Shown here one piece after another: positions 1 to 64,000 of a DNA stretch of 64,000 bases; the stretch's first letter is position 1; each line of letters opens with the position of its first letter. The translations under genes were made by a program, and so were the position numbers. The notes beneath the pieces are model-generated. The model made no database searches and had not been told where the DNA came from. It saw only the letters and a program-made list of their open reading frames with translations. The stretch lies in assembly GCA_045047305.1 (NCBI GenBank), contig JASFYO010000003.1, forward strand, positions 64,001 through 128,000, written 5' to 3'. The stretch is from Planctomycetota bacterium. GTDB taxonomy: Bacteria > Planctomycetota > UBA1135.

Positions 1-1
1 G

Positions 2-835
2 GTCGCTGCATTCCATCTTCTTCTAGGCCCACTTTTGCGTCCATTCGGCCGTAGTTGGGCGCGGCATGTGGAACGCCAGAAGCCGCTCGACTCGAGCGAG
101 GCCGCCGACCTACTGGAGGAGGAACACCAAGAGGTTTTGGGCCGCGCCGAGCTGCAGTTGGTGACCCATTTGTTGGAGTTGGGTGAGTTGCGCGCAGGAG
201 CATTGCGCCGACCGTTGGCGAAGGTGCCGCAAGTGTCGCCGAGTCGACCTCTAGGTCTGGCTTTGCGCCAAATGGAGCAGGACAAAACTCCATGGGCTGC
301 AGTGGTGGCAGAAGATGGTGAGGTCCAAGGCATTCTGGATCGCGCACGTTTGCCGCAAGGTGCCGTGGTGCGCGATGCCATGCGTCCGGTCCCAATTCTT
401 CCCGAAGTCGCGCCGGTAGCCAATGGTGTCCAATTACTCAGCCAGAGCGGTGACCCTTTTATTCTTTTGGTGGACGAATATGGCATGTCGGTCGGCATCA
501 TTCAGCGCGGACGTTGGGCAGATACCTTGCTCGATCGTTTGGTGCTTTCTGAGGAGAGCGGACACCCACCGATTCGCCCGGCCAGTGATGGCGCCTGGGA
601 AGTTGACGCTGCCTTGCCGTTGCATGATTTTCATGATCGCTTCGGGGATCCGGGTTTATCCGACGTCCGCGTCGACACCATTGGCGGTTTGGTTGCGGAA
701 AAGCTGGAACGTATGGCGGAGGTCGGCGATGAAGTCGTGCTCCAGCATGAAGGTCGGCGTTATGTCATCAGCGTGATCGAGTGTTCCGAGACGCGCCCTT
801 TGTTGCTGCGCGTGACCGTGGGGGTATGCACTTGA
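2..835 (+). CDS. CNNM/hemolysin-family (CBS + CorC_HlyC) protein, 5'-partial
   Basis: Frame open from position 2; CBS-like VVAEDGEVQGIL and LVDEYGMSVGII; C-terminal CorC_HlyC-like WEVDAALPL...VDTIGGLVAEKLERMAEVGD. Confidence 0.8.
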   Translation, partial: VAAFHLLLGPLLRPFGRSWARHVERQKPLDSSEAADLLEEEHQEVLGRAELQLVTHLLELGELRAGALRRPLAKVPQVSPSRPLGLALRQMEQDKTPWAAVVAEDGEVQGILDRARLPQGAVVRDAMRPVPILPEVAPVANGVQLLSQSGDPFILLVDEYGMSVGIIQRGRWADTLLDRLVLSEESGHPPIRPASDGAWEVDAALPLHDFHDRFGDPGLSDVRVDTIGGLVAEKLERMAEVGDEVVLQHEGRRYVISVIECSETRPLLLRVTVGVCT

Positions 836-1776
836 CGGTCCTGATTTTAATGCTGCTGCTAGCGATTGCCGCCTCTGCCATGTTTGCCGGTTCCGAAACC
901 GGATTCTATGGCATCAATCGATTGCGTTTGCGGCATGAAGCACGGCGCTCCCGCACTGCTGCCTTGCTTGCCCGGGTCGTGCGTTCGCCAAGTGCCTTCC
1001 TTGCCACTTTGCTCATCGGCAACAACCTCGCCAACGATGCTGCGGTCAAGGCCGCCGGTGACCTCTGTACTCAATTCGGTTTGGATGGCGCACAGTTCTG
1101 GGGAGCGCTTCTGCTCACGCCGCTAATTTTTATTTTTGGCGAAGTCCTGCCGAAACAATTGTTGCTTGCCGCGCCGCGACGTCTTCTGCATCTCGCCGCA
1201 CCGCTAGCCTTAGCGCGAATTTTATTCTGGCCCTTGACTGCCCCCTTAGCCTGGCTCGCTGCCGCCTTGGAGGGTGGAGAAGGTGCACCGGTTTTAGCCC
1301 GACGTCAGTTCGAAGCCTTGTTGCAAGAAGGGGAGCAACATGCTCCTGGTGAGGCACGAGTGATGTCGGCCGCTTTGCGTGCGCTTGATTCCCGCGGTAA
1401 AGGCCTATATTCATTCCTGCGTTTTGACCTCCCGCACTTTGAGCCCAGCCTGAGCCCGGACGTCGCGCGCAGGCGCTTAGCCAGTTGCACCGACACCCTG
1501 GCGTTGGTGCGTAACCCCAATGGCCCGCCTGGACTGCTGTTGGGTTCTCATCTCGCTGTTGCGGGCACTCAAAGGACTCTCCCCGACCTCACCCAGCCCT
1601 TGCCGACTCTGCCAGCCGATCTTGACCTGGCGGGGGCATTGACTAGGCTCCGCGCACTTGGCGTCGCCTTTGCCTGGGTCGAGAAACCAGGCGAGTGGGC
1701 GGGACTATGTGATCTCGAATATGCTTTGGCCCGGCTGCTCGAGCCAAGCCCCCTCCCAACTGCCCAAAAACGATGA
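832..1776 (+). CDS. CNNM (DUF21) transmembrane protein with degenerate CBS region
   Basis: SAMFAGSETG, LATLLIGNNLAN, IFIFGEVLPK are DUF21 motifs; start TTG832 (TTGA overlap) or ATG826. Confidence 0.8.
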   Translation: MTVLILMLLLAIAASAMFAGSETGFYGINRLRLRHEARRSRTAALLARVVRSPSAFLATLLIGNNLANDAAVKAAGDLCTQFGLDGAQFWGALLLTPLIFIFGEVLPKQLLLAAPRRLLHLAAPLALARILFWPLTAPLAWLAAALEGGEGAPVLARRQFEALLQEGEQHAPGEARVMSAALRALDSRGKGLYSFLRFDLPHFEPSLSPDVARRRLASCTDTLALVRNPNGPPGLLLGSHLAVAGTQRTLPDLTQPLPTLPADLDLAGALTRLRALGVAFAWVEKPGEWAGLCDLEYALARLLEPSPLPTAQKR

Positions 1777-2150
1777 AATCCTTCCTCGCCCGCACTCTTG
1801 TTCTGTTGCTCGCATTCCTTATGGGTGCCGTCAGCCTTCGTCTTTTGACTGCCGATACGGCCGAAGCTTCCTTCGCAGACAGCGGCAAGCGCTATGTGGC
1901 GGTCACAGGGCCTTATCAAGCGGGAGTTGCGCTGCTCTATGTGCTGGATCAAGAAACGCAGCATCTGGCCGTTTATGAGGCTCGTGGCGGAGCTACGAAT
2001 TCCCATCGCCTGCAATTTGTGGGTGCGCGCAACATTGAGCTGGACACCATGCTTGATGGTTACCACGACGAATCGGATTACACCCACAAAGAGCTTGAGG
2101 CCGAGTTCCTGAAATCTGGCATTCTCGAGCCGGAAGACAGCACAAAGTAG
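1773..2150 (+). CDS. Small exported/membrane-anchored hypothetical protein
   Basis: N-terminal hydrophobic segment; ATGA overlap with upstream stop. Confidence 0.7.
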   Translation: MKSFLARTLVLLLAFLMGAVSLRLLTADTAEASFADSGKRYVAVTGPYQAGVALLYVLDQETQHLAVYEARGGATNSHRLQFVGARNIELDTMLDGYHDESDYTHKELEAEFLKSGILEPEDSTK

Positions 2151-2246
2151 TCGAGATACCGTATCCTTGGCTCCGCGCCCCGCTACAGCTATGCTTGGGG
2201 AGCAGGAACCCTTCTTCCTAGACCCACAGTCCCAGAACCTGATCAC

Positions 2247-2801
2247 GTGAGCGAAAGCGAATTTTCATCCTTCGACGAAGCCCTCAAGAAACTCGAGCTC
2301 GAGGAAGAGGATCTCAAACGTCTAATTTCGGCCGGTGAGATTCGCGCATTCCGCGAAGGCTCTAACATGCGCTTGCGCGTGGAAGACGTTTCTAAGGTCG
2401 CCGATCAACTTGGTATTGGTGGATCGGTTGCAGAAGCCGACGCCGGTGAAGTCCTCGAGGTCGAAGATCTCGTGCTCGACGAAGCCGACGACGATGGCAT
2501 GGCAACCACCCAACTTTCCGAGGAAGACACTCTGCTTGACGATGAGGTGGAAGAGCTGGAAGTCGCTGCTGCAGCGGCACCTGTGCGTCGTTCCGCTGGA
2601 GCGAAAGGTGTTTCCGGTGCGCGTCGCGGTGCTGCAGCTGCAGCCTCGGCCGCATCGACCGATGAAGGTGGCGGCATGCGTGCAGCCATTTTGTGCACCA
2701 GCATTTTGATGTTGTTTGGCATTGCCTTCGCCATCGATATGGTTTCCGGCCACAAGAGCGGAGTCACCTCCAGCGTGGTCGACATGGTCCACGGCGAGTA
2801 G
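2247..2801 (+). CDS. Excisionase-like HTH protein with acidic linker and C-terminal TM helix
   Basis: N-term FDEALKKLELEEEDLKRLISAGEIRAFREGSNMRLRVEDV (HTH_17-like); D/E-rich middle; AAILCTSILMLFGIAFAI TM. Confidence 0.75.
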   Translation: MSESEFSSFDEALKKLELEEEDLKRLISAGEIRAFREGSNMRLRVEDVSKVADQLGIGGSVAEADAGEVLEVEDLVLDEADDDGMATTQLSEEDTLLDDEVEELEVAAAAAPVRRSAGAKGVSGARRGAAAAASAASTDEGGGMRAAILCTSILMLFGIAFAIDMVSGHKSGVTSSVVDMVHGE

Positions 2802-2826
2802 TCTGAACACGAACCCGTCTGGTCGT

Positions 2827-3600
2827 ATGAACCGACAGGCCCTGCTCCTGATGCTTTTGCTCGGGGTCGGGGCCTGTACTCGTTCTGCAGTGCAGCCTCT
2901 TCCGGAAGAGCTTGCGCGCCTGGAGCACCTGGTGTTGTTGTCGCCGGCTCCGTTTCAAAGCGCATGGTCTTTGGCCGGACGTTATGAAGTCACCGAAGAA
3001 GAGTTTGGGCTTCCGGGGCGCGATGGCGACTTAGTGTTGCCGGTTGCCATGGTGAGTTACCTTGAGGCAGAGGCGTGGTGCACTGAGCATCACTTGCGCC
3101 TCCCCACCGTGTGGGAGTGGTCTCATTTAGCCACCTCGGGGCGCGATGATTTTGAGTTGCCAGAAACCTCTCTGAATGGACTTGAGCTAGGGCTTCGCCG
3201 ACGTCTGCCGGTTGGGGTCTTCGAGCGCGGTCGCACTGCCCTCGGGGCCTACGATGTGCTCGGCAATGTGCGCGAGTGGAGTTCGGACCCAAGCACTGGC
3301 CGTTTCTACGCATGTGGTGGTTCCTTTGCCACCCGCGATGCGGATTCTGGTGTATCTGCCCAATTGGAGATGTTGCCCGATGAACGTGCAGAGGATATTG
3401 GCTTTCGCTACTTCGTGGATGCCGACGTCTATCTCATGGAAGTCGTGTTGCCGCTATGGCCGGAACTTACCGCCGAGGAAAAAACTCAGGTAATGACCTA
3501 TATGCAGGCCTGGCGCGCAAACTATCGCAGTGGGCTAGCCGATGAACTACTTGCCCTTGGTGCGCCTAAATATTTTTGTAAACAACTGGTCAAGCCATGA
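2827..3600 (+). CDS. Lipoprotein with FGE-sulfatase (SUMF1/EgtB/PvdO) fold domain
   Basis: Lipobox VGAC; YEVT, LPVAMVSYLEAEAWC, RLPTVWEW, GAYDVLGNVREW, GGSF, IGFR motifs. Confidence 0.8.
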   Translation: MNRQALLLMLLLGVGACTRSAVQPLPEELARLEHLVLLSPAPFQSAWSLAGRYEVTEEEFGLPGRDGDLVLPVAMVSYLEAEAWCTEHHLRLPTVWEWSHLATSGRDDFELPETSLNGLELGLRRRLPVGVFERGRTALGAYDVLGNVREWSSDPSTGRFYACGGSFATRDADSGVSAQLEMLPDERAEDIGFRYFVDADVYLMEVVLPLWPELTAEEKTQVMTYMQAWRANYRSGLADELLALGAPKYFCKQLVKP

Positions 3601-4442
3601 AGCTAGGCGATCTGCGTGATTTACTTGCGGCGCATGGGTTGCGCCCGAACCCTCGTTTTGGCCAGAACTTTCTGGTTGATCCAGCCTTGCTTAGGCGAAT
3701 CCCGGTCGATGCAGAGGTGGAGGCCGGAGATTCCGTACTGGAGGTCGGCCCAGGTGCTGGCTCCTTAACTCACGAGCTCATTCAAGCCGGCGCCAAGGTG
3801 CTTGCGGTGGAGCTTGATCATGGTCTGCTGCGTTTGCTGCGTGAGCGCTTTGAGGAGGAACTGGCGGATGGCCGTCTGACTTTGGTGGAAGGCGACATTC
3901 TCGGCCCCAAGGAGACCATGCACCCAGAAGTGGAGACTTGGTGGTCGGGATTGGAGAAACCGCCGCGTTTGGTCGCAAACTTGCCCTACGCCATTTCCGG
4001 CCCCTTCCTCGGACGTCTTCCCGGGCGCCCCATTCTCGGCGCGACGCTCCTATTGCAGCGCGAGGTTGCGGACAAAGCTGCCGGCCCGGCGCCAAAGGAA
4101 GAATGGAGCCCGCTATCCATCCGCCTACATTTCGCCTTTGAAGCGCAAACCGGCCGCCGTCTTCCCCCGGAAGTCTTCTGGCCGCGGCCCAAGATTGATT
4201 CTGCCTTTCTCCAGCTGCGGCCTAAGACCACGGCTTTGCCAGCGGCCCAGGAGTTCATGCTTGCCACGGTTTTAAGGTTCGCTTTTGGCCAACGGCGTAA
4301 GACCTTGCTGGGGCGCCTACGTAAGCAATTCCCGTTATGGGCCGACGCGCTCGAAGCGGAAGGGGTGGATACGAAGGCGCGTCCAGGCTCGATTGTCCCT
4401 CCTGTGTGGCGCGCTGCATTGGAGCGAGTCGACGCTGTCTAG
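3597..4442 (+). CDS. rsmA: 16S rRNA m6(2)A1518/1519 dimethyltransferase
   Basis: FGQNFLVD, VLEVGPGAG, VANLPYAI, FWPRPKIDS, FGQRRKTL. Confidence 0.95.
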   Translation: MKLGDLRDLLAAHGLRPNPRFGQNFLVDPALLRRIPVDAEVEAGDSVLEVGPGAGSLTHELIQAGAKVLAVELDHGLLRLLRERFEEELADGRLTLVEGDILGPKETMHPEVETWWSGLEKPPRLVANLPYAISGPFLGRLPGRPILGATLLLQREVADKAAGPAPKEEWSPLSIRLHFAFEAQTGRRLPPEVFWPRPKIDSAFLQLRPKTTALPAAQEFMLATVLRFAFGQRRKTLLGRLRKQFPLWADALEAEGVDTKARPGSIVPPVWRAALERVDAV

Positions 4443-4494
4443 ACCCTAGGCAAATGTTAGATTATTGGGTCGGGAATCCCCCTTCCCTGATGCC

Positions 4495-6246
4495 ATGAGC
4501 GAACTGCAATCTTTCCTCGACGACCTCAAAGAGCGTATCCCCATCGAAACGGTGGTGGGGCAGAAGGTGCAACTCACCCGCAAAGGCAATCGTTACTGGG
4601 GATTGTGTCCCTTCCACGCAGAGAAGACGCCTTCTTTTAGCGTGAACCCGGGGCGTAATTCCTTCAAATGTTTCGGCTGTGGCGTCGGTGGTGACTCGAT
4701 TACTTTTGTGCGCGAGACCGAAGGCTTAGAGTTTTTCGAAGCTCTTCGTGTGCTGGCCGATATGGGTGGAATGACGATGCCGCAAAAGTTCAGCGGCGGA
4801 CGTCCAGAGGAGCGCACCGAGCGCGAAGAAGCGCGCGAAGCCCTGCAGTGGGCACGCAAGTTTTTTAGTGATAAGTTGCTCACCCCAGATGGGGAAGGTG
4901 CGCGTAAATATTTGCTCGACCGTTGCATCCCCGAATCTAGTTGGAGTGAATTCGGTATCGGTTGGGCACCACGCGGGCGGCAGGAGTTGTTGTCGTATCT
5001 ACGCAGTAACAAAGTGAGCGATCAGGGCATGCTCACCGCCGGTCTTGCTTTGGAAGATGAAAACACGCGGCAAATGAAATCACGGTTTTGGGAACGGCTC
5101 ATGTTCCCGGTGCTGGATGCTGGAAGTCGCACTTTAGGATTCGGTGGACGTTTCCTTCCCGGCTCCTTTGCCGAAGAAAAGCAAATGGGGAAGTACATCA
5201 ACTCCCCGGAAGGACCGTTGTTTCCGAAACGTCGTTTGCTTTATGGCATTGAAAAAATGTCGCATAGTTTGCGCGATTTCCCCGATGCGCCCATCATCGT
5301 TTCGGAAGGTTATTTAGATGTCATCCAGCTGCATCGAGCCGGCGTGCAACCTTGCGTTGCTGCATTAGGCACAGCCTTCACCGACGACCATGCCAGGCGC
5401 CTAAAACGCACCGAGCGCCGTGTGGTCCTGTTGCTCGACCCCGACGAAGCCGGGCGCAAGGCTGCCGCAAAGGCCGCTCGACTGCTGGTTGCGGAAGGAA
5501 TCGACGTCCGCGTTGCCGAACTTCCCGATGGTCATGACCCCGCCGATATGGTCGCAGAAGGGCGTCTGGAGGAACTCTCCGGCTTCATCGCCGATTCTTG
5601 GGATATACTCCGTTGGCGTTTAAAGACGTGGTCCCAAAAAGCGGATTTGTCTGTGCCTGCGGTCGTCCATCAGGCTGCATCGGAGATGGCGGAGTGGATA
5701 GCAACCACCCCAAGTCCCGTTGTAGCAGAGGCTTGGGCGAATCAGGCTCAGTCTGCTTTGGGGGTCTCGGCCGACGCCCTACGTCGTCTCACTCATCCGA
5801 AGAATTCTGCTGCTGCAGGTCCTAGAGATGGGGGTGGCTATGCAGAATCGCCCCAAACCCCATCACTCACTAACCCCGAGGAGGTCCTTCGAAGAAACGA
5901 ACGAGAAATCATCGCCGCCATCCTTCATGATCCAAGCGCATATCCGCGCTTCCGTAAAGAGCTCGACACGATAGAATTGCAGGATTCCGTCGCCCAGAGA
6001 GTCCTTACTTGGTGTCGTCAGCAGCGTGAATCTGAGCAGGGGTTTGACCTCGTTACTGCTCTCATCGCGTTTCAGAATCAGGAACCAGCCGCATGGTTGG
6101 ATCAGGTTCGCCATCAACGACCCACGGATCCCTGTCTGGCATTAGAACGGTCTCTGGAAGTGCTCCCCGGCAATACAGAAAAAGCGACCGATAGCGATGA
6201 CCTTCATTCCTTCTTACGAAGGATCAGCATCTCTCCGAACGACTGA
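4495..6246 (+). CDS. dnaG: DNA primase
   Basis: Zn finger [11 protein letters not shown]...CFGC; KYINSPE; EGYLDVI; TOPRIM DPDEAG; precedes rpoD. Confidence 0.97.
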
Positions 6247-6269
6247 ATCCCGAATCAGCTCCCATTCCC

Positions 6270-8084
6270 ATGACAACTAAGTCGTTAGACAAAAAGACAG
6301 AAGCATCTCTCGAGACCCTCATTGCGAAGGGTCAGGTAACTGGCAGCCTTCCTTTCGAGGAACTGCAAAGTGCTTTGCCAGCCGACAAGCTCGGCGACAT
6401 TGAGATCTTGCAAGAAGTCATTGACCGTTTGGAGGTTTCCGGCATTGTGCTCGGTGACTCTACAACGGAAAACGCTGCCCAATTTGCGGGCGGCACCGCA
6501 CCGATTCCCGTCACTCCGAAACCACTTTCTACACTTAGTGTGCGTGGTGGTGGACGTGCAACTCCAGCTGTGTTGGAGAAGATTGATGACCCGGTGCGCA
6601 TGTACCTCACCCAGATGGGTGAAATTCCTTTGCTTACCAGGGAAGAGGAAATCTCTCTGGCGAAGACTACGGAAGTCTCGCGTAAGATTTTCCGTCGCTT
6701 GGTGCTGGAGTCTGGTCTCGCACTGGATATGGCATTGGATGTGCTGCAGCAAGTCAAGGATGGCGAGCTCGCATTTGACCGCACCTTGAAGGTAAACCCT
6801 TCGGCGCAAGCAAACTCGAGCTTTGCGGTCTTGCACTTCAACCGACGCCTGAAGAAGCAGGCTGCGGAAGAGGGGGCCGATGAAGGTACTTCGTCCAACA
6901 TCGATGGTGGTGCTGGCTATGAGCTCACCAAGCAAGATTTGGAGCAACGTTTGGGCGGCCACATTGCCGACCTCACCAACTTGCGCGATACTGCGCGGGT
7001 TGGATACGAAGTGCAGTTGGATGGTCGTCTGAAAGCAGACGAGCGTGCGCTGTTCCGTCGCACCATGCGTGCACGTCAACGCTGCATTGCAGTGATGGTG
7101 GAGGAATTGCACTTCCAGGTAAACATCTTGCAGGACTTTATTCGCGTGCTGGAAAGTAAGGCGCGTGCATGGAATGCTGTCGCCCGCGAAGCCGCAAGCT
7201 TTGATGGCGCTCGTAAACGCAGCAATGCTGGCAAGGAAGAGTATGCGGTGTTGCAAGCGCAACTGCGCGAATGGGAAGTCAAAGCCATGGAGCCATTGGA
7301 GTCCTTCCAGCGCCGCATGGAATTGCTTTACCGTGCCATGGACACTTATGAGGGTGCCAAGAAGGGCTTGTCTTCGGGTAACTTGCGCTTGGTGGTTTCG
7401 ATTGCCAAGAAGTACCGTAACCGTGGCTTGAGCTTCCTCGACTTGATTCAGGAAGGCAATACCGGATTGATGAAGGCTGTGGAGAAGTACGAGTATCGCC
7501 GTGGTTATAAGTTCTCAACTTATGCCACATGGTGGATTCGTCAGGCCATCACACGTTCCATCGCAGATCAGGCGCGGACTATCCGCATTCCTGTGCACAT
7601 GATTGAAACCATGTCGAAGCTGCGCGCCGTGCAAAAGCGCCTGCTGCAGAACCTCGGCCGCGAACCTTCGATTGAGGAAATGTCGGAAGCTGCTGACATT
7701 GCAGTCGACGAAGCCACGCGGGTGATGAAGATTGCCAAGCACCCGATTTCTTTGGATCGCCCGATTGGTGATTCGGAGGACTCCTACTTCGGCGATTTCA
7801 TCGAAGACGAGTCTTCTGAAAACCCGGTCGAACGGGCTGGTCAGGAAATGCTCAAAGAACGCATCGACGATGTGCTGGAGTCTCTCACCTTCCGTGAGCG
7901 CGAGATCATCAAGCTGCGTTATGGCATAGGAGACGGGTATACCTACACCCTTGAAGAGGTTGGCAGGATTTTCCGCGTGACGCGCGAGCGTGTGCGTCAG
8001 ATTGAGGCCAAGGCGATTCGTAAGTTGCAGCACCCAATCAGGGCACGCAAGCTGGCGGGTTTCCTAGATGGCACAACTCCTTAA
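6270..8084 (+). CDS. rpoD: RNA polymerase primary sigma factor
   Basis: [61 protein letters not shown]...[12 protein letters not shown]. Confidence 0.98.
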
Positions 8085-8131
8085 TCAAACTCTGGCGGCT
8101 TCCGCCTAATACCTGATAACAATCAGGGAAT

Positions 8132-8164
8132 CGCAGCCCAGATGGTGTATCCATCTGGGCTGCG
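8132..8164 (+). terminator. Perfect 14-bp stem-loop downstream of rpoD (terminator or stability hairpin; no U tract)
   Basis: CGCAGCCCAGATGG-TGTAT-CCATCTGGGCTGCG. Confidence 0.5.
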
Positions 8165-8184
8165 CTACGTTGTAATGATGTGCA

Positions 8185-8919
8185 GTGGAAGCCATCCTCG
8201 CCCATCTCATTCGCGCTCAACAGGTCGACAAACGATTGACCACTTTGGCACGTCGCCTGGAGTCTCTTCCAGTAGAGCTGGGGGAACGCGAATCCACCAT
8301 GGCGGCGCTGGAAGCCGAAGCAGAAGAGCTAGAGTCGGAGAAGAAAGCTTGCCTAGTGCGCTCCACTAAGTTGGAGAACGAATGCGGCACCCGCGAGGAG
8401 CGTATCAACAAGCTTGAGAAGCAGGCGGTTGAGGCACGTGATCCCTCTGCCGTGCAGATTGCGCAACATGAGGCGGCTACGCATCGTCAAGAAAACTCCG
8501 ATGCTCAGGAGGAAGCGCTTGAGTTATTAGAACGCGCCGATGGTCTAACCGCCAAACGCGAGGCCATGAACTCTCGCTTAGACGAAGCCAAGGAATCTTT
8601 AGATGCCATGCGCGCGAGTGTCGAGACCGATACTGCTGATTTGCAGGCCGAGGTCGACACCTTGAACGCCGAACGTGAAGGCTTAGTCGCCGAGGTCAAC
8701 TCGACCGTGCGCAGTGTGTTTCAGATTCTTGCTGAAAAGCATCCAGGCAAAGCAGTGGTGCCTCTGAAGGGCGATTCCTGCGGCGGTTGCGGCACCAACC
8801 TGACCGCCAACGATCGTGTGCGCGTGCAAGGCTCCAAGTCGATGATTCGTTGTCCTTCTTGCACCCGAATCCTGGTTACCCAGGAATTGTGGTCGAAGGT
8901 AAGCGAGCCGGTGCAATAA
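8185..8919 (+). CDS. Coiled-coil protein with C-terminal C4 zinc ribbon (zf-RING_7 / CT398-like)
   Basis: Long heptad region, then AVVPLKGDSCGGC...IRCPSCTRIL; this family commonly follows rpoD. Confidence 0.9.
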   Translation: MEAILAHLIRAQQVDKRLTTLARRLESLPVELGERESTMAALEAEAEELESEKKACLVRSTKLENECGTREERINKLEKQAVEARDPSAVQIAQHEAATHRQENSDAQEEALELLERADGLTAKREAMNSRLDEAKESLDAMRASVETDTADLQAEVDTLNAEREGLVAEVNSTVRSVFQILAEKHPGKAVVPLKGDSCGGCGTNLTANDRVRVQGSKSMIRCPSCTRILVTQELWSKVSEPVQ

Positions 8920-8961
8920 GGCACCGACTCGCTTAGGATTCCGTTACGCAACAGTTTCGTG

Positions 8962-11013
8962 TTATTGAATCGTTGCTGTCACCGTATTGGATTTGATCGA
9001 GTTCACTCCGCCGAGACCGCGCGGAATCACCACCTGTATGTGGACGTCAATCAATGGAGCTAATGCTGGCACCTGAATGGTTAGGGCAGCGATTCCGCTT
9101 CCATTCGCGATAGCATTTCCAGCTATCGTAACTGGTGAGAGAAGGTCGAGGCAAAGCCCGCCGAGTGCGACTGGGCATGGGCCAGCTCCTGTTCCCACTA
9201 AACTGTAAGCAAAGGTCAAGGTCTCTGCAGGCACGGCGCCATCGGCAGTCAGGGTGGCGGATTGTGCACGCAGGAGCGGGCTCACATTGAGAGTTAGGCC
9301 TCCTGGGACATCGGAAAGGCATGCAGAAAGCTCCGAAGTATTGCCGCTGCTTTGCTGCGTTGCGGTGGCGGTGATAAACCAACCGCTTGGAGTCGTGATT
9401 GGGAATGAGGTATGAAAGGACGCTTGCCCTGAAGAGTCGGTTGTGACTGAAATCGTTCCAAGGAAGACTTCGCTTTCTCCGAAGCCGGATGGGTCGCACT
9501 GCGAAGAGCTAAAGAAATCTAGGTCGAAACTTAATGACGCCCTGCTGTTTAGCGTTCCCATCACGGTGGTGGAGTTGGTTTGGAAAGTCACTTGTTGCAG
9601 AACTGGGTAGTTTTGCAAGCCATTCGCGCCGCCATCCGAATCACCGGGATCGTTGGTGGTCGGGCCTGGTGTGCCAAGGCCAACTAAGAGGTCGATGCCC
9701 AAGGCTCCGTTATCGTGCATGCGGTTGCCGCGTAAGGAAGCACCTTCGATTGCTGAGTCCACTTGAATCCCCGAAGTCTCCGAGAAAGCAATGATGTTTG
9801 CCTCTCCAGGAAGAATTCCACCTACAGTGATTGGAGAAGAAGAAAACGGCCAGCGATCGATGAAGATGCCTTGCCGGTTGGGTAAAGGCAGTAAGCCACT
9901 TGCATCGGTTCCAATGATGTTTCCTTGAAAGATGGAGGCATCACAGGATCCATAAACATGGATGGCATTTCCAAATCGAATCCCGGCGGAGTGGTTAATC
10001 CCGACCACAAAAATGCCGCTAATCAGGTTGTCACGCACGATAGTGCCGGGAGATTCTCTAACTTGAATACCAGTTGCTCCAAGTTGCTGGGTTGGGATAC
10101 TCACACCATCCGCATTCACTCCAATGTAGTTGCCTTCAATCAGGGTATCGAAGGAGTATTCGACATTCACCATGCCGCCGGTGGGGAAGCCCTCGGAACT
10201 GTATTCTCCAGCACCACGAATGACATTGCGTTCGGCGACGGAAGGGCCTCCAATGCGATTGTTGATGGCATCGTTATTCGGGCAACAAGTTGGTGTCCGC
10301 ACTTCCACTGCGAAACCATTTCCTGACAAGGTGTTGGCAATCACAACATTGTCGCGCGCCGGGCCATCGATGCGCACGCCAGCATTCCCTGAAGATAAAA
10401 TGTTGCCTTCCCCGGGATTGGTACCGCCAATAATATTCCCGGTGGCAGGTGGACCGCCAAACAATCCCGTGATGTAGACCGCAGCAAAATTAGCTCCCCA
10501 AATATTGCAGCCAATCACCTGGTTGTTATTGCCACCAATACGAATGCCATAGCCATGCAGGATCACGCGATCAAGGCCAATGATGACGCAACTATCCCCA
10601 CCAATATAAATCGCGGCTGCACCAGCTGCTGGTGGGGTGGTTCGAATTCCAACTTCATTGCCGAATGGATTGGTGTTGCCAGTGAACACTGTTTGGGTGC
10701 TAAAGTCGACGGTAGTTTGGTCGTCGGAAAGGAAAAAAGAATCGAAATCCATGAATAGAATGGCCACGCCTCCACTCCATTCGTTGCTCGCCGTGTTTGG
10801 AATCGCAAAGGCAATCGTTTGCGGCCCAGGAGTATTGTTGGCCGCGGTGCAGGCTTCACGGAAGGAAACTAAGCCATCTGGGCCAGGCAGGTCGGCCAGT
10901 TGCTGAGCGCCGCCAAAGTCAACAAAATCGTCGGTCATGGTGACAGTTGCGGTTTGTGCGCTTACTGACGAGGCGCCAAGCAGCCCAAAAAGAAGGGGGA
11001 GAATGATTTTCAT
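8962..11013 (-). CDS. Secreted parallel beta-helix repeat protein with C-terminal beta-sandwich domain
   Basis: Signal peptide ending VSA|Q; repeated GNIIGGT/GNYIGV/GNIIGTD motifs; DGGANGLQNYPVL; SGNTSELS. Confidence 0.85.
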   Translation of the reverse strand: MKIILPLLFGLLGASSVSAQTATVTMTDDFVDFGGAQQLADLPGPDGLVSFREACTAANNTPGPQTIAFAIPNTASNEWSGGVAILFMDFDSFFLSDDQTTVDFSTQTVFTGNTNPFGNEVGIRTTPPAAGAAAIYIGGDSCVIIGLDRVILHGYGIRIGGNNNQVIGCNIWGANFAAVYITGLFGGPPATGNIIGGTNPGEGNILSSGNAGVRIDGPARDNVVIANTLSGNGFAVEVRTPTCCPNNDAINNRIGGPSVAERNVIRGAGEYSSEGFPTGGMVNVEYSFDTLIEGNYIGVNADGVSIPTQQLGATGIQVRESPGTIVRDNLISGIFVVGINHSAGIRFGNAIHVYGSCDASIFQGNIIGTDASGLLPLPNRQGIFIDRWPFSSSPITVGGILPGEANIIAFSETSGIQVDSAIEGASLRGNRMHDNGALGIDLLVGLGTPGPTTNDPGDSDGGANGLQNYPVLQQVTFQTNSTTVMGTLNSRASLSFDLDFFSSSQCDPSGFGESEVFLGTISVTTDSSGQASFHTSFPITTPSGWFITATATQQSSGNTSELSACLSDVPGGLTLNVSPLLRAQSATLTADGAVPAETLTFAYSLVGTGAGPCPVALGGLCLDLLSPVTIAGNAIANGSGIAALTIQVPALAPLIDVHIQVVIPRGLGGVNSIKSNTVTATIQ

Positions 11014-11115
11014 GGTAAAGAGGTGTTCTGAGGGGATAAGCGTGCGCCCGGCGGGGTTTCCCCCATGGATTCGAAGATTCTCCCCAGGTAGAACGACTGC
11101 TAAACTGCCGCTTCC

Positions 11116-14100
11116 ATGCTTTTCCTTTCCGCTCTTCTACTTTACGCCCTGCCGCAGCAGTCCCTAGAGGGTCAGCTGCCGAAGCAGGACCTCGGGGTCG
11201 CCGCGTTTTTGGCTGCGCACCCGGAATACGATGGTCGTGGCATTCGTGTTGCGGTGCTCGACACCGGCATTGACCCTGGCCACCCGTTCTTGCAAAAGAC
11301 ACCGGATGGGCGACGCAAGTTGGTCGACTGGTACGACGCCACCACCGATGGTCGCATGGACACCAGCATGGTGGTTGAGTTAGATGGCAACGGCAAAACC
11401 ATCGGACTTAGTGGTCGTGAGCTAGATCTTGGCCATTATCAAAGTTCTGGCTCGGTGCACCTCGGTCGTATCGGTGCGGAGTTTTTACCGGGTGGCTTGA
11501 GTGGTCGCATGAACGCACAACGCAAAGCCAAGTGGCAGGTTGAGGCGAATAAGTACGAGGAAGCGGTCACCCGTTTGGAAGCGAATGGTACCTCGGTCGA
11601 TGAGGAGTCCGCTTCTGAAACCGAAGCCCAACGTCATTTTGATTCATTTACGGATCCCGGTGTGGTTTACGACGTTGTCGTCTTCAAACAAGCGGGCAAA
11701 TGGAAAGTCGTCATCGACTCCGATGAAGATGGCGACCTCGATGAGGAAACCGCGCTCGGAGGTTTCCGCGAAACCGGAGACTGGGCTACGCTCGGTGATT
11801 CTTCTAATATGAATTACGCGGTGAAGGTTTCCGAAGATGGAAATCTCACTACCTTGCTGTTTGACACCCATGGTCATGGCACCCACGTGGCAGGCATTAT
11901 TGGAAGTTATGAGGGACCGAATGGTCGTTTGAATGGCATCGCTCCTGGAGTGGAACTCGTCGCGATTAAAATTGGAGATGGCAAGTTTGGCGGCAGTACC
12001 AGCGGTTTTGCAGTAGCCAAAGCCATGGATATTGCAGTGGAGGCCGGTTGCCAAATCGCCAACATGTCTTTCGGTGGACCAAGCTTTTACGCGGATGGCA
12101 ATGAACCCGACGCCTGGGTGATTGATGAAGCAGCTAAGCGTGGATTGATTTTGGTGACGTCGGCCGGCAACGAAGGCCCCGCGCTCTCCACGGTTGGGGC
12201 ACCTGGAACGACTGAATCGGCATTTTCGATTGCAGCCGCGGTTTGGCCCGACACCCAGAAGGTGAACTACGGTTCTTTGAATCCTAGCCAGCCGGTGCTG
12301 TTCGATTTCTCATCGCGTGGGCCACTGCCCAACGGCGATCTCGGCGTGGACTTTACCGCTCCAGGCGCCGCACTCAGCTCGCTCCCATCTTGGACTTTGT
12401 CCAAGGGTGAAAACTGGAACGGCACATCGATGGCCGCTCCACAAATGGCCGGCTGCGTTGCGCTACTGCGTTGTGCAGCAACTCAAGAAGGGCTCGCGCA
12501 AACTCCCGCGCGCATTTACCGCGCTATGCGTTTGGCAGCAGAAAAACTGCCGCAACACGATTGGGTGGAAGTCGGGCATGGTGCCATCGACATGGAACGT
12601 AGTTTGGTTGCCTTACGCAATCTTGCCGAAGGTGCAGAAGGGGAGCAGTCCTTTACCGTCAGCATTAACAATCCCTTCGGAATTGGCGAGGGCATTTACC
12701 TGCGTGGGTTGCCATCCACGGAGCCTTTTGAGCGTCGGATTAACATTACTCCAGATTTTGATTTAGAAGACAGCAACGCCAGCCGTTCCGATTTCCTGCG
12801 CACCTTTCGTTTGGTTTCGGAATCCGATTGGGTGCAGGTGCCCGATGCCATGTACACCAGCTCACATGGTTCCGGCTTCAACGCGCGCATAAACCCTGAA
12901 GGTTTAGAGCATGGCCTTTACAGCACCCGTATTCTCGCTTACGACGATGCGAAGCCTGAAAACGCCGGTCCAGATTTAGTCATTCCAGTCACCGTGGTCG
13001 TTCCGATGGAAGCCGATGAACTCGGCGAAGCCTGGAATAGTTTTGAGCTTGGCCCCGGCGATCTCGGCCGCACTTTTTTGCAAGTGCCGCAAGGTGCAAG
13101 CGTGGTGCATTTGCGCGTCACGCAGCACGGTGGTGGCGACAATGAGTTTCGCACCGGCGCTGGTTCGGTCAGCGGTTTTCTATACTCCGGGGATCGTCAA
13201 CGTCGTGGCCGTTTTATCTTGAGCGACAACGAAAGCTACGAAACCACGATTCCGGTCGAAGCCGGAACCGTGTTCGAATATGCCATGGGTGCACGTTGGG
13301 CGACCAACATACAAACGGAAGTCGAGTTGCATTTCCGTTTTGAAGGAGTGCAGCCGCAATACGCAGAGTTTGAAGTGCCAGCTGGTCAAGACACCGGCTT
13401 CTTCGGTTTTGCCTCTTACTTGCGTGATGCTAACGGCCTTCGCGTTGCGGCATCAATTGATGGCGTGGCATCGCCCGTGGTCGCAGAAATGAAAATCATT
13501 GAGGATCCAATCCGCAGCACCATCATGGGGGGATACGGAATGTTCCAGGGCATTGTTGAATGGAGTGCCGAAGTGCCAGAGGGGACCAGTAAAGTTTCCT
13601 TGTACACTCCGCGTTCGATTCAAACCACCGAGTGGCGTGAGGACCTTGCCTTAGAAATCTTCGACGAGGCCGATGCCGTGGTGGGGCGTTTCATCGCTTA
13701 TGAAACCGAAACCGATTTGGGCCATTTGGATCCCGGCAAGTACCACTTTCGTTTGAGTTACCCTAGTCTTGGCGCCGCTGCTTTGCATGCGCGCTTTGCC
13801 GGTGCCGAACTTCGTTTCTACGACAGTCCGGGCGCAATGACTTTGTACCCGAATCTGACTTCGGCCATTGCCGAGTCTGGCGCAAGTAGTCGCATGAATA
13901 TTCCCTTTGGAGGAGCACGCAGCGTGTTTGCACGTTTGCCGGAACTCGAGGATCTGGAGAATGGACAGCGCTACTTCGGTTCGGTGAGCGTGAAGTCGGG
14001 CGACCACACCTTGCTTTCGGTACCGCTTTCGATTGCACGCCCAACCGCTCCACAGACTGGGCCCAAGGATTGGGCTCTCACCGAAGCCGATGAACCTTGC

Positions 14101-14343
14101 GAGGAGCATGCCAAGTGGTCAGAGGCTAAGTCTGCTGGCGAAACCAAGCCGGTGGCATGGATTTCTGCTGCTCGCGATTGGGCAAGCGCCGAGCCGCTCA
14201 ACTTCGAAGCCACCCTCGCGGTTTACGAAGCCTTGGTCAGCGCAGGCCTGCCGGAAGTCGCCAAGCGCGATGCTGTCGGATTCCTTGCTAGCTTCCCCAA
14301 CCGCGTCGAAGAGTTTCGCGCAGCTGCTAAGAGCTGGAACTAA
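11116..14343 (+). CDS. S8 subtilisin-family serine peptidase, tripeptidyl-peptidase II-like
   Basis: HPEYDGRGIRVAVLDTGIDP (Asp), HGHGTHVAGI (His), NGTSMAAP (Ser); long insert between Asp and His as in TPPII. Confidence 0.9.
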   Translation: MLFLSALLLYALPQQSLEGQLPKQDLGVAAFLAAHPEYDGRGIRVAVLDTGIDPGHPFLQKTPDGRRKLVDWYDATTDGRMDTSMVVELDGNGKTIGLSGRELDLGHYQSSGSVHLGRIGAEFLPGGLSGRMNAQRKAKWQVEANKYEEAVTRLEANGTSVDEESASETEAQRHFDSFTDPGVVYDVVVFKQAGKWKVVIDSDEDGDLDEETALGGFRETGDWATLGDSSNMNYAVKVSEDGNLTTLLFDTHGHGTHVAGIIGSYEGPNGRLNGIAPGVELVAIKIGDGKFGGSTSGFAVAKAMDIAVEAGCQIANMSFGGPSFYADGNEPDAWVIDEAAKRGLILVTSAGNEGPALSTVGAPGTTESAFSIAAAVWPDTQKVNYGSLNPSQPVLFDFSSRGPLPNGDLGVDFTAPGAALSSLPSWTLSKGENWNGTSMAAPQMAGCVALLRCAATQEGLAQTPARIYRAMRLAAEKLPQHDWVEVGHGAIDMERSLVALRNLAEGAEGEQSFTVSINNPFGIGEGIYLRGLPSTEPFERRINITPDFDLEDSNASRSDFLRTFRLVSESDWVQVPDAMYTSSHGSGFNARINPEGLEHGLYSTRILAYDDAKPENAGPDLVIPVTVVVPMEADELGEAWNSFELGPGDLGRTFLQVPQGASVVHLRVTQHGGGDNEFRTGAGSVSGFLYSGDRQRRGRFILSDNESYETTIPVEAGTVFEYAMGARWATNIQTEVELHFRFEGVQPQYAEFEVPAGQDTGFFGFASYLRDANGLRVAASIDGVASPVVAEMKIIEDPIRSTIMGGYGMFQGIVEWSAEVPEGTSKVSLYTPRSIQTTEWREDLALEIFDEADAVVGRFIAYETETDLGHLDPGKYHFRLSYPSLGAAALHARFAGAELRFYDSPGAMTLYPNLTSAIAESGASSRMNIPFGGARSVFARLPELEDLENGQRYFGSVSVKSGDHTLLSVPLSIARPTAPQTGPKDWALTEADEPCEEHAKWSEAKSAGETKPVAWISAARDWASAEPLNFEATLAVYEALVSAGLPEVAKRDAVGFLASFPNRVEEFRAAAKSWN

Positions 14344-14350
14344 AGCGCAA

Positions 14351-15484
14351 ATGCAACCGCGTCTAGCCCTGTGTGGGAATGTGTTTCCTGCGGATGGGCC
14401 GGGCGCGGTTTTAGCTGCATTGCGCGGACCGGTACGCGCGTGGACCGATGGTCTTAAAGAGGAAGGGCAAACTGGACCATTCGGTTTTGGCCTTCATTTC
14501 TCCGCGCGTGCAGCTGCTGAAATCGCCGCATCGAAACCACTGCTTCTTGAAATCAAGCAAGCGATGGCGGATGCCGATGTCATAGCATGGACTGCCAATG
14601 CATTTCCCTTTGGCGATTTCCATGCAAGCTTGGTGAAGGAGTCCGCCTTCCTCCCGGACTGGAGTTCGCCGCAACGATCCGAGTTCACCATGCAAGTGGC
14701 GCATCTACTTGCCGAGCTCGCTCCGGACGATGACCGCCCCTTATCCATTTCCACCTGCCCGATCGGATATGGAACTGCAGCACTCGAGCACCCGGATACG
14801 CTCAAGCATTTACTGTTCACCGCTGCGTGCTTGCAACATTTAGGCAAGCAATACCGTCGCGATTTCATCCTCGCGATTGAGCCCGAGCCCGATGGCAACT
14901 TTGAGCGCGTCAGTGATTTAGCGAACTGGTTGTACCACCACATACCGGCGGACTTACTTCCACAACTCGGCGTGTGCTGGGATTTATGTCACGGAGCCGT
15001 TGTGGGAGAATCCGCAGCCGAGGTTTTGGAGACTCTGCACAACACTGGAGTGCGCGTTGGCAAGGTGCAGATCTCTTCGGCGCTGGCAATCCCCGGCAAC
15101 CCAAGCGCAGAATCACTCGCGCTTTTGCAGTCGCTCACCGCCGATCCATATCTGCATCAAGTCAGAGGAGATAACTCGGAGGGGGTGGCGTCGTCCATGC
15201 CCGACATGCCAGCCTTCCTGGAGCTCCCAGACGCCTCCCAGTGGTCGAACCTCCGCGTGCATTGCCACGTTCCAGTTTCGCGCTCCGAGTACCCCGGAGG
15301 CCTTCAAGGGACGCCGTGGAAAGAGGCCGTGGGCCAATGCTTGAACGCCGGCATCCGCGACTTCGAGCTCGAAACTTACACCCTGCCGGTGCTGCCGGCG
15401 GAGTTTCTGGCCGAACGTGGGCAGGTCGGCACCATGGTCGATGAAAGTTTGTCGTGTATTCAGGCTCTCACGCTTGACACTTAA
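14351..15484 (+). CDS. eboE: EboE-like metabolite traffic protein (xylose isomerase-like TIM barrel)
   Basis: LALCGNVFPA, TANAFPFGDFH...VKE...PDW, AIEPEPD, CWDLCHGAV, GKVQISSAL, YLHQV, RVHCHVP, ELETYT. Confidence 0.85.
   Translation: MQPRLALCGNVFPADGPGAVLAALRGPVRAWTDGLKEEGQTGPFGFGLHFSARAAAEIAASKPLLLEIKQAMADADVIAWTANAFPFGDFHASLVKESAFLPDWSSPQRSEFTMQVAHLLAELAPDDDRPLSISTCPIGYGTAALEHPDTLKHLLFTAACLQHLGKQYRRDFILAIEPEPDGNFERVSDLANWLYHHIPADLLPQLGVCWDLCHGAVVGESAAEVLETLHNTGVRVGKVQISSALAIPGNPSAESLALLQSLTADPYLHQVRGDNSEGVASSMPDMPAFLELPDASQWSNLRVHCHVPVSRSEYPGGLQGTPWKEAVGQCLNAGIRDFELETYTLPVLPAEFLAERGQVGTMVDESLSCIQALTLDT
15344..15480 (+). repeat. Direct repeat copy 1 (137 bp, 3' end of eboE)
   Basis: Matches 20789-20925 with 3 synonymous mismatches (15355, 15361, 15385); 15386-15480 identical. 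Confidence 0.97.
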
Positions 15485-15575
15485 GGCTTGCAACTACGTG
15501 TAGGCAGAATGGAGGGCAAAAGAATCAGCCAATTCCATGAAATTGTTGATATTTCAAGTGTAGACTTCAACTGTT

Positions 15576-17186
15576 ATGCCGGGAACCATTAGCCACCTAA
15601 GTATTCTTTGCTCCGTATTCTTGTTGGTGCAAAGCCTTTCTGCCCAGGTTTATCAGTTTGAATTAGAACTTCCGAACCCAATTCCATTAGCCCAACTTTC
15701 CGATATTGATGGGGATGGCATCCCTGAGTATCTGGCGCAAGGATTGAATGCCCAAGGCGTGTTGAGCGGCCAGATTTACTCGATTGCTCGGGAAGAGGTT
15801 TTAGTGGAGTGGGCAACGCTGGATACAGATGGCATGGTTCTTTCTGGTTTGGGAGATGGCTACGATTTAAATGGCGACGGTTTTTTTGATGTGGTTTTTG
15901 CGGAGAGTAACGGCTTGACTGGTGAGGCCGAATTAGAAGCTCGTGATGGCCGTACCGGTGCAGTGCTTTGGCACCGCAGTGATTTTCATCTTCCTGCTCG
16001 ATTGCTTCGAACGCCAGCTGCAATAGGTGATCGCAACGGAGACGGAGTCATCGACTTCGTCCAACCTATCGCTGGTGGTGAAGTTGTCCACTTTTCTGGG
16101 GCAGACGGCACTACCTTGCAACGCAATCCAAGTGGATTCTTCAATGCTGCCGACGAATACACCAAAGCTGGGGACCTGGATCGCGACGGCATACCTGATT
16201 ATTTTGCCCAATTCTTTTTTTCTACTTGGGCCTTTTCAGGAGCTACCGATCAAATACTTTTCTCAATTCCAATTGTGCGCATTTTAGAAAGTTTAGCTTA
16301 CGTTGGAGATACCAATGGCGACGGCTTCGACGATTTTGCTTACTATCGGGTCGGTGCCAACGGCGAAGCGGAACCCATGGAGATTTGGACGGGCTCAGGT
16401 CCCGTGAAGTTAGGAGAGATTCCTGGCCATCATCCTGGCGAAAATTCCCACGCTTTTCCGATTCTTCATTATGACTGGGACGGAGACGGCACCCAGGATC
16501 TAGTGAGTTGGGGTTTAGAGGGAAGCATTCCTTATTCTTCTCCAGCTCCTCCTTATTTTCGCATCCATTCTTTTTCGCGTGGAGAAGATTTAGTGGTCTT
16601 GCCGGTGGGGCATGTTCCTAGTATTTACAACCATACTTTCGTCTACTTCCAAGAAGATTATGATGGGGATTCGAAGCCGGACCCTATTTATGGAACCAAT
16701 TCTCAGGGGGGCTTGGTGGACGTCGTTTCCCTGAAAGAGCATCTCACAGCAAATGTACCTTCCATCTCACAATCGGCTGGGGGAGTGATTGATTTTACTG
16801 TCGATGTCACCCCGCGCTTTGCTTTCCACGACGGTCTATTGCTTGTGGGAGTTGACGGTAGATACACGGGGAATGAAGTCTTTAATTCCAGCGAGTTTTG
16901 GCTTAAGTTCGGAGTTCGTTATGAATTAGCCTTGCCATTTGGTCGAGCACTTTTTACCAATCAAATTTGGCGCCTCCGCGGTAGCGGAAGATCCAAAGAA
17001 AGCCGCTTCACCCTAACTTTCGATGCCATGGGCCAAGGGCACTTAACCCTGGCTATTGCCCCTGGAGAAATCCCGTTGGATCAAGTCGGCCATAAGCTTA
17101 AGTTCGCATTCCTGTTGCCAGATGTAGATGACCCACAGTTTCCCGAAGGCACAACGGAAGCTGTCGCGATTGAGGTATTGCCTTAA
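15576..17186 (+). CDS. Secreted FG-GAP/VCBS repeat protein with C-terminal beta-sandwich domain
   Basis: Signal LSA|Q; repeated DxxxDGxxD motifs (DIDGDGIPE, DLNGDGFFD, DRNGDGVID, DLDRDGIPD, DTNGDGFDD, DWDGDGTQD, DYDGDSKPD). Confidence 0.9.
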   Translation: MPGTISHLSILCSVFLLVQSLSAQVYQFELELPNPIPLAQLSDIDGDGIPEYLAQGLNAQGVLSGQIYSIAREEVLVEWATLDTDGMVLSGLGDGYDLNGDGFFDVVFAESNGLTGEAELEARDGRTGAVLWHRSDFHLPARLLRTPAAIGDRNGDGVIDFVQPIAGGEVVHFSGADGTTLQRNPSGFFNAADEYTKAGDLDRDGIPDYFAQFFFSTWAFSGATDQILFSIPIVRILESLAYVGDTNGDGFDDFAYYRVGANGEAEPMEIWTGSGPVKLGEIPGHHPGENSHAFPILHYDWDGDGTQDLVSWGLEGSIPYSSPAPPYFRIHSFSRGEDLVVLPVGHVPSIYNHTFVYFQEDYDGDSKPDPIYGTNSQGGLVDVVSLKEHLTANVPSISQSAGGVIDFTVDVTPRFAFHDGLLLVGVDGRYTGNEVFNSSEFWLKFGVRYELALPFGRALFTNQIWRLRGSGRSKESRFTLTFDAMGQGHLTLAIAPGEIPLDQVGHKLKFAFLLPDVDDPQFPEGTTEAVAIEVLP

Positions 17187-17216
17187 TCGCATTTCTTTTT
17201 CGAAACCCATTCCATC

Positions 17217-20200
17217 ATGATTTTAGCAGCCCTTTTTTCGTCTGCCTTTCTAACCCTTTCGTGCCCGCAAGCCGAATTCTCATTTGAAGACTCGACGGTA
17301 GATGTAAAGCTTCGCGATACGAGTTCACTAATCATCAATAGTCGCTACACCTCTCAAACCCAAGACTCGCACATTATTGGCGGATCCTTTGTGGACCTCA
17401 ATGGTGACGGGTTTCCGGAATTGATTTTGCCTGCCCAGCGAAACGTTGGTTTTCCTCATTTACAGGATGAAGGTGGATTCCTAATCCTTGCTAACCTCCC
17501 GGACCCACAAAATCCGCAGGTACGTATTTTTGATAACTCTCCCTTGGAGCACGCCCCGAGTAATCCCAACTTTTTTGACACCCCGTTCCCAGGCTCTCGC
17601 GCCCACGAGGTTCAAGGAATCCTCGCCGGTGATTACAATAACGATGGCAAACTAGACTTACTGATCGTGTGTGGAGGTGAGTACAAAGCCACTCCTGGCT
17701 CGCCCACCGACATGAGCATTTTCGAAGGAGTCGTTGGTGCCGATAGCCCTGTCGACAAACCATTAAGAAACCTTCTGTATATCAATATGACAGAAACAGA
17801 AGCCGAGGTGCTTGGGGGAGGGGGCACGTTTAATCCTGCCGAATTCTCCTTTGGTTTAGTCAATTACGGAGATACGGACCCCAATGCGAATGGCGCCTTT
17901 CAGGCCTTTGATGGTCACGGAATCCAATATACGCAGGAACCATCTTCGGTAATCCCTGCCTACCAAACAACACCTTCTCAGCCGGAAGATTTTGATGTCC
18001 ATGGGATTTTGGTGAGGGATAAAACGATCTTCCCAACTCATTCTTCTGTTGCCGCTGCATCGGACATGAATCGCGATGGTCGCCTGGACCTCTTTATTGG
18101 TTCTCATCATTCTGGTGGAGGAGCAGGTGGGGGGTACAGGTCCGGCCAAATGAATGGTCTGTACTTGAACGTTGGGAATGTCGGGAAAGTCGTGACGAAG
18201 TACACCGTAATAAACGGTGCTCTTCAGGGAGGTGGAGTTTCCGTGTCTGCACTGGTTCCGCAGTTTGTAGACATCACCTATGACAGAAACAATTACCCGG
18301 AGGCTTTTCCTCCTCCGCCGGGTGGTCAGCCAGTAATCTCGACGGACTTAATTGCTTGGCAAGACTACTTGCCCCTCTTTGGTTTACAAGGGCGGTGCAA
18401 CTGCCGAGACTCCTATCTCATCCCTTGCAGTGACCCGATTAAGCGGTTCTCGGCTTTGAATTCGGTTGTCTTTACCGATGTCAATAATGATAACTGGCCA
18501 GATATGATTTTGGGTAATAAAGGATTTGGTGCAAGTTCCTTTTTCGGGCCGATTCATAGTGAATTTCCTGGAGTTGGTGGACTTTTCCCATCTTACAAAT
18601 GGATGGATCCTGATTCTATTTACATTAATCGTGGATCTCGTCTGAATCCTGCTACTGGAATCTATGAATGGCTGGGGTATTGGAATCGTGGTTGGGACCT
18701 ATTGGAATCAAGCCCCACTCCTTACCAAACCAATGCTCCAATGGGAATTGCAGTCGCTGACTACGATATGGATGGCGACATGGACTTCTATCTCTCCGAC
18801 GTCTCTTTTGACTTAGGTGAAATCGAAGATCTTTATCAGCTTGTTGGCGACCAACACATGAGCATGGGAGGGTGGTTTTTCCGAAATGAAACCCAGGTCG
18901 CTGAAGGACAATTTGAGCAGACCGATATTGCGTTTCAGTTCTCAGGCGGTGATCTCGTAGAGCCCAATGGTGCAGGTGGAGGCCAACTAGATTTACGAGG
19001 CACCTCGGTAACTCCCATGTGGTTTGGTTGGGGAGGAGCGTTTGGCGACTTTGACATGGATGGAGATATGGATTTATATGCTGGCGCTCACGGAGACCTT
19101 GGACGGCCAGACGGGGATCGCTTTCTAGAAGCCATATTCTCAGGGTCTCCCGCCTTTACGGATCCCATCAGCGGACTTCTTGTTCCCATGGAGGCCATGT
19201 GGGATAGAGTTTTCGAGAACACGCGGGCCGGAACAGATGCAGCGACCTTTAACTCTTCTGGGCATATCCAAATGGTTGATTACAATCCAGCAGAGGCTCA
19301 TGCGCCACTTTTAGATTTCCCCAACAACTATTTAGCTCCAGAAATTACCCGGCGCAACGTCACCACCAATGTTCTGTCTGGGGATTACGACCAAGATGGC
19401 TTCATTGACCTGGTGGTGCTGCCCGGAAGCTCTAGCGCTAACGGTCTTCGCTCCATGCAAGTTTTCCATGGTCTAGGCAATACGCAAGGTGCCCCTAACG
19501 GGCGACTGACGATTCGCCTTGACGGGGGAACTAGCTGTGCCTCATGTACTCAGCACGCGATTGGAGCCAAGGTCATGTTGACGGCATGGTTAGATGGCAC
19601 AACCCCCATGACGCAAACTCGTGAGTTGCGGATCGGTGGCGCCAATGGTGCAACCACAGACAGCCTTCCGTTGGAGTTTGGTGTTGGTTTGCATCCCGTT
19701 GGAACGTCGATTGGTTACACCGTGTTATGGCCCTGCGGGTCTGAGGAAAGCGGAACGCTCACTGGGTCTGCAACCATCACGCACACCACTTGTCCTCCTC
19801 CGATTGCTTGGGATGTGTTTGTCGCAGTGCCTCCTTTCCAACCTTTCGATGTGAGTGATGCCACAGTTCCAATCCAAGTGATGGCTCAGCTCTCGGTTTC
19901 CGGAGGCGGTGGGCTTGAGGCTTTAGGCATTGCTGCTTCTGAGTTGTCGATGCGTAATAGTGGTAGTGGAGATTCCTTCTTTCCTGTCGGAATGGACCAT
20001 CTATTCACGGATTTCACCGGGTCGCAATCCGGTCCATTGGGGCTTCCGCAAGGAGGGTATTTCCGCTTTGATGTAACACCAATTCGTTATCCGGTTGATT
20101 TGGATGCCCAGGGCTTCCCCATTGCAACCGATTACGATTTGCGGGTTCGTTCTTGGAACCGAGCTTTGGATTCTTCGGAAGCCGATTCCTCTACCGGGCT

Positions 20201-20651
20201 TGGTCCAATCACGATTATCCCTGAGTTGAATGACACGGATTTTGGGAATCCAATCTGGAGCCGAGTGAATACTTCTGACCCCGGAGCAGGTATTGGCACT
20301 GTCCTAGAAATCGACCCAGGCAATGGGACTGGACCTGGAAGGGTTTGGAAGGATTTCGGCTTTCCTGCTGACACGGACTTTTCTGAGTACTACATAGTTT
20401 ATGATGTCTTGGTTTCTCCAGGAAATGTTGGAAGTACTCATGAAATCTCTCTTTCCTGTCCGGACAACCCAAGCATCGGCGATGTCGTTGCAACTTTTAC
20501 CGATTCTGGCCGCATCATGGTAGTTCTAGATGGTGTCCCTCCTTTTGAGCGCAGCACACTCCTTGAACTTGCCATTGTGAATTCAGGTTCAATAGATTTC
20601 GTTTTGAATTCAGTAGAGCGTTCTCATGCACCTGCGTTGTGTGCGAATTGA
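17217..20651 (+). CDS. CRTAC1-like FG-GAP repeat protein with ASPIC/UnbV domain
   Basis: DLNGDGFPE, DYNNDGKLD, DMNRDGRLD, MGIAVADYDMDGDMD, GWGGAFGDFDMDGDMD; AIGAKV...TQTREL...LEFGVG...VLWPCG. Confidence 0.88.
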   Translation: MILAALFSSAFLTLSCPQAEFSFEDSTVDVKLRDTSSLIINSRYTSQTQDSHIIGGSFVDLNGDGFPELILPAQRNVGFPHLQDEGGFLILANLPDPQNPQVRIFDNSPLEHAPSNPNFFDTPFPGSRAHEVQGILAGDYNNDGKLDLLIVCGGEYKATPGSPTDMSIFEGVVGADSPVDKPLRNLLYINMTETEAEVLGGGGTFNPAEFSFGLVNYGDTDPNANGAFQAFDGHGIQYTQEPSSVIPAYQTTPSQPEDFDVHGILVRDKTIFPTHSSVAAASDMNRDGRLDLFIGSHHSGGGAGGGYRSGQMNGLYLNVGNVGKVVTKYTVINGALQGGGVSVSALVPQFVDITYDRNNYPEAFPPPPGGQPVISTDLIAWQDYLPLFGLQGRCNCRDSYLIPCSDPIKRFSALNSVVFTDVNNDNWPDMILGNKGFGASSFFGPIHSEFPGVGGLFPSYKWMDPDSIYINRGSRLNPATGIYEWLGYWNRGWDLLESSPTPYQTNAPMGIAVADYDMDGDMDFYLSDVSFDLGEIEDLYQLVGDQHMSMGGWFFRNETQVAEGQFEQTDIAFQFSGGDLVEPNGAGGGQLDLRGTSVTPMWFGWGGAFGDFDMDGDMDLYAGAHGDLGRPDGDRFLEAIFSGSPAFTDPISGLLVPMEAMWDRVFENTRAGTDAATFNSSGHIQMVDYNPAEAHAPLLDFPNNYLAPEITRRNVTTNVLSGDYDQDGFIDLVVLPGSSSANGLRSMQVFHGLGNTQGAPNGRLTIRLDGGTSCASCTQHAIGAKVMLTAWLDGTTPMTQTRELRIGGANGATTDSLPLEFGVGLHPVGTSIGYTVLWPCGSEESGTLTGSATITHTTCPPPIAWDVFVAVPPFQPFDVSDATVPIQVMAQLSVSGGGGLEALGIAASELSMRNSGSGDSFFPVGMDHLFTDFTGSQSGPLGLPQGGYFRFDVTPIRYPVDLDAQGFPIATDYDLRVRSWNRALDSSEADSSTGLGPITIIPELNDTDFGNPIWSRVNTSDPGAGIGTVLEIDPGNGTGPGRVWKDFGFPADTDFSEYYIVYDVLVSPGNVGSTHEISLSCPDNPSIGDVVATFTDSGRIMVVLDGVPPFERSTLLELAIVNSGSIDFVLNSVERSHAPALCAN

Positions 20652-20693
20652 GAGGCATCGGCTTCTAGGGGAGTAAGCTAACCGCCTCCTTTT

Positions 20694-20724
20694 GAGCCTG
20701 GACAAAGATTGTCCAGGCTCTTTT
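20694..20724 (+). terminator. Rho-independent terminator
   Basis: GAGCCTGGACAA-AGA-TTGTCCAGGCTC-TTTT. Confidence 0.85.
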
Positions 20725-20788
20725 CGTTTGCCCGGAGGGTAGCTCCTAGGCTCGCTGGGGGAGGCGTGTCCCCGTTGACCATTGCATA

Positions 20789-20925
20789 AACGCCGGCATT
20801 CGCGATTTCGAGCTCGAAACTTACACCCTTCCGGTGCTGCCGGCGGAGTTTCTGGCCGAACGTGGGCAGGTCGGCACCATGGTCGATGAAAGTTTGTCGT
20901 GTATTCAGGCTCTCACGCTTGACAC
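20789..20925 (+). repeat. Direct repeat copy 2 (orphan eboE 3' fragment, reads ...NAGIRDFELETYTLP...LTLDTR*)
   Basis: 134/137 identity to 15344-15480; codon similarity extends upstream (VDHCI vs VGQCL). Confidence 0.97.
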
Positions 20926-20947
20926 GAGGTAGGACGGCCTTTATCTT
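20919..20947 (+). promoter_or_regulatory. Sigma70 promoter of tRNA-Glu
   Basis: TTGACA-17 nt-TATCTT, 27 nt upstream of the tRNA. Confidence 0.8.
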
Positions 20948-20974
20948 TCTCGCCGGTTTGCCCGTTGGGCACCC

Positions 20975-21052
20975 GGTCCCATCGTCTAGTCTGGCCTAGG
21001 ACACCAGGTTTTCATCCTGGCAACAGGGGTTCGAATCCCCTTGGGATCACCA
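20975..21052 (+). tRNA. tRNA-Glu (TTC)
   Basis: Acceptor GGTCCCA/TGGGATC, anticodon arm CCAGG-TTTTCAT-CCTGG, T-arm GGGG-TTCGAAT-CCCC, encoded CCA. Confidence 0.97.
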
Positions 21053-21057
21053 AGCAG

Positions 21058-21092
21058 CCCGTCAATTTCTCACGAAATTGGCGGGTTTTTTT
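21058..21092 (+). terminator. Rho-independent terminator after tRNA-Glu
   Basis: CCCGTCAATTTC-TCAC-GAAATTGGCGGG-T7. Confidence 0.9.
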
Positions 21093-21097
21093 ATGCC

Positions 21098-22003
21098 TCA
21101 ATCGGCAAGCGGATGCGCCTGCTGATACAGCTTGCGCAAGCCTTCCACCGAGACGTGGGTGTAGATCTGCGTGCTGCCCAAACTGGCGTGCCCGAGCAGC
21201 TCCTGAACGCTGCGTAAATCCGCGCCACGGCTGAGCAAATGGGTGGCAAAACTATGCCGCAAAGTGTGCGGCGAACAATGCCGATGGATGCCAGCGCGTT
21301 GTAAACACTTCTCCAAAATCCGTCGCACCGAACGGTCGGTTAGGCGAGTGCCAAAACGATTCAGGAACAAGGTTCCGCGGTCCAGTTGCATGATGCCCTT
21401 ATGCACAAAGTAGCGCTCCAGGGCCTGGCATGCCGGTTTGCCCAGCATGCCCAAGCGCTCCTTGCGTCCCTTGCCTTGCAGACGCGTCAGCCCGCGGCGC
21501 AAGTCCACATCGTGCTCATTCAGTGCCACCAACTCGGCAACACGACAGCCAGTGGAGTAAAGCACCTCCAATAGCGCGCGGTCGCGATACTCCTCGGCAT
21601 CCTCTGCACAGGGGGCCGCCAGCAGGCGTTCAATTTCCTCTTCTTCCAGGAAGCGTGGCAGCCGCCGGCCTTTGCGCGGTCCGCGCAACGCAGATGCCGG
21701 ATTGGTTTGGATATGCCCCACCTCTTCCATCCACGCAAAGAAAATGCGCAGGGTACTCAGATGGCGTGCCAAGGTCGATGGGCTTAAGCCTTCTTCGGTC
21801 AAGGTGCCTAAATAAAGCCGCAGTCGTGCTGTGCGGAGCTCCATCGGCGGGGGTAGCGGCAGTTCTTCTGGCTGCGGGGCAAGGTAGGCAAAGAAGCGCA
21901 CCAAATCCCTCTGGTAAGCGTTCAGAGTGTTGGGGCTGACCTGCCGCACATCGCGCAAATGGCCCATGAAGGCGTCGCGCAGCTGGAGGAGGTCATGGGG
22001 CAT
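21098..22003 (-). CDS. xerC: Tyrosine recombinase XerC/XerD type
   Basis: SPNTLNAYQRDL, GCRVAEL, GKGRKER, HTLRHSFATHLL..GADLRSVQELLGH..L.STQIYTHV; xerC versus xerD is uncertain. Confidence 0.85.
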   Translation of the reverse strand: MPHDLLQLRDAFMGHLRDVRQVSPNTLNAYQRDLVRFFAYLAPQPEELPLPPPMELRTARLRLYLGTLTEEGLSPSTLARHLSTLRIFFAWMEEVGHIQTNPASALRGPRKGRRLPRFLEEEEIERLLAAPCAEDAEEYRDRALLEVLYSTGCRVAELVALNEHDVDLRRGLTRLQGKGRKERLGMLGKPACQALERYFVHKGIMQLDRGTLFLNRFGTRLTDRSVRRILEKCLQRAGIHRHCSPHTLRHSFATHLLSRGADLRSVQELLGHASLGSTQIYTHVSVEGLRKLYQQAHPLAD

Positions 22004-22047
22004 AGAGCCATCATACTCTTAGGGCAAAGGCCTCGACTGCTTGCGGA

Positions 22048-23028
22048 CTACTTCATCTTCCCGAGTAGACGCGCACGCACACGCGGGTGCAGTTGGAGAA
22101 TGGGTGATAGTGGCGGAGTTTCTTCGGTAGCCTTTTTTACGGATTCAAATACGGGAGCCCGGCCGATGGAAAGCAGAAATGCATCCAGGGTGCTGGTGAA
22201 TAATGGCCGGGCTTTTTTGTGTTCCAAAATGCCAGCCGTGGTTGCCATGATATGCGCCAATAAGAGTGCATCACGGTCTTTGGAAAAGGACAGGATGGTC
22301 CCGGCATCGTAATAAGCCTGGGCGCTCTTTAAGCATCCTTTAGCAATCCAGGCCTGTGTTTCTTGGAGCATAGCTTGCCACTTGGCTAATCCTTTCTCGT
22401 CTTTTGCCGCAGAAGCCTTTTTCGCTTTCTTAGCAGTGCTTTTCAAATACTTCTCCGCTGCCTTGATGGACTTTTTGTTCCGCGTATTTCCTTTAAGAGG
22501 GGTGCCCGTTAATCCGCTGGCGTCTCCTCGATACAACGCAACGATTGCGTCGCTTAATAAAGCAGAAGTATCCCCCAAATCCAAACCGGCCTCGTCGAAT
22601 GTTTGTGAGCCAAAGCGTTGCGGCATATCGACATAACCCAAAAAACGGTCGAGTGCCGCGGCGGCCATGAAATAGGCTTCATCCATTTGCTCCATGGAAG
22701 CAGTCGAAGCCAAAATATGCGCCATCAAGAAATCGTCGGTGCCGGTGCCGTGCTGTAAAAGCCAAGCCGCATAGTTGTAGTCCTTGGGGGTGCTCATGAG
22801 ACCCGCAGCGACTAAGGCCGTAACCCGTGTATGGCGCTCGTCAGAACGCTTGGCGAGTTCCTCTTCCGAAACCTCGCCCCATAAGTTTTGATCTTCTTGG
22901 TCAGCTTGGTAAAGCGCAGCTAATTCCACGCTTGCTCTCTGTAGTTCCTTTTTACTGACCTTTTTCTGTGCTAATGCTGGAGACAGAAGGAGGAAGCTGG
23001 CGAGTAAGATTGAGAGGTAGGTTCGCAT
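22048..23028 (-). CDS. Secreted helical hypothetical protein with a duplicated domain
   Basis: Signal MRTYLSILLASFLLLSPALA|Q; the track start 23526 overlaps pabB so ATG23028 was chosen. Confidence 0.75.
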   Translation of the reverse strand: MRTYLSILLASFLLLSPALAQKKVSKKELQRASVELAALYQADQEDQNLWGEVSEEELAKRSDERHTRVTALVAAGLMSTPKDYNYAAWLLQHGTGTDDFLMAHILASTASMEQMDEAYFMAAAALDRFLGYVDMPQRFGSQTFDEAGLDLGDTSALLSDAIVALYRGDASGLTGTPLKGNTRNKKSIKAAEKYLKSTAKKAKKASAAKDEKGLAKWQAMLQETQAWIAKGCLKSAQAYYDAGTILSFSKDRDALLLAHIMATTAGILEHKKARPLFTSTLDAFLLSIGRAPVFESVKKATEETPPLSPILQLHPRVRARLLGKMK

Positions 23029-23139
23029 GAGGTTTAGGCCGTAGTCTGGTCCGCGTTGAGCGTAAGCCATCGTTATCTTGAATAGCGTAGAATAAGCTCC
23101 TCTTGGACAGGAGATTTCGATTTCTCGCCGAACCACCTC

Positions 23140-24510
23140 ATGACCACCCTCCGCGTCACCTGCCTTGCACGGTCCCGCAACTTGCCCTCGCCCGCGGTTT
23201 GCCTGCAGGCTTTGGATGGTGGTATGGAGCCCATGTTGCTGGAGAGTTCCAGTGGAGATGGATTCACCGTGCTTGCGTGGTCGCCTGATCGGCATTTGCG
23301 AGGCAATGTCCATCCCGACGGCCGCGATGACCACGCTTGGCCTCTTGCCTCCACCGACCCGGCACAGTTGCTGGAAGACGCCTCGGCCGATGAATCGTGG
23401 GAGTTCGAAGCCGGTTTGCCTCATGTTGGAGTTGGTTGGATTGGCTGGTTCGGCTTTGAGTGCGGTCATGCTTTTGAAAACTTCCCGTGGAATCCTCCAT
23501 ACCCAGACGGCTGGCCTGATTACCACTTTGCCCGCTACCGCCAGGCATTAGTTTGGTTACCGGATGGCGAGTGTTTGTTGTTGCAGGCCCAGGTGCAAGG
23601 CAATGAAGACCGTGCGCGCGCTTTGCAGTGGTTCGAGAAGTTACAACAGGTTCAGCCGGAAGCGGAAAAGGAAAACTCCACGCTTGACCTCACGCAATTG
23701 AGCGCTGAAATCGGAGAACATCGGTTCTGCGCCGACGTCACTCGCTTGCGTGACTGGATTGGCGAAGGCGAACTATTCCAAGCGAACCTTTCGCATTTCC
23801 TCAGCGGCCCCTTCCGCCATGCCGCGCGCGCGCTTTATGCCCAGCTGCGCGAATCCCAGCCGACTGCGATGAGTGCTTACTGGGAAGATGCGCGGGGCCA
23901 CGCCTTGGTTTCGCATTCGCCGGAACGTTTTCTCCAAGTGCGTGGTGCATCTCTTCTTACCGAACCGATTAAGGGCACGGCAAAACGCGGCGCAAGTGCT
24001 GAGGAAGATGTACAAATTGCCGCTGACTTAGAAGTCGATCAAAAGGAAGTCGCCGAGTTGACTATGATTGTGGATATGGCGCGCAATGATTTAGGCCGCA
24101 TAGCGGAAGTCGGGGCGGTGGAAGTGCCGTCTGCGGGGGAAGTGGAAAGTTACCCCACCTTGTTTCATCGCATAGCAACGGTGCGTGCGCGCTGGAATCC
24201 TGAAAAAGGCCTTGCCGCGCTCCTACGCGCCACATTCCCTCCGGCATCGGTGACAGGCGCTCCCAAAGTGCGTGCGCTGCAGGCCATTGCGGAGCTGGAA
24301 CGTCGTGCGCGGGGACCTTATTGCGGATGCCTCGGCTATTGGATCCCTGGCCCAGAACCGCATGCCGATTTCTCGGTGTTGATTCGCACTGCCACGCTAT
24401 CGCGCGAACGACTACGCCTAGCGGTAGGCGCCGGCATCGTATGGGATTCCGATCCCGAACGAGAATGGCATGAGACCTTGCTCAAGGGACGTTACCTTAC
24501 CGGCGCATGA
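23140..24510 (+). CDS. pabB: Aminodeoxychorismate synthase component I / chorismate-binding enzyme
   Basis: GELFQANLS, SPERFL, PIKGT, ELTMIVDMARNDLGR, FPPASVTGAPKVRA, RGPYCG, IRT, GAGIVWDS; adjacent to a class IV aminotransferase. Confidence 0.8.
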   Translation: MTTLRVTCLARSRNLPSPAVCLQALDGGMEPMLLESSSGDGFTVLAWSPDRHLRGNVHPDGRDDHAWPLASTDPAQLLEDASADESWEFEAGLPHVGVGWIGWFGFECGHAFENFPWNPPYPDGWPDYHFARYRQALVWLPDGECLLLQAQVQGNEDRARALQWFEKLQQVQPEAEKENSTLDLTQLSAEIGEHRFCADVTRLRDWIGEGELFQANLSHFLSGPFRHAARALYAQLRESQPTAMSAYWEDARGHALVSHSPERFLQVRGASLLTEPIKGTAKRGASAEEDVQIAADLEVDQKEVAELTMIVDMARNDLGRIAEVGAVEVPSAGEVESYPTLFHRIATVRARWNPEKGLAALLRATFPPASVTGAPKVRALQAIAELERRARGPYCGCLGYWIPGPEPHADFSVLIRTATLSRERLRLAVGAGIVWDSDPEREWHETLLKGRYLTGA

Positions 24511-25349
24511 AGCCCGTCCAGGACCCAACCCGCATCCTCATGTTGGATGGTGCCATCTATGATGCCGAGCAACCCTCGCTGCTTGCAAGTTGGCCGGGCG
24601 TGTTGCGCGGAGAAGGCATATTTGAAACCTTTTTGGTGCGTGGCGGGGTGCCATCGCCCATGCTGCCGCAACACGATGCCCGCTTGGTTCACAGCGCCAA
24701 ACTCACCGGCTTCAGCGTTGCGGCGGGAGACCTCACTGCTCAGTATCAGAAGTTCGCGCAGCTCTTGGATGACAGCAATTGGAGGGTGCGCCTTACGGTT
24801 CTGCGCGGCCTAGAAAACCAGCAGCATTTCATGTGGACTGCTGGGGCGGAACCGGCGCAAAAGGAGTGCGTCACGCTACAAATCTCTGACCATCGGCTCG
24901 ACCCGCTGGACCCGATAGCAGGGGCAAAAACCGTGTCCCGCATAGGCCTTCAGGTCGCGCGTAAGAAGGCTCAGGATCTCGGCGCTTACGATGCCATTCT
25001 GCGCACCATCGATGGCGATTTGGCCGAAGGCACCTCCACCAACCTCTTCCTGTGGATGGACGATGCCCTCCACACGCCGAGCCTAGATCGGGGCATTTTG
25101 GGTGGCGTTACCCGTCAAACGGTGCTGAAGGCCTGTAGAGCGGCCGACATTCCAGTTTTTGAGCGAAGAATCGAGTTAAAGGAGCTGGCCTCGGCCGTAG
25201 AGGTATATATCACCAATGCAGTGATTGGCGTGACTCCGGTTGCGAGTATCCTGCAGTGGAGAGACCAGCTTCCCGGCCCCAAGGGCCCCGCCCTCCAGCG
25301 GATTCGGCAAGCTTATGTCGCTTACCTCGCGTCAATGACCCCAGCCTGA
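24507..25349 (+). CDS. pabC: Class IV PLP aminotransferase / probable ADC lyase
   Basis: GEGIFET, AKT (PLP Lys), AEGTSTNLF, LHTP...ILGGVTR; coupled to pabB. Confidence 0.7.
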   Translation: MKPVQDPTRILMLDGAIYDAEQPSLLASWPGVLRGEGIFETFLVRGGVPSPMLPQHDARLVHSAKLTGFSVAAGDLTAQYQKFAQLLDDSNWRVRLTVLRGLENQQHFMWTAGAEPAQKECVTLQISDHRLDPLDPIAGAKTVSRIGLQVARKKAQDLGAYDAILRTIDGDLAEGTSTNLFLWMDDALHTPSLDRGILGGVTRQTVLKACRAADIPVFERRIELKELASAVEVYITNAVIGVTPVASILQWRDQLPGPKGPALQRIRQAYVAYLASMTPA

Positions 25350-26215
25350 TGGACCCCATGCTCGCACTTCTCACTCTTACTTTTCTTTCTGCTCCACTGA
25401 ATCTCGAAACTTCTGTTTCTGAGGTGCCTGTACTGCATACCCAGGAACCAGAGTTGAAAGAGGCGTTTAAGCGTTTCGACAAAATTCTAAAAAGCAAAAC
25501 CAACGAGGGGGAAGCCATCAGCATGATGGATACTTTCGTTGGGCGTTACCGTACGGCTCAAGAGCGTATCGATAGTATTGATGACTCCATCTCTATTGAT
25601 GAGGGAGATAAGAAGCTCTTGTTGAAGGAACGCAAGGGGCTGCGCAAGGTGCAAAACTCCCTGGCGGAAACGGTTTATTCTTCGATGACCCATAAAGGGC
25701 GTAAAGCCATCACCGAACCGAATCTACAGTTGTTTCGTGCCGCCGCCTACAGCCTTGGACAAATGGGCTCGGTGGGTGCGCATTATTTATGGAAGGGTTT
25801 CGAAAATAAAAAGTTTAAGGACAACCCAGACTTTCGCGGTCTTTGCCTTGAGCAAATCGGCTATACCCATGCTTATGAAGAATTTACTGAAGAGTTGGTC
25901 GATCTTCTCGATCATCATGAGTACTTGTTCATTGCGAAGGCCAGTGAAGCCTTAGCGCAATTTAGTGGTGCGCCAGGCCGTTTACGCAGGGATGCAGTCG
26001 AACGCCTGACCCAGTTGTTGTCGCAAAACTGGGAAGCCACGATTAGCAATAAGACCGACGAAGAAGCGCAGAAAAAATACCGCAAAACGGGGCAACCGAT
26101 GCGCAATGCGCTCGAAGCTCTTACCGGCGTAAGCCAAAGTGACCCACAAGCTTGGACCACCTGGTGGAACAAGAACAAGAAGGACAAAGAGATTTGGTCC
26201 AACCACGAGGATTAA
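25349..26215 (+). CDS. Exported alpha-helical (HEAT-like) hypothetical protein
   Basis: Hydrophobic N-terminus; RAAAYSLGQMG, KASEALAQF, ALEALTG..SDPQAWTTWWNKNK HEAT-like cap. Confidence 0.7.
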   Translation: MDPMLALLTLTFLSAPLNLETSVSEVPVLHTQEPELKEAFKRFDKILKSKTNEGEAISMMDTFVGRYRTAQERIDSIDDSISIDEGDKKLLLKERKGLRKVQNSLAETVYSSMTHKGRKAITEPNLQLFRAAAYSLGQMGSVGAHYLWKGFENKKFKDNPDFRGLCLEQIGYTHAYEEFTEELVDLLDHHEYLFIAKASEALAQFSGAPGRLRRDAVERLTQLLSQNWEATISNKTDEEAQKKYRKTGQPMRNALEALTGVSQSDPQAWTTWWNKNKKDKEIWSNHED

Positions 26216-26823
26216 ACTCCACTGCGATTTGCTTTGCGGCGCTACTCAGTTCGGCACTTCTGCTGCCGGCTTGTGGGCGCGGTGAGGCCGGGGATCAAGC
26301 TTTAGGTCCGGCAGCAAATATCCATTTAGAGGGTCGACGCGCTTGGACCGGTGGCCAGGAAGGCGGCCCCTTTCTGCTGGTGGAGGAAATGAGTCAAGCA
26401 GCGCATGCCAGTGCGACCATTGGCGGTGAGGAAGAACTCTTTCGCTTCACTTTTTCGATACCAGCCGACACTCGGCTTCTGCGCGTCCAACTCATGGCCG
26501 ATGAACCAGGTCAGACGCTCGGCGAAGTCCTGGTCGACGGCATCGTATTTACACCTCTTGGGAATCCTCCGGAAGAGGTCGATGCACGCGCACGTCTGTA
26601 TTGGAATGGCGTCACTTCTGGCGTTCAGAAATACTTGTCCAAGTCCAGCCGAGCAACGCGAGCGACTTACTTAATCGCTGCACCTAGTGCGCCTGCGGTC
26701 GCTCCGGATGCCACACTGCAATGGCACCGCGGAGAGACTAGGATAGACCTTTCAGCACGTAACTGGAGTGAGCCGCAACGTCGCGCCTACCTGGATGCAC
26801 CTGCCGATTTTACCGATGAGTGA
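26194..26823 (+). CDS. Hypothetical lipoprotein (start uncertain)
   Basis: Lipobox LLLPAC; overlaps both neighbours in an operon. Confidence 0.6.
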   Translation: MVQPRGLNSTAICFAALLSSALLLPACGRGEAGDQALGPAANIHLEGRRAWTGGQEGGPFLLVEEMSQAAHASATIGGEEELFRFTFSIPADTRLLRVQLMADEPGQTLGEVLVDGIVFTPLGNPPEEVDARARLYWNGVTSGVQKYLSKSSRATRATYLIAAPSAPAVAPDATLQWHRGETRIDLSARNWSEPQRRAYLDAPADFTDE

Positions 26824-28246
26824 TTCTCTCGAACCAATCCCCGATCAGGACCAGCAGCTCGCGCGTCAAACAGCGCCCCAAGCTGGATCACTTTTGCGTC
26901 TGCGCGATGTCCAAGCGTTAAATCGCTCCTTTCGACGGCTCGCAGAAGTCCAGGAAGCCCTGCTTGACCGCTTGGAGACCCTGGAAGAGGAGAAGGCGAC
27001 ACAAGCAAAGATGAATGGGCCGTTGATGGCAATGGGCGGTGTGGTCATTGGATGTGGCTTGGCACTGCTGGCCTTTGTGATGTGGCAAGACAAAGCTGCT
27101 GAACAGCAACCTTTGTTGGTGCAACAAGAGCCGGCCGTGGTGAATGTGCCGCCCGCAGAAATCATCGTGCAGGGCCCGGATAACACCCAGTTGGTAGCAG
27201 CCTTCGATGCCATGAATGCCAACATGGAAAAGGTCATCGCAGCACAGGCGACTGATCGTCAGCAGTTGGGTGAGTTAACTCAGAAGTTGCTATTGTCGGA
27301 AGAGGAAAAGTTGAACTTGATGAAGGAGTTTGCGCTTGCCGAGGAACAGTATCGCACCGATTTGGTGAAGGCCTCGGAGGTGGAAACGGCCAAGTCCTTG
27401 CCACCAGTTGATCTGCAGTTGCCAGGTGAATCCCAACGTGCGGCGCCGGTTGGAGCGGTTGCGGAAGTGGTGGCTCCAGAAAAAACTTGGGTGAGCGTTA
27501 TCAATGGCCTGCTTGCTGCGGATGGCTACAGCGCGCTGCGGTTGCAAAAGGCTGCGCGGGTTGCCAATCAGGCGGCATTATCCGATGTCACCTGGATGTC
27601 CTGGAATCGCGAAGGCCTGGTCGATTCTATCATTCATGCGGATCGTCTCGAATTTGAGATGCATCGCATGAGTGGAAATCTAGTTTTGCGTTTCTTTGAT
27701 GGCGCGCGCACTTCCAATGGGTTGCGTACCTCCTTGCCGAAAGAAGGCTTGCGCTTAGATTTGGAGAGCCAAAACCTAGATGCTTGGGTGGAGCATTTCC
27801 CCGAACTGCGGGAAACCTCCTTGTCTGCAGTTGCTGAGAACGCTAATCCTGCAAATGCAGAGACTTCTTCGCCTCCGCCGGTCGACAACTTCTTGCGTGA
27901 TGCACGCAAGGTGCGGGTGGCTCTCGATGACCTCATTTCTCCCCGAGGTTCCTTCAGCTTCTATCGCTTGTCCTCGCTGGAATCGGTCGACGGTCGCCTG
28001 TTGCGTTTCGTGCAGATCAACTGGCACGATAACTCTGGCCGCTTGGTGAAAACCATCGAGGCAGACTCCCTTGAAGTTATTTTGCATAGCAACAATTCTG
28101 TGGAACTGCTGTTGCGTAACGGTGCCTTCCTTGATGGAACTAAGAAGAGCCCATTCTCTTCGGATCGGTTTAGCCTGCATCTTCCGCGTCAAGATATGGC
28201 TGCATGGCGTGCCTCCGGTGTGCCATACACTGAGGCTACAAGGTAA
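26816..28246 (+). CDS. Single-pass membrane protein with coiled coils and two tandem beta-rich domains
   Basis: TM GGVVIGCGLALLAFVMW; two ~100 aa repeats in the C-terminal half. Confidence 0.75.
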   Translation: MSDSLEPIPDQDQQLARQTAPQAGSLLRLRDVQALNRSFRRLAEVQEALLDRLETLEEEKATQAKMNGPLMAMGGVVIGCGLALLAFVMWQDKAAEQQPLLVQQEPAVVNVPPAEIIVQGPDNTQLVAAFDAMNANMEKVIAAQATDRQQLGELTQKLLLSEEEKLNLMKEFALAEEQYRTDLVKASEVETAKSLPPVDLQLPGESQRAAPVGAVAEVVAPEKTWVSVINGLLAADGYSALRLQKAARVANQAALSDVTWMSWNREGLVDSIIHADRLEFEMHRMSGNLVLRFFDGARTSNGLRTSLPKEGLRLDLESQNLDAWVEHFPELRETSLSAVAENANPANAETSSPPPVDNFLRDARKVRVALDDLISPRGSFSFYRLSSLESVDGRLLRFVQINWHDNSGRLVKTIEADSLEVILHSNNSVELLLRNGAFLDGTKKSPFSSDRFSLHLPRQDMAAWRASGVPYTEATR

Positions 28247-28249
28247 GTC

Positions 28250-29599
28250 ATGGTTGGCGCGCAGCGTGCGCCCGATGGCCGGCGCATCCTTAATGTAAGC
28301 GGTTTGCTCGAAGCCGGACGTTCCGTATTGGAGTCCGGGATCGGTTCTGTCTGGGTGGAAGCCGAGGTCTTTGAATATCGCGGAGCGCATCGTGGTAGTG
28401 GACACCGCTACTTCAAGTTGCGCGATGATCACGCCTCCTTGAGCGCCATTTTGTGGCGCGGTGTGGCGGAACGTGCTCTCACCTGCGAGTTGCGCGATGG
28501 CCAAAAGGTGTTGGTGCGCGGAAGTTTTGATATCTATGCCGCCCGCGGCACCTTGAGCTTCGTTTTAGATCATGTGGAAGACCGTGGTGCTGGGAATCTG
28601 GCGCAACGCTTTGAGATGATGAAACAGAAAATGCAGGCCGAGGGCTTGTTTGATACGGAGCGTAAATGCCCGCTTCCACAACGCACCCGGCAAGTGGTTT
28701 TGATTACTGGTGCAGGTTCTGCTGCAGAAGCAGATGTACTGCATGTCTTCGCTCAGCACCGCCATCCAGTGCAGGTTTTAGTGCGTCACGCACGCGTGCA
28801 AGGCGATGCTGCGGTTCCCGACTTGATTGCTGCTCTACAGGAGGCGCAGTCTATTCACCCAGATCTCATCATGCTCAGTCGTGGCGGTGGTTCCATGGAA
28901 GATCTTTGGGCCTTCAACGAAGAAGAGTTGGTTCGCGCCGTGGCCGCATGCAAAGTGCCAATTCTTTCTGCGGTCGGACATGAAGTCGATTTTACTCTCT
29001 GCGATTTCGTTGCGGATGAACGAGCCATCACCCCAACGGCAGGTGCCCAGCGCATCATCGCGCCTTGGCTAGCGGCCTTGGAGGATATGGCTTCCTTGGG
29101 CGCAAGACTAGGACGATGCGCGCGTCAGTTGACTGGGGGTGCTGTAACGTCCTTGCGCCATCAAGCCGATTTAGAAGGGGCTATGCGTCGGTTTTTACGT
29201 GAGAAGAAAACGGGGTTTGAGCAAGGTATGCAGCGTTTGTTAGCGCAACAACCTCAACAACGTCTGCAGCGGCAAGGATTGCGTTTGCATCATGTCGAAC
29301 AACGATTGCTTGCGGCTGTCGATGGCGGTTTGCATAAGAAGCAGGCGCGGTTGCAGCAAACAGCACGCGGATTGGCCGCTGCAAGTCCGGCCACTGCTAT
29401 ACGTTTGCGCCGTGCGGGCTTGGACAAGGCCTCGGCCAGGTTGGAAGCGGGAAACCCAGAAGGGCTTTTGCACCGCGGCTACGCTCTGATTAAGGCGGAA
29501 GGGCAAGACGGCTACTTGCGCGACCCTTCTGCGGCCCCCGAAGGTACCGCATTACGCATTCAAGTAGCCAAGGGCGAGTTACGGGCGCGGGTAGAATAG
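28250..29599 (+). CDS. xseA: Exodeoxyribonuclease VII large subunit
   Basis: SGHRYFKLRD, ARVQG, RGGGSMEDLWAFNEE, SAVGHEVDFTLCDFVAD, TPTA. Confidence 0.95.
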   Translation: MVGAQRAPDGRRILNVSGLLEAGRSVLESGIGSVWVEAEVFEYRGAHRGSGHRYFKLRDDHASLSAILWRGVAERALTCELRDGQKVLVRGSFDIYAARGTLSFVLDHVEDRGAGNLAQRFEMMKQKMQAEGLFDTERKCPLPQRTRQVVLITGAGSAAEADVLHVFAQHRHPVQVLVRHARVQGDAAVPDLIAALQEAQSIHPDLIMLSRGGGSMEDLWAFNEEELVRAVAACKVPILSAVGHEVDFTLCDFVADERAITPTAGAQRIIAPWLAALEDMASLGARLGRCARQLTGGAVTSLRHQADLEGAMRRFLREKKTGFEQGMQRLLAQQPQQRLQRQGLRLHHVEQRLLAAVDGGLHKKQARLQQTARGLAAASPATAIRLRRAGLDKASARLEAGNPEGLLHRGYALIKAEGQDGYLRDPSAAPEGTALRIQVAKGELRARVE

Positions 29600-29603
29600 A
29601 CGC

Positions 29604-29855
29604 GTGGCCGCTAAGAAGAAGAAACCTGGGTTCGAGCAGCAGCTCGAGAAATTAGAGGAACTCGTTGAGGGCCTTGAGAATGGAGACTTGGAACTCGAGG
29701 AAGGCGTTGAGCGTTATCGCGAGGGTGTCACCTTGCTAAAGAGCCTGAACCAAACCTTGGCGGGTGCCGAGCAAAAGGTAGAGGAGCTCACAGCAACGTT
29801 ACGTGCTGAGCTCCAGGAACTGGAACAAAATGGCGACGACCTTGACCTCGACTGA
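29604..29855 (+). CDS. xseB: Exodeoxyribonuclease VII small subunit
   Basis: FEQQLEKLEELVEGLENGDLELEEGVERYREG. Confidence 0.93.
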   Translation: MAAKKKKPGFEQQLEKLEELVEGLENGDLELEEGVERYREGVTLLKSLNQTLAGAEQKVEELTATLRAELQELEQNGDDLDLD

Positions 29856-30735
29856 TTCGAGTTTCCGCAATTGGCTAGCTGCGGTTGGCCCGGAAGTGGA
29901 AGCGGCTCTAGCTTCTGCCGTTTCCAGGGAGGCACTCGTAGAGAGCCCACTTCGCCTGCGCAATGCCATGGCACATGCGCTATTAGGTGGTGGCAAACGC
30001 ATTCGTCCCGCGCTTAGTCTGTTGGCCGCGGAAGCATGTGGCTCGGACCGTGCCCGCGCTTTGCCTGGTGCCGTAGCCTGCGAGATGATCCATGCCTATT
30101 CCTTGGTGCATGATGATTTGCCTTGCATGGATAACGACGTCCTGCGTCGCGGTAAGCCAACCACCCATGTTGAGTTTGGTGAAGCCACTGCTGTCCTCGC
30201 CGGCGACGCCCTGCAGGCACTCGCTTTTGCCACTCTGGCGCAGCAAAAGGATGCCGCCCTTGGCCTGCAGCAGGTCCAGCTTCTGGCCTATGCCGCAGGT
30301 GCTGCTGGCATGGTCGGAGGCCAGCAAATGGATATGGATGGTGAAGGGCAACAGCTTTCGCTCGAGGCTATTCTCGCTATGCATGCTGGCAAGACCGGCG
30401 CCCTGCTCGGTGCTTCCTTGTTGCTTGGTGTGGCTTCTGCCGGCGCCGACTTGGCCCCCTGGCGGCTTTATGCCGCTGCCGTTGGTCGCCTCTTCCAAAT
30501 CTCAGATGATGTCCTTGATGCCACGCGTAGCACCGAAGAGCTCGGCAAGACGGCGGGCAAGGACCTGGCCTCTGAGAAATCGACCGTGGTGGGGGCTTTG
30601 GGCTTGGATGGTGCGCGGCAGTTGATGGCCGCAGAAGTGCAGAATGCGCTTGCTGCCATGGATAAGATGCAGTTGGTCTGTCATCACCAAGAGCTTGCTG
30701 ACTTGCCTGTTTTCTTGGGCTCGCGCAGTGCTTAA
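29830..30735 (+). CDS. ispA: Farnesyl diphosphate synthase / polyprenyl synthetase
   Basis: GGKRIRP, HDDLPCMDND..RRG, AGDAL, GQQMD, KTG, FQISDD, GKTAGKD. Confidence 0.93.
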   Translation: MATTLTSTDSSFRNWLAAVGPEVEAALASAVSREALVESPLRLRNAMAHALLGGGKRIRPALSLLAAEACGSDRARALPGAVACEMIHAYSLVHDDLPCMDNDVLRRGKPTTHVEFGEATAVLAGDALQALAFATLAQQKDAALGLQQVQLLAYAAGAAGMVGGQQMDMDGEGQQLSLEAILAMHAGKTGALLGASLLLGVASAGADLAPWRLYAAAVGRLFQISDDVLDATRSTEELGKTAGKDLASEKSTVVGALGLDGARQLMAAEVQNALAAMDKMQLVCHHQELADLPVFLGSRSA

Positions 30736-30778
30736 TCGCTGCTAGAATTCCCAAGGCTTCCTGCCGTCCTCCAAATCC

Positions 30779-32719
30779 ATGTCGCCCCTCCATCTTGCTC
30801 AGCTGCAATCGCCTGCGGAACTGAAAGGCCGCTCCACTGAAGAGTTGGAATCCTTGTGCGCCGAGATCCGTGCAGCCTTGGTGGAGAAGGTGCTGAAGAC
30901 CGGCGGGCACCTCGGGAGCAACCTTGGCGTGGTTGAGTTGACGGTGGCTTTGCATACCGTTTTTGACTTTCTCAAAGACCGCATCGTTTTCGACGTGAGT
31001 CACCAGTGCTATGTGCACAAAATGCTTACCGGACGCCTTGAAGGTTTCGATAACCTTCGCCGCACCGATGGCATGTCGGGTTTTATTTGCCGCAAGGAAT
31101 CTCCCTATGACCTTTTGACTGCCGGGCACGCAGGCACCGCGATTTCCTTTGCTTCCGGACTGGCAGAAGGACTCAAAGGAGTAGGCGGAGGCGAAGACGG
31201 TGGCGATCCTTGGTCGGTTGCTTTTGTTGGCGATTCCGGATTTGGCGCTGGGGTTAGCTTTGAGGGCTTAAACCAAGCAGCCGATCAAAATGCCCGTTTG
31301 TTGGTCATTTTGAATGACAACGAATGGTCCATCGCACGCTCCGTAGGTGCACTTGCGCGTTATCTCTCGCGCTTGCGTTCCTCACGCACCTTGCATCGCG
31401 GTTATGAACGGATAAAAACTTTGACTAAAAACCTTCCAGTGGTTGGCAGCCGCATGGAGGAGCTGGGAGAAGTCATTCGTCATGTATTGATCCCCGGTCA
31501 CGTCTTTGAAGAACTTGGTGTGAATTACATCGGTCCTTTAGATGGACATGATTTGGCTGGTTCCATCGAGGCGATTCAGCGCGCACGCCGCATCGAGGGC
31601 GTGACTTTATTGCACTTCCTGACCGAAAAAGGAAAGGGTTATGAGCCCGCGAGCAGTGACCCAGAACGTGCGCACGGTATTAGTCCACCTCCGTTTAAGG
31701 TTCCTGCGCCTAAGCTAGATCTTGCTGGGCAAGCAGCGGCGCCACGTAAGGCCTACACCAAATCCTTCGGTCAAATCCTGTGCAAGATTGCCGAGCGCGA
31801 TCAACGCGTACACGCGATTACCGCAGCGATGCCGTCTGGTACCGGTCTTTCCAGTTTCGCCGAAAAATTCCCAGAGCGCTTTCACGATACTGGTATCACT
31901 GAACAGCATGCTGTCGCGATGGCAGGGGGGCTAGCGACTACAGGCAAGCGGCCGGTGGTGGCGATTTACAGCACCTTCTTGCAGCGCGGCTACGACCAGG
32001 TGTTTCAAGAAGTGGCCTTGCAGGAGGAAGATGTCATCTTCTGCCTCGATCGCGGTGGCTTGGTGGGGCAAGACGGCCCGACCCACATGGGGCTCTACGA
32101 CATGGCCTATCTACGTCCCTTCCCGGGCATGACCTTGGCTTCTCCGCGCGATGCTGTGGACCTGGAAAACATGCTGGAGGCCGGACTCAAATTCGGTGGT
32201 CCATGGGCTTTGCGCTGGCCCCGCGGAGATTCGCCCGCCGAGGTCGGGAGCCCAGCTTCCCTACGCCCAGCGATGGAACCCGGACGCGCAGAGCGTTTGC
32301 GTCAAGGCGAGGCCGGTGTGGTTTTTGCCTTAGGCGCGATGGTCGAACCTGTTTTGGAAGCCGCCGCACGCTTGGAGCGCGAAACTGGATTAAGCCTAGA
32401 AGTTTGGGATGCCCGCTTTTGCAAACCACTCGACCGCGAAGCCATCGTCGATGCCGCCAACCGTTTTTCATGGATGGCTGCGGTGGAAGAACACGCGCTC
32501 ACTGGTGGCTTTACTTCTGCCGTCGCCGAGTTACTGGCCGACGCCGAACTCACCGCTGCACCCTATCTCTCGCGGCATGGCGTGCCCGATCGTTTCATTC
32601 CGCACATGACTAGTCGCGATGAACAGATGGTGCTGTGCAAGCTCGATGTCGATTCCTTGGTTGCTTCGTGGAAAGAGTCACTCAACCTTAAACGCGCGAG
32701 CTCAGCTGCAAAAGTATGA
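30779..32719 (+). CDS. dxs: 1-deoxy-D-xylulose-5-phosphate synthase
   Basis: GGHLGSNLGVVEL, DVSHQCY, GHAGTAIS, LNDN, GPLDGHD, AIYSTFLQRGYDQ, DGPTH. Confidence 0.96.
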   Translation: MSPLHLAQLQSPAELKGRSTEELESLCAEIRAALVEKVLKTGGHLGSNLGVVELTVALHTVFDFLKDRIVFDVSHQCYVHKMLTGRLEGFDNLRRTDGMSGFICRKESPYDLLTAGHAGTAISFASGLAEGLKGVGGGEDGGDPWSVAFVGDSGFGAGVSFEGLNQAADQNARLLVILNDNEWSIARSVGALARYLSRLRSSRTLHRGYERIKTLTKNLPVVGSRMEELGEVIRHVLIPGHVFEELGVNYIGPLDGHDLAGSIEAIQRARRIEGVTLLHFLTEKGKGYEPASSDPERAHGISPPPFKVPAPKLDLAGQAAAPRKAYTKSFGQILCKIAERDQRVHAITAAMPSGTGLSSFAEKFPERFHDTGITEQHAVAMAGGLATTGKRPVVAIYSTFLQRGYDQVFQEVALQEEDVIFCLDRGGLVGQDGPTHMGLYDMAYLRPFPGMTLASPRDAVDLENMLEAGLKFGGPWALRWPRGDSPAEVGSPASLRPAMEPGRAERLRQGEAGVVFALGAMVEPVLEAAARLERETGLSLEVWDARFCKPLDREAIVDAANRFSWMAAVEEHALTGGFTSAVAELLADAELTAAPYLSRHGVPDRFIPHMTSRDEQMVLCKLDVDSLVASWKESLNLKRASSAAKV

Positions 32720-33603
32720 CCCCACGCGGCAAGCCGAACGGAAATGCCCTTTGGGGGCCGGAGCTGCCGGCGAGTCGTGCGCCACGCGTTTTGATCCTTG
32801 GTGATCCCAGTAAGGAAACTGTGGCCCCCATGGTGGAGCGGATTGAAACCTGGCTAGATGGCAAGGTTTCCGAAGTGGTGGTGGATTTAGGTATGGGTTA
32901 TGACCCTATCGAATGCAAACCGGACTTAGTCATCTCCCTCGGTGGCGACGGCATGATCCTCGCGGCCTCGCACCGTATGGGCAAGCGTCGGGTGCCCGTG
33001 GTTGGCGTCAACCTGGGTCGTGTGGGCTTCCTGGCCGGAGTGTCAGAGGAACGATTAGAGGACGTTCTCGAGCTGGTATTTACCGGCAAAGCCCGGATTG
33101 AAAATCGTGCGCTGATGACCTTCCAAGTCAAGCGCAATGGCGAGACGGTATTGGATTCGCATGTGTTAAATGAAATCGTGGTCAGTCGCCGCTCCGACCG
33201 CAGCATGATTACGATCGACCTTATTGATGAACGGCGCCCGGTGTGTACCTTTCGCGGCGATGGCGTGATTGTTTCCACGGCCACGGGGTCCACGGCCTAC
33301 AACTTGTCGGCTGGCGGCCCGATTTTGGTGCCAAACCTTGAGGCGCTAGTGGTGCAACCTCTTGCTCCGCATACTTTGGCCATGCGCCCTTTGGTGTTGC
33401 GCAATGACCGTCACTTTACCTTGCATGTGCAGGACTCCGGACAGTTGACCTCCGACGGATATTTGGAAGGCAAGTTGGAGGCGGGGGACCGCATTAAGAT
33501 TGGCCCGAGCCGTCGTCGTTTGATTCTTGCGGTTGACCCGCAAACGCGTTTTTACGATCGCTTGCGCTCTAAGTTACATTGGGGTGAAACCCCCAGGGCT
33601 TAG
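32716..33603 (+). CDS. nadK: NAD kinase
   Basis: GGDG, GVNLGRVGFL, LNE, DG.IVSTATGSTAYNLSAGGP. Confidence 0.95.
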   Translation: MTPRGKPNGNALWGPELPASRAPRVLILGDPSKETVAPMVERIETWLDGKVSEVVVDLGMGYDPIECKPDLVISLGGDGMILAASHRMGKRRVPVVGVNLGRVGFLAGVSEERLEDVLELVFTGKARIENRALMTFQVKRNGETVLDSHVLNEIVVSRRSDRSMITIDLIDERRPVCTFRGDGVIVSTATGSTAYNLSAGGPILVPNLEALVVQPLAPHTLAMRPLVLRNDRHFTLHVQDSGQLTSDGYLEGKLEAGDRIKIGPSRRRLILAVDPQTRFYDRLRSKLHWGETPRA

Positions 33604-33619
33604 GCCTTTTTCAGAAAAG

Positions 33620-33654
33620 AAAACCCGCGCAGCTCCAAGAGCCACGCGGGTTTT
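33620..33654. terminator. Bidirectional terminator between convergent nadK and gdh genes
   Basis: AAAACCCGCG...GCTC-CAA-GAGC...CGCGGGTTTT. Confidence 0.75.
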
Positions 33655-33671
33655 GCGCTGGGGTAGAAAGT

Positions 33672-34973
33672 CTATCCGTAAATTCCGCGAATGGAATCAA
33701 AGTAGGACACGCGGTCGACACCTAGCATGCAGGTGGCAAGACGTAGTCCCACCTTATGCTTGCCAGCCGATTTGCGCGCGCGTTCGTAAGCCTCAAGCAC
33801 CATGCGATCCAAGCGTTCTTCTACATCGACCAAGGGCCATTTATAGCCCATGCGGTTTTGCACCCACTCAAAGTAAGCAATGATGACACCACCTGCATTA
33901 CCGAGCAGGTCTGGCACCACAGGAATGCCGCGTTCTTGCAAGATTTTATCACCACGGCCCGAAGTCGGGCCATTTGCTGCTTCGACCATCAACTTGGCAC
34001 GCACCTTGCCAGCGTTGCGGCTGTGGATCTGGTTGGCAGCAGCGGCAGGGATGAGGACATCGCATTGCAGGGCGAGCAACTGTTCATCGTTGATGGCGTC
34101 GCCACCGTGAAAACCTTTGACGCAACCTGTGGCTTTGCGATGTGCGAGCAGTGCTTCGACATCGAGTCCATTGGCGTTGTAGACACCACCACTGATGTCG
34201 CCCATGGCAATGACTTTGTGCCCATACTCCACTACCTGACGCGCAACCTGGCCAGCCACAATGCCGGCTCCTTGAATGACGACCTCGGCCTTCGAGGTGA
34301 AGCCCATGTCAGCTAAGCGCTTCTCCATGAGCACGCGGACACCACGGCCAATCGCGGAGTCGCGACCAAGTGTGCCGCCCAGTCCTTCGGGCTTGCCTAC
34401 GACCACGGCATTTTCGGTGTGGCGGGTGTGCATGGAATAGGTATCCAAACACCAAGCCATTACTTGCTCGTTGCTATGCAAATCAGGAGCGAGGATGTCT
34501 CGCTCAGGCCCGAGGAAGTCCATCAAGCCAGCGGTGTAACGACGCACCACTTTTTCTACCACCATGGGGGAGTGATCGCGTGGGTCGAAGTCGATACCGC
34601 CCATGGAACCGCCAAAAGGAACGCCCAACGCGGCGCACTTCCAGGTGGTCCAGGCAGCGAGCGCACGGAGTTCGTCGCGTTTGACGTTTGCATCTAAACG
34701 CAAGCCGCCGATGCAAGGTCCCATCGACAAGTTGTGGCGAATGCGGAAACCGTTGTAGACCGAGATCTCACCGTTTTCATCTGCCACCGGAATCGCAAAC
34801 TTGAATTCGCGGTCTGGACGACGAAGTAAAACGTACAGGTCAGGGTCCAATCCCAAAATCTGTGCGGCTTCATCGAAGCGCTCCATCATGGAACTAAACG
34901 GATTGTCGTCGGAGAGCTCAGGCGATGGCGCTTGTGGTTCGGCGGAATCCGAAATGGTGTTGGAATCAGGCAT
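33672..34973 (-). CDS. Glu/Leu/Phe/Val dehydrogenase homolog with degenerate active site (putative regulatory subunit)
   Basis: Full-length GDH fold but [14 protein letters not shown] and QGAGIVA replace [14 protein letters not shown] and QGSGNVG. Confidence 0.85.
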
Positions 34974-36243
34974 AGATACCCCTCAGGTCTAAGCAGTAAG
35001 CCACGCGTTCAATCGCAACACAGTAAGCGCCAATGCGGGCGCTGGTTTTGTACTTCTCGGCGGCATCGACCACCGATTTAAAGCTGTCGACCATGATGCG
35101 CTCCATGCGATCAAACACCAACTGCTCCTCCCAGAAGTAACCCATGCGGTTTTGCACCCATTCGAAGTAGGAGACGGTCACGCCGCCTGCATTCGCGAGG
35201 ATGTCTGGTGCAACAAAGACACCACGTTCTTCGAGGATGACGTCGGCGGCCGCGGAGGTTGGTCCGTTGGCACCTTCGACAATCACTTTTGCTTTGATGT
35301 CGGCCGCGTTACGCGAAGTAATTTGATCTTCGGTGGCAGCTGGAATGAGGACATCGCAATCCAAGGTGAGAAGTTGCGCATTGTCCAGGCGCTCGGCACC
35401 TGGGAAGCCTTCAAGTGTGCGTTTTTCCTCAATCCACTTCAGGACTTCTGGCATGTCGAGGCCGTCTTCATTATGAATGGCGCCGTACATATCCGAAATC
35501 GCAATCACTTTGTGTCCCATTTCATGCAGGAACAAAGCGCCAAGACCACCCACGTTGCCGGATCCTTGAACCACCACGCGACAGCCGGTTGCCGGCATGC
35601 CCAAGTGTTTCAGCGATTCGCGCACGGTAAAGGCAACGCCAAGACCAGTCGCTTCACGACGTCCTTTGGAACCACCCATGCCAACCGGTTTGCCGGTCAC
35701 GATGGAAGTGGTGGTCGCCCGCGTGTGCATGGAGTAGGTATCCATCAGCCATGCCATGGTTTGCTCGCCGGTGTTCATATCCGGAGCGGGCACATCGCGT
35801 TCTGGACCGATGATGTCAATCAGGTTTGCGGTGTAACGACGAGTAAGTCGTTCCAGCTCACCTTGCGACATACGCCGTGGGTCGCAAATGATGCCGCCTT
35901 TAGCGCCACCAAAAGGAACATCAACAACAGCGCATTTCCAAGTCATCCACGCGGAGAGCGCGCGCACCTCATCAAGGTGCACTTCCGGCGAATAACGGAT
36001 GCCGCCTTTGGCGGGGCCACGAGCCACGGAGTGCTGCACACGGTAACCGGTGAACACCCGAGTCGAGCCATTATCCATTTTCACGGGGATAGCGACGGTC
36101 AACTCCTGATAAGGAGTCGAAAGGATGCGTTTGATGCCGGGGTCTAAGCGAATGAGTTCAGCCGCTTTGTCCAGGCGCATTTGCGCTTGCACAAAAGGGT
36201 TAGACTCAGAGTCGGCGGGTTCGACGGTCGCGGAATCGGCCAT
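34966..36243 (-). CDS. gdhA: Glutamate dehydrogenase (catalytic)
   Basis: [62 protein letters not shown]. Confidence 0.93.
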
Positions 36244-36357
36244 GTTTGGGGCCCAGGGAGATTGAGGGGGAGCAGTGCTCCGTGGAGGGCAAAGAATATC
36301 CCAACTATCGGCAAAACGGGAGCATGATTTTGAATCTCTGTAGGAAATTCAAGACTT

Positions 36358-37257
36358 GTGGAATTCCTTGCGATTGTGCCTTCGCTGGTCGATGATAAGG
36401 GCATGACAGAATTGCGGGATGTCCGCATGTACCAAGCGAAAGGTCGGCCGACGACCACTCTGGACGAGGGGCGCATCCTCGCGGCCATGGAGGATGTACA
36501 CCTGCTCGCTCCGCTAGGCCTAGACACCCTCCAGGGCGCTATGGACTTCGATCAGGGTGTCATCGTGCGTGATGCAGGCCCTCGTAAGACTTATCGCGTG
36601 GAAACCGATGAGGGCGTGCTGTTTGTCAAAATTCACCGCGATGTGCCGCTTAAACGTCGCCTCAGCGTGACTAGCCGCGGTTCTTCGAGCCCAGCGCATA
36701 TCGAGTGGGATGCCATCAGCATGATGCGCAAAACAGGCTTTGATGTGCCTGACCCGGTGGCTTTCGGCGAAGAAATCAACCTTCTCAGCTGTCCTCGCCG
36801 TTCTTTCATCATCACCCGTGAGGTCATCGGGCCGCAGTTGGATGAACTGTTGGAGCCTGGATTCCCCAATCCTCGCAGGTTGTCGCAACGAGAGGCTCGC
36901 AACCAAGTCCTGCGCGATGTTGCCGGCATGATTCGGCGTTTCCACTCCACTGGTTTCTACCACAAGGATTTGTACCTTTGCCACCTCATCGTGACCGAGG
37001 ATGAGCGTTGGGGACGTCCGTTTTTTATTGATCTAGAACGTGTCGACCGCGATTTTCCACCCCGCCGACGCTGGTTGGTCAAGGATTTGGCGGCGCTGCA
37101 GTTTTCTGCACCGCCAACCGTGACTCGCGCGGATCGCCTACGGTTTCTGCTGATGTACATGTCGAAAACGCGCGTCGATGCTCACACCAAACGGTGCGTG
37201 CGCGACATCCTGCACAAGGCGCATAAGATTGCGGCGCATGTTCCCAAGTTTGGCTAA
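36358..37257 (+). CDS. Lipopolysaccharide kinase (Kdo/WaaP/InaA family)
   Basis: LFVKIH, AHIEW, VPDPVAFG, FYHKDLYLCH, FIDLER, RRWLVKDLAAL; start could be ATG36403. Confidence 0.85.
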   Translation: MEFLAIVPSLVDDKGMTELRDVRMYQAKGRPTTTLDEGRILAAMEDVHLLAPLGLDTLQGAMDFDQGVIVRDAGPRKTYRVETDEGVLFVKIHRDVPLKRRLSVTSRGSSSPAHIEWDAISMMRKTGFDVPDPVAFGEEINLLSCPRRSFIITREVIGPQLDELLEPGFPNPRRLSQREARNQVLRDVAGMIRRFHSTGFYHKDLYLCHLIVTEDERWGRPFFIDLERVDRDFPPRRRWLVKDLAALQFSAPPTVTRADRLRFLLMYMSKTRVDAHTKRCVRDILHKAHKIAAHVPKFG

Positions 37258-37266
37258 GTCGAGCGT

Positions 37267-38367
37267 TTGAGCATGCGCATCGCGGTGCTTTTAGATCAGT
37301 GGCATGCCGACGGCGGCGGCTTGGAGCAGTACCTGCATTTTGTTCTTCCGCAATTGGTCATGCGTGGACACGGGGTGCTGTTGGCTGCACGCGACGCCTC
37401 TCGCGGAACACCACAAGGGGTTACCGCAATCGATTTACGCCGCGGGAGATTACTGCCTCGTCCATGGTCGGATTGGCAAGAAGCTCGTGAAGCGGTAAAA
37501 GTCGCAGAGCAATGGAATGCCGACCGTATTTGGGGCTTGCGCGCAGTTCCGTGCAAAGGCTCCATTTGGCAACCGATGGGAGGGAGTAGTCCGGATGTGC
37601 AACGTGCTCGTGGCCAAGTGCCAAGCCGACGCACACGCGCGTTGATGCGCCTGGAGGAGGAAGCCTTGGCAAGCGCTGCCTGTGTTTTGCCAATGTCGCC
37701 CATGGTGCAACTTGAAGTCGAAAAGCGCGCACCAGGCAAAGCGCAAGTGATGTTGCCGCTGCCGCTGTTGCAAGTCCCTTTGGGCATCCAAGTTCCCGCA
37801 CAGCGAGAAGCCATTTGTGCAGAAGCTCCCTTGCGTATTGTGCATTGTGGTCGCGACCCATTGCGGCACGGGGCAAAGCAAGCGGTGGCTTGGTTTCGTT
37901 GTTTGGCGCCACGTGGGATTGCAGCACGTTTGGACTTATGGGCGAAAACCGTAACTCATGCGGAACGGGCGATTGGGGCTTCGCATGAGGCACTATTGGC
38001 GGAAGGCATTCAGCTTCACCCGTGGGATGGTGGTTTTCGCGAGGCCTTGCAGCACGCCGACATCATGTTTCACCCCACGCTGTACGATTCCTTTAGTTTG
38101 GTCTGTTTGGAAGCTGCTGCGGCAGGCGTTCCTGTGGTGACCACCAAAGCTGCAGGTGTGGCGGAATTGTTGCCATCGGCCTTGTGTGCAACGGAGCCTC
38201 GATCCATGCCGGAAGTGGCCGCAGCCCGAGCGATGGAGCTGTTTTTTGGTGCCTGCGCGTTGCGGGCTGAGACGTGGCAAGCCATGTGTGTTGAAGTGCG
38301 CGCAGGATTCGACTTAGAGCAGCATGTGGCACAGATAGAATCCGTTTTGGAGAAATACCCCCGATGA
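37267..38367 (+). CDS. Glycosyltransferase family 4 (WaaG-like)
   Basis: GGGLEQY; ADIMFHPTLYDSFSLVCLEAAAAGVPVVTT. Confidence 0.85.
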   Translation: MSMRIAVLLDQWHADGGGLEQYLHFVLPQLVMRGHGVLLAARDASRGTPQGVTAIDLRRGRLLPRPWSDWQEAREAVKVAEQWNADRIWGLRAVPCKGSIWQPMGGSSPDVQRARGQVPSRRTRALMRLEEEALASAACVLPMSPMVQLEVEKRAPGKAQVMLPLPLLQVPLGIQVPAQREAICAEAPLRIVHCGRDPLRHGAKQAVAWFRCLAPRGIAARLDLWAKTVTHAERAIGASHEALLAEGIQLHPWDGGFREALQHADIMFHPTLYDSFSLVCLEAAAAGVPVVTTKAAGVAELLPSALCATEPRSMPEVAAARAMELFFGACALRAETWQAMCVEVRAGFDLEQHVAQIESVLEKYPR

Positions 38368-38879
38368 TTAAGAAAATCCTCATTTCCTTTCTGATTCTAA
38401 TTTTGGTTCTCACCGTGATTGGTTTCTTTCTGCCGAAGAGCTACACCGTGGAACGTAGTCAGACCATCTCGGCGGATGCAGCGTCCATTCTTGCTTTGGC
38501 TTCCGATTTACCCACATGGGAATCATGGTCCGCGTGGAATCTTGCTGCCGACCCTGATTGCAAATGGGAGTTTCCCGATGCTACCACGATGTTCTGGGAT
38601 GGCCCGGTGAATAAGGAAGGGAAAATGTGGGTGACCGCAGCTACCCTTAATGGCATGACTTGGGATTTAGCCTTCGAAGATGGCGCCTATTTAGCCAAAG
38701 GCGGTCTGCGTTTGGCGCCTGCCACGGAGGGCACTCTGGTGACTTGGTACACCACAGGAGAGATCGATGCTTTCGCTCCCTTAGCCGGTTGGTTTGGGGT
38801 GATGATGGATTCCATGATTGGTCCTTTTTTCGAGACCAACCTGATTGGCTTAGAAGCGGAGTTAGCCAAGCAAAAGTGA
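38364..38879 (+). CDS. SRPBCC (polyketide cyclase-like) family protein with N-terminal anchor
   Basis: FLPKSYTVERSQTI...WESWSAW...GTLVTW...MDSMIGPFFE. Confidence 0.8.
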   Translation: MIKKILISFLILILVLTVIGFFLPKSYTVERSQTISADAASILALASDLPTWESWSAWNLAADPDCKWEFPDATTMFWDGPVNKEGKMWVTAATLNGMTWDLAFEDGAYLAKGGLRLAPATEGTLVTWYTTGEIDAFAPLAGWFGVMMDSMIGPFFETNLIGLEAELAKQK

Positions 38880-39766
38880 TTAGGATTCATGAAGTTGCTG
38901 CACGGGATGGACTGCAGAATGAGAAGACGATCCTGTCCACGGACACCAAGTTGCAATTGTTGGAATTGCTTGCAGCGTCGCGCCCCGATTCCTTAGAAGT
39001 CACTAGCTTTGTGCGTCCTGATTTGGTGCCGCAGTTAGCAGACGCAAAGGAATTGTGTTCTCGCTTACGTGCCGTCCCGTGGCGCAAGGGGTTGCCGTTA
39101 GTCGGCTTGGTCATGAACATGCGTGGCTATGAAAGTTTTCGTGAAAGTGGTTTAGATGCCATCACTGCGGTGATTGGAGCGCATGAGGGATTCTCGAAAT
39201 CGAATTCAGGCATGTCGATTGAAAAAGCGGTTGCGGTGAATCAGGAAATCGCAGCTGCCGCGAAGGCCGACGGCTTCCCTGTCCGCATGTACTTGTCGAT
39301 GGCGTTTGGTTCGCCCAAAGATGGAGACACCGATTTGCTGTGTGTGCTCGATTTGATCGCTGCATCGATGGATATGGGAGTGGAGCGCGTCTTACTTTCG
39401 GATACGGTGGGGGTGGCACGGAAAGACCAAGTGGAATGCCTGGCGCATGCGGCGCTCGACATGATGTCGCCGCAAAAGGTTGGATTACACATGCACGATA
39501 CGTATGGTCGTGCTTTGGAGAATTGCGCGGTTGGCATGGACTTGGGGATGCGCATATTTGATGCTTCCGCAGGTGGAACAGGTGGATGCCCTTTTGCGCC
39601 AGGAGCTGCGGGCAATCTCGCTACTGGAGCTCTTTGGGATTTAGCTGAACACCATGGGCTTGCACCGGCCATGAATGTGCAGGCTTTGGATGAAGCCACG
39701 AAACTGCTTTCGGTACAGCTTGGCCGTCCACTGGCTTTAGGCGCAGCCACCCGCCCAGCCTCCTAG
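38876..39766 (+). CDS. Hydroxymethylglutaryl-CoA lyase
   Basis: EVAARDGLQNE, SFVRP..VPQLAD, LHMHDTYG, GGCPFAPGAAGNLAT; GTG start overlapping the upstream stop. Confidence 0.9.
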   Translation: MIRIHEVAARDGLQNEKTILSTDTKLQLLELLAASRPDSLEVTSFVRPDLVPQLADAKELCSRLRAVPWRKGLPLVGLVMNMRGYESFRESGLDAITAVIGAHEGFSKSNSGMSIEKAVAVNQEIAAAAKADGFPVRMYLSMAFGSPKDGDTDLLCVLDLIAASMDMGVERVLLSDTVGVARKDQVECLAHAALDMMSPQKVGLHMHDTYGRALENCAVGMDLGMRIFDASAGGTGGCPFAPGAAGNLATGALWDLAEHHGLAPAMNVQALDEATKLLSVQLGRPLALGAATRPAS

Positions 39767-39829
39767 AAGTTAAGTTCATGCGCATGGATCGGCCGCGCCT
39801 CCACGGAAGCGTGCAATCGCAGAAATGAA

Positions 39830-40142
39830 GGATGCCATTTGATCCCGCTGTTTCATTCGGGTTGTAAGTGAGCGGTCGCTTTTCGAAGTAAGAATTACTT
39901 GCATACCATTGCGCACAATTTCTCGGCGGTGTGGTTGGTGCCGGAGTTCTTTACCTCATCGCTAGCGGCCAAGTTGCATTCGATGCTTCCGCGGGATTGG
40001 CTTCCAATGGATTTGGAGAATGCTCTCCCGGCGGCTACAGCATGACGGCTGCTGTCGTGTGCGAAGTCGTGATGATCTTCATGCTCCTGTGCATCATTCT
40101 GCAGCCACTGATAAACGAGCACCAGACGGTTTTGCGCTGATT
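39830..40142 (+). pseudogene. aqpZ: Aquaporin Z internal fragment with stops and frameshifts
   Basis: GCHL-(fs)[40 protein letters not shown]...[14 protein letters not shown]...(fs)[11 protein letters not shown], colinear with AqpZ. Confidence 0.85.
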
Positions 40143-40219
40143 GTGGGTGCTGTATTGGCTGCTGTGGTTTATTGTTGGTTGGAGAAAGAGTAGGTCAGCC
40201 GCAGCGTTATCCTGAGCCC

Positions 40220-41011
40220 ATGACGGCATCGGAAACGCCACTCGTTTTGCTCCACAGGGATGGGCATGTAGCCACCTTGGAAATCAATCGGCCAGAAGCT
40301 CGAAACGCTCTGAGCTTTCCTGCTTTAATGCAGTTGCGCGCACATCTTGCTGATTTGCGCGCTGACGACTCCATTTGGGTCGTGATTCTTACTGGTGCTG
40401 GAGATAAGGCATTTTGTGCTGGGGCAGACTTAAAGGAACGTCGGTCCATGTCTGAGGACCAGGTGAAGGAGTTTGTGCGCAACATACGTGGCACCATGGA
40501 TGATATTGCAGCCTTGCCACAACCGACCATTGCAGCCATGCAAGGACACGCCTTTGGTGGTGGGTGTGAAATGGCCTTGTCCTGCGATCTCCGCCTTATA
40601 GCTTCCGAAGCTCTTATGGGACTGACCGAAACCAGTTTAGGCATTATTCCAGGAGCGGGCGGCTGCGTACGCCTTCCACGTTTAGTGGGTGCTGCGACCG
40701 CGAAGCAATTGATTTTGACTGCGAAACGTTGTTCCGCAGCGGAAGCGAAACAAATGGGGCTAGTACATCAAGTTGCGGATAGCGTAGATTTCAAAGCCGC
40801 AATCGCAACGATGGTGAACTCTTTGTTGGCGAATGGGCCATTGGCTTTGCGCGCTGCGAAAGACGCCATCGATGGCAGCCTAGATATGCCCTTGGAGCAA
40901 GCTTTAGAACATGAGGCTGCTTGTTATGCGCGTATCATACCGACCGAAGATCGTCTGGAAGCACTTGTCGCTTTCGGCGAAAAACGGAAACCAAACTTCC
41001 TGGGGCGTTAA
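40220..41011 (+). CDS. Enoyl-CoA hydratase (probable methylglutaconyl-CoA hydratase)
   Basis: AFCAGADLKER, AFGGGCEMAL..D, ETSLGIIPGAGG, TEDRLEALVAF.EKRKP; near HMG-CoA lyase. Confidence 0.88.
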   Translation: MTASETPLVLLHRDGHVATLEINRPEARNALSFPALMQLRAHLADLRADDSIWVVILTGAGDKAFCAGADLKERRSMSEDQVKEFVRNIRGTMDDIAALPQPTIAAMQGHAFGGGCEMALSCDLRLIASEALMGLTETSLGIIPGAGGCVRLPRLVGAATAKQLILTAKRCSAAEAKQMGLVHQVADSVDFKAAIATMVNSLLANGPLALRAAKDAIDGSLDMPLEQALEHEAACYARIIPTEDRLEALVAFGEKRKPNFLGR

Positions 41012-41020
41012 CGGAGCGGC

Positions 41021-42517
41021 ATGATGATTGTTCTCGGCATTGCATTGATTTTGCTTGGCATCGTGGTGTATGACCTCACCCAAACCAAGCATGCCATTCT
41101 GCGTAACTTCCCCTTAATCGGGCATTTGCGTTATCTCCTGGAGAGGATCGGTCCTGAGTTGCGGCAGTACATCGTGACCAGTAACGATGAAGAGCGTCCG
41201 TTTAGTCGTGACCAGCGTCGTTGGATTTACTCATCTTCTAAGAAGGAGAATAACTATTTTGGTTTTGGTACTGACAATGATCTTGATGCAGCACAGAACT
41301 ATGTGATTTTTCATCAAGCTGCTTTTCCCTTGCTTGAGTTGCACCAAGGAGATGAAGGCTTTGACTCCAAGTATGGCTTGGCTTGTCGCAAGGTCATGGG
41401 AGCTGCGCACCATCGCGAAAAATCATTCCGCCCGAGATCGGTGGTGAACGTTTCCGCGATGAGTTTTGGTTCCTTGAGTGCATCTGCGATTTCGGCCTTG
41501 AATCAAGGTGTGGCTTTAGCTGGCGCTATGCACAATACTGGGGAGGGTGGCGTTTCCTCTTATCATCTTCATGGTGGAGATTTAACCTGGCAAATTGGAA
41601 CTGGTTATTTCGGCGCTCGAGGTGCCGATGGCAACTTCTCCCTTCAGGAGTTGAAGCGTACTTGTGCACGCAACCCATCGATTCGGGCGTTGGAGGTGAA
41701 GTTGAGTCAAGGTGCAAAACCAGGAGTCGGCGGCATCTTGCCCGGTGCAAAGGTCACCGCCGAAATCGCAGGCATCCGTGGTATCGTGAAAGGGCAAGAT
41801 TGTCTGAGTCCGAGTCGCCACACGGCCTTTTATGGCACTGATGGTCTCATTGACTTTGTAGAACAGTTGGCCGACGCCACGGGCTTGCCAGTTGGGATTA
41901 AATCTGCAGTGGGAGGCCCTGAATTCTGGGTGGAGTTAGCGCAGCAGATGAAAGCTACTGGCAAAGGGCCTGACTTCATCACCATTGACGGTGGGGAAGG
42001 TGGAACTGGTGCCGGACCTTTGGTCTTTACCGATCATGTTGCATTACCATTTCGTTTCGCTTTCAGTAGGGTGTTTCGTATTTTTGTCGAAGCCGGCATT
42101 GCCGAAGATGTGGTGTTCATCGGATCCGGGCGCATTGGATTGCCCGATTCCGCTTTCCTTGCCTTCGGGCTTGGCTGCGACATGATCAATGTGGCACGCG
42201 AGGCCATGTTGGCGATTGGCTGCATTCAAGCGCAACGTTGTGAAACTGGGCATTGCCCAACCGGTGTCGCAACCCAAAATGCATGGCTGCAAAAGGGATT
42301 GGACCCGACAAATAAGGCTGCTCGCCTTTCTAACTACCTCATAACTTTACGTAAAGAGTTGATTCGTTTGTCGCGAGCCTGTGGTTATGCGCATCCGTCT
42401 CAGGTTCCGCTCTCGCAGATGGAAATCCTCAATGGACCAGCCGGTCCTGAAGCTGCTGCCGACGTTTTCGGCTATGCCGAGCATCATCAGGCGAAAGCCC
42501 AAGGCCTCGAGGTTTAA
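41021..42517 (+). CDS. FMN-binding glutamate synthase family protein
   Basis: SAMSFGSLS, NTGEGG, EVKLSQGAKPG.GG.LP..KV, IDGGEGGTGA, GCIQAQRCETGHCPTGVATQ. Confidence 0.92.
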   Translation: MMIVLGIALILLGIVVYDLTQTKHAILRNFPLIGHLRYLLERIGPELRQYIVTSNDEERPFSRDQRRWIYSSSKKENNYFGFGTDNDLDAAQNYVIFHQAAFPLLELHQGDEGFDSKYGLACRKVMGAAHHREKSFRPRSVVNVSAMSFGSLSASAISALNQGVALAGAMHNTGEGGVSSYHLHGGDLTWQIGTGYFGARGADGNFSLQELKRTCARNPSIRALEVKLSQGAKPGVGGILPGAKVTAEIAGIRGIVKGQDCLSPSRHTAFYGTDGLIDFVEQLADATGLPVGIKSAVGGPEFWVELAQQMKATGKGPDFITIDGGEGGTGAGPLVFTDHVALPFRFAFSRVFRIFVEAGIAEDVVFIGSGRIGLPDSAFLAFGLGCDMINVAREAMLAIGCIQAQRCETGHCPTGVATQNAWLQKGLDPTNKAARLSNYLITLRKELIRLSRACGYAHPSQVPLSQMEILNGPAGPEAAADVFGYAEHHQAKAQGLEV

Positions 42518-42521
42518 CCCC

Positions 42522-43166
42522 ATGTTGCTGAAGTGGATTCAGTGTCAGGTTTCAGATTTACACCACGATGCTTTCTCCACAGCTCAGGAGGCCTGGCGAG
42601 GCATCGCGACGGAGCCGGGCTTTCTTGGACAATACGGTGGTTGGGCGGATGCTCATACTGCATGCATTCTTGGCCTTTGGGAGTCTGCCGCAGCGCAACA
42701 ACGTTTCCTCCTGGAAGGTAGTCATGATTCCATTGTGGCCGCAAACCAACAAATGCACTACATGGAAAACTGGTCCACATCTTTGCTGGAACAGGTTTTT
42801 CCTATGCCAGGTGAGGCTTCGGATTTAGCAGTTGCCCTCGCCGATGCACCTGCTGGCGCCTATCTCCGTATTGCGGACTGCCACATACCGTTGACGCAGC
42901 AGCCGAGTTTCCTTATTGCGCAAGAATCCATCTGGCTTCCAGCCATGCGCGATGCCAGCGGCATGCTCGGGGGTGGTTTTTACAGCGACGCTGGAGACCA
43001 TTTTTTAGTCGCGACGCTTTGGGAATCCGCCGATCATCACCAGCGCTATCAAACTGAGGATTTACCTGGCTTGCGCGCACAAGTGCAGGCACTGCAAGCA
43101 TTGCCGAGCAGCATGTCCGGTTACGCGATCCAGCTGCATCCATCGTGGACCGTTAAGGCTGGCTAA
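42522..43166 (+). CDS. YdbC/DUF4937-like tandem ABM-fold protein
   Basis: MLLKWIQCQV...FSTAQEAW...GFLGQYGGW; second repeat FLIAQESIWLPAM...GMLGG. Confidence 0.7.
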   Translation: MLLKWIQCQVSDLHHDAFSTAQEAWRGIATEPGFLGQYGGWADAHTACILGLWESAAAQQRFLLEGSHDSIVAANQQMHYMENWSTSLLEQVFPMPGEASDLAVALADAPAGAYLRIADCHIPLTQQPSFLIAQESIWLPAMRDASGMLGGGFYSDAGDHFLVATLWESADHHQRYQTEDLPGLRAQVQALQALPSSMSGYAIQLHPSWTVKAG

Positions 43167-44232
43167 TCCCAGCCTGGGTCACTAGGTAGATTGCAAAGGA
43201 GGCCAGCCAGTGCTCGCCTTCAAAGTGACCACTGAACACGTATTCCAATCCAACTTCCCGATGCGCATCGGCAGCGGCAAGTAAGACTTCGCGTCGTGGA
43301 TCTAGTTTGGGCAATGCGGAGACGATGCCCTCTAAGGTCCAGGCGCGGGAAAGGTTTAAACCGGCAAGGTGAACCAAGCGCCCATCGGTTACATCGGAAA
43401 CGAGGGTGGGAGTTAACACATTCCCCATGGCACCTTGGGTCAGTCCTGGGAAGAATGCGTCGAGCCAGGTGAGGTATTCATCCTGCGACAAGACGCGGCG
43501 CATCAGGTCAGCTTCATTTAACCCTGCGGAAAAGAAGTCTTCTCCCGAAGGTTCATACTGAACTGGATAGGCGGTGTCGGCTTGGTAGAAAGCAAGAGTC
43601 TTTGCAACTAGCGCCTGCTCCAGTTCCTGATTGCCAACGGCGCGCGCATAATCAAGCTCCATGCCGAATGCAAAAGCGGAGTCGGGATGGACCCCCATGC
43701 GGATGGGGTGGGAGAGCCGTGGAAGATAGCCAAGTAAGAGTTCGACGATTTGATCCTCGAGTGGCTTCAGATTTTTCGCCCAGCGTTGCGCATCGGCATC
43801 TTCGAAAGTGTGCAGCTCCTGTGCAAGCTGCAGCAACCAAGCCCAGCCATACATACGCTCAAAACCCTTGTTCTGGTGCTCATCGAAGTAATCCGCCTCT
43901 ACCTGCAGTGCCTTGGCATTCAGCTGCGCTTCGAGTAATGCGCGGATCTCTGCATCGACGGAAGACCCTGGTTGAGTCTTTAGCAAACGAACTAGCATCC
44001 AATGTCCATGCACGGAAGAATGCCAATCGAAGGAGCCGTAGAAGACCGGATGGTTGGTGCGTGGAATTACCGCCGATTCTGGACCCGTAAATACTTGGCC
44101 AGGCTTGTTGGGATACTCACGCACGATGCTGTCGAGCGCCAAACGTGCAAAGGAAACAACTTGCGCGTCTTCTAGGGAAGGGGATTGCGGCATTGCGGTT
44201 ATGCAGGAAAGCACAATTGCGGTTAAGAACAT
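43153..44232 (-). CDS. DUF2891 family protein
   Basis: REYPNK, HPVFYGSFDWHSSVHGHW, FERMYGWAWLL, EPSGEDF, HLAGLNLSRAW, HWLASFA. Confidence 0.85.
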   Translation of the reverse strand: MFLTAIVLSCITAMPQSPSLEDAQVVSFARLALDSIVREYPNKPGQVFTGPESAVIPRTNHPVFYGSFDWHSSVHGHWMLVRLLKTQPGSSVDAEIRALLEAQLNAKALQVEADYFDEHQNKGFERMYGWAWLLQLAQELHTFEDADAQRWAKNLKPLEDQIVELLLGYLPRLSHPIRMGVHPDSAFAFGMELDYARAVGNQELEQALVAKTLAFYQADTAYPVQYEPSGEDFFSAGLNEADLMRRVLSQDEYLTWLDAFFPGLTQGAMGNVLTPTLVSDVTDGRLVHLAGLNLSRAWTLEGIVSALPKLDPRREVLLAAADAHREVGLEYVFSGHFEGEHWLASFAIYLVTQAGISQP

Positions 44233-44368
44233 AGAGGAAGTGTAGCCGTGCTGAACCTTGAGATAGGGGGTTCTAGGCTTCTGGACATGAGTAGGTAAAC
44301 CGCGAAGGAGGGCAGCCAAGGCTCGCCATTGGGCAAGGCATCAGCAAAACAGTCAAGAACATGCGCAG

Positions 44369-44378
44369 AGTGTATCCT
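44369..44378. promoter_or_regulatory. Overlapping divergent -10 elements (TACACT minus / TATCCT plus)
   Basis: AGTGTATCCT; the same element occurs at 54850-54859. Confidence 0.55.
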
Positions 44379-44388
44379 AGAAGACGTC

Positions 44389-44970
44389 ATGCGGACGACC
44401 CTCACCAGCCTTGCATTCGGCCTTGTTGCTATGGCCTGCAGCACCGGAACCACCATGGATCAAATCCCAGAACCAACGTCACCTGCAATCCCTGCCTCGA
44501 TGACTCAGGAAGCGACTTTTGCCGCTGGCTGATTCTGGGGTGTTGAAGCCCTCTACCGTGCAGTAGATGGCGTTCTGGAGACGGAGGTTGGTTACATTGG
44601 CGGGCAGGTACCAAATGCGACCTACCAGCAAGTTTGCTCTGGTACTACTGGGCATGCAGAAGCGGTGCACGTGACTTTCGACCCAGCCAAAGTCGATTAC
44701 GAGGACTTGCTCGCTATTTTTTGGGCCAACCATGATCCTACCCAGGCAAATGGGCAAGGTTTAAACCTTGGTGATCAGTATCGTTCTGCCATCTTTTTTC
44801 ACAGTGAAGAACAGAGAGAAAAAGCAGAACTGTCGAAGTCTCAACTCAGTGTTTCAGGCCAGTTTTCGAAACCCATTACTACGGGTATCGTGGAGTTCAA
44901 AGATTTCGTTCGTGCTGAGGGATATCACCAGCAGTATTACGAAAAGCAGGGGCTCATCCCTCGCCGCTAA
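44389..44970 (+). CDS. msrA: Peptide-methionine (S)-S-oxide reductase, lipoprotein, with in-frame TGA (Sec) at the catalytic position
   Basis: Track ORFs 44329-44532 and 44665-44970 are one frame: ATFAAG-TGA(44530)-FWGVE...GYIGG...TYQQVCSGTTGHAEAV...HDPTQ..GQG.NLGDQYRSAIF...AEGYHQQYY; lipobox VAMAC. Confidence 0.9.
44546..44574 (+). promoter_or_regulatory. Candidate bacterial SECIS hairpin
   Basis: GCC-C-TCTAC-CGTGCA-GTAGA-T-GGC starting ~15 nt after the UGA, G-containing loop. Confidence 0.45.
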
Positions 44971-44989
44971 GAATCTAGGAGATGCACTT

Positions 44990-45400
44990 TTAGAAGTGCA
45001 CCTCAGATTCCTCAACCGTGCAGCGTAGGGTGGTGGGGCGCTGCCCATCCGGACTGAAGAAAGTTAAAGTTCGGCCTTTGCCGCTGCGTAGATTGAAGGT
45101 GCGTTCGCGCGGGTCGACATCCATGGAATCTTCCAGTAGGAACCCGTCGGAGTCATACCATTCCAGCGCAATAAACACGTTTTGCCCATTGTTTTCCTCG
45201 TTCACTAAGTTGAACTGAGCGGTGGCCTGATTGTTGCGCATGCGCACACGCATGTTCTCAATCGAAACGCCATCTACGGTGGATTCTATGCGCATTGCGA
45301 CCTCCCCATTTTCTTGGGTGAACACAGTTGGGCCAGAAGAGCAAGATGCCAGGAGTATCGGACTCACGGCAAGAAGGTGAATTAGAAGTTTGGGTGCCAT
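44990..45400 (-). CDS. YcfL/DUF1425-like lipoprotein
   Basis: Lipobox LASC; ATAQFNLVN...EWYDSDGF motif. Confidence 0.65.
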   Translation of the reverse strand: MAPKLLIHLLAVSPILLASCSSGPTVFTQENGEVAMRIESTVDGVSIENMRVRMRNNQATAQFNLVNEENNGQNVFIALEWYDSDGFLLEDSMDVDPRERTFNLRSGKGRTLTFFSPDGQRPTTLRCTVEESEVHF

Positions 45401-45455
45401 GCCAAATACAACGACGGCACCCTGCAGCGGGGACTTTAGTCCTAACCCCGACTTC

Positions 45456-46454
45456 TTAATCGATGGTTTGAATCAGGACGATGAGTGCGGTTAGGAGCAA
45501 GACCCATACCAAGAGCATGCCGACGGCCAGTTTGCGCGATTTTCGCTTTTGCCACCAAGTTCTTGGCGCGACTCCTCGAAGGAGGAAGGTCGCGATACCT
45601 GCAAGGTTGACGCAGACCAAGTTTCCAGCGAGTAACATGGCCGCGCCTTGGGCAAGATCCCAGTTGCCTGAAGTTGCGGTGAGGGCGCAAACCACGAGTG
45701 GAGGCAGTAACGCCACCGCCACCATCACACCAACTAAGGATGCTGGGACGCCGGTGGTGAAGGCTAATGCACCAGCGGTTCCTGCAGCCAAAGCAAGAAG
45801 CAAGTCCTCTAGGTTGAGGTGCGTGCGGCTGAGGATTTCGTGCGATCCTAAATCTAAGTCGAAAATCCAGCCAGCAAGACCCGCAACTAGGAAGGCTAAG
45901 CTAATACCGGCAATGCTGGTACGCAAACTCAGTGCGGCAAGCTTGGTGTCACCTAGAGTGCTGGCCAGGGCGAGCGCCATGTTGGGCCCGAGCAGTGGCG
46001 CAATCACCATGGCACCAATCAAAACCGCGGTGTTGTCGGTAGCGAGTCCGATGGTCGCGACGATGGTTGACAGTGCGACCATCCAAAGATGCACACGATC
46101 CAGCTTGGCGACGTCGGCTAGGTCATCGATAAGCTCTTCACGACTAATGCTGCCGCCCTTGTTCTTGGAAGAGGATTCCGCGGCAGGCGTTTCTGCTTCT
46201 GGCTCTTCCACTTTGGGCACAACCGTTTCTACCGCCAATACCACGGCCCGAAAATCTTTGTAGCTACCAAAGCTAGCCTGCAGCGGGTCCAGCACCGTAG
46301 AGACCTCTTCCGCAGGAATCAAAATGTGATACTGAGTGGTTGGCCCCGGAAGGTTGTGGCGAAAGGCCTTTGCATGCGGCAAGGTTTCCAGCAGCGCGTC
46401 GATTTTTTCAACGGCTTCATCGGGGATGAAGGTGTGCACGAGGCGGGTCGCCAT
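45456..46454 (-). CDS. TIGR00341/DUF389 family membrane protein
   Basis: ISREEL, IATIGL..DNTAVLIGAMVIAPLLGP, LVGVMVAVALLPP. Confidence 0.85.
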   Translation of the reverse strand: MATRLVHTFIPDEAVEKIDALLETLPHAKAFRHNLPGPTTQYHILIPAEEVSTVLDPLQASFGSYKDFRAVVLAVETVVPKVEEPEAETPAAESSSKNKGGSISREELIDDLADVAKLDRVHLWMVALSTIVATIGLATDNTAVLIGAMVIAPLLGPNMALALASTLGDTKLAALSLRTSIAGISLAFLVAGLAGWIFDLDLGSHEILSRTHLNLEDLLLALAAGTAGALAFTTGVPASLVGVMVAVALLPPLVVCALTATSGNWDLAQGAAMLLAGNLVCVNLAGIATFLLRGVAPRTWWQKRKSRKLAVGMLLVWVLLLTALIVLIQTID

Positions 46455-46515
46455 AGGTGGACAAGGTTACTATGCCGCCACCCCGGAGGCGAAGCCCGAC
46501 GGGAAGGGAAGTTTC

Positions 46516-47415
46516 ATGACTGATTCACAAACCATTCAATCGGCTGCCGTGCTTGGTGCTGGCGCCATGGGAGCAGGCATCGCACAAGTTGCGGCGCAGG
46601 CAGGTATCCGCACGCGTCTTTTTGATATTGAAGAGTCCTTTGCCCGTGGCGGTATGCAGCGCATCGAAGCCATGCTGGAAAAGGGCGTGGCCAAGGGCAA
46701 GATGACGGCGCAACGCAAAGACGAAGTCCTTGCTCTGTTGGAACCCGTGTGGGATTTAGAGGCAGCGGTCGATGGCGTGGATCTAGTGATTGAGGCTGCA
46801 CCGGAAAAGCTCGGCTTGAAGCAAGACATCTTTACCCGCGTCGCAGCCGTGGTCGATGCCAACGCCATCATCGCGACCAACACTTCTTCGCTTTCGGTGA
46901 CCGAGTTAGCGAGCGTGGTTTCCAATCCAGAACGTTTTCTTGGGTTGCATTTTTTCAACCCGCCTCCTCTGATGAAGTTGTTGGAAGTCGTGAAGGGAGA
47001 ACTCACTTCCGAGCAAACCGTGGCACGTGCTCTTGACCTCTCCGAACGCATGGGGAAGAGTCCGATTGTGGTGAAGGATGCACCCGGATTTGCCTCTTCG
47101 CGCCTTGGCGTCACGCTTGGATTGGAGGCGATTCGTATGGTGGAGGAAGGGGTTGCCTCGGCGGTGGACATCGACACCGCTATGGAGTTGGGGTATCGGC
47201 ATCCAATGGGCCCATTAAAACTCACCGACATGATCGGCTTGGATGTGCGTTTGCATATCAGCGAATACTTAGCTGAAACCTTAGACGATGTGCGCTTTAA
47301 GGCACCTGCGCTGATGCGCAAGATGGTGGCCGATGGTCATCTAGGGCGTAAAAGCGGCCGCGGTTTCTACGATTGGACCGATGGCCAGCCGAAACCGCTC
47401 ACTGATGAGCGCTAA
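46516..47415 (+). CDS. 3-hydroxyacyl-CoA dehydrogenase (PaaH/Hbd-like)
   Basis: GAGAMGAGIA, IEAAPE, TNTSSLS, GLHFFNP, HPMGPL, LGRKSGRGFY. Confidence 0.92.
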   Translation: MTDSQTIQSAAVLGAGAMGAGIAQVAAQAGIRTRLFDIEESFARGGMQRIEAMLEKGVAKGKMTAQRKDEVLALLEPVWDLEAAVDGVDLVIEAAPEKLGLKQDIFTRVAAVVDANAIIATNTSSLSVTELASVVSNPERFLGLHFFNPPPLMKLLEVVKGELTSEQTVARALDLSERMGKSPIVVKDAPGFASSRLGVTLGLEAIRMVEEGVASAVDIDTAMELGYRHPMGPLKLTDMIGLDVRLHISEYLAETLDDVRFKAPALMRKMVADGHLGRKSGRGFYDWTDGQPKPLTDER

Positions 47416-48154
47416 CCGTTTCGCGTAAACGCTGGTGCGTGGTGGATAGGTCACTTGCAGAGGTATCCAAAGTAAGAGCTGCGCGTTGGTAATAAGGTTC
47501 GCGTGCGGCCAAGAGGTTGCGCAGTTCCGCCATGGCATCGGCATGACCTTTCATCGGGCGATGGTCGCCTTGCGCAAGCACCCGAGCCATGCAATCCTCC
47601 GGTTCGGTACGTAACCAAACGGTGGTGAAGTTGTTTTCCACTAAAGCGAAAACGTTTTCATCTAAAACGATACCACCAGGAAGCGCCACCACTTTTGCGC
47701 TGCCAGAGGAAATGAGTTTTTGAATCGCTTCTCCGCCGAGGCGTCGGTAATAGCTTTCGCCGTGCAGCGCGAACACTTCGGATAGATTGAGGCCTGCCAT
47801 GGACTCGATTTCTTCATCAAGCTCCAGGAAGTCTAGGCCAAGTGATTCGGCGAGTAATGCACCCAGGGTGCTTTTGCCGGATCCACGAATGCCGAGCAAT
47901 GCAATACCGCGTTGTGCTGGCGGGGAGATGTCATCTTTCAGGAGGTCCACCAATGGGATTTGCAGGGCCGTGGCTAGGGCATCGAGGCGCCCAATCGCAA
48001 TGTTGGCTTCGGCGGATTCCACTTGTGCATAGAAGCGTGGGCTTAAGCTTGAGCGCGAAGCAGCCTCGGCCATCGTCCATCCAAGCTCGGAACGCCGCGC
48101 ACGCACGCGAGTGGCGATGCGCTGTAGCAGTTCGGGATTAGGTGGGCTGGACAC
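47399..48154 (-). CDS. boxR: BoxR/BzdR-type regulator (XRE HTH + shikimate-kinase-like benzoyl-CoA sensor)
   Basis: HTH RVRARR...LSPRFYAQVE..EANI; kinase-like IALLGIRGSGKSTLG, HGESYYRR, RVLAQGDHRPM; divergent from boxC; GTG start 6 nt after TATATT. Confidence 0.88.
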   Translation of the reverse strand: MSSPPNPELLQRIATRVRARRSELGWTMAEAASRSSLSPRFYAQVESAEANIAIGRLDALATALQIPLVDLLKDDISPPAQRGIALLGIRGSGKSTLGALLAESLGLDFLELDEEIESMAGLNLSEVFALHGESYYRRLGGEAIQKLISSGSAKVVALPGGIVLDENVFALVENNFTTVWLRTEPEDCMARVLAQGDHRPMKGHADAMAELRNLLAAREPYYQRAALTLDTSASDLSTTHQRLRETVSAHQ

Positions 48155-48157
48155 TTC

Positions 48158-48211
48158 TGCAATATAGTGCAAATATCCTAGAAATGAAACATTTATCTGT
48201 ACTATTTTGCA
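48158..48211. promoter_or_regulatory. Two TGCA-N6-TGCA-type operator boxes (putative BoxR sites)
   Basis: TGCAATATAGTGCA (48158-48171) and TGTACTATTTTGCA (48198-48211), 12/14 identical in inverted orientation. Confidence 0.7.
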
Positions 48212-48232
48212 GGTGCAAGCCATAATCTGAGG

Positions 48233-49876
48233 ATGGAAGCGACTCAAAACGCTGTGGAACCTGTCCACTTCGAAACTCATCCCGACCGCTATCAGCACCT
48301 CAAGGTGGAGATCGACGGTCCGGTTGCGCGCCTCATCATCGATATCAATGAAGATGGTGGCCTACGTCCGGGTTATGTGTTGAAACTCAACAGCTACGAC
48401 CTTGGTGTCGATATTGAGCTTTCCGATGCGGTGCAACGTCTGCGTTTCGAGAACCCAGAGGTGGGGGCCGTCATGGTCACCAGCGGGCAAGAAGGTGTAT
48501 TCAGCTCGGGCGCGAATATCTTCATGTTGGGCAGCAGCACTCACGCATGGAAGGTCAACTTTTGTAAGTACACCAACGAAACCCGCGGATCGATTGAGGA
48601 TGCAACCGAGTTTTCCGGGCAGACTTACATCGCAGCTTTGAATGGTGTGGCATCGGGTGGTGGTTATGAACTTCCACTCGCCTGTGAGGAAATGTACTTG
48701 GTCGACGACCGCCGTTCCGCGGTATCGCTTCCAGAAATTCCTTACCTCGGTGTACTTCCAGGCACCGGCGGTTTGACCCGCTTGGTCGATAAGCGTTTTG
48801 TGCGTCGCGATTTGGCCGATGCTTTCGTCACTCTTGCAGAAGGAGTGAAAGGAAAGCGCGCTGTGCAGTGGGGTTTGGTCGATGGCATCTTCCCAACTTC
48901 TAAGTTTGAGGAAGGCGTAGCTGCTCGCGTTGCCGAAGTTGCAGGCGAAGGGCATCCGGAGCGTAAGGGCATCACTTTGGAAGCTCTTAAGCCAACTGAA
49001 AATGAGTTTGGCGTGCAATATCAGCACGTAAACCTGGAATTGGACACTTCGGAGCGCACCGCAACTCTAACCATTACCCTTCCTGACAGTCTTCCGGAAA
49101 TCCCAGCCGACGCACGCGACCTTGGCAGTGCTTGGTACCCATTGCGCGCCTTCCGCGAGTTAGACGATGCCATCATGCGCTTGCGTTTGAACTATCCGCA
49201 CATCGGTTTGGTTTTGCTCAAGACCCGCGGCAAAGCGGAAACGATTTTGGCTCTCGATGAAATGATGGATGCACGCCGTGATGACTGGTTCGTCAACGAA
49301 GTGCTGCTGTTCATGAAACGCACCTTCAAGCGTTTGGATTACACCGCCAAGAGTTTCTTTGCCATTATCGATCAAGGCTCTGCTTTTGCAGGAAGCTTCT
49401 ACGAGTTTGCGCTCGCTGCCGACCGTTCTTTCATGTTGGAAGAAGAAGGTGTGACCGTGCAGCTCTCAGTCATGAACGGCGGTACCTTCCCGATGGGCAA
49501 TGGTCTGTCGCGTTTAGAAACTCGCTTCTTTGGCCACGAAGGTGTTGCTGAAGGATTGGCAGCCCGGCGCGAAGCTTTCGATTCCGATGAAGCGGAAGAA
49601 CTCGGTCTGATCACCGTTGCCGCCGACGACATTGACTGGGACGATGAAGTGCGCCTCGCTATCGAAGAGCGGGTCAACTTTTCACCCGACTCCTTAACCG
49701 GCATGGAAGCGAGTATTCGTTTTGCCGGTCCTGAGACCATGGAAACCAAGATCTTCGGCCGCCTGACAGCGTGGCAGAACTGGATCTTCCAGCGTCCCAA
49801 TGCTGTCGGACCGAAGGGCGCATTAAGCCTCTACGGTCGTCCTGAATCCCCTGAATTCGATTGGAATCGCACCTAA
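48233..49876 (+). CDS. boxC: 2,3-epoxybenzoyl-CoA dihydrolase
   Basis: LRPGYVLKLNSYDLGVDIEL.DAVQRLRFE.PEV, HAWKVNFCKYTNETR, SPDSLTGMEA, ETMETKIFGRLTAWQNWIFQRPNAVG. Confidence 0.95.
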   Translation: MEATQNAVEPVHFETHPDRYQHLKVEIDGPVARLIIDINEDGGLRPGYVLKLNSYDLGVDIELSDAVQRLRFENPEVGAVMVTSGQEGVFSSGANIFMLGSSTHAWKVNFCKYTNETRGSIEDATEFSGQTYIAALNGVASGGGYELPLACEEMYLVDDRRSAVSLPEIPYLGVLPGTGGLTRLVDKRFVRRDLADAFVTLAEGVKGKRAVQWGLVDGIFPTSKFEEGVAARVAEVAGEGHPERKGITLEALKPTENEFGVQYQHVNLELDTSERTATLTITLPDSLPEIPADARDLGSAWYPLRAFRELDDAIMRLRLNYPHIGLVLLKTRGKAETILALDEMMDARRDDWFVNEVLLFMKRTFKRLDYTAKSFFAIIDQGSAFAGSFYEFALAADRSFMLEEEGVTVQLSVMNGGTFPMGNGLSRLETRFFGHEGVAEGLAARREAFDSDEAEELGLITVAADDIDWDDEVRLAIEERVNFSPDSLTGMEASIRFAGPETMETKIFGRLTAWQNWIFQRPNAVGPKGALSLYGRPESPEFDWNRT

Positions 49877-49879
49877 AGC

Positions 49880-51304
49880 ATGGCTATCACCTACGACAAA
49901 ATTCCCAACAACATTGATCTCGCAAGTAACCGCAAGGTCAAGAAGGCACTCGAAGCTTGGCAGCCCGATTTCAAAGATTGGTGGATGGAGATGGGGCCGG
50001 AAGGTTTCCAGGACGATGACATCTATCTGCGTACTGCGATTAGCGTAGATTCCAGTGGCTGGGCGCATTTTGATTACGTCAAAATGCCTGACTACCGCTG
50101 GGGTATTTTTCTCGCACCGCCAGTCAAAGACCGCAAGATTGGCTTTGGCGATAACGCAGAAATGAATGTCTGGGATCAGGTTCCTGGCGAATACCGTAAA
50201 GAGTTACGTCGCATGATTGTGACTCAATGCGATACCGAGCCGGCATCGGTGGAGCAGCAGCGTTTGCTCGGAAAGTGTGCGCCAAGTCTTTATGACATGC
50301 GCAACTTGTTCCAGGTCAATGTTGAGGAAGGCCGCCACCTATGGGCCATGGTGCACTTGCTGCACGAGTACTTCGGTAAGGACGGGCGTGACGAGGCCGA
50401 CGAAATGCTGCAACGTCGTTCGGGTAATCCGGACACCCCACGGATCCTGGAAGCCTTTAATAAGCCAGTCGAAGATTGGCTGGCCTTCTTTTGCTTTGCC
50501 ATGTACATGGACCGCGACGGCAAGTTTCAGTTAGGTGCTTTGGCGGAAAGTGGTTTCGATCCACTCGCACGGGCAACCAAGTTTATGTTGACTGAGGAAG
50601 CGCATCACTTGTTTGTTGGAGAAACCGGCGTAGGGCGCGTGGTTGCCCGCACCGCCCAGGTGATGGCGGAGAACCCGGAGACCGACCCACATCAGCTGGG
50701 TGTGGTGCCTTTGGACATCATCCAAAAGTACATCAACGAGTGGTACACCGGCTCCCTCGACTTGTTCGGTGGAGAAGATAGTTCCAATGCAGCGAATTAC
50801 TTTGGTTCTGGACTGAAGGGGCGCTTTCAAGAAATGAATCCGAAGCGCTTTACTGAGCATCAAGCTATGGACGAGTGCTACAACTTGGATTGGATGGAAG
50901 ACGGCAAGATGGCCAGCCATGAGATCCCGATGCGCCGTGCCATGAACTTAGTCCTGCGGGATGCTTACAAAGAGGATTGTGTGCGCGCCATGGTGCGCTG
51001 GAATAAGAGCCTCGAGAAGGCTGGACTGGATGAGCGCCTTTACCTGCCATCGCAGCGCTTCAACCGCCGTATTGGTGTTTATGCGAATCAAAGTTTCGAC
51101 CCTCACGGGGAGATATTGAGTGAAAAGGCATTCACCGAGCAGTTTCCTCAGTGGATTCCGACCACTACCGATTTGGAATACGTGAAGTCTCTTATGGTGC
51201 AGGTCACCACCCCTGGTGAATATGCAGGCTGGATTAATCCACCTTCCAAAGGACTCAACGGCCAGCCGGTTGATTTCGAATACGTGAAGTTTGTAAACGC
51301 ATGA
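49880..51304 (+). CDS. boxB: Benzoyl-CoA 2,3-epoxidase diiron subunit
   Basis: KIPNNIDL, YLRTAISVD..GWAHFDYVKMPDYRWGIF, DTEPASVEQQ, NVEEGRHLW, DRDGKFQL, LTEEAHH. Confidence 0.96.
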   Translation: MAITYDKIPNNIDLASNRKVKKALEAWQPDFKDWWMEMGPEGFQDDDIYLRTAISVDSSGWAHFDYVKMPDYRWGIFLAPPVKDRKIGFGDNAEMNVWDQVPGEYRKELRRMIVTQCDTEPASVEQQRLLGKCAPSLYDMRNLFQVNVEEGRHLWAMVHLLHEYFGKDGRDEADEMLQRRSGNPDTPRILEAFNKPVEDWLAFFCFAMYMDRDGKFQLGALAESGFDPLARATKFMLTEEAHHLFVGETGVGRVVARTAQVMAENPETDPHQLGVVPLDIIQKYINEWYTGSLDLFGGEDSSNAANYFGSGLKGRFQEMNPKRFTEHQAMDECYNLDWMEDGKMASHEIPMRRAMNLVLRDAYKEDCVRAMVRWNKSLEKAGLDERLYLPSQRFNRRIGVYANQSFDPHGEILSEKAFTEQFPQWIPTTTDLEYVKSLMVQVTTPGEYAGWINPPSKGLNGQPVDFEYVKFVNA

Positions 51305-52881
51305 GCACCACAGCAACGCTTTTGAAAAGCCACCTTTGCGGTGGTTGGCATCAGGGTGATGGCGAGACCGTCACCCTGTTCAATCCCACGACCGGGGAAG
51401 CCGTAGGGGAAGTATCCCGCGGTGGACATGACTTAAAGGCAGCATTGCAATATGCACGGGAAGTCGGTGGTCCAACTCTACGCGCGATGAGCTTTGCCGA
51501 GCGTGGCGCATTGCTTGCTGCTATGGCCAACGCCTGGCATGCCCATCGCGATGAGCTTTTGGATTTGAGCACTCTGTCGGGGGGGAACACCCGTGGCGAT
51601 GCCAAGTTTGACATCGATGGTGGCACTGGCACCTTGATGGCTTATGCAAAGATTGGCGAGAAGCTTGGAGAAGCCAAGTTCTTCATCGATGGAGAAAGCA
51701 TTCGCCTTTCGCGCAGTCCCCGTTTCGTCGGACGTCACGTGCAAACTCCGCGCGGTGGAGTTGCGGTGCATATTAATGCCTACAACTTCCCAGCCTGGGG
51801 CATGGCGGAAAAGGCTGCCTGCGCCATTCTTGCTGGAATGCCGGTTTTGACTAAACCTGCGACCAGCACCTCGCTATTAGCGGAACGCATGATGGAAATC
51901 TTGGTGGAAGACAAGGTGCTTCCCGAAGGTGTGCTACAGATGTTGGTCGGTTCCGCTAGCGATTTGCTCGACCATGTCAGCGGACAGGATGTCGTCGCAT
52001 TCACGGGGTCGGCATGGACTGGTCGCACGATTCGTTCCGGTAAAGCGGTCATTGCAAACTCGGTGCGGGTCAACGTCGAAGCCGATAGTTTGAATTCCGC
52101 AGTCCTCGGGCCTGATGTCAAGCCGCAGAAAGAAACCTGGGATTTGATGGTGCGCGAAGTTACCACCGACATGACCCAAAAGGCTGGTCAGAAATGCACT
52201 GCGATCCGGCGCATCTTTGTGCCGGTTGAGAAGGTTGAGGAATTTAAAGCAGACTTGAAGGAGTCCATCGCTAGCATTCGCGTCGGCAATCCTGCTACCC
52301 GTGGAGTTCGCATGGGGCCGGTTGCCAGTGCAGCGCAACTTAAGGATGTGCAAGAAGGCATTGCGGAACTTCTGCAAGAGTCCGACATCGTCCATGGCGA
52401 ACAAGGCCGCGGTACCTTGTTAGAGGTGGAGGAGGGCAAGGGTTATTTCCAAGCTCCTGTGCTGCTGCAAATTCGGGACAGCCAAACCGCCAAGCTAGTG
52501 CATGAGCGCGAAGTTTTTGGCCCAGTTGCAACACTCATCCCTTACGACGGCGATGCAGCCGCGCTTGGCGCTTTGCTGAATAAGGGCGAAGGTGGGCTTG
52601 TGGCTTCGATTTACTCCGATGACCGCAAATTCGCTGCAGACCTCATGACCGTGGTGGCTCCATTCAATGGGCGCCTCAACTTCGGCAGCAAGAAGGTTGC
52701 GGAGATGTCGATGGGACCTGGCGCAGTGCTTCCTATGTTGGTTCACGGCGGCCCCGGAAGGGCTGGTGCCGGTGAGGAACTAGGCGGTCTGCGTGGTATG
52801 TCGCTTTATATGCAACGCACTGCGTTGCAAGGCGACGAGCCGATGTTGGCCGAGATCATGGCCGACGGCATTGAAGTCTAA
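51301..52881 (+). CDS. 3,4-dehydroadipyl-CoA semialdehyde dehydrogenase (PaaZ-N-like ALDH)
   Basis: DIDGG.GTL, HINAYNFPAWG..EK, FTGSA, EADSLN, KAGQKCTAIRR, EVFGPV, HGGPGRAGAGEELGG; coupled to boxB. Confidence 0.88.
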   Translation: MSTTATLLKSHLCGGWHQGDGETVTLFNPTTGEAVGEVSRGGHDLKAALQYAREVGGPTLRAMSFAERGALLAAMANAWHAHRDELLDLSTLSGGNTRGDAKFDIDGGTGTLMAYAKIGEKLGEAKFFIDGESIRLSRSPRFVGRHVQTPRGGVAVHINAYNFPAWGMAEKAACAILAGMPVLTKPATSTSLLAERMMEILVEDKVLPEGVLQMLVGSASDLLDHVSGQDVVAFTGSAWTGRTIRSGKAVIANSVRVNVEADSLNSAVLGPDVKPQKETWDLMVREVTTDMTQKAGQKCTAIRRIFVPVEKVEEFKADLKESIASIRVGNPATRGVRMGPVASAAQLKDVQEGIAELLQESDIVHGEQGRGTLLEVEEGKGYFQAPVLLQIRDSQTAKLVHEREVFGPVATLIPYDGDAAALGALLNKGEGGLVASIYSDDRKFAADLMTVVAPFNGRLNFGSKKVAEMSMGPGAVLPMLVHGGPGRAGAGEELGGLRGMSLYMQRTALQGDEPMLAEIMADGIEV

Positions 52882-52916
52882 ACTCACTCTCATAAGAATC
52901 CCCTAAACTCACCTCC

Positions 52917-53804
52917 ATGATTTCCCTCATCCCTTTCTTCCTGCAGGACGGCGTAAATAACATCCTTGATTCTGCGACGCAAAATCCTGAATCGAAAGAT
53001 TTCATGACCGGAATCCAAAATTTTGTGCTTAATAACTGGATGGCTGCGGTCGTCGGGCTACTTGCCTTTTTCGTTATGGGCATTGTTGCTGGCTGGGCCA
53101 ATAGCATCACGCGCAAAGCATGTGAGAAAGCCAAAGTGGAAGAGACTCTTGCGCGTTTCTTCGGCAAGATGGCTAAGACCAGTGTTCTGCTCATAGGAAC
53201 GTTGCTCATTCTCGGCACCTTTGGCGTCGATACGGCAAGCTTTTCCGTCATTCTCGGTGCCATGGGTTTGGCGATTGGTATGGCGCTACAAGGAACACTT
53301 GGCAACTTTGCATCCGGCATCATGTTGTTGATTTTCCGCCCCTTCCGAGTTGGCGATGTCATCAACGCAGCTGGAGTCATCGGCAAAGTTTGTGAGATTG
53401 AGCTGTTTACAACGGTACTCGACACTCCAGACAATCGTCGCATCATCATTCCTAACGGCGCCATCTTTGGTGGCACGATTGAGAACATTTCGCACCACAG
53501 TACACGCCGTTGCGAAGTTGCAGTGGGCACGGACTACACCGCCGATCTAGACAAAACTCGTGCGGTCCTAGATAAAGCAGCCGCAGGTGTGGCCGAGCGC
53601 ATTGAAGATCCGGGGCATCAAATCGTCCTGGCAAGCCTTGGCGATAGCTGCATCGACTGGAAGATTCGTATTTGGTGCAAGAGCTCGGATTACTGGGGCT
53701 GCATGGAGGCCACCACACGTGCGGTCAAAATGGCCCTCGACGAGGCTGGCATTGGCATCCCATACCCGCAAATGGATGTCCACATGGACAAGCTCGACGG
53801 CTAA
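52917..53804 (+). CDS. mscS: Small-conductance mechanosensitive channel
   Basis: GLAIGMALQGTLGNFASG, RPFRVGD, IIIPN, GIGIPYPQ. Confidence 0.93.
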   Translation: MISLIPFFLQDGVNNILDSATQNPESKDFMTGIQNFVLNNWMAAVVGLLAFFVMGIVAGWANSITRKACEKAKVEETLARFFGKMAKTSVLLIGTLLILGTFGVDTASFSVILGAMGLAIGMALQGTLGNFASGIMLLIFRPFRVGDVINAAGVIGKVCEIELFTTVLDTPDNRRIIIPNGAIFGGTIENISHHSTRRCEVAVGTDYTADLDKTRAVLDKAAAGVAERIEDPGHQIVLASLGDSCIDWKIRIWCKSSDYWGCMEATTRAVKMALDEAGIGIPYPQMDVHMDKLDG

Positions 53805-53813
53805 GATGCACGC

Positions 53814-54077
53814 ATGAGCGTTCAACAAGTCGTGCTGATTTGGATAGCGATCACCTCGGTGGTCGCTTTCCTCAATTTTGGCTGGGACAAGCAGCGTGCG
53901 AAAAAAAATCGCAACCGAGTTCCGGAACGAGTGCTGATGGCCTGGTCGATGGTCGGAGGTGCACCCGGTGGGGCTTTAGGCATGATTGCCTTTCGCCACA
54001 AAATCAGAAAACCCTCATTCTGGGTGGTGGAGCTAGCCGGCTGTTGCCTTTGGGGTTGGACCGCTTTTTCCGTTTAA
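53814..54077 (+). CDS. DUF1294 family membrane protein
   Basis: GWDKQRA...RVPERVL...GGAPGGALGM..FRHKIRK..F. Confidence 0.9.
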   Translation: MSVQQVVLIWIAITSVVAFLNFGWDKQRAKKNRNRVPERVLMAWSMVGGAPGGALGMIAFRHKIRKPSFWVVELAGCCLWGWTAFSV

Positions 54078-54844
54078 AGCATGGCCACGGCAGCGGGGTC
54101 CTGCCGGTAAAAAGTTTTGAGCAAGGCATAAACCTCAGCCTCTAGCTTGCTTAAATCCTGTGGACGCTCAAAGAACATTTCCGTAGCGACTGCAAAAAAC
54201 TCCGCTGGATTGGTTGCGCCATAAGCGTCAAGGAATGTCGGTGTGCCGCGCTGCACCATTTCGGCATGACGTAATGCCGCTGCGCTCATGCGTTGCCGCC
54301 AATCATTTTCCTCATGGTCTTGCGTGAGCGGAGGGATGCCGTCGGTGATGCCATCGAGCATGTCGAGCTTGTGTGCAAACTCATGAAAAACGGTGTTTTG
54401 GCCGTCATTAGGATTGCGTCCACCTTGGTAGGCATGATCCCAAGCTAGAACAATAGGACCGTTGGGCCATGCTTCGCCAAGATTCGTATGCTCGCGGTTT
54501 TCAATTACCCCATCGGGCGACTGTTGCTGCGAACGATGCCGGAATACCGATGGATAGACCAAGATGGTGTTGACCTTTTGGTAGAACACATGGTCCAAAT
54601 TCAGAATAAGTAGACAAGCCTGCGCCGCAATCACGACCCGAATTTTGTCGCGCATTTCGAGCCCGTCGCAGCCCTCAAAATCCTTTTCTGCAAGGAATAC
54701 GCACATCAAATCGCATAAGCGAGCGCGGTCCGAAGGGTGAAGTCGCTCGACGAATGGCAAAACGTCGAGCCATTGCTCCCACTCCAAAGGCAAGCCTCGT
54801 TTGACCAAGCGAGCACGTCGGCGGCGGCGGGACCATGGGAACAT
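54074..54844 (-). CDS. mtfA: MtfA-like zinc peptidase (M90)
   Basis: IAAQACLL, ILVYP, GEAW, HEFAHKLD, YGATNPAEFFAVATE.FFE.P. Confidence 0.88.
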   Translation of the reverse strand: MFPWSRRRRRARLVKRGLPLEWEQWLDVLPFVERLHPSDRARLCDLMCVFLAEKDFEGCDGLEMRDKIRVVIAAQACLLILNLDHVFYQKVNTILVYPSVFRHRSQQQSPDGVIENREHTNLGEAWPNGPIVLAWDHAYQGGRNPNDGQNTVFHEFAHKLDMLDGITDGIPPLTQDHEENDWRQRMSAAALRHAEMVQRGTPTFLDAYGATNPAEFFAVATEMFFERPQDLSKLEAEVYALLKTFYRQDPAAVAML

Positions 54845-54849
54845 GCCGG

Positions 54850-54859
54850 AGTGTATCCT
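54850..54859. promoter_or_regulatory. Bidirectional promoter (overlapping -10 hexamers) for mtfA and the MBL hydrolase
   Basis: TACACT (minus) 5 nt before mtfA ATG; TATCCT (plus) 10 nt before ATG54870. Confidence 0.6.
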
Positions 54860-54869
54860 AATGACAATC

Positions 54870-55613
54870 ATGCTCATCCGTCATAGTCGCGATTCTCAAT
54901 GGCTCTCCAACAGTTGGTTGGTGGCTGATAAACCTGGCGGGCATGCAGTGTTGATCGATACGGGAGGCCCGCAACAACCGTTGCTGGCTGCGATCGAGGA
55001 GTTCTCGCTAACTCTAACGCATGTACTCAACACACATCACCACCATGATCACGTGACCTTCAATAAGGAGTGGAAGCAGTCTTTTGGCTGCCCTGTTTGT
55101 GCCCACCATGCTGAAGAAAGTTTGATTCCTGGCTTCACTCAGAGATTGGCTGATGGCGACGAAATTCGCAGCGGTGAACTTGTTGTGCGCGCGATGCACA
55201 TTCCAGGCCACACTGCCGGTCAGCTTGCCTTTCTCATTAATGAGAAGGCCGTTTTTACTGGAGATACCTTATTCCGAGGTTCGGTGGGCGGCACTTGTGC
55301 ACCAGGCCACACTGTTTTCGCGGAGTTGCAACATTCGATTATGGATAGGTTAATGACTTTGCCGAAGCAGACGGAAGTTTATCCTGGGCATATGGAGCCC
55401 ACTTCGGTGGGGCGAGAGTGGGAAGAAAACCCCTTCTTGCGTATCTGGCGAGGTCTTGAGCAATCCCAGAAAACGCCATGTACTGCCTTTGGTAAAGCTG
55501 CGGAGTTACTTTTGCGCGCACCCGATTACGATGGTGGGACGAAATGTTGGGTGCGTTTTGAGGACGGTCGCGAAGATGTGGTGCCAGGAAGTCGAGTCCA
55601 CGATCTTAGTTAA
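54870..55613 (+). CDS. MBL-fold metallo-hydrolase (glyoxalase II-like) with short C-terminal extension
   Basis: THHHHDH, PGHTAG, FTGDTLF, YPGH. Confidence 0.88.
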   Translation: MLIRHSRDSQWLSNSWLVADKPGGHAVLIDTGGPQQPLLAAIEEFSLTLTHVLNTHHHHDHVTFNKEWKQSFGCPVCAHHAEESLIPGFTQRLADGDEIRSGELVVRAMHIPGHTAGQLAFLINEKAVFTGDTLFRGSVGGTCAPGHTVFAELQHSIMDRLMTLPKQTEVYPGHMEPTSVGREWEENPFLRIWRGLEQSQKTPCTAFGKAAELLLRAPDYDGGTKCWVRFEDGREDVVPGSRVHDLS

Positions 55614-57884
55614 TCAATCGCGGGTATCGTTGGCTTTGCGTATTAATAGATCTTCAAAACGGTCCAGGAAATCCCACTCGCGCCCAGACCAGATATGACC
55701 ACCGAAGCGTGTGCGGTAAACCAAACGAGTAATCGTGCTGAGTGGAAGATAAAATTCACCTCCCCAGCGCTGCACCGACCGAGCGAATTCCGAAGCCGAT
55801 TCACTGCGTTTTTTGTGGAATCCTAAGATTTCTAAGTGGCTGCGAACGCGAGCCCAATAGTCCATGGCAAGGATGGCTTCGGTGGAAAACATGGCCTCTT
55901 TAGCGTGCTGTTTTTTGCGTTGCATCAAGACGCTAGCCAAATTGCCAATCGTGACTGCGAGAACCACGATGCCGAGGATGGCACCAATGGAAGTCATGAC
56001 TAGGTTGAGGCTGGCAGAGTTGGAGTTCAAGCTTTGACTTGGCTGTTCCGTCTCCTCTACGGCGGCAGGTATCTCTAGGGCAACAGGTGGAGCTGGGTCT
56101 TCAGGGAAGGCTTCTGTGTCCTGACGTGCCCGCAAAGCCGCAATTGCATCCATACGTGAGCCGGAAGGCGTAGGTTCGAGAGTCCGCCACGTGCCATCAT
56201 TTTGCAATACCTCGACCCAGGCATGTCCTGGTAAACGCCCAAGGTAGGCCTGATGTTGCGTGGAATATTCTGTCACCATAAAGCCGGTGGCTACCCGACA
56301 TGCAATCCCGTTGGCGCGCAAGTAAAGCATGGCGGCCGATGCAAAGTAAGAGCAGTACCCACGCTTCTGTTCAAAGAAATCGGAAAAGGCTTGAATCCCA
56401 TTTTTGGCCGAGGGCTCTAAGTCGTACACATAATCCTGATGAAAGTGATTCAGGATGCGGTCAAGTTTAGCTTGCTGGGAGGGCTTTTCTTGGCACAGAT
56501 CTAAAGCAGCTTGCACCCAAGGACGAAACTCCGCTTCTTTTGGCAGCGTTAGGTAGCGTGGGGGAGCGCGTCGGACCGAAACCAGTGGTACGTTTTTATT
56601 CACTGGATGGCTCAGCCATTGGTACTCAAACATCGCAGACTTTGGCACTTCTGCCAAAGCCGTATGGTCATTCTCATCCAGGCGGCAACTTGGATAGCGC
56701 AGCGCAACCATGGTGCGATCGTGGAGGAGGAAAGAAAGCCGCCCCTTGCCTCCGTTCTGTTGATGTAACAGAGGTCGGGTTTTCATCTTGAACTGGATCA
56801 CGGCATCCTTGCGGAAGTCTGGGTTGAAAATCACCCAATCGTCCGATCCAAGCCCACTATTGGCATGGAAAATCGCTTCCGGCGCAAAACCCCGAGAAAG
56901 ACCCTTTTCGCTAAGGGTGTCGAAGGTTGTGGCTGCCAAGTAAAGCGGGCGTGCCGCCGAGAAATAGGGGCGCGTACGGTTGATGTCGCGATCGGAACGC
57001 AGCTGAAAGAGCCATACATCCTTGGTTGATTGCGTAACTCTACCTTGCCATGGAATTTCAGTCGGAAAGATAAAGTCACGAGGCGGCTCATGGTCAATCT
57101 CCGCCAAATCCCTGTTTGAATTTTCTTCGCCGGTGTCGCTGTTGGCGTTGTCAGAGGCTACAAAAGAATCGCTCGACACAGCTTTTTCCTTGGGAACCAT
57201 CCAGCTAGTCGTTTGTTGCAGTATGAGGCCAAGGGGAAACAGCATTAACCCCATGATCATCATGAAGCGGGCTCGCGCCCAAAGGCCAGCGCCGTCTTCT
57301 GGCGGGTTCAGGTGAGAGCGTTCATGTCGGAGCAGGCGCCGACGGGACCAGCGGGCATGAAGCCAGGTAGCGATGCCGCCGGCCAGAAGAAGGCTGCTGA
57401 GCATCCAGGTGCTAACGATGGCTCGCGCGAGTAAATCCCCAGGCCACAATACGTGGTGCGCTAGAAGAAGTTCTGCTGTGGAAAGGATTAACGCTAAGGC
57501 GGCGAAGTTATCAAAGCGCGCATAACGCATCGCGTAGCCATGTAGGCAAAGTAAAAGCGCAACTCCCCAGCTAGCAGCGGTGGCACTTGGCGTTAAAAAG
57601 GGAAAACTCAAAATCATCACCAAGTAAAAGCTTTGGTTGATGAGCTCGTGATGCTTTTCCTCAAGTGAGAAAAAGTTAATCCAACGCGTAGCGAAGGGTG
57701 CGAACAGCAGGAAAAACGGAAGAAAAACGGCTAGGCCTAAGGGCCAATCGCTTTGCTTGGTAAAGAACAGCGCGCATGCGGAACCGCCAGAGATGGCAAG
57801 CACCATCAGACCCCGTTGACACCAGCCGTCGAGCGGGGATCTCGGCACTAGGTGGTAGAGACGACGTCGGGCGTAAGATCTCAT
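55614..57884 (-). CDS. Membrane-bound transglutaminase-like protein (TgpA-type)
   Basis: Multiple N-terminal TMs; KRGYCSYFASA, RVATGF, HAWVEV, WRTLEPTP; C-terminal TM and tail. Confidence 0.85.
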   Translation of the reverse strand: MRSYARRRLYHLVPRSPLDGWCQRGLMVLAISGGSACALFFTKQSDWPLGLAVFLPFFLLFAPFATRWINFFSLEEKHHELINQSFYLVMILSFPFLTPSATAASWGVALLLCLHGYAMRYARFDNFAALALILSTAELLLAHHVLWPGDLLARAIVSTWMLSSLLLAGGIATWLHARWSRRRLLRHERSHLNPPEDGAGLWARARFMMIMGLMLFPLGLILQQTTSWMVPKEKAVSSDSFVASDNANSDTGEENSNRDLAEIDHEPPRDFIFPTEIPWQGRVTQSTKDVWLFQLRSDRDINRTRPYFSAARPLYLAATTFDTLSEKGLSRGFAPEAIFHANSGLGSDDWVIFNPDFRKDAVIQFKMKTRPLLHQQNGGKGRLSFLLHDRTMVALRYPSCRLDENDHTALAEVPKSAMFEYQWLSHPVNKNVPLVSVRRAPPRYLTLPKEAEFRPWVQAALDLCQEKPSQQAKLDRILNHFHQDYVYDLEPSAKNGIQAFSDFFEQKRGYCSYFASAAMLYLRANGIACRVATGFMVTEYSTQHQAYLGRLPGHAWVEVLQNDGTWRTLEPTPSGSRMDAIAALRARQDTEAFPEDPAPPVALEIPAAVEETEQPSQSLNSNSASLNLVMTSIGAILGIVVLAVTIGNLASVLMQRKKQHAKEAMFSTEAILAMDYWARVRSHLEILGFHKKRSESASEFARSVQRWGGEFYLPLSTITRLVYRTRFGGHIWSGREWDFLDRFEDLLIRKANDTRD

Positions 57885-59086
57885 GCGCGCCTGCTTTGCA
57901 AGAAACCGGTTTGAGAGAAACGTCGGTCCGAGTGGAACCATCGTTTTGTGGCAGGGTCAAGGATGTCGAGGCGTTGGCGTCTGCTGTCGCGAAGATTGCC
58001 TCCGCCCGCACTGATTTGAATGCGGAAAGCCTTACGGCTGCGCATTCCGGTCGGTGAGAGGGGGTTGGCCGTTTGCGCTACTCCCTTGTCTTTTGGGAAT
58101 TCGATTTCGGCAAGTTTGGTGAGTACACCAAATAGTCCAGAGCGGCCACGTTGTTCTTCAAGGAAGAATGCATTTTGGACGTCGGTGCAAACCACCTCGA
58201 CTCGATAGTTGCGGCGCAGAAAAAAGTCGGCAAGACTTGCGGTCAAACAAATGGACTGCTCAAAAAGAAATTTATCTGAGCGTTGACGCGCCGTAGTCGG
58301 AAGCGGGGGGATTAGCTCTAATCGAATGCTGGGTTTACGGACTCCATGCAGTTCCTTGAGCATGAGGCCATTGCGGCGTGCCGTGCTTTTCCAGTGCACA
58401 TTGCGCTGGCTCATGCCGGGGCGCCACCGTTTGAGAGTATGAAACTCCTCGGCGTCTTGGAAGCGGCCAGTGTTAGCAACCAAGGTTTCGCGTTCGGGTG
58501 GAATTAAACTTAGTGGATCACGCAAGGCTCCAAGACGTGGCAGTGCCAAGAAATCGGCGGGCAGTTCCCATGCAGAAGTCCACCGAATCAAGCCGAATGG
58601 AAAGGTCGAGGCCAAGCGTAAACCATGTGTACTGAAGCGACCTCGCTTGGGCAGGCGTAAGTCGCCCTCCATCCATTGCGATGTACCCGGAGCAATGCTC
58701 GCTCGATAAGCAAATAGGCCACGGCGATGAAAATCACTGCCGTGGTAAACCAATATGTCGTGGGCAGTAAAGCGACTGCCAGTGTGGTGCAAGCCAAACC
58801 GAATCGATAATTTTTCCCATGCAAACCCGGTTGCGGGTTCTAGGCCGGTAGGCGCAAGCGAAAGCAGGGAAACCCGTCCGTAAAACCAACTGCTTAAAAA
58901 CAGCAATAGGAGTAAACTGGAAAACCCAAGGAAAATAGGAGTTGGGCTAAACCCTTGGAGGGCGATGTAAGCGAAGCCTAGGGCTCCACTGACCCACAAA
59001 AGTGATTTTGCCAGCGGAGTCAGGCGCCAACGAACACCAAGGCATCGGCCACTTTCATTTTGCGGATTCGCGGCCGCTTGCTTCAT
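57881..59086 (-). CDS. DUF58 domain protein
   Basis: RGRF, FPFGL, EFHTLKRWRPG...VHWKSTAR...LMLKE. Confidence 0.88.
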   Translation of the reverse strand: MKQAAANPQNESGRCLGVRWRLTPLAKSLLWVSGALGFAYIALQGFSPTPIFLGFSSLLLLLFLSSWFYGRVSLLSLAPTGLEPATGFAWEKLSIRFGLHHTGSRFTAHDILVYHGSDFHRRGLFAYRASIAPGTSQWMEGDLRLPKRGRFSTHGLRLASTFPFGLIRWTSAWELPADFLALPRLGALRDPLSLIPPERETLVANTGRFQDAEEFHTLKRWRPGMSQRNVHWKSTARRNGLMLKELHGVRKPSIRLELIPPLPTTARQRSDKFLFEQSICLTASLADFFLRRNYRVEVVCTDVQNAFFLEEQRGRSGLFGVLTKLAEIEFPKDKGVAQTANPLSPTGMRSRKAFRIQISAGGGNLRDSRRQRLDILDPATKRWFHSDRRFSQTGFLQSRRA

Positions 59087-60036
59087 TGTGGAACCGTGAC
59101 TTCGCTGAGGATGTTTTCCAAAGCGCTGGCGGTGCCGTGCATGCCACCTTCATAAGCAGGTGATGGCAAAACCCGATGTGCAATGCAAGGAATGAATAGC
59201 TCCTTGATATCGTCTGGGGTGACGAAATCACGATTGTGAATCAAAGCGTTGGCTTGGGTAGCACGGTGCAGGCCTAAAGCAGCACGCGTGGATGCCCCAA
59301 GAGCAAGGTGTGGATGGCGTCGGGTTTGCTCAATCAAATCAAGCAGGTAGTCAAGGAGGTCATCGTCGTAATGCACTTCTGCAACAGCCTGGATAAGCTG
59401 ATTGAGTTCTGCGCTAGTCATGCAAGCTTGCACCGCATCCACCGGATCCTTGAGTCCGCGGCCTTGTAGAAGCTCTTTTGCGATGTCTCGTTCGGGATGG
59501 CCCAAGCTCAAGCGCAACATAAAACGATCTAACTGCGATTCCGGCAACGGGTAGGTACCTTCAAACTCCATCGGGTTTTGCGTGGCAATTACGAAGAAGG
59601 GTTGGGGTAATTCATGGCGTTCGCCGTCGACAGAAATCGACTGCTCACTCATGGCTTCTAGCAATGCTGATTGTGTGCGTGGGGATGTACGGTTGAGTTC
59701 ATCGGCCAGCAGTATGCTGTGAAATACGGGGCCACGCGTGAAACGAAAAGTGCTTTCTTGGTTGTCCCAAATACTGACACCAAGCACATCACTAGGCAGC
59801 AAGTCGGAAGTGAATTGAATGCGTTGAAAATCCAATCCTAGCGCCCGTGCCAAGGCTCTGGCCAAAGTGGTCTTTCCGGTGCCAGGGACGTCTTCCAGTA
59901 AAACATGACCGCGAGCTAGGAGTCCAACCAGGCACAGGCGGATGGCATCCTCTTTGCCGCGTATGGCGAGTCCTACTGTGGCCACTAAATCATCAAGCCG
60001 CTGCAAAGGCAGGCGGTGTTGCAAACTGTTTGTCAT
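59083..60036 (-). CDS. moxR: MoxR family AAA+ ATPase
   Basis: LLEDVPGTGKT, RIQFTSDLLPSD, LADELNR, ATQNP.E.EGTYPLPESQLDRF. Confidence 0.95.
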   Translation of the reverse strand: MTNSLQHRLPLQRLDDLVATVGLAIRGKEDAIRLCLVGLLARGHVLLEDVPGTGKTTLARALARALGLDFQRIQFTSDLLPSDVLGVSIWDNQESTFRFTRGPVFHSILLADELNRTSPRTQSALLEAMSEQSISVDGERHELPQPFFVIATQNPMEFEGTYPLPESQLDRFMLRLSLGHPERDIAKELLQGRGLKDPVDAVQACMTSAELNQLIQAVAEVHYDDDLLDYLLDLIEQTRRHPHLALGASTRAALGLHRATQANALIHNRDFVTPDDIKELFIPCIAHRVLPSPAYEGGMHGTASALENILSEVTVPQ

Positions 60037-60396
60037 CTAGGGTGTTTGATCTTTGCGCTGTTGCATGAACTCATCCAAACTGCCATGGAAGGATTCGAGT
60101 TCTTTCGGGGTGTCGCTGGATTCCTTGCTAGAAGGTGGAATGTCCTGCGTTACTGAATCTGCGTCTTGCGTTGGTTGAAAAGGGTAGCCAAATGGGGATT
60201 TAGGCATGCTTCTTTTTGGCCCGATGCCTAGCGCGCTTAGAAGCAAGAAAATGAGTCCAAGCGTCAGAGTGAAAAGCAGGATGAAAAAAGCGAAAACCAA
60301 AAAGGCTAGCGTCAGTACCAAACGGAGCAGACCACCCACGAATCCTGGCGCAGCCGCTGGTCCTGGCATGGTAGCGTGAAGGAAGGGACGTGGCAT
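60037..60396 (-). CDS. Small membrane hypothetical protein
   Basis: Long hydrophobic hairpin, in line with the moxR operon; TAATCT 5 nt upstream of ATG. Confidence 0.65.
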   Translation of the reverse strand: MPRPFLHATMPGPAAAPGFVGGLLRLVLTLAFLVFAFFILLFTLTLGLIFLLLSALGIGPKRSMPKSPFGYPFQPTQDADSVTQDIPPSSKESSDTPKELESFHGSLDEFMQQRKDQTP

Positions 60397-60506
60397 GCCC
60401 TAGATTACGCACAATCCAAGCTCATGGCAGGCTATCTTCGGCACTTCTAAGGGTTCTTTTCTGCTAGCATAGCCACGGAATCATCCAGCCTTTTTTGGAG
60501 TTCACA

Positions 60507-61556
60507 ATGAATGCAATTACACATCTTTTAGCTGGTGCCGCTTTAACGCTAGTCGTTTCTAGCCCGGCAACAGCGCAAGTCTCTGGTACCATGCCAAGCT
60601 TTGAAGGCGCTACCTGGTACAACACACCAGCACTCTCGATGGAGGATATGGAAGGCCGGGCCGTGATGGTCGAGGTTTTCCGTACTTGGTGAGGCCCTTG
60701 TAAGAGCCAGATCCCGCACCTGAACTCCGAATGGGAGAAAGGGAATGCAAAGGGACTGGTTGTCATCAGCGTGACTGATGAACCTGCCGAACTGGTGGAG
60801 CAATGGATTGCCGATCTTGGCGTGACCCACCCCGTAGTCATCTTGCCGGACAAAGCTCTGGAGAATGTCATCGGAGTCGATGGTTTTCCAACGTCTGCTG
60901 TTTTCTTGAATAAGGAAATGGTGTGGAAAGGGTATCCCGGTGCTGCCGGACCAGAACTGGAAGCCGCGCATAAGGAAGGGCGTCAAGATAGCGTCTACCC
61001 CAAGAAACTGAGCAAGGTAGTCAAGTTTTGGAATAAGGGCGACAAGGTGAAAGCTTTGCTGGACCTTTACAAAACGATGCCGAAATTGGAAGGCAACGAT
61101 TTAGCTTGGGCTGGTCGTATGGACACTTTTATGAAAAATGAAAGTGCCAAGGCCTTCGAAGCTTCTGCCAAGGCCTTCGAAGCAGGATTTTGGTTCCAGG
61201 GTGTACAACTCGCGCAGCCTTATCTGGGTAAAGGTTCGGAGTATCCTCGTGTCGCTGAAACCGTGAGCCACCTAGAAATGATGAAAGGGAGGCCAGGTTA
61301 CGCCAAGGAAATCAAAGGCGGGTATCTGTACCAGCAGGCTAAGGCTCTGTCGGCCGCGGGTGAATACCTCGATGCCTTCAAGACTTACAAGAAGGTCATG
61401 AAGAAGTCTTCCGATACTGCGATTGCCGGCCATGCTGAGACAGCTGCAAGGGAGCTCATGGATGGATATAAGCCTGGGTACAAGTCCACTTGTCCAAACT
61501 GTGATCATAAAACCGATGCTGCCTGTGCGAAGCATCGGGAGAAAGTGAAAATCTAG
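60507..61556 (+). CDS. Exported TlpA/thioredoxin-like protein with in-frame TGA (Sec) in a W-U-G-P-C motif, helical domain and C-terminal Cys/His cluster
   Basis: Track ORFs 60495-60692 and 60771-61556 are one frame: GRAVMVEVFRTW-TGA(60690)-GPCKSQIPHLN...GLVVISVTDE...GVDGFPT; signal ATA|Q; GGAG RBS. Confidence 0.88.
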
Positions 61557-61654
61557 ACCTTGCACTTTCACTTGTTGTCGGTCTGTTACTTCCTGGCATG
61601 CGCGAAAGTGGTGCTAGGGGGTAACGATGTCATGGCCACTGCTCCAAACTGAAA

Positions 61655-62650
61655 ATGAGTAGCCGCAGTCCCCTGGCTTTGGATGTGCGTAGCCTGGAGC
61701 AGCCTTTTTCTTCTTATGCGCGCGTGATTCGATTGATGCGGGCAGCTTTAGAAACGGTGGCGCTACCGCATGTGGAGTGGCACTCCGGTGCTTGCCATGC
61801 CGATGTCCTGTGGACCCCGGGTCCAACCATCCCCGAGGTCGCGGATGACCCACGCTTGCTCATTACCATCCAAGACATCAACCCGATGCTGCCCGATGGA
61901 CGGCCATGGTTCGCTCGTGCGCGTCGCACCCGTCGTTATCGTCGCTTAGTGCAGGGCATCGATCAGGTAGCTTGGCGTATCTCGGTTCCATCCGCTGCAA
62001 CCGAATCCAAACTGAGGGAGCACTTTCCCAAGCTCCAATCTCCACTCGTTTCTATTCCGTGGTTTGCGTCGTCAGAATTTGGTTTGCATGGGGAGCCTGG
62101 TAGCGACAATTTGCCCGAACCTGGCTACCTTCTCTATGTTGGTGCACTGCGCCCGCATAAAAACTGGCCGCTGGTATTGCGTGCCTATGCCGGCTTGTCG
62201 GAAGAGCTCCAAAAGCAACACCCATTGGTGATGGTCGGGCGTGGGCATCGTTCCGGACGCGAGGCCAAGGCACTTGCCGAACGCTTGGGCATCAGCGCAA
62301 GAGTGCGTTGGATGGAAGGTCTCGCCGATGAAGATTTACCGGCGCTTTATGGTGGCGCTGCACTCTTCCTCTTCCCATCCCTGCTGGAAGGATTTGGACT
62401 GCCGCCATTGGAAGCCCAAGCATGCGGAACTCCAGTGCTTGCCGCGGCAACATCCTCGCTCCCTGAGGTCCTTGGCACCTCCACGCGTCTGCTCGACCCA
62501 AACGCAGTGGATGCTTGGACTGCAGCAGCCACAGTACTGCTCCAAGATTCAAGCCTACGCGAGGCCGCGCGTAGCGCAGGCATCGCCAATGTCCAACGGT
62601 TCTCAGCGCAAGTCACTGGCGAGGCCTTAATCGCAGCGCTCGAGTCCTAA
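61655..62650 (+). CDS. Glycosyltransferase family 4
   Basis: YLLYVGALRPHKN, FPSLLEGFGLPPLEAQACGTPV, SLPEV. Confidence 0.9.
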   Translation: MSSRSPLALDVRSLEQPFSSYARVIRLMRAALETVALPHVEWHSGACHADVLWTPGPTIPEVADDPRLLITIQDINPMLPDGRPWFARARRTRRYRRLVQGIDQVAWRISVPSAATESKLREHFPKLQSPLVSIPWFASSEFGLHGEPGSDNLPEPGYLLYVGALRPHKNWPLVLRAYAGLSEELQKQHPLVMVGRGHRSGREAKALAERLGISARVRWMEGLADEDLPALYGGAALFLFPSLLEGFGLPPLEAQACGTPVLAAATSSLPEVLGTSTRLLDPNAVDAWTAAATVLLQDSSLREAARSAGIANVQRFSAQVTGEALIAALES

Positions 62651-63999
62651 AGGCTCAGCTTGCGGTACTTGCCCGCCTGCGAGTCGGCACTCTTGCCTTC
62701 TGCTTCCATGCGCTCGACAAACCATTCTGCGTACTCGGTGTAGTTGCCGTAGAAGAACTCGACATCGCCTTTGCCCTCGAAGGCGAGGATGTGCGTGCAA
62801 ATGCGGTCGAGGAAATAACGGTCGTGAGACACAATCAGCATACAACCGGCATAGTGCTCAATCGCCTCCTCTAACACTCGCGTGGTGGGGAGGTCCAAGT
62901 CATTGGTCGGCTCGTCGAGGATAATCAGGTTACCGCCGACGCGCAGCATCTTCGCCAGCTGCACACGGTTGCGCTGACCACCAGAAAGCGTGCCAACCTT
63001 TTGTTCTTGGTCGGTGCCCTTAAAGTTAAACCGCGAAACATAAGCGCGCGATTGAATTTCACCGCTGCCGAAGGGGAGGAACTCTAAGCCGTCGGTAATT
63101 TCTTCGAACACGGAGTTCTGATCGCTTAATTCCGCACGACGTTGGTCGACGAAACAAGCTTCGATGGTGGAGCCGAACTTGACGCTACCGGCATCTGGCT
63201 GTTCTTCGCCAATGATCATCTTCATTAACGTAGTCTTGCCGGCACCGTTGGGCCCAATGACCCCAATGATGGCTCCTGGAGGCATTTCAAAGGTCAGATC
63301 CTTAATCAAGATCTGATCGCCGTAAGCCTTCTTCACGTGGACCAGGTCGATCACCTTATTTCCCAAGCGCGGGCCGGTCGGAATCACCAAATCAATGCTG
63401 TCCGGCTTCAAGTCCTTTTGGCTTTCGACCAACTGGTCATAGCGGTTGATGCGTGCCTTGTTCTTATTACCACGGGCCTTGGAGTTTTGGCGTACCCAGT
63501 TGAGCTCGGCTTTCAAACGCTTCTTGCGCTTTTCCTGCTGCCGTCCGCTAATCTCCAGCTCCTTCTCCTTCGCTTCCAAGAAGTTGGTGTAGTTACCCTT
63601 GTAGGGACGACAACTTCCGCGCTCCACTTCGAGCATCCATTCGACCACGTTATCCAAGAAGTACCGGTCGTGGGTGATCACGATTACCAAGCCTGCGTAA
63701 TCTGCGAGGTGCCGCTCGAGCCATGCCGTAGTCGCTGCATCTAAGTGGTTGGTTGGCTCGTCTAAAAGGAGAATGTCTGGAGTTTCAATCAGAGTTTTAC
63801 ACAAGGCCACGCGCCGTGCTTCCCCACCACTCAAAACACCACATGCCCGGTCCATCGGAGGCAGGTCTAGTGCAGCGGCAGCTTTCTCTAGTAAGCGGTC
63901 GACTTCCCACATGTTGTTGGCATCGATCTCGGACTGCAGGTGGTCGAATTCATCGGATAACTTTTGCAGTTGGTCGCCAGTGGCATCGCCCATCAGGAC
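62647..63999 (-). CDS. ettA: ABC-F energy-dependent translational throttle protein, 5'-partial
   Basis: LSGGEARRVALC, LLDEPTNHLD, THDRYFLDNV, ELNWVRQ..KAR..KNKARI, IPTGPRLG, GPNGAGKTT, LSGGQRNR. Confidence 0.9.
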   Translation of the reverse strand, partial: VLMGDATGDQLQKLSDEFDHLQSEIDANNMWEVDRLLEKAAAALDLPPMDRACGVLSGGEARRVALCKTLIETPDILLLDEPTNHLDAATTAWLERHLADYAGLVIVITHDRYFLDNVVEWMLEVERGSCRPYKGNYTNFLEAKEKELEISGRQQEKRKKRLKAELNWVRQNSKARGNKNKARINRYDQLVESQKDLKPDSIDLVIPTGPRLGNKVIDLVHVKKAYGDQILIKDLTFEMPPGAIIGVIGPNGAGKTTLMKMIIGEEQPDAGSVKFGSTIEACFVDQRRAELSDQNSVFEEITDGLEFLPFGSGEIQSRAYVSRFNFKGTDQEQKVGTLSGGQRNRVQLAKMLRVGGNLIILDEPTNDLDLPTTRVLEEAIEHYAGCMLIVSHDRYFLDRICTHILAFEGKGDVEFFYGNYTEYAEWFVERMEAEGKSADSQAGKYRKLSL

Positions 64000-64000
64000 A

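Follow-up and report, generated by a model that had tools for sequence, protein, structure and literature searches.

A TlpA-like selenoprotein gene of Planctomycetota with a SECIS hairpin probably displaced to 77 nt from the UGA and brought within reach by a conserved stem in between

The gene at positions 60507 to 61556 (+ strand) of the window, a stretch of 64,000 nt from contig JASFYO010000003.1 of a Planctomycetota bacterium (assembly GCA_045047305.1), is predicted to encode a selenoprotein of 349 amino acids, read with TGA as selenocysteine (Sec, U) and ending at a TAG stop. It probably represents a new variant of bacterial Sec decoding, in which a SECIS hairpin of normal type lies 77 nt 3' of the UGA and is looped in by the RNA in between. 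From the sequence comparisons described below, the SECIS of this gene would most likely be neither absent nor relaxed, but displaced.

The only in-frame TGA of the gene is codon 62 (60690-60692, +), in the context FRTW-U-GPC, and translation with TGA as Sec bore out the single frame with W-TGA-GPC put forward in the original prediction; with table 11 the same stretch gives two ORFs of 65 and 261 aa. A Shine-Dalgarno-like GGAG, presumably functional, can be read 6 nt 5' of the ATG (60497-60500, +). Among 61 genomes, one TGA was found at the same position in all 19 near-full-length matches (the gene itself included), and after the addition of further loci all 34 unique genes with the tail (34/34) had it, with protein identity down to around 32%. 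Position 62 is Cys in the distant full-length homologues P0100, P0142, P0188, P0121 and P0227, all of them single proteins, which disposes of the possibility that homologues are always encoded as two. P0142 is colinear with the product over 332 aa (27% identical, E 1e-27), and the UGA aligns with Cys with homology on both sides. A sequencing error at 60690-60692 is contradicted by the 19 matches and by a contig from another run (X5), which agrees there and whose sole difference over 60674-60876 is at 60809. In the contig of run X1 (60450-61578), none of the 27 listed substitutions falls in 60603-60808 and 19 fall in the next 143 nt; this gap is in line with constraint on the segment between UGA and SECIS, but recombination could also cause it. 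The 37 closest database proteins are, without exception, fragments of 244-284 aa starting 3' of the UGA, so that a Planctomycetota protein family stored in databases as fragments is now restored to full length. As far as sequence can tell, the product of our gene almost certainly contains Sec.

The host genome has the complete Sec machinery, the absence of which would have spoken against the gene: in profile searches selA scored 464 bits (cut-off 267.9), selB 280.5 bits (303.3 with its neighbour; cut-off 242.25), tRNA-Sec (selC) 75.6 bits (cut-off 47) and selD, which itself carries a TGA, 299.5 bits (cut-off 125). The collection of in-frame TGA genes that had been proposed as a check gave about 23 plausible Sec codons in the 2.83-Mb genome. 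Apart from SelD, labelled by its profile match, and a VPGUxxT gene, we take these genes by their motifs to be a DUF3179-like protein, AhpC, Bcp, MsrA, two AhpD-like and two MGMT-like proteins, FdhA and several thioredoxin-like proteins. A hairpin at 14-42 nt follows 18 of the 23 codons (18 of 27 examined, if four doubtful ones are included), and seven of these 18 near loops, msrA's among them, contain CGUG, while four contain GGUC(A). A tail-less paralogue with the motif WATW-U-GPC, outside the window (contig C3, 51825, +), has an ordinary hairpin at 30 nt.

The original prediction had seen no canonical SECIS after the UGA of our gene and no resemblance to the msrA hairpin downstream, and had proposed a lineage-specific or relaxed element. 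A scan of 14-42 nt agrees with the first statement as far as that interval goes. At 77 nt from the UGA, however, there is a hairpin with a 7-bp Watson-Crick stem (60763-60781, +) and the loop CGUGA (60770-60774), which is msrA-like and of a type that also follows other Sec codons in the host; with it, and with the ordinary near hairpins of 18 of the 23 host codons, the idea of a lineage-specific or relaxed element finds no support. The proposed co-folding of 60 nt after each UGA could not have reached it, and the first 48-60 nt gave no convincing SECIS. The hairpin has a pairing probability of 0.99, a local fold of -10.5 kcal/mol and an RNAalifold consensus of -9.87. It agrees with the bSECIS model in loop (3-9 nt), stem (4-16 bp), a G among the first two nucleotides of the loop and MFE (at most -7.5 kcal/mol), and departs from it in spacing, 77 nt being twice the distance usually accepted for bacteria, since the accessible text of the published model places the apical loop 16-37 nt from the UGA (PMC13188914, PMC10778597), and the conserved G is described about 20 nt after it in the part of PMC4605307 available. 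Within the family the loop, CGUGA or GGUCA, is at 77 nt, or at 71 nt in three genes. Rfam searches over 60400-61700 returned only a sub-threshold snoRNA match, and promoter and terminator scans stayed at chance level.

Several comparisons speak for this hairpin. Synonymous conservation among the 19 orthologues peaks over codons 86-95 (0.75, with a mean of 0.45, sd 0.09, and 0.64 after the UGA). In the long frames of the host genome, one Cys codon among 5076 is followed by a perfect hairpin of this type within +43 to +95; genome-wide such hairpins number 17 in total, and three of these lie behind Sec codons. We scored hairpins of at least 6 bp with a loop [ACG]GU[GC] in 85 unique loci (103 loci, L020-L122, before exact duplicates were dropped), with expectations calculated from each gene's own codon usage. 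Where the protein motif x[IV][GS]V[TS][DN]E is present, 59 of 61 TGA genes had the hairpin (6.1 expected), compared with two of the 13 genes with Cys (0.9 expected). Irrespective of the motif the counts were 59/70 and 2/15, and the Fisher p of 1.4e-9 for Sec versus Cys overstates the difference because only two to three Sec/Cys pairs are independent. The Asp codon was GAT in 56 of 58 TGA genes (28.8 expected) versus 6 of 13 Cys genes (5.5 expected). An alignment (A3) of 46 of the 59 hairpin-bearing genes was chosen for the hairpin, so its 100% stem pairing is due to selection of the sequences and only changes on both sides of a pair count; these occur in three of the seven pairs (18 cells versus 4.1 in shuffles). 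Sampling of the distal element was within Planctomycetota, where a degenerate pattern scan of 401 genomes yielded 33 matches in 32 genomes from 11 families, and the reversed pattern none. The pattern allowed mismatches; even so, in 28 of 30 fetched matches all seven pairs are Watson-Crick, and five distinct stems are represented among them. Another 49 TGA paralogues, not chosen by motif, include six with a +77 hairpin, the stems of which are different again. A scan with TGY in place of TGA (2 versus 33 matches) was not counted as support: its pattern also accepts broken stems, and so it mainly reports that Cys genes with the motif are rare in the phylum. Taken as sequence evidence, these data make it very likely that SelB binds the distal hairpin.

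The RNA between the UGA and this element also appears to be structured. In the MFE fold the spacer of our gene is one hairpin of 57 nt (60705-60761, +), which starts 12 nt after the UGA, extends from +13 to +69 and ends 1 nt before the SECIS stem, with a dG of -25.9 and a z score of -4.45 against 150 synonymous resamplings. A single spacer hairpin of at least 45 nt was predicted in 59 of 59 distal genes, the conserved hairpin measuring 51-59 nt, and spacers were more stable than synonymous resamplings (p<=0.05) in 54 of these 59 genes (mean z -2.84), in none of 11 other Sec genes and in two of 15 Cys genes. The effective distance between UGA and SECIS stem has a median of 15 nt-equivalents in the 59 genes (about 15 in ours); with the 7-bp stem added, the loop comes to about 22 and falls within canonical limits. 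Shuffled spacers had a median effective distance of 19, and the difference was seldom significant for single genes. Pairing of the closing helix amounts to 82% across 46 Sec genes and to 49% across 11 Cys genes (four of the 15 Cys genes, with 74-nt spacing, were left out), and in the Sec genes four of its ten pairs have changes on both sides. The RNAalifold consensus recovered the SECIS hairpin and not the spacer helix, which indicates that the spacer register varies. On balance, we think that the looped-out spacer probably acts as a positioning device.

The mechanism as a whole, to which we give about the same good probability from the sequence data, would be the ordinary SelB/tRNA-Sec route with a displaced SECIS looped into range by the conserved spacer stem. 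With the ribosome at the UGA, some 12 nt downstream would remain single-stranded, the stretch from +13 to +69 would form a single long hairpin, and the CGUGA hairpin with its 7-bp stem, 1 nt further, would come to stand next to the mRNA entry site, much like a canonical SECIS located near +20. SelB would then bind the CGUGA loop and deliver Sec-tRNA at the UGA. The product would act in the periplasm as a reductase of the TlpA/ResA type, in which U62 is the nucleophile and C65 the resolving residue, and would probably be recycled by a DsbD-type protein of the host, in whose genome a DsbD_TM domain was detected (91.2 bits); its helical region would serve for partner binding and be closed by a structural Cys3-His metal site.

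Other explanations were considered. The distal hairpin might work as a SECIS through local concentration, the spacer pausing the ribosome or shielding the mRNA without serving as a ruler. The variable register of the spacer, its absence from the consensus fold and the short effective distance of shuffled spacers (19 vs 15) speak for this, but spacer stability accompanies the distal hairpin only (54/59 vs 0/11) and the closing helix, with both-side changes in 4/10 pairs, abuts the SECIS stem, so that we regard it as unlikely. Somewhat less probable still is that the apex loop of the spacer, GAAUG at 36 nt, is an ordinary edge-of-range SECIS and that the 77-nt hairpin does something else. GAAUG is the only in-range candidate in our gene and falls within the loosest published limits; it fits the model as given in the accessible text of PMC13188914 in the size of its loop, the G at the first loop position, the distance from the UGA and the length of the stem, and loops at 34-37 nt within the same limits occur in 18 of the 59 distal genes, ours included. 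It is not conserved, however, and a G[G/U] loop within the published range is found in only 5/59 distal genes, whereas the distal loop is nearly invariant.

The hairpin could also be a by-product of I/V-G/S-V-T-D-E codons inherited in one clade, Sec being inserted through a weak near signal or none. What makes us give this very little weight is that the non-preferred GAT is kept where GAT accounts for 5-6% of Asp codons (L062, L067, L069), that amino acid changes are accompanied by compensating partners, and that the distal hairpin decays where a near hairpin appears; yet the motif codons are partly self-complementary, with stems of at least 4 bp in 6 of 15 Cys genes and 81.8% pairing in 11 Cys genes, both Cys matches of the phylum scan (L213, L214) have perfect stems, and independent contrasts are few. 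One of these Cys matches, L061 (genome G137, which has selB), is nested in the Sec clade and lacks the tail, but keeps the distal hairpin with a stable spacer; this gene may have reverted recently, or may point to a different function. We find it hard to believe that the GTG of the loop is the internal start of a separate 261-aa protein, with the UGA as a real stop and the hairpin regulating re-initiation. V89 is indeed GTG in 19/19 orthologues and gene callers begin at GTG 89, but 21 of the 59 distal genes have GTC, which is not a start codon (loop GGUCA), and this makes an internal start unlikely as the cause; besides, a start at codon 89 would, going by the structural model, split the thioredoxin fold, and full-length Cys homologues are single proteins. 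A pseudogene, or a general code change with UGA read as Trp or Cys, has next to no probability: TGA ends 261 of the 946 frames of at least 1200 nt in the host genome and is therefore an ordinary stop without code reassignment, tRNA-Sec is the only UCA tRNA listed there, and TGA is fixed at the catalytic position in 34/34 genes.

A displaced SECIS that takes the place of a near one is also in agreement with the distribution of both elements in related genes. In one scan of 157 genes, which left out L159, where residue 62 was not covered by the alignment, and L188, which was mislocated (both are absent from the paralogue and tree counts as well), a near hairpin was found in 51 of 55 Sec genes without a distal one, in 8 of 77 with a distal one and in 1 of 25 Cys genes, with a background of 9.2%; the 77 distal genes give no estimate of frequency because the pattern search contributed 12 of them and a search by protein motif many others. 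In a FastTree tree, near-type genes are nested within distal clades (L035 with L038, L046 with L131, and L139), and these have broken distal stems and unremarkable spacers. Well-supported independent distal/near pairs number three, never in the opposite direction (p>=0.25). Near loops cluster at 17, 29-30 and 38-40 nt after the UGA. Among the 17 genes whose loop lies at 34-40 nt, nine show a short hairpin upstream of it (p<=0.05), a possible small loop-out, and the 38-40 nt loops, just beyond the published limit, often lie behind a 6-bp hairpin. Loops at 38-40 nt were seen in the TlpA-like Sec genes L156, L163, L166, L168, L173, L176-L179, L181 and others. We suggest tentatively, at somewhat less than even chances, that the position of bacterial SECIS elements is set by folded rather than sequence distance, and that nature makes use of this with hops among +17, +30, +39 and +77 inside a single protein superfamily. 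With the same reservation, a hopping SECIS would settle wherever the protein sequence tolerates it, at +39 often behind a 6-bp hairpin and at +77 behind a long one.

The protein begins with a probable cleavable signal peptide (residues 1-23; 60507-60575, +), a hydrophobic stretch ending in A-T-A|Q with cleavage after A23 judged by eye, of low pLDDT and similar in orthologues; it supports the export signal that had been predicted. Residues 24-159 (60576-60983, +) form a TlpA/ResA-type thioredoxin-fold domain, as had also been claimed: Pfam AhpC-TSA (PF00578, 43.3 bits, cut-off 26) and Redoxin (PF08534, 36.6 bits, cut-off 26.6) are both above cut-off, and the AlphaFold model of the domain matches ResA/DsbE-like chains in Foldseek (E 7e-8) and VIA (Z 16-18; for 3gl3 Z 16.4, rmsd 2.3, 131 residues aligned). 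The cis-Pro motif GFPT is at 126-129, with P128 invariant in 73/73 aligned tail-bearing rows, and alignment and predicted structure agree on a thioredoxin fold with [CU]xxC and the cis-Pro motif. By established thioredoxin-family chemistry, the product is likely an exported reductase with a redox role, U62 attacking and C65 resolving.

Structure prediction for the 349-aa product, suggested earlier as a check, gave a model with a mean pLDDT of 93.6, in which residues 166-319 (61002-61463, +) are an all-helical region of eight helices following the thioredoxin-like domain. The expectation of a helical region was thus confirmed, and the resemblance of its hairpins to TPR is loose: a TPR_6 profile hit 1 of 73 rows (E 0.002). 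Residues 160-349 modelled alone were confident (pLDDT 97.6), Foldseek found no match to the C-terminal region at E<=0.001, and none of 48,161 chains reached Z >=8 (best Z 7.8, with assorted helical hairpins of about 55-70 residues), a lack of matches by which the fold can be neither called new nor assigned to one already known. Next comes the anticipated Cys3-His cluster, CPNC-x7-C-x2-H at residues 329-343 (61491-61535, +; pLDDT 98), a putative metal site in which C329, C332 and C340 are invariant and H343 is kept in at least 90% of 73 rows, which were chosen as tail-bearing; in these the middle spacing is 6-8 residues. No Pfam or NCBIfam model matched the helical region with its CxxC-x6-8-CxxH tail, and a tail profile run against six-frame translations of the host genome found our gene only. 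Five full-length homologues with neither Cys nor Sec at the active site (P0097, P0098, P0109, P0111 and P0125) keep both the helical region and the tail, which suggests a non-redox role for these parts; since the tail survives without the active site, it would most simply be a structural Cys3-His metal site. Zinc is the metal we somewhat favour, and a disulfide relay or redox switch may be alternatives. No conserved operon surrounds the gene in 29 loci, an ABC-F gene lying downstream in eight and MoxR/DUF58-type genes upstream in four.

As in the canonical bSECIS of the E. coli fdhF type, the proposed element is inside the coding region 3' of the UGA, with a 7-bp stem and a 5-nt loop with G then U in its first positions, and the selA, selB, selC and selD genes are standard; it differs in having the loop at 77 nt (71 in three genes) with a conserved spacer hairpin of 51-59 nt in between. 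The closest precedent is engineered: Su, Li and Gladyshev (2005, NAR 33:2486) reportedly found in E. coli that a distant SECIS worked when base-pairing brought it close, in what is said to have been an artificial 3'-UTR construct of low efficiency. The arrangement described here differs in being natural, within the ORF and present in at least 11 Planctomycetota families. According to the accessible portions of PMC10945757, engineered SECIS-rRNA fusions indicate that SelB needs nearness rather than a fixed mRNA position, and the family loops CGUGA and GGUCA resemble the E. coli minimal SECIS loop given there. In the available text of two reviews the bacterial SECIS sits immediately 3' of the UGA (PMC13188914, PMC10778597). 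We found no natural displaced bacterial SECIS in the literature searched, which covered neither supplements nor most subscription papers, and the accessible parts of PMC7026636, PMC2792357, PMC8318568, PMC4807772 and bioRxiv 2022.07.06.499078 describe no such element.

Taken by itself, the protein would count as a new subfamily within a class already known, since UxxC redoxins are already predicted selenoproteins: Table 1 of PMC13188914, in the text available, names a 'Redoxin family protein (PF08534, UxxC)', a 'Thiol-disulfide isomerase-like (cd02966, UxxC)' and a 'Prx-like thiol:disulfide oxidoreductase (PF00578)'. Our protein shares their Pfam domains above cut-off and the UxxC motif; unlike these classes, as they are described in that table, it has about 190 extra residues with the helical region and the CxxC-x6-8-CxxH tail, a C-terminal architecture that is undescribed. 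With ResA, TlpA and DsbE it has in common the fold, the W-x-x-P-C site, the cis-Pro and the export signal, but it has Sec for the first Cys, an N-terminus that by eye is cleavable rather than anchoring, no conserved cytochrome-c or other operon context, and scores far under the NCBIfam cut-offs (ResA NF002854, 55.4/170; TlpA NF047696, 27.8/230; DsbE TIGR00385, 22.3/123.15), no NCBIfam model being above cut-off. NF041054, 'ResA-like WAxxUGC motif-containing protein' (354 positions), is a ResA-like selenoprotein of similar length, but our protein has UGPC instead of UGC, scores 32.5 bits against a cut-off of 300 and matches over residues 26-170 only.

BSepDB, in its accessible description, finds a canonical SECIS in 87.4% of entries and takes the remainder to suggest uncharacterised features (PMC13326102), and the available part of the deep-Sep paper states that atypical SECIS elements get missed (PMC12013277). 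For one class of the unexplained SECIS-less entries of BSepDB the present family offers a concrete answer, and its natural switches between SECIS positions are built-in controls. If looping-out works as proposed, bSECIS searches need a term for it; looped-out elements could then explain some of the bacterial selenoprotein genes, 12.6% of those in the catalogue, that lack a canonical SECIS, and could conceal further selenoprotein families from SECIS-based searches. They could also provide a living model for how the SECIS left the side of the UGA in archaea and eukaryotes, and would give a natural design for making selenoproteins in which the residues just behind Sec need not be rewritten; the accessible text of PMC10778597 describes this need for rewriting as a limit.

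Other in-frame TGAs of the host genome deserve mention. Four with coding-like sequence on both sides (contigs C5 42559, C21 101800, C71 6045 and C49 19296, all on the - strand) have no SECIS-like hairpin within 95 nt, and could mark the borders of genes, belong to broken genes or add to the atypical cases. An AhpD-like CxxU gene (L215, contig C34 355, -) has no hairpin at 14-42 nt and one at 47 nt behind another, a possible second case of looping-out, with no TGA-bearing orthologue among 61 genomes. The same idea was rejected for a VPGUxxT gene, the orthologues of which mostly have a hairpin at 27 nt. Three large repeat proteins, presumably FG-GAP/ASPIC-UnbV-like to judge from their sequence, have the TGA within D[LV]-U-S[SF]FWR (contigs C63 569, -, C63 3738, -, and C17 343, +; L217, L218) and a hairpin at 17-21 nt after it; they matched nothing in NCBIfam, and no such family is listed in Table 1 of PMC13188914 as far as its accessible text goes. 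A gene with two Sec codons (L216, contig C56 16189-17061, -) matches NF041383 (338.9 bits, cut-off 275), with ordinary near hairpins at both sites in most relatives. Within the window itself, adjacent ORFs at 49880-52881 (+) resemble what we take to be benzoyl-CoA epoxidase subunit B and a PaaZ/BoxD-type aldehyde dehydrogenase.
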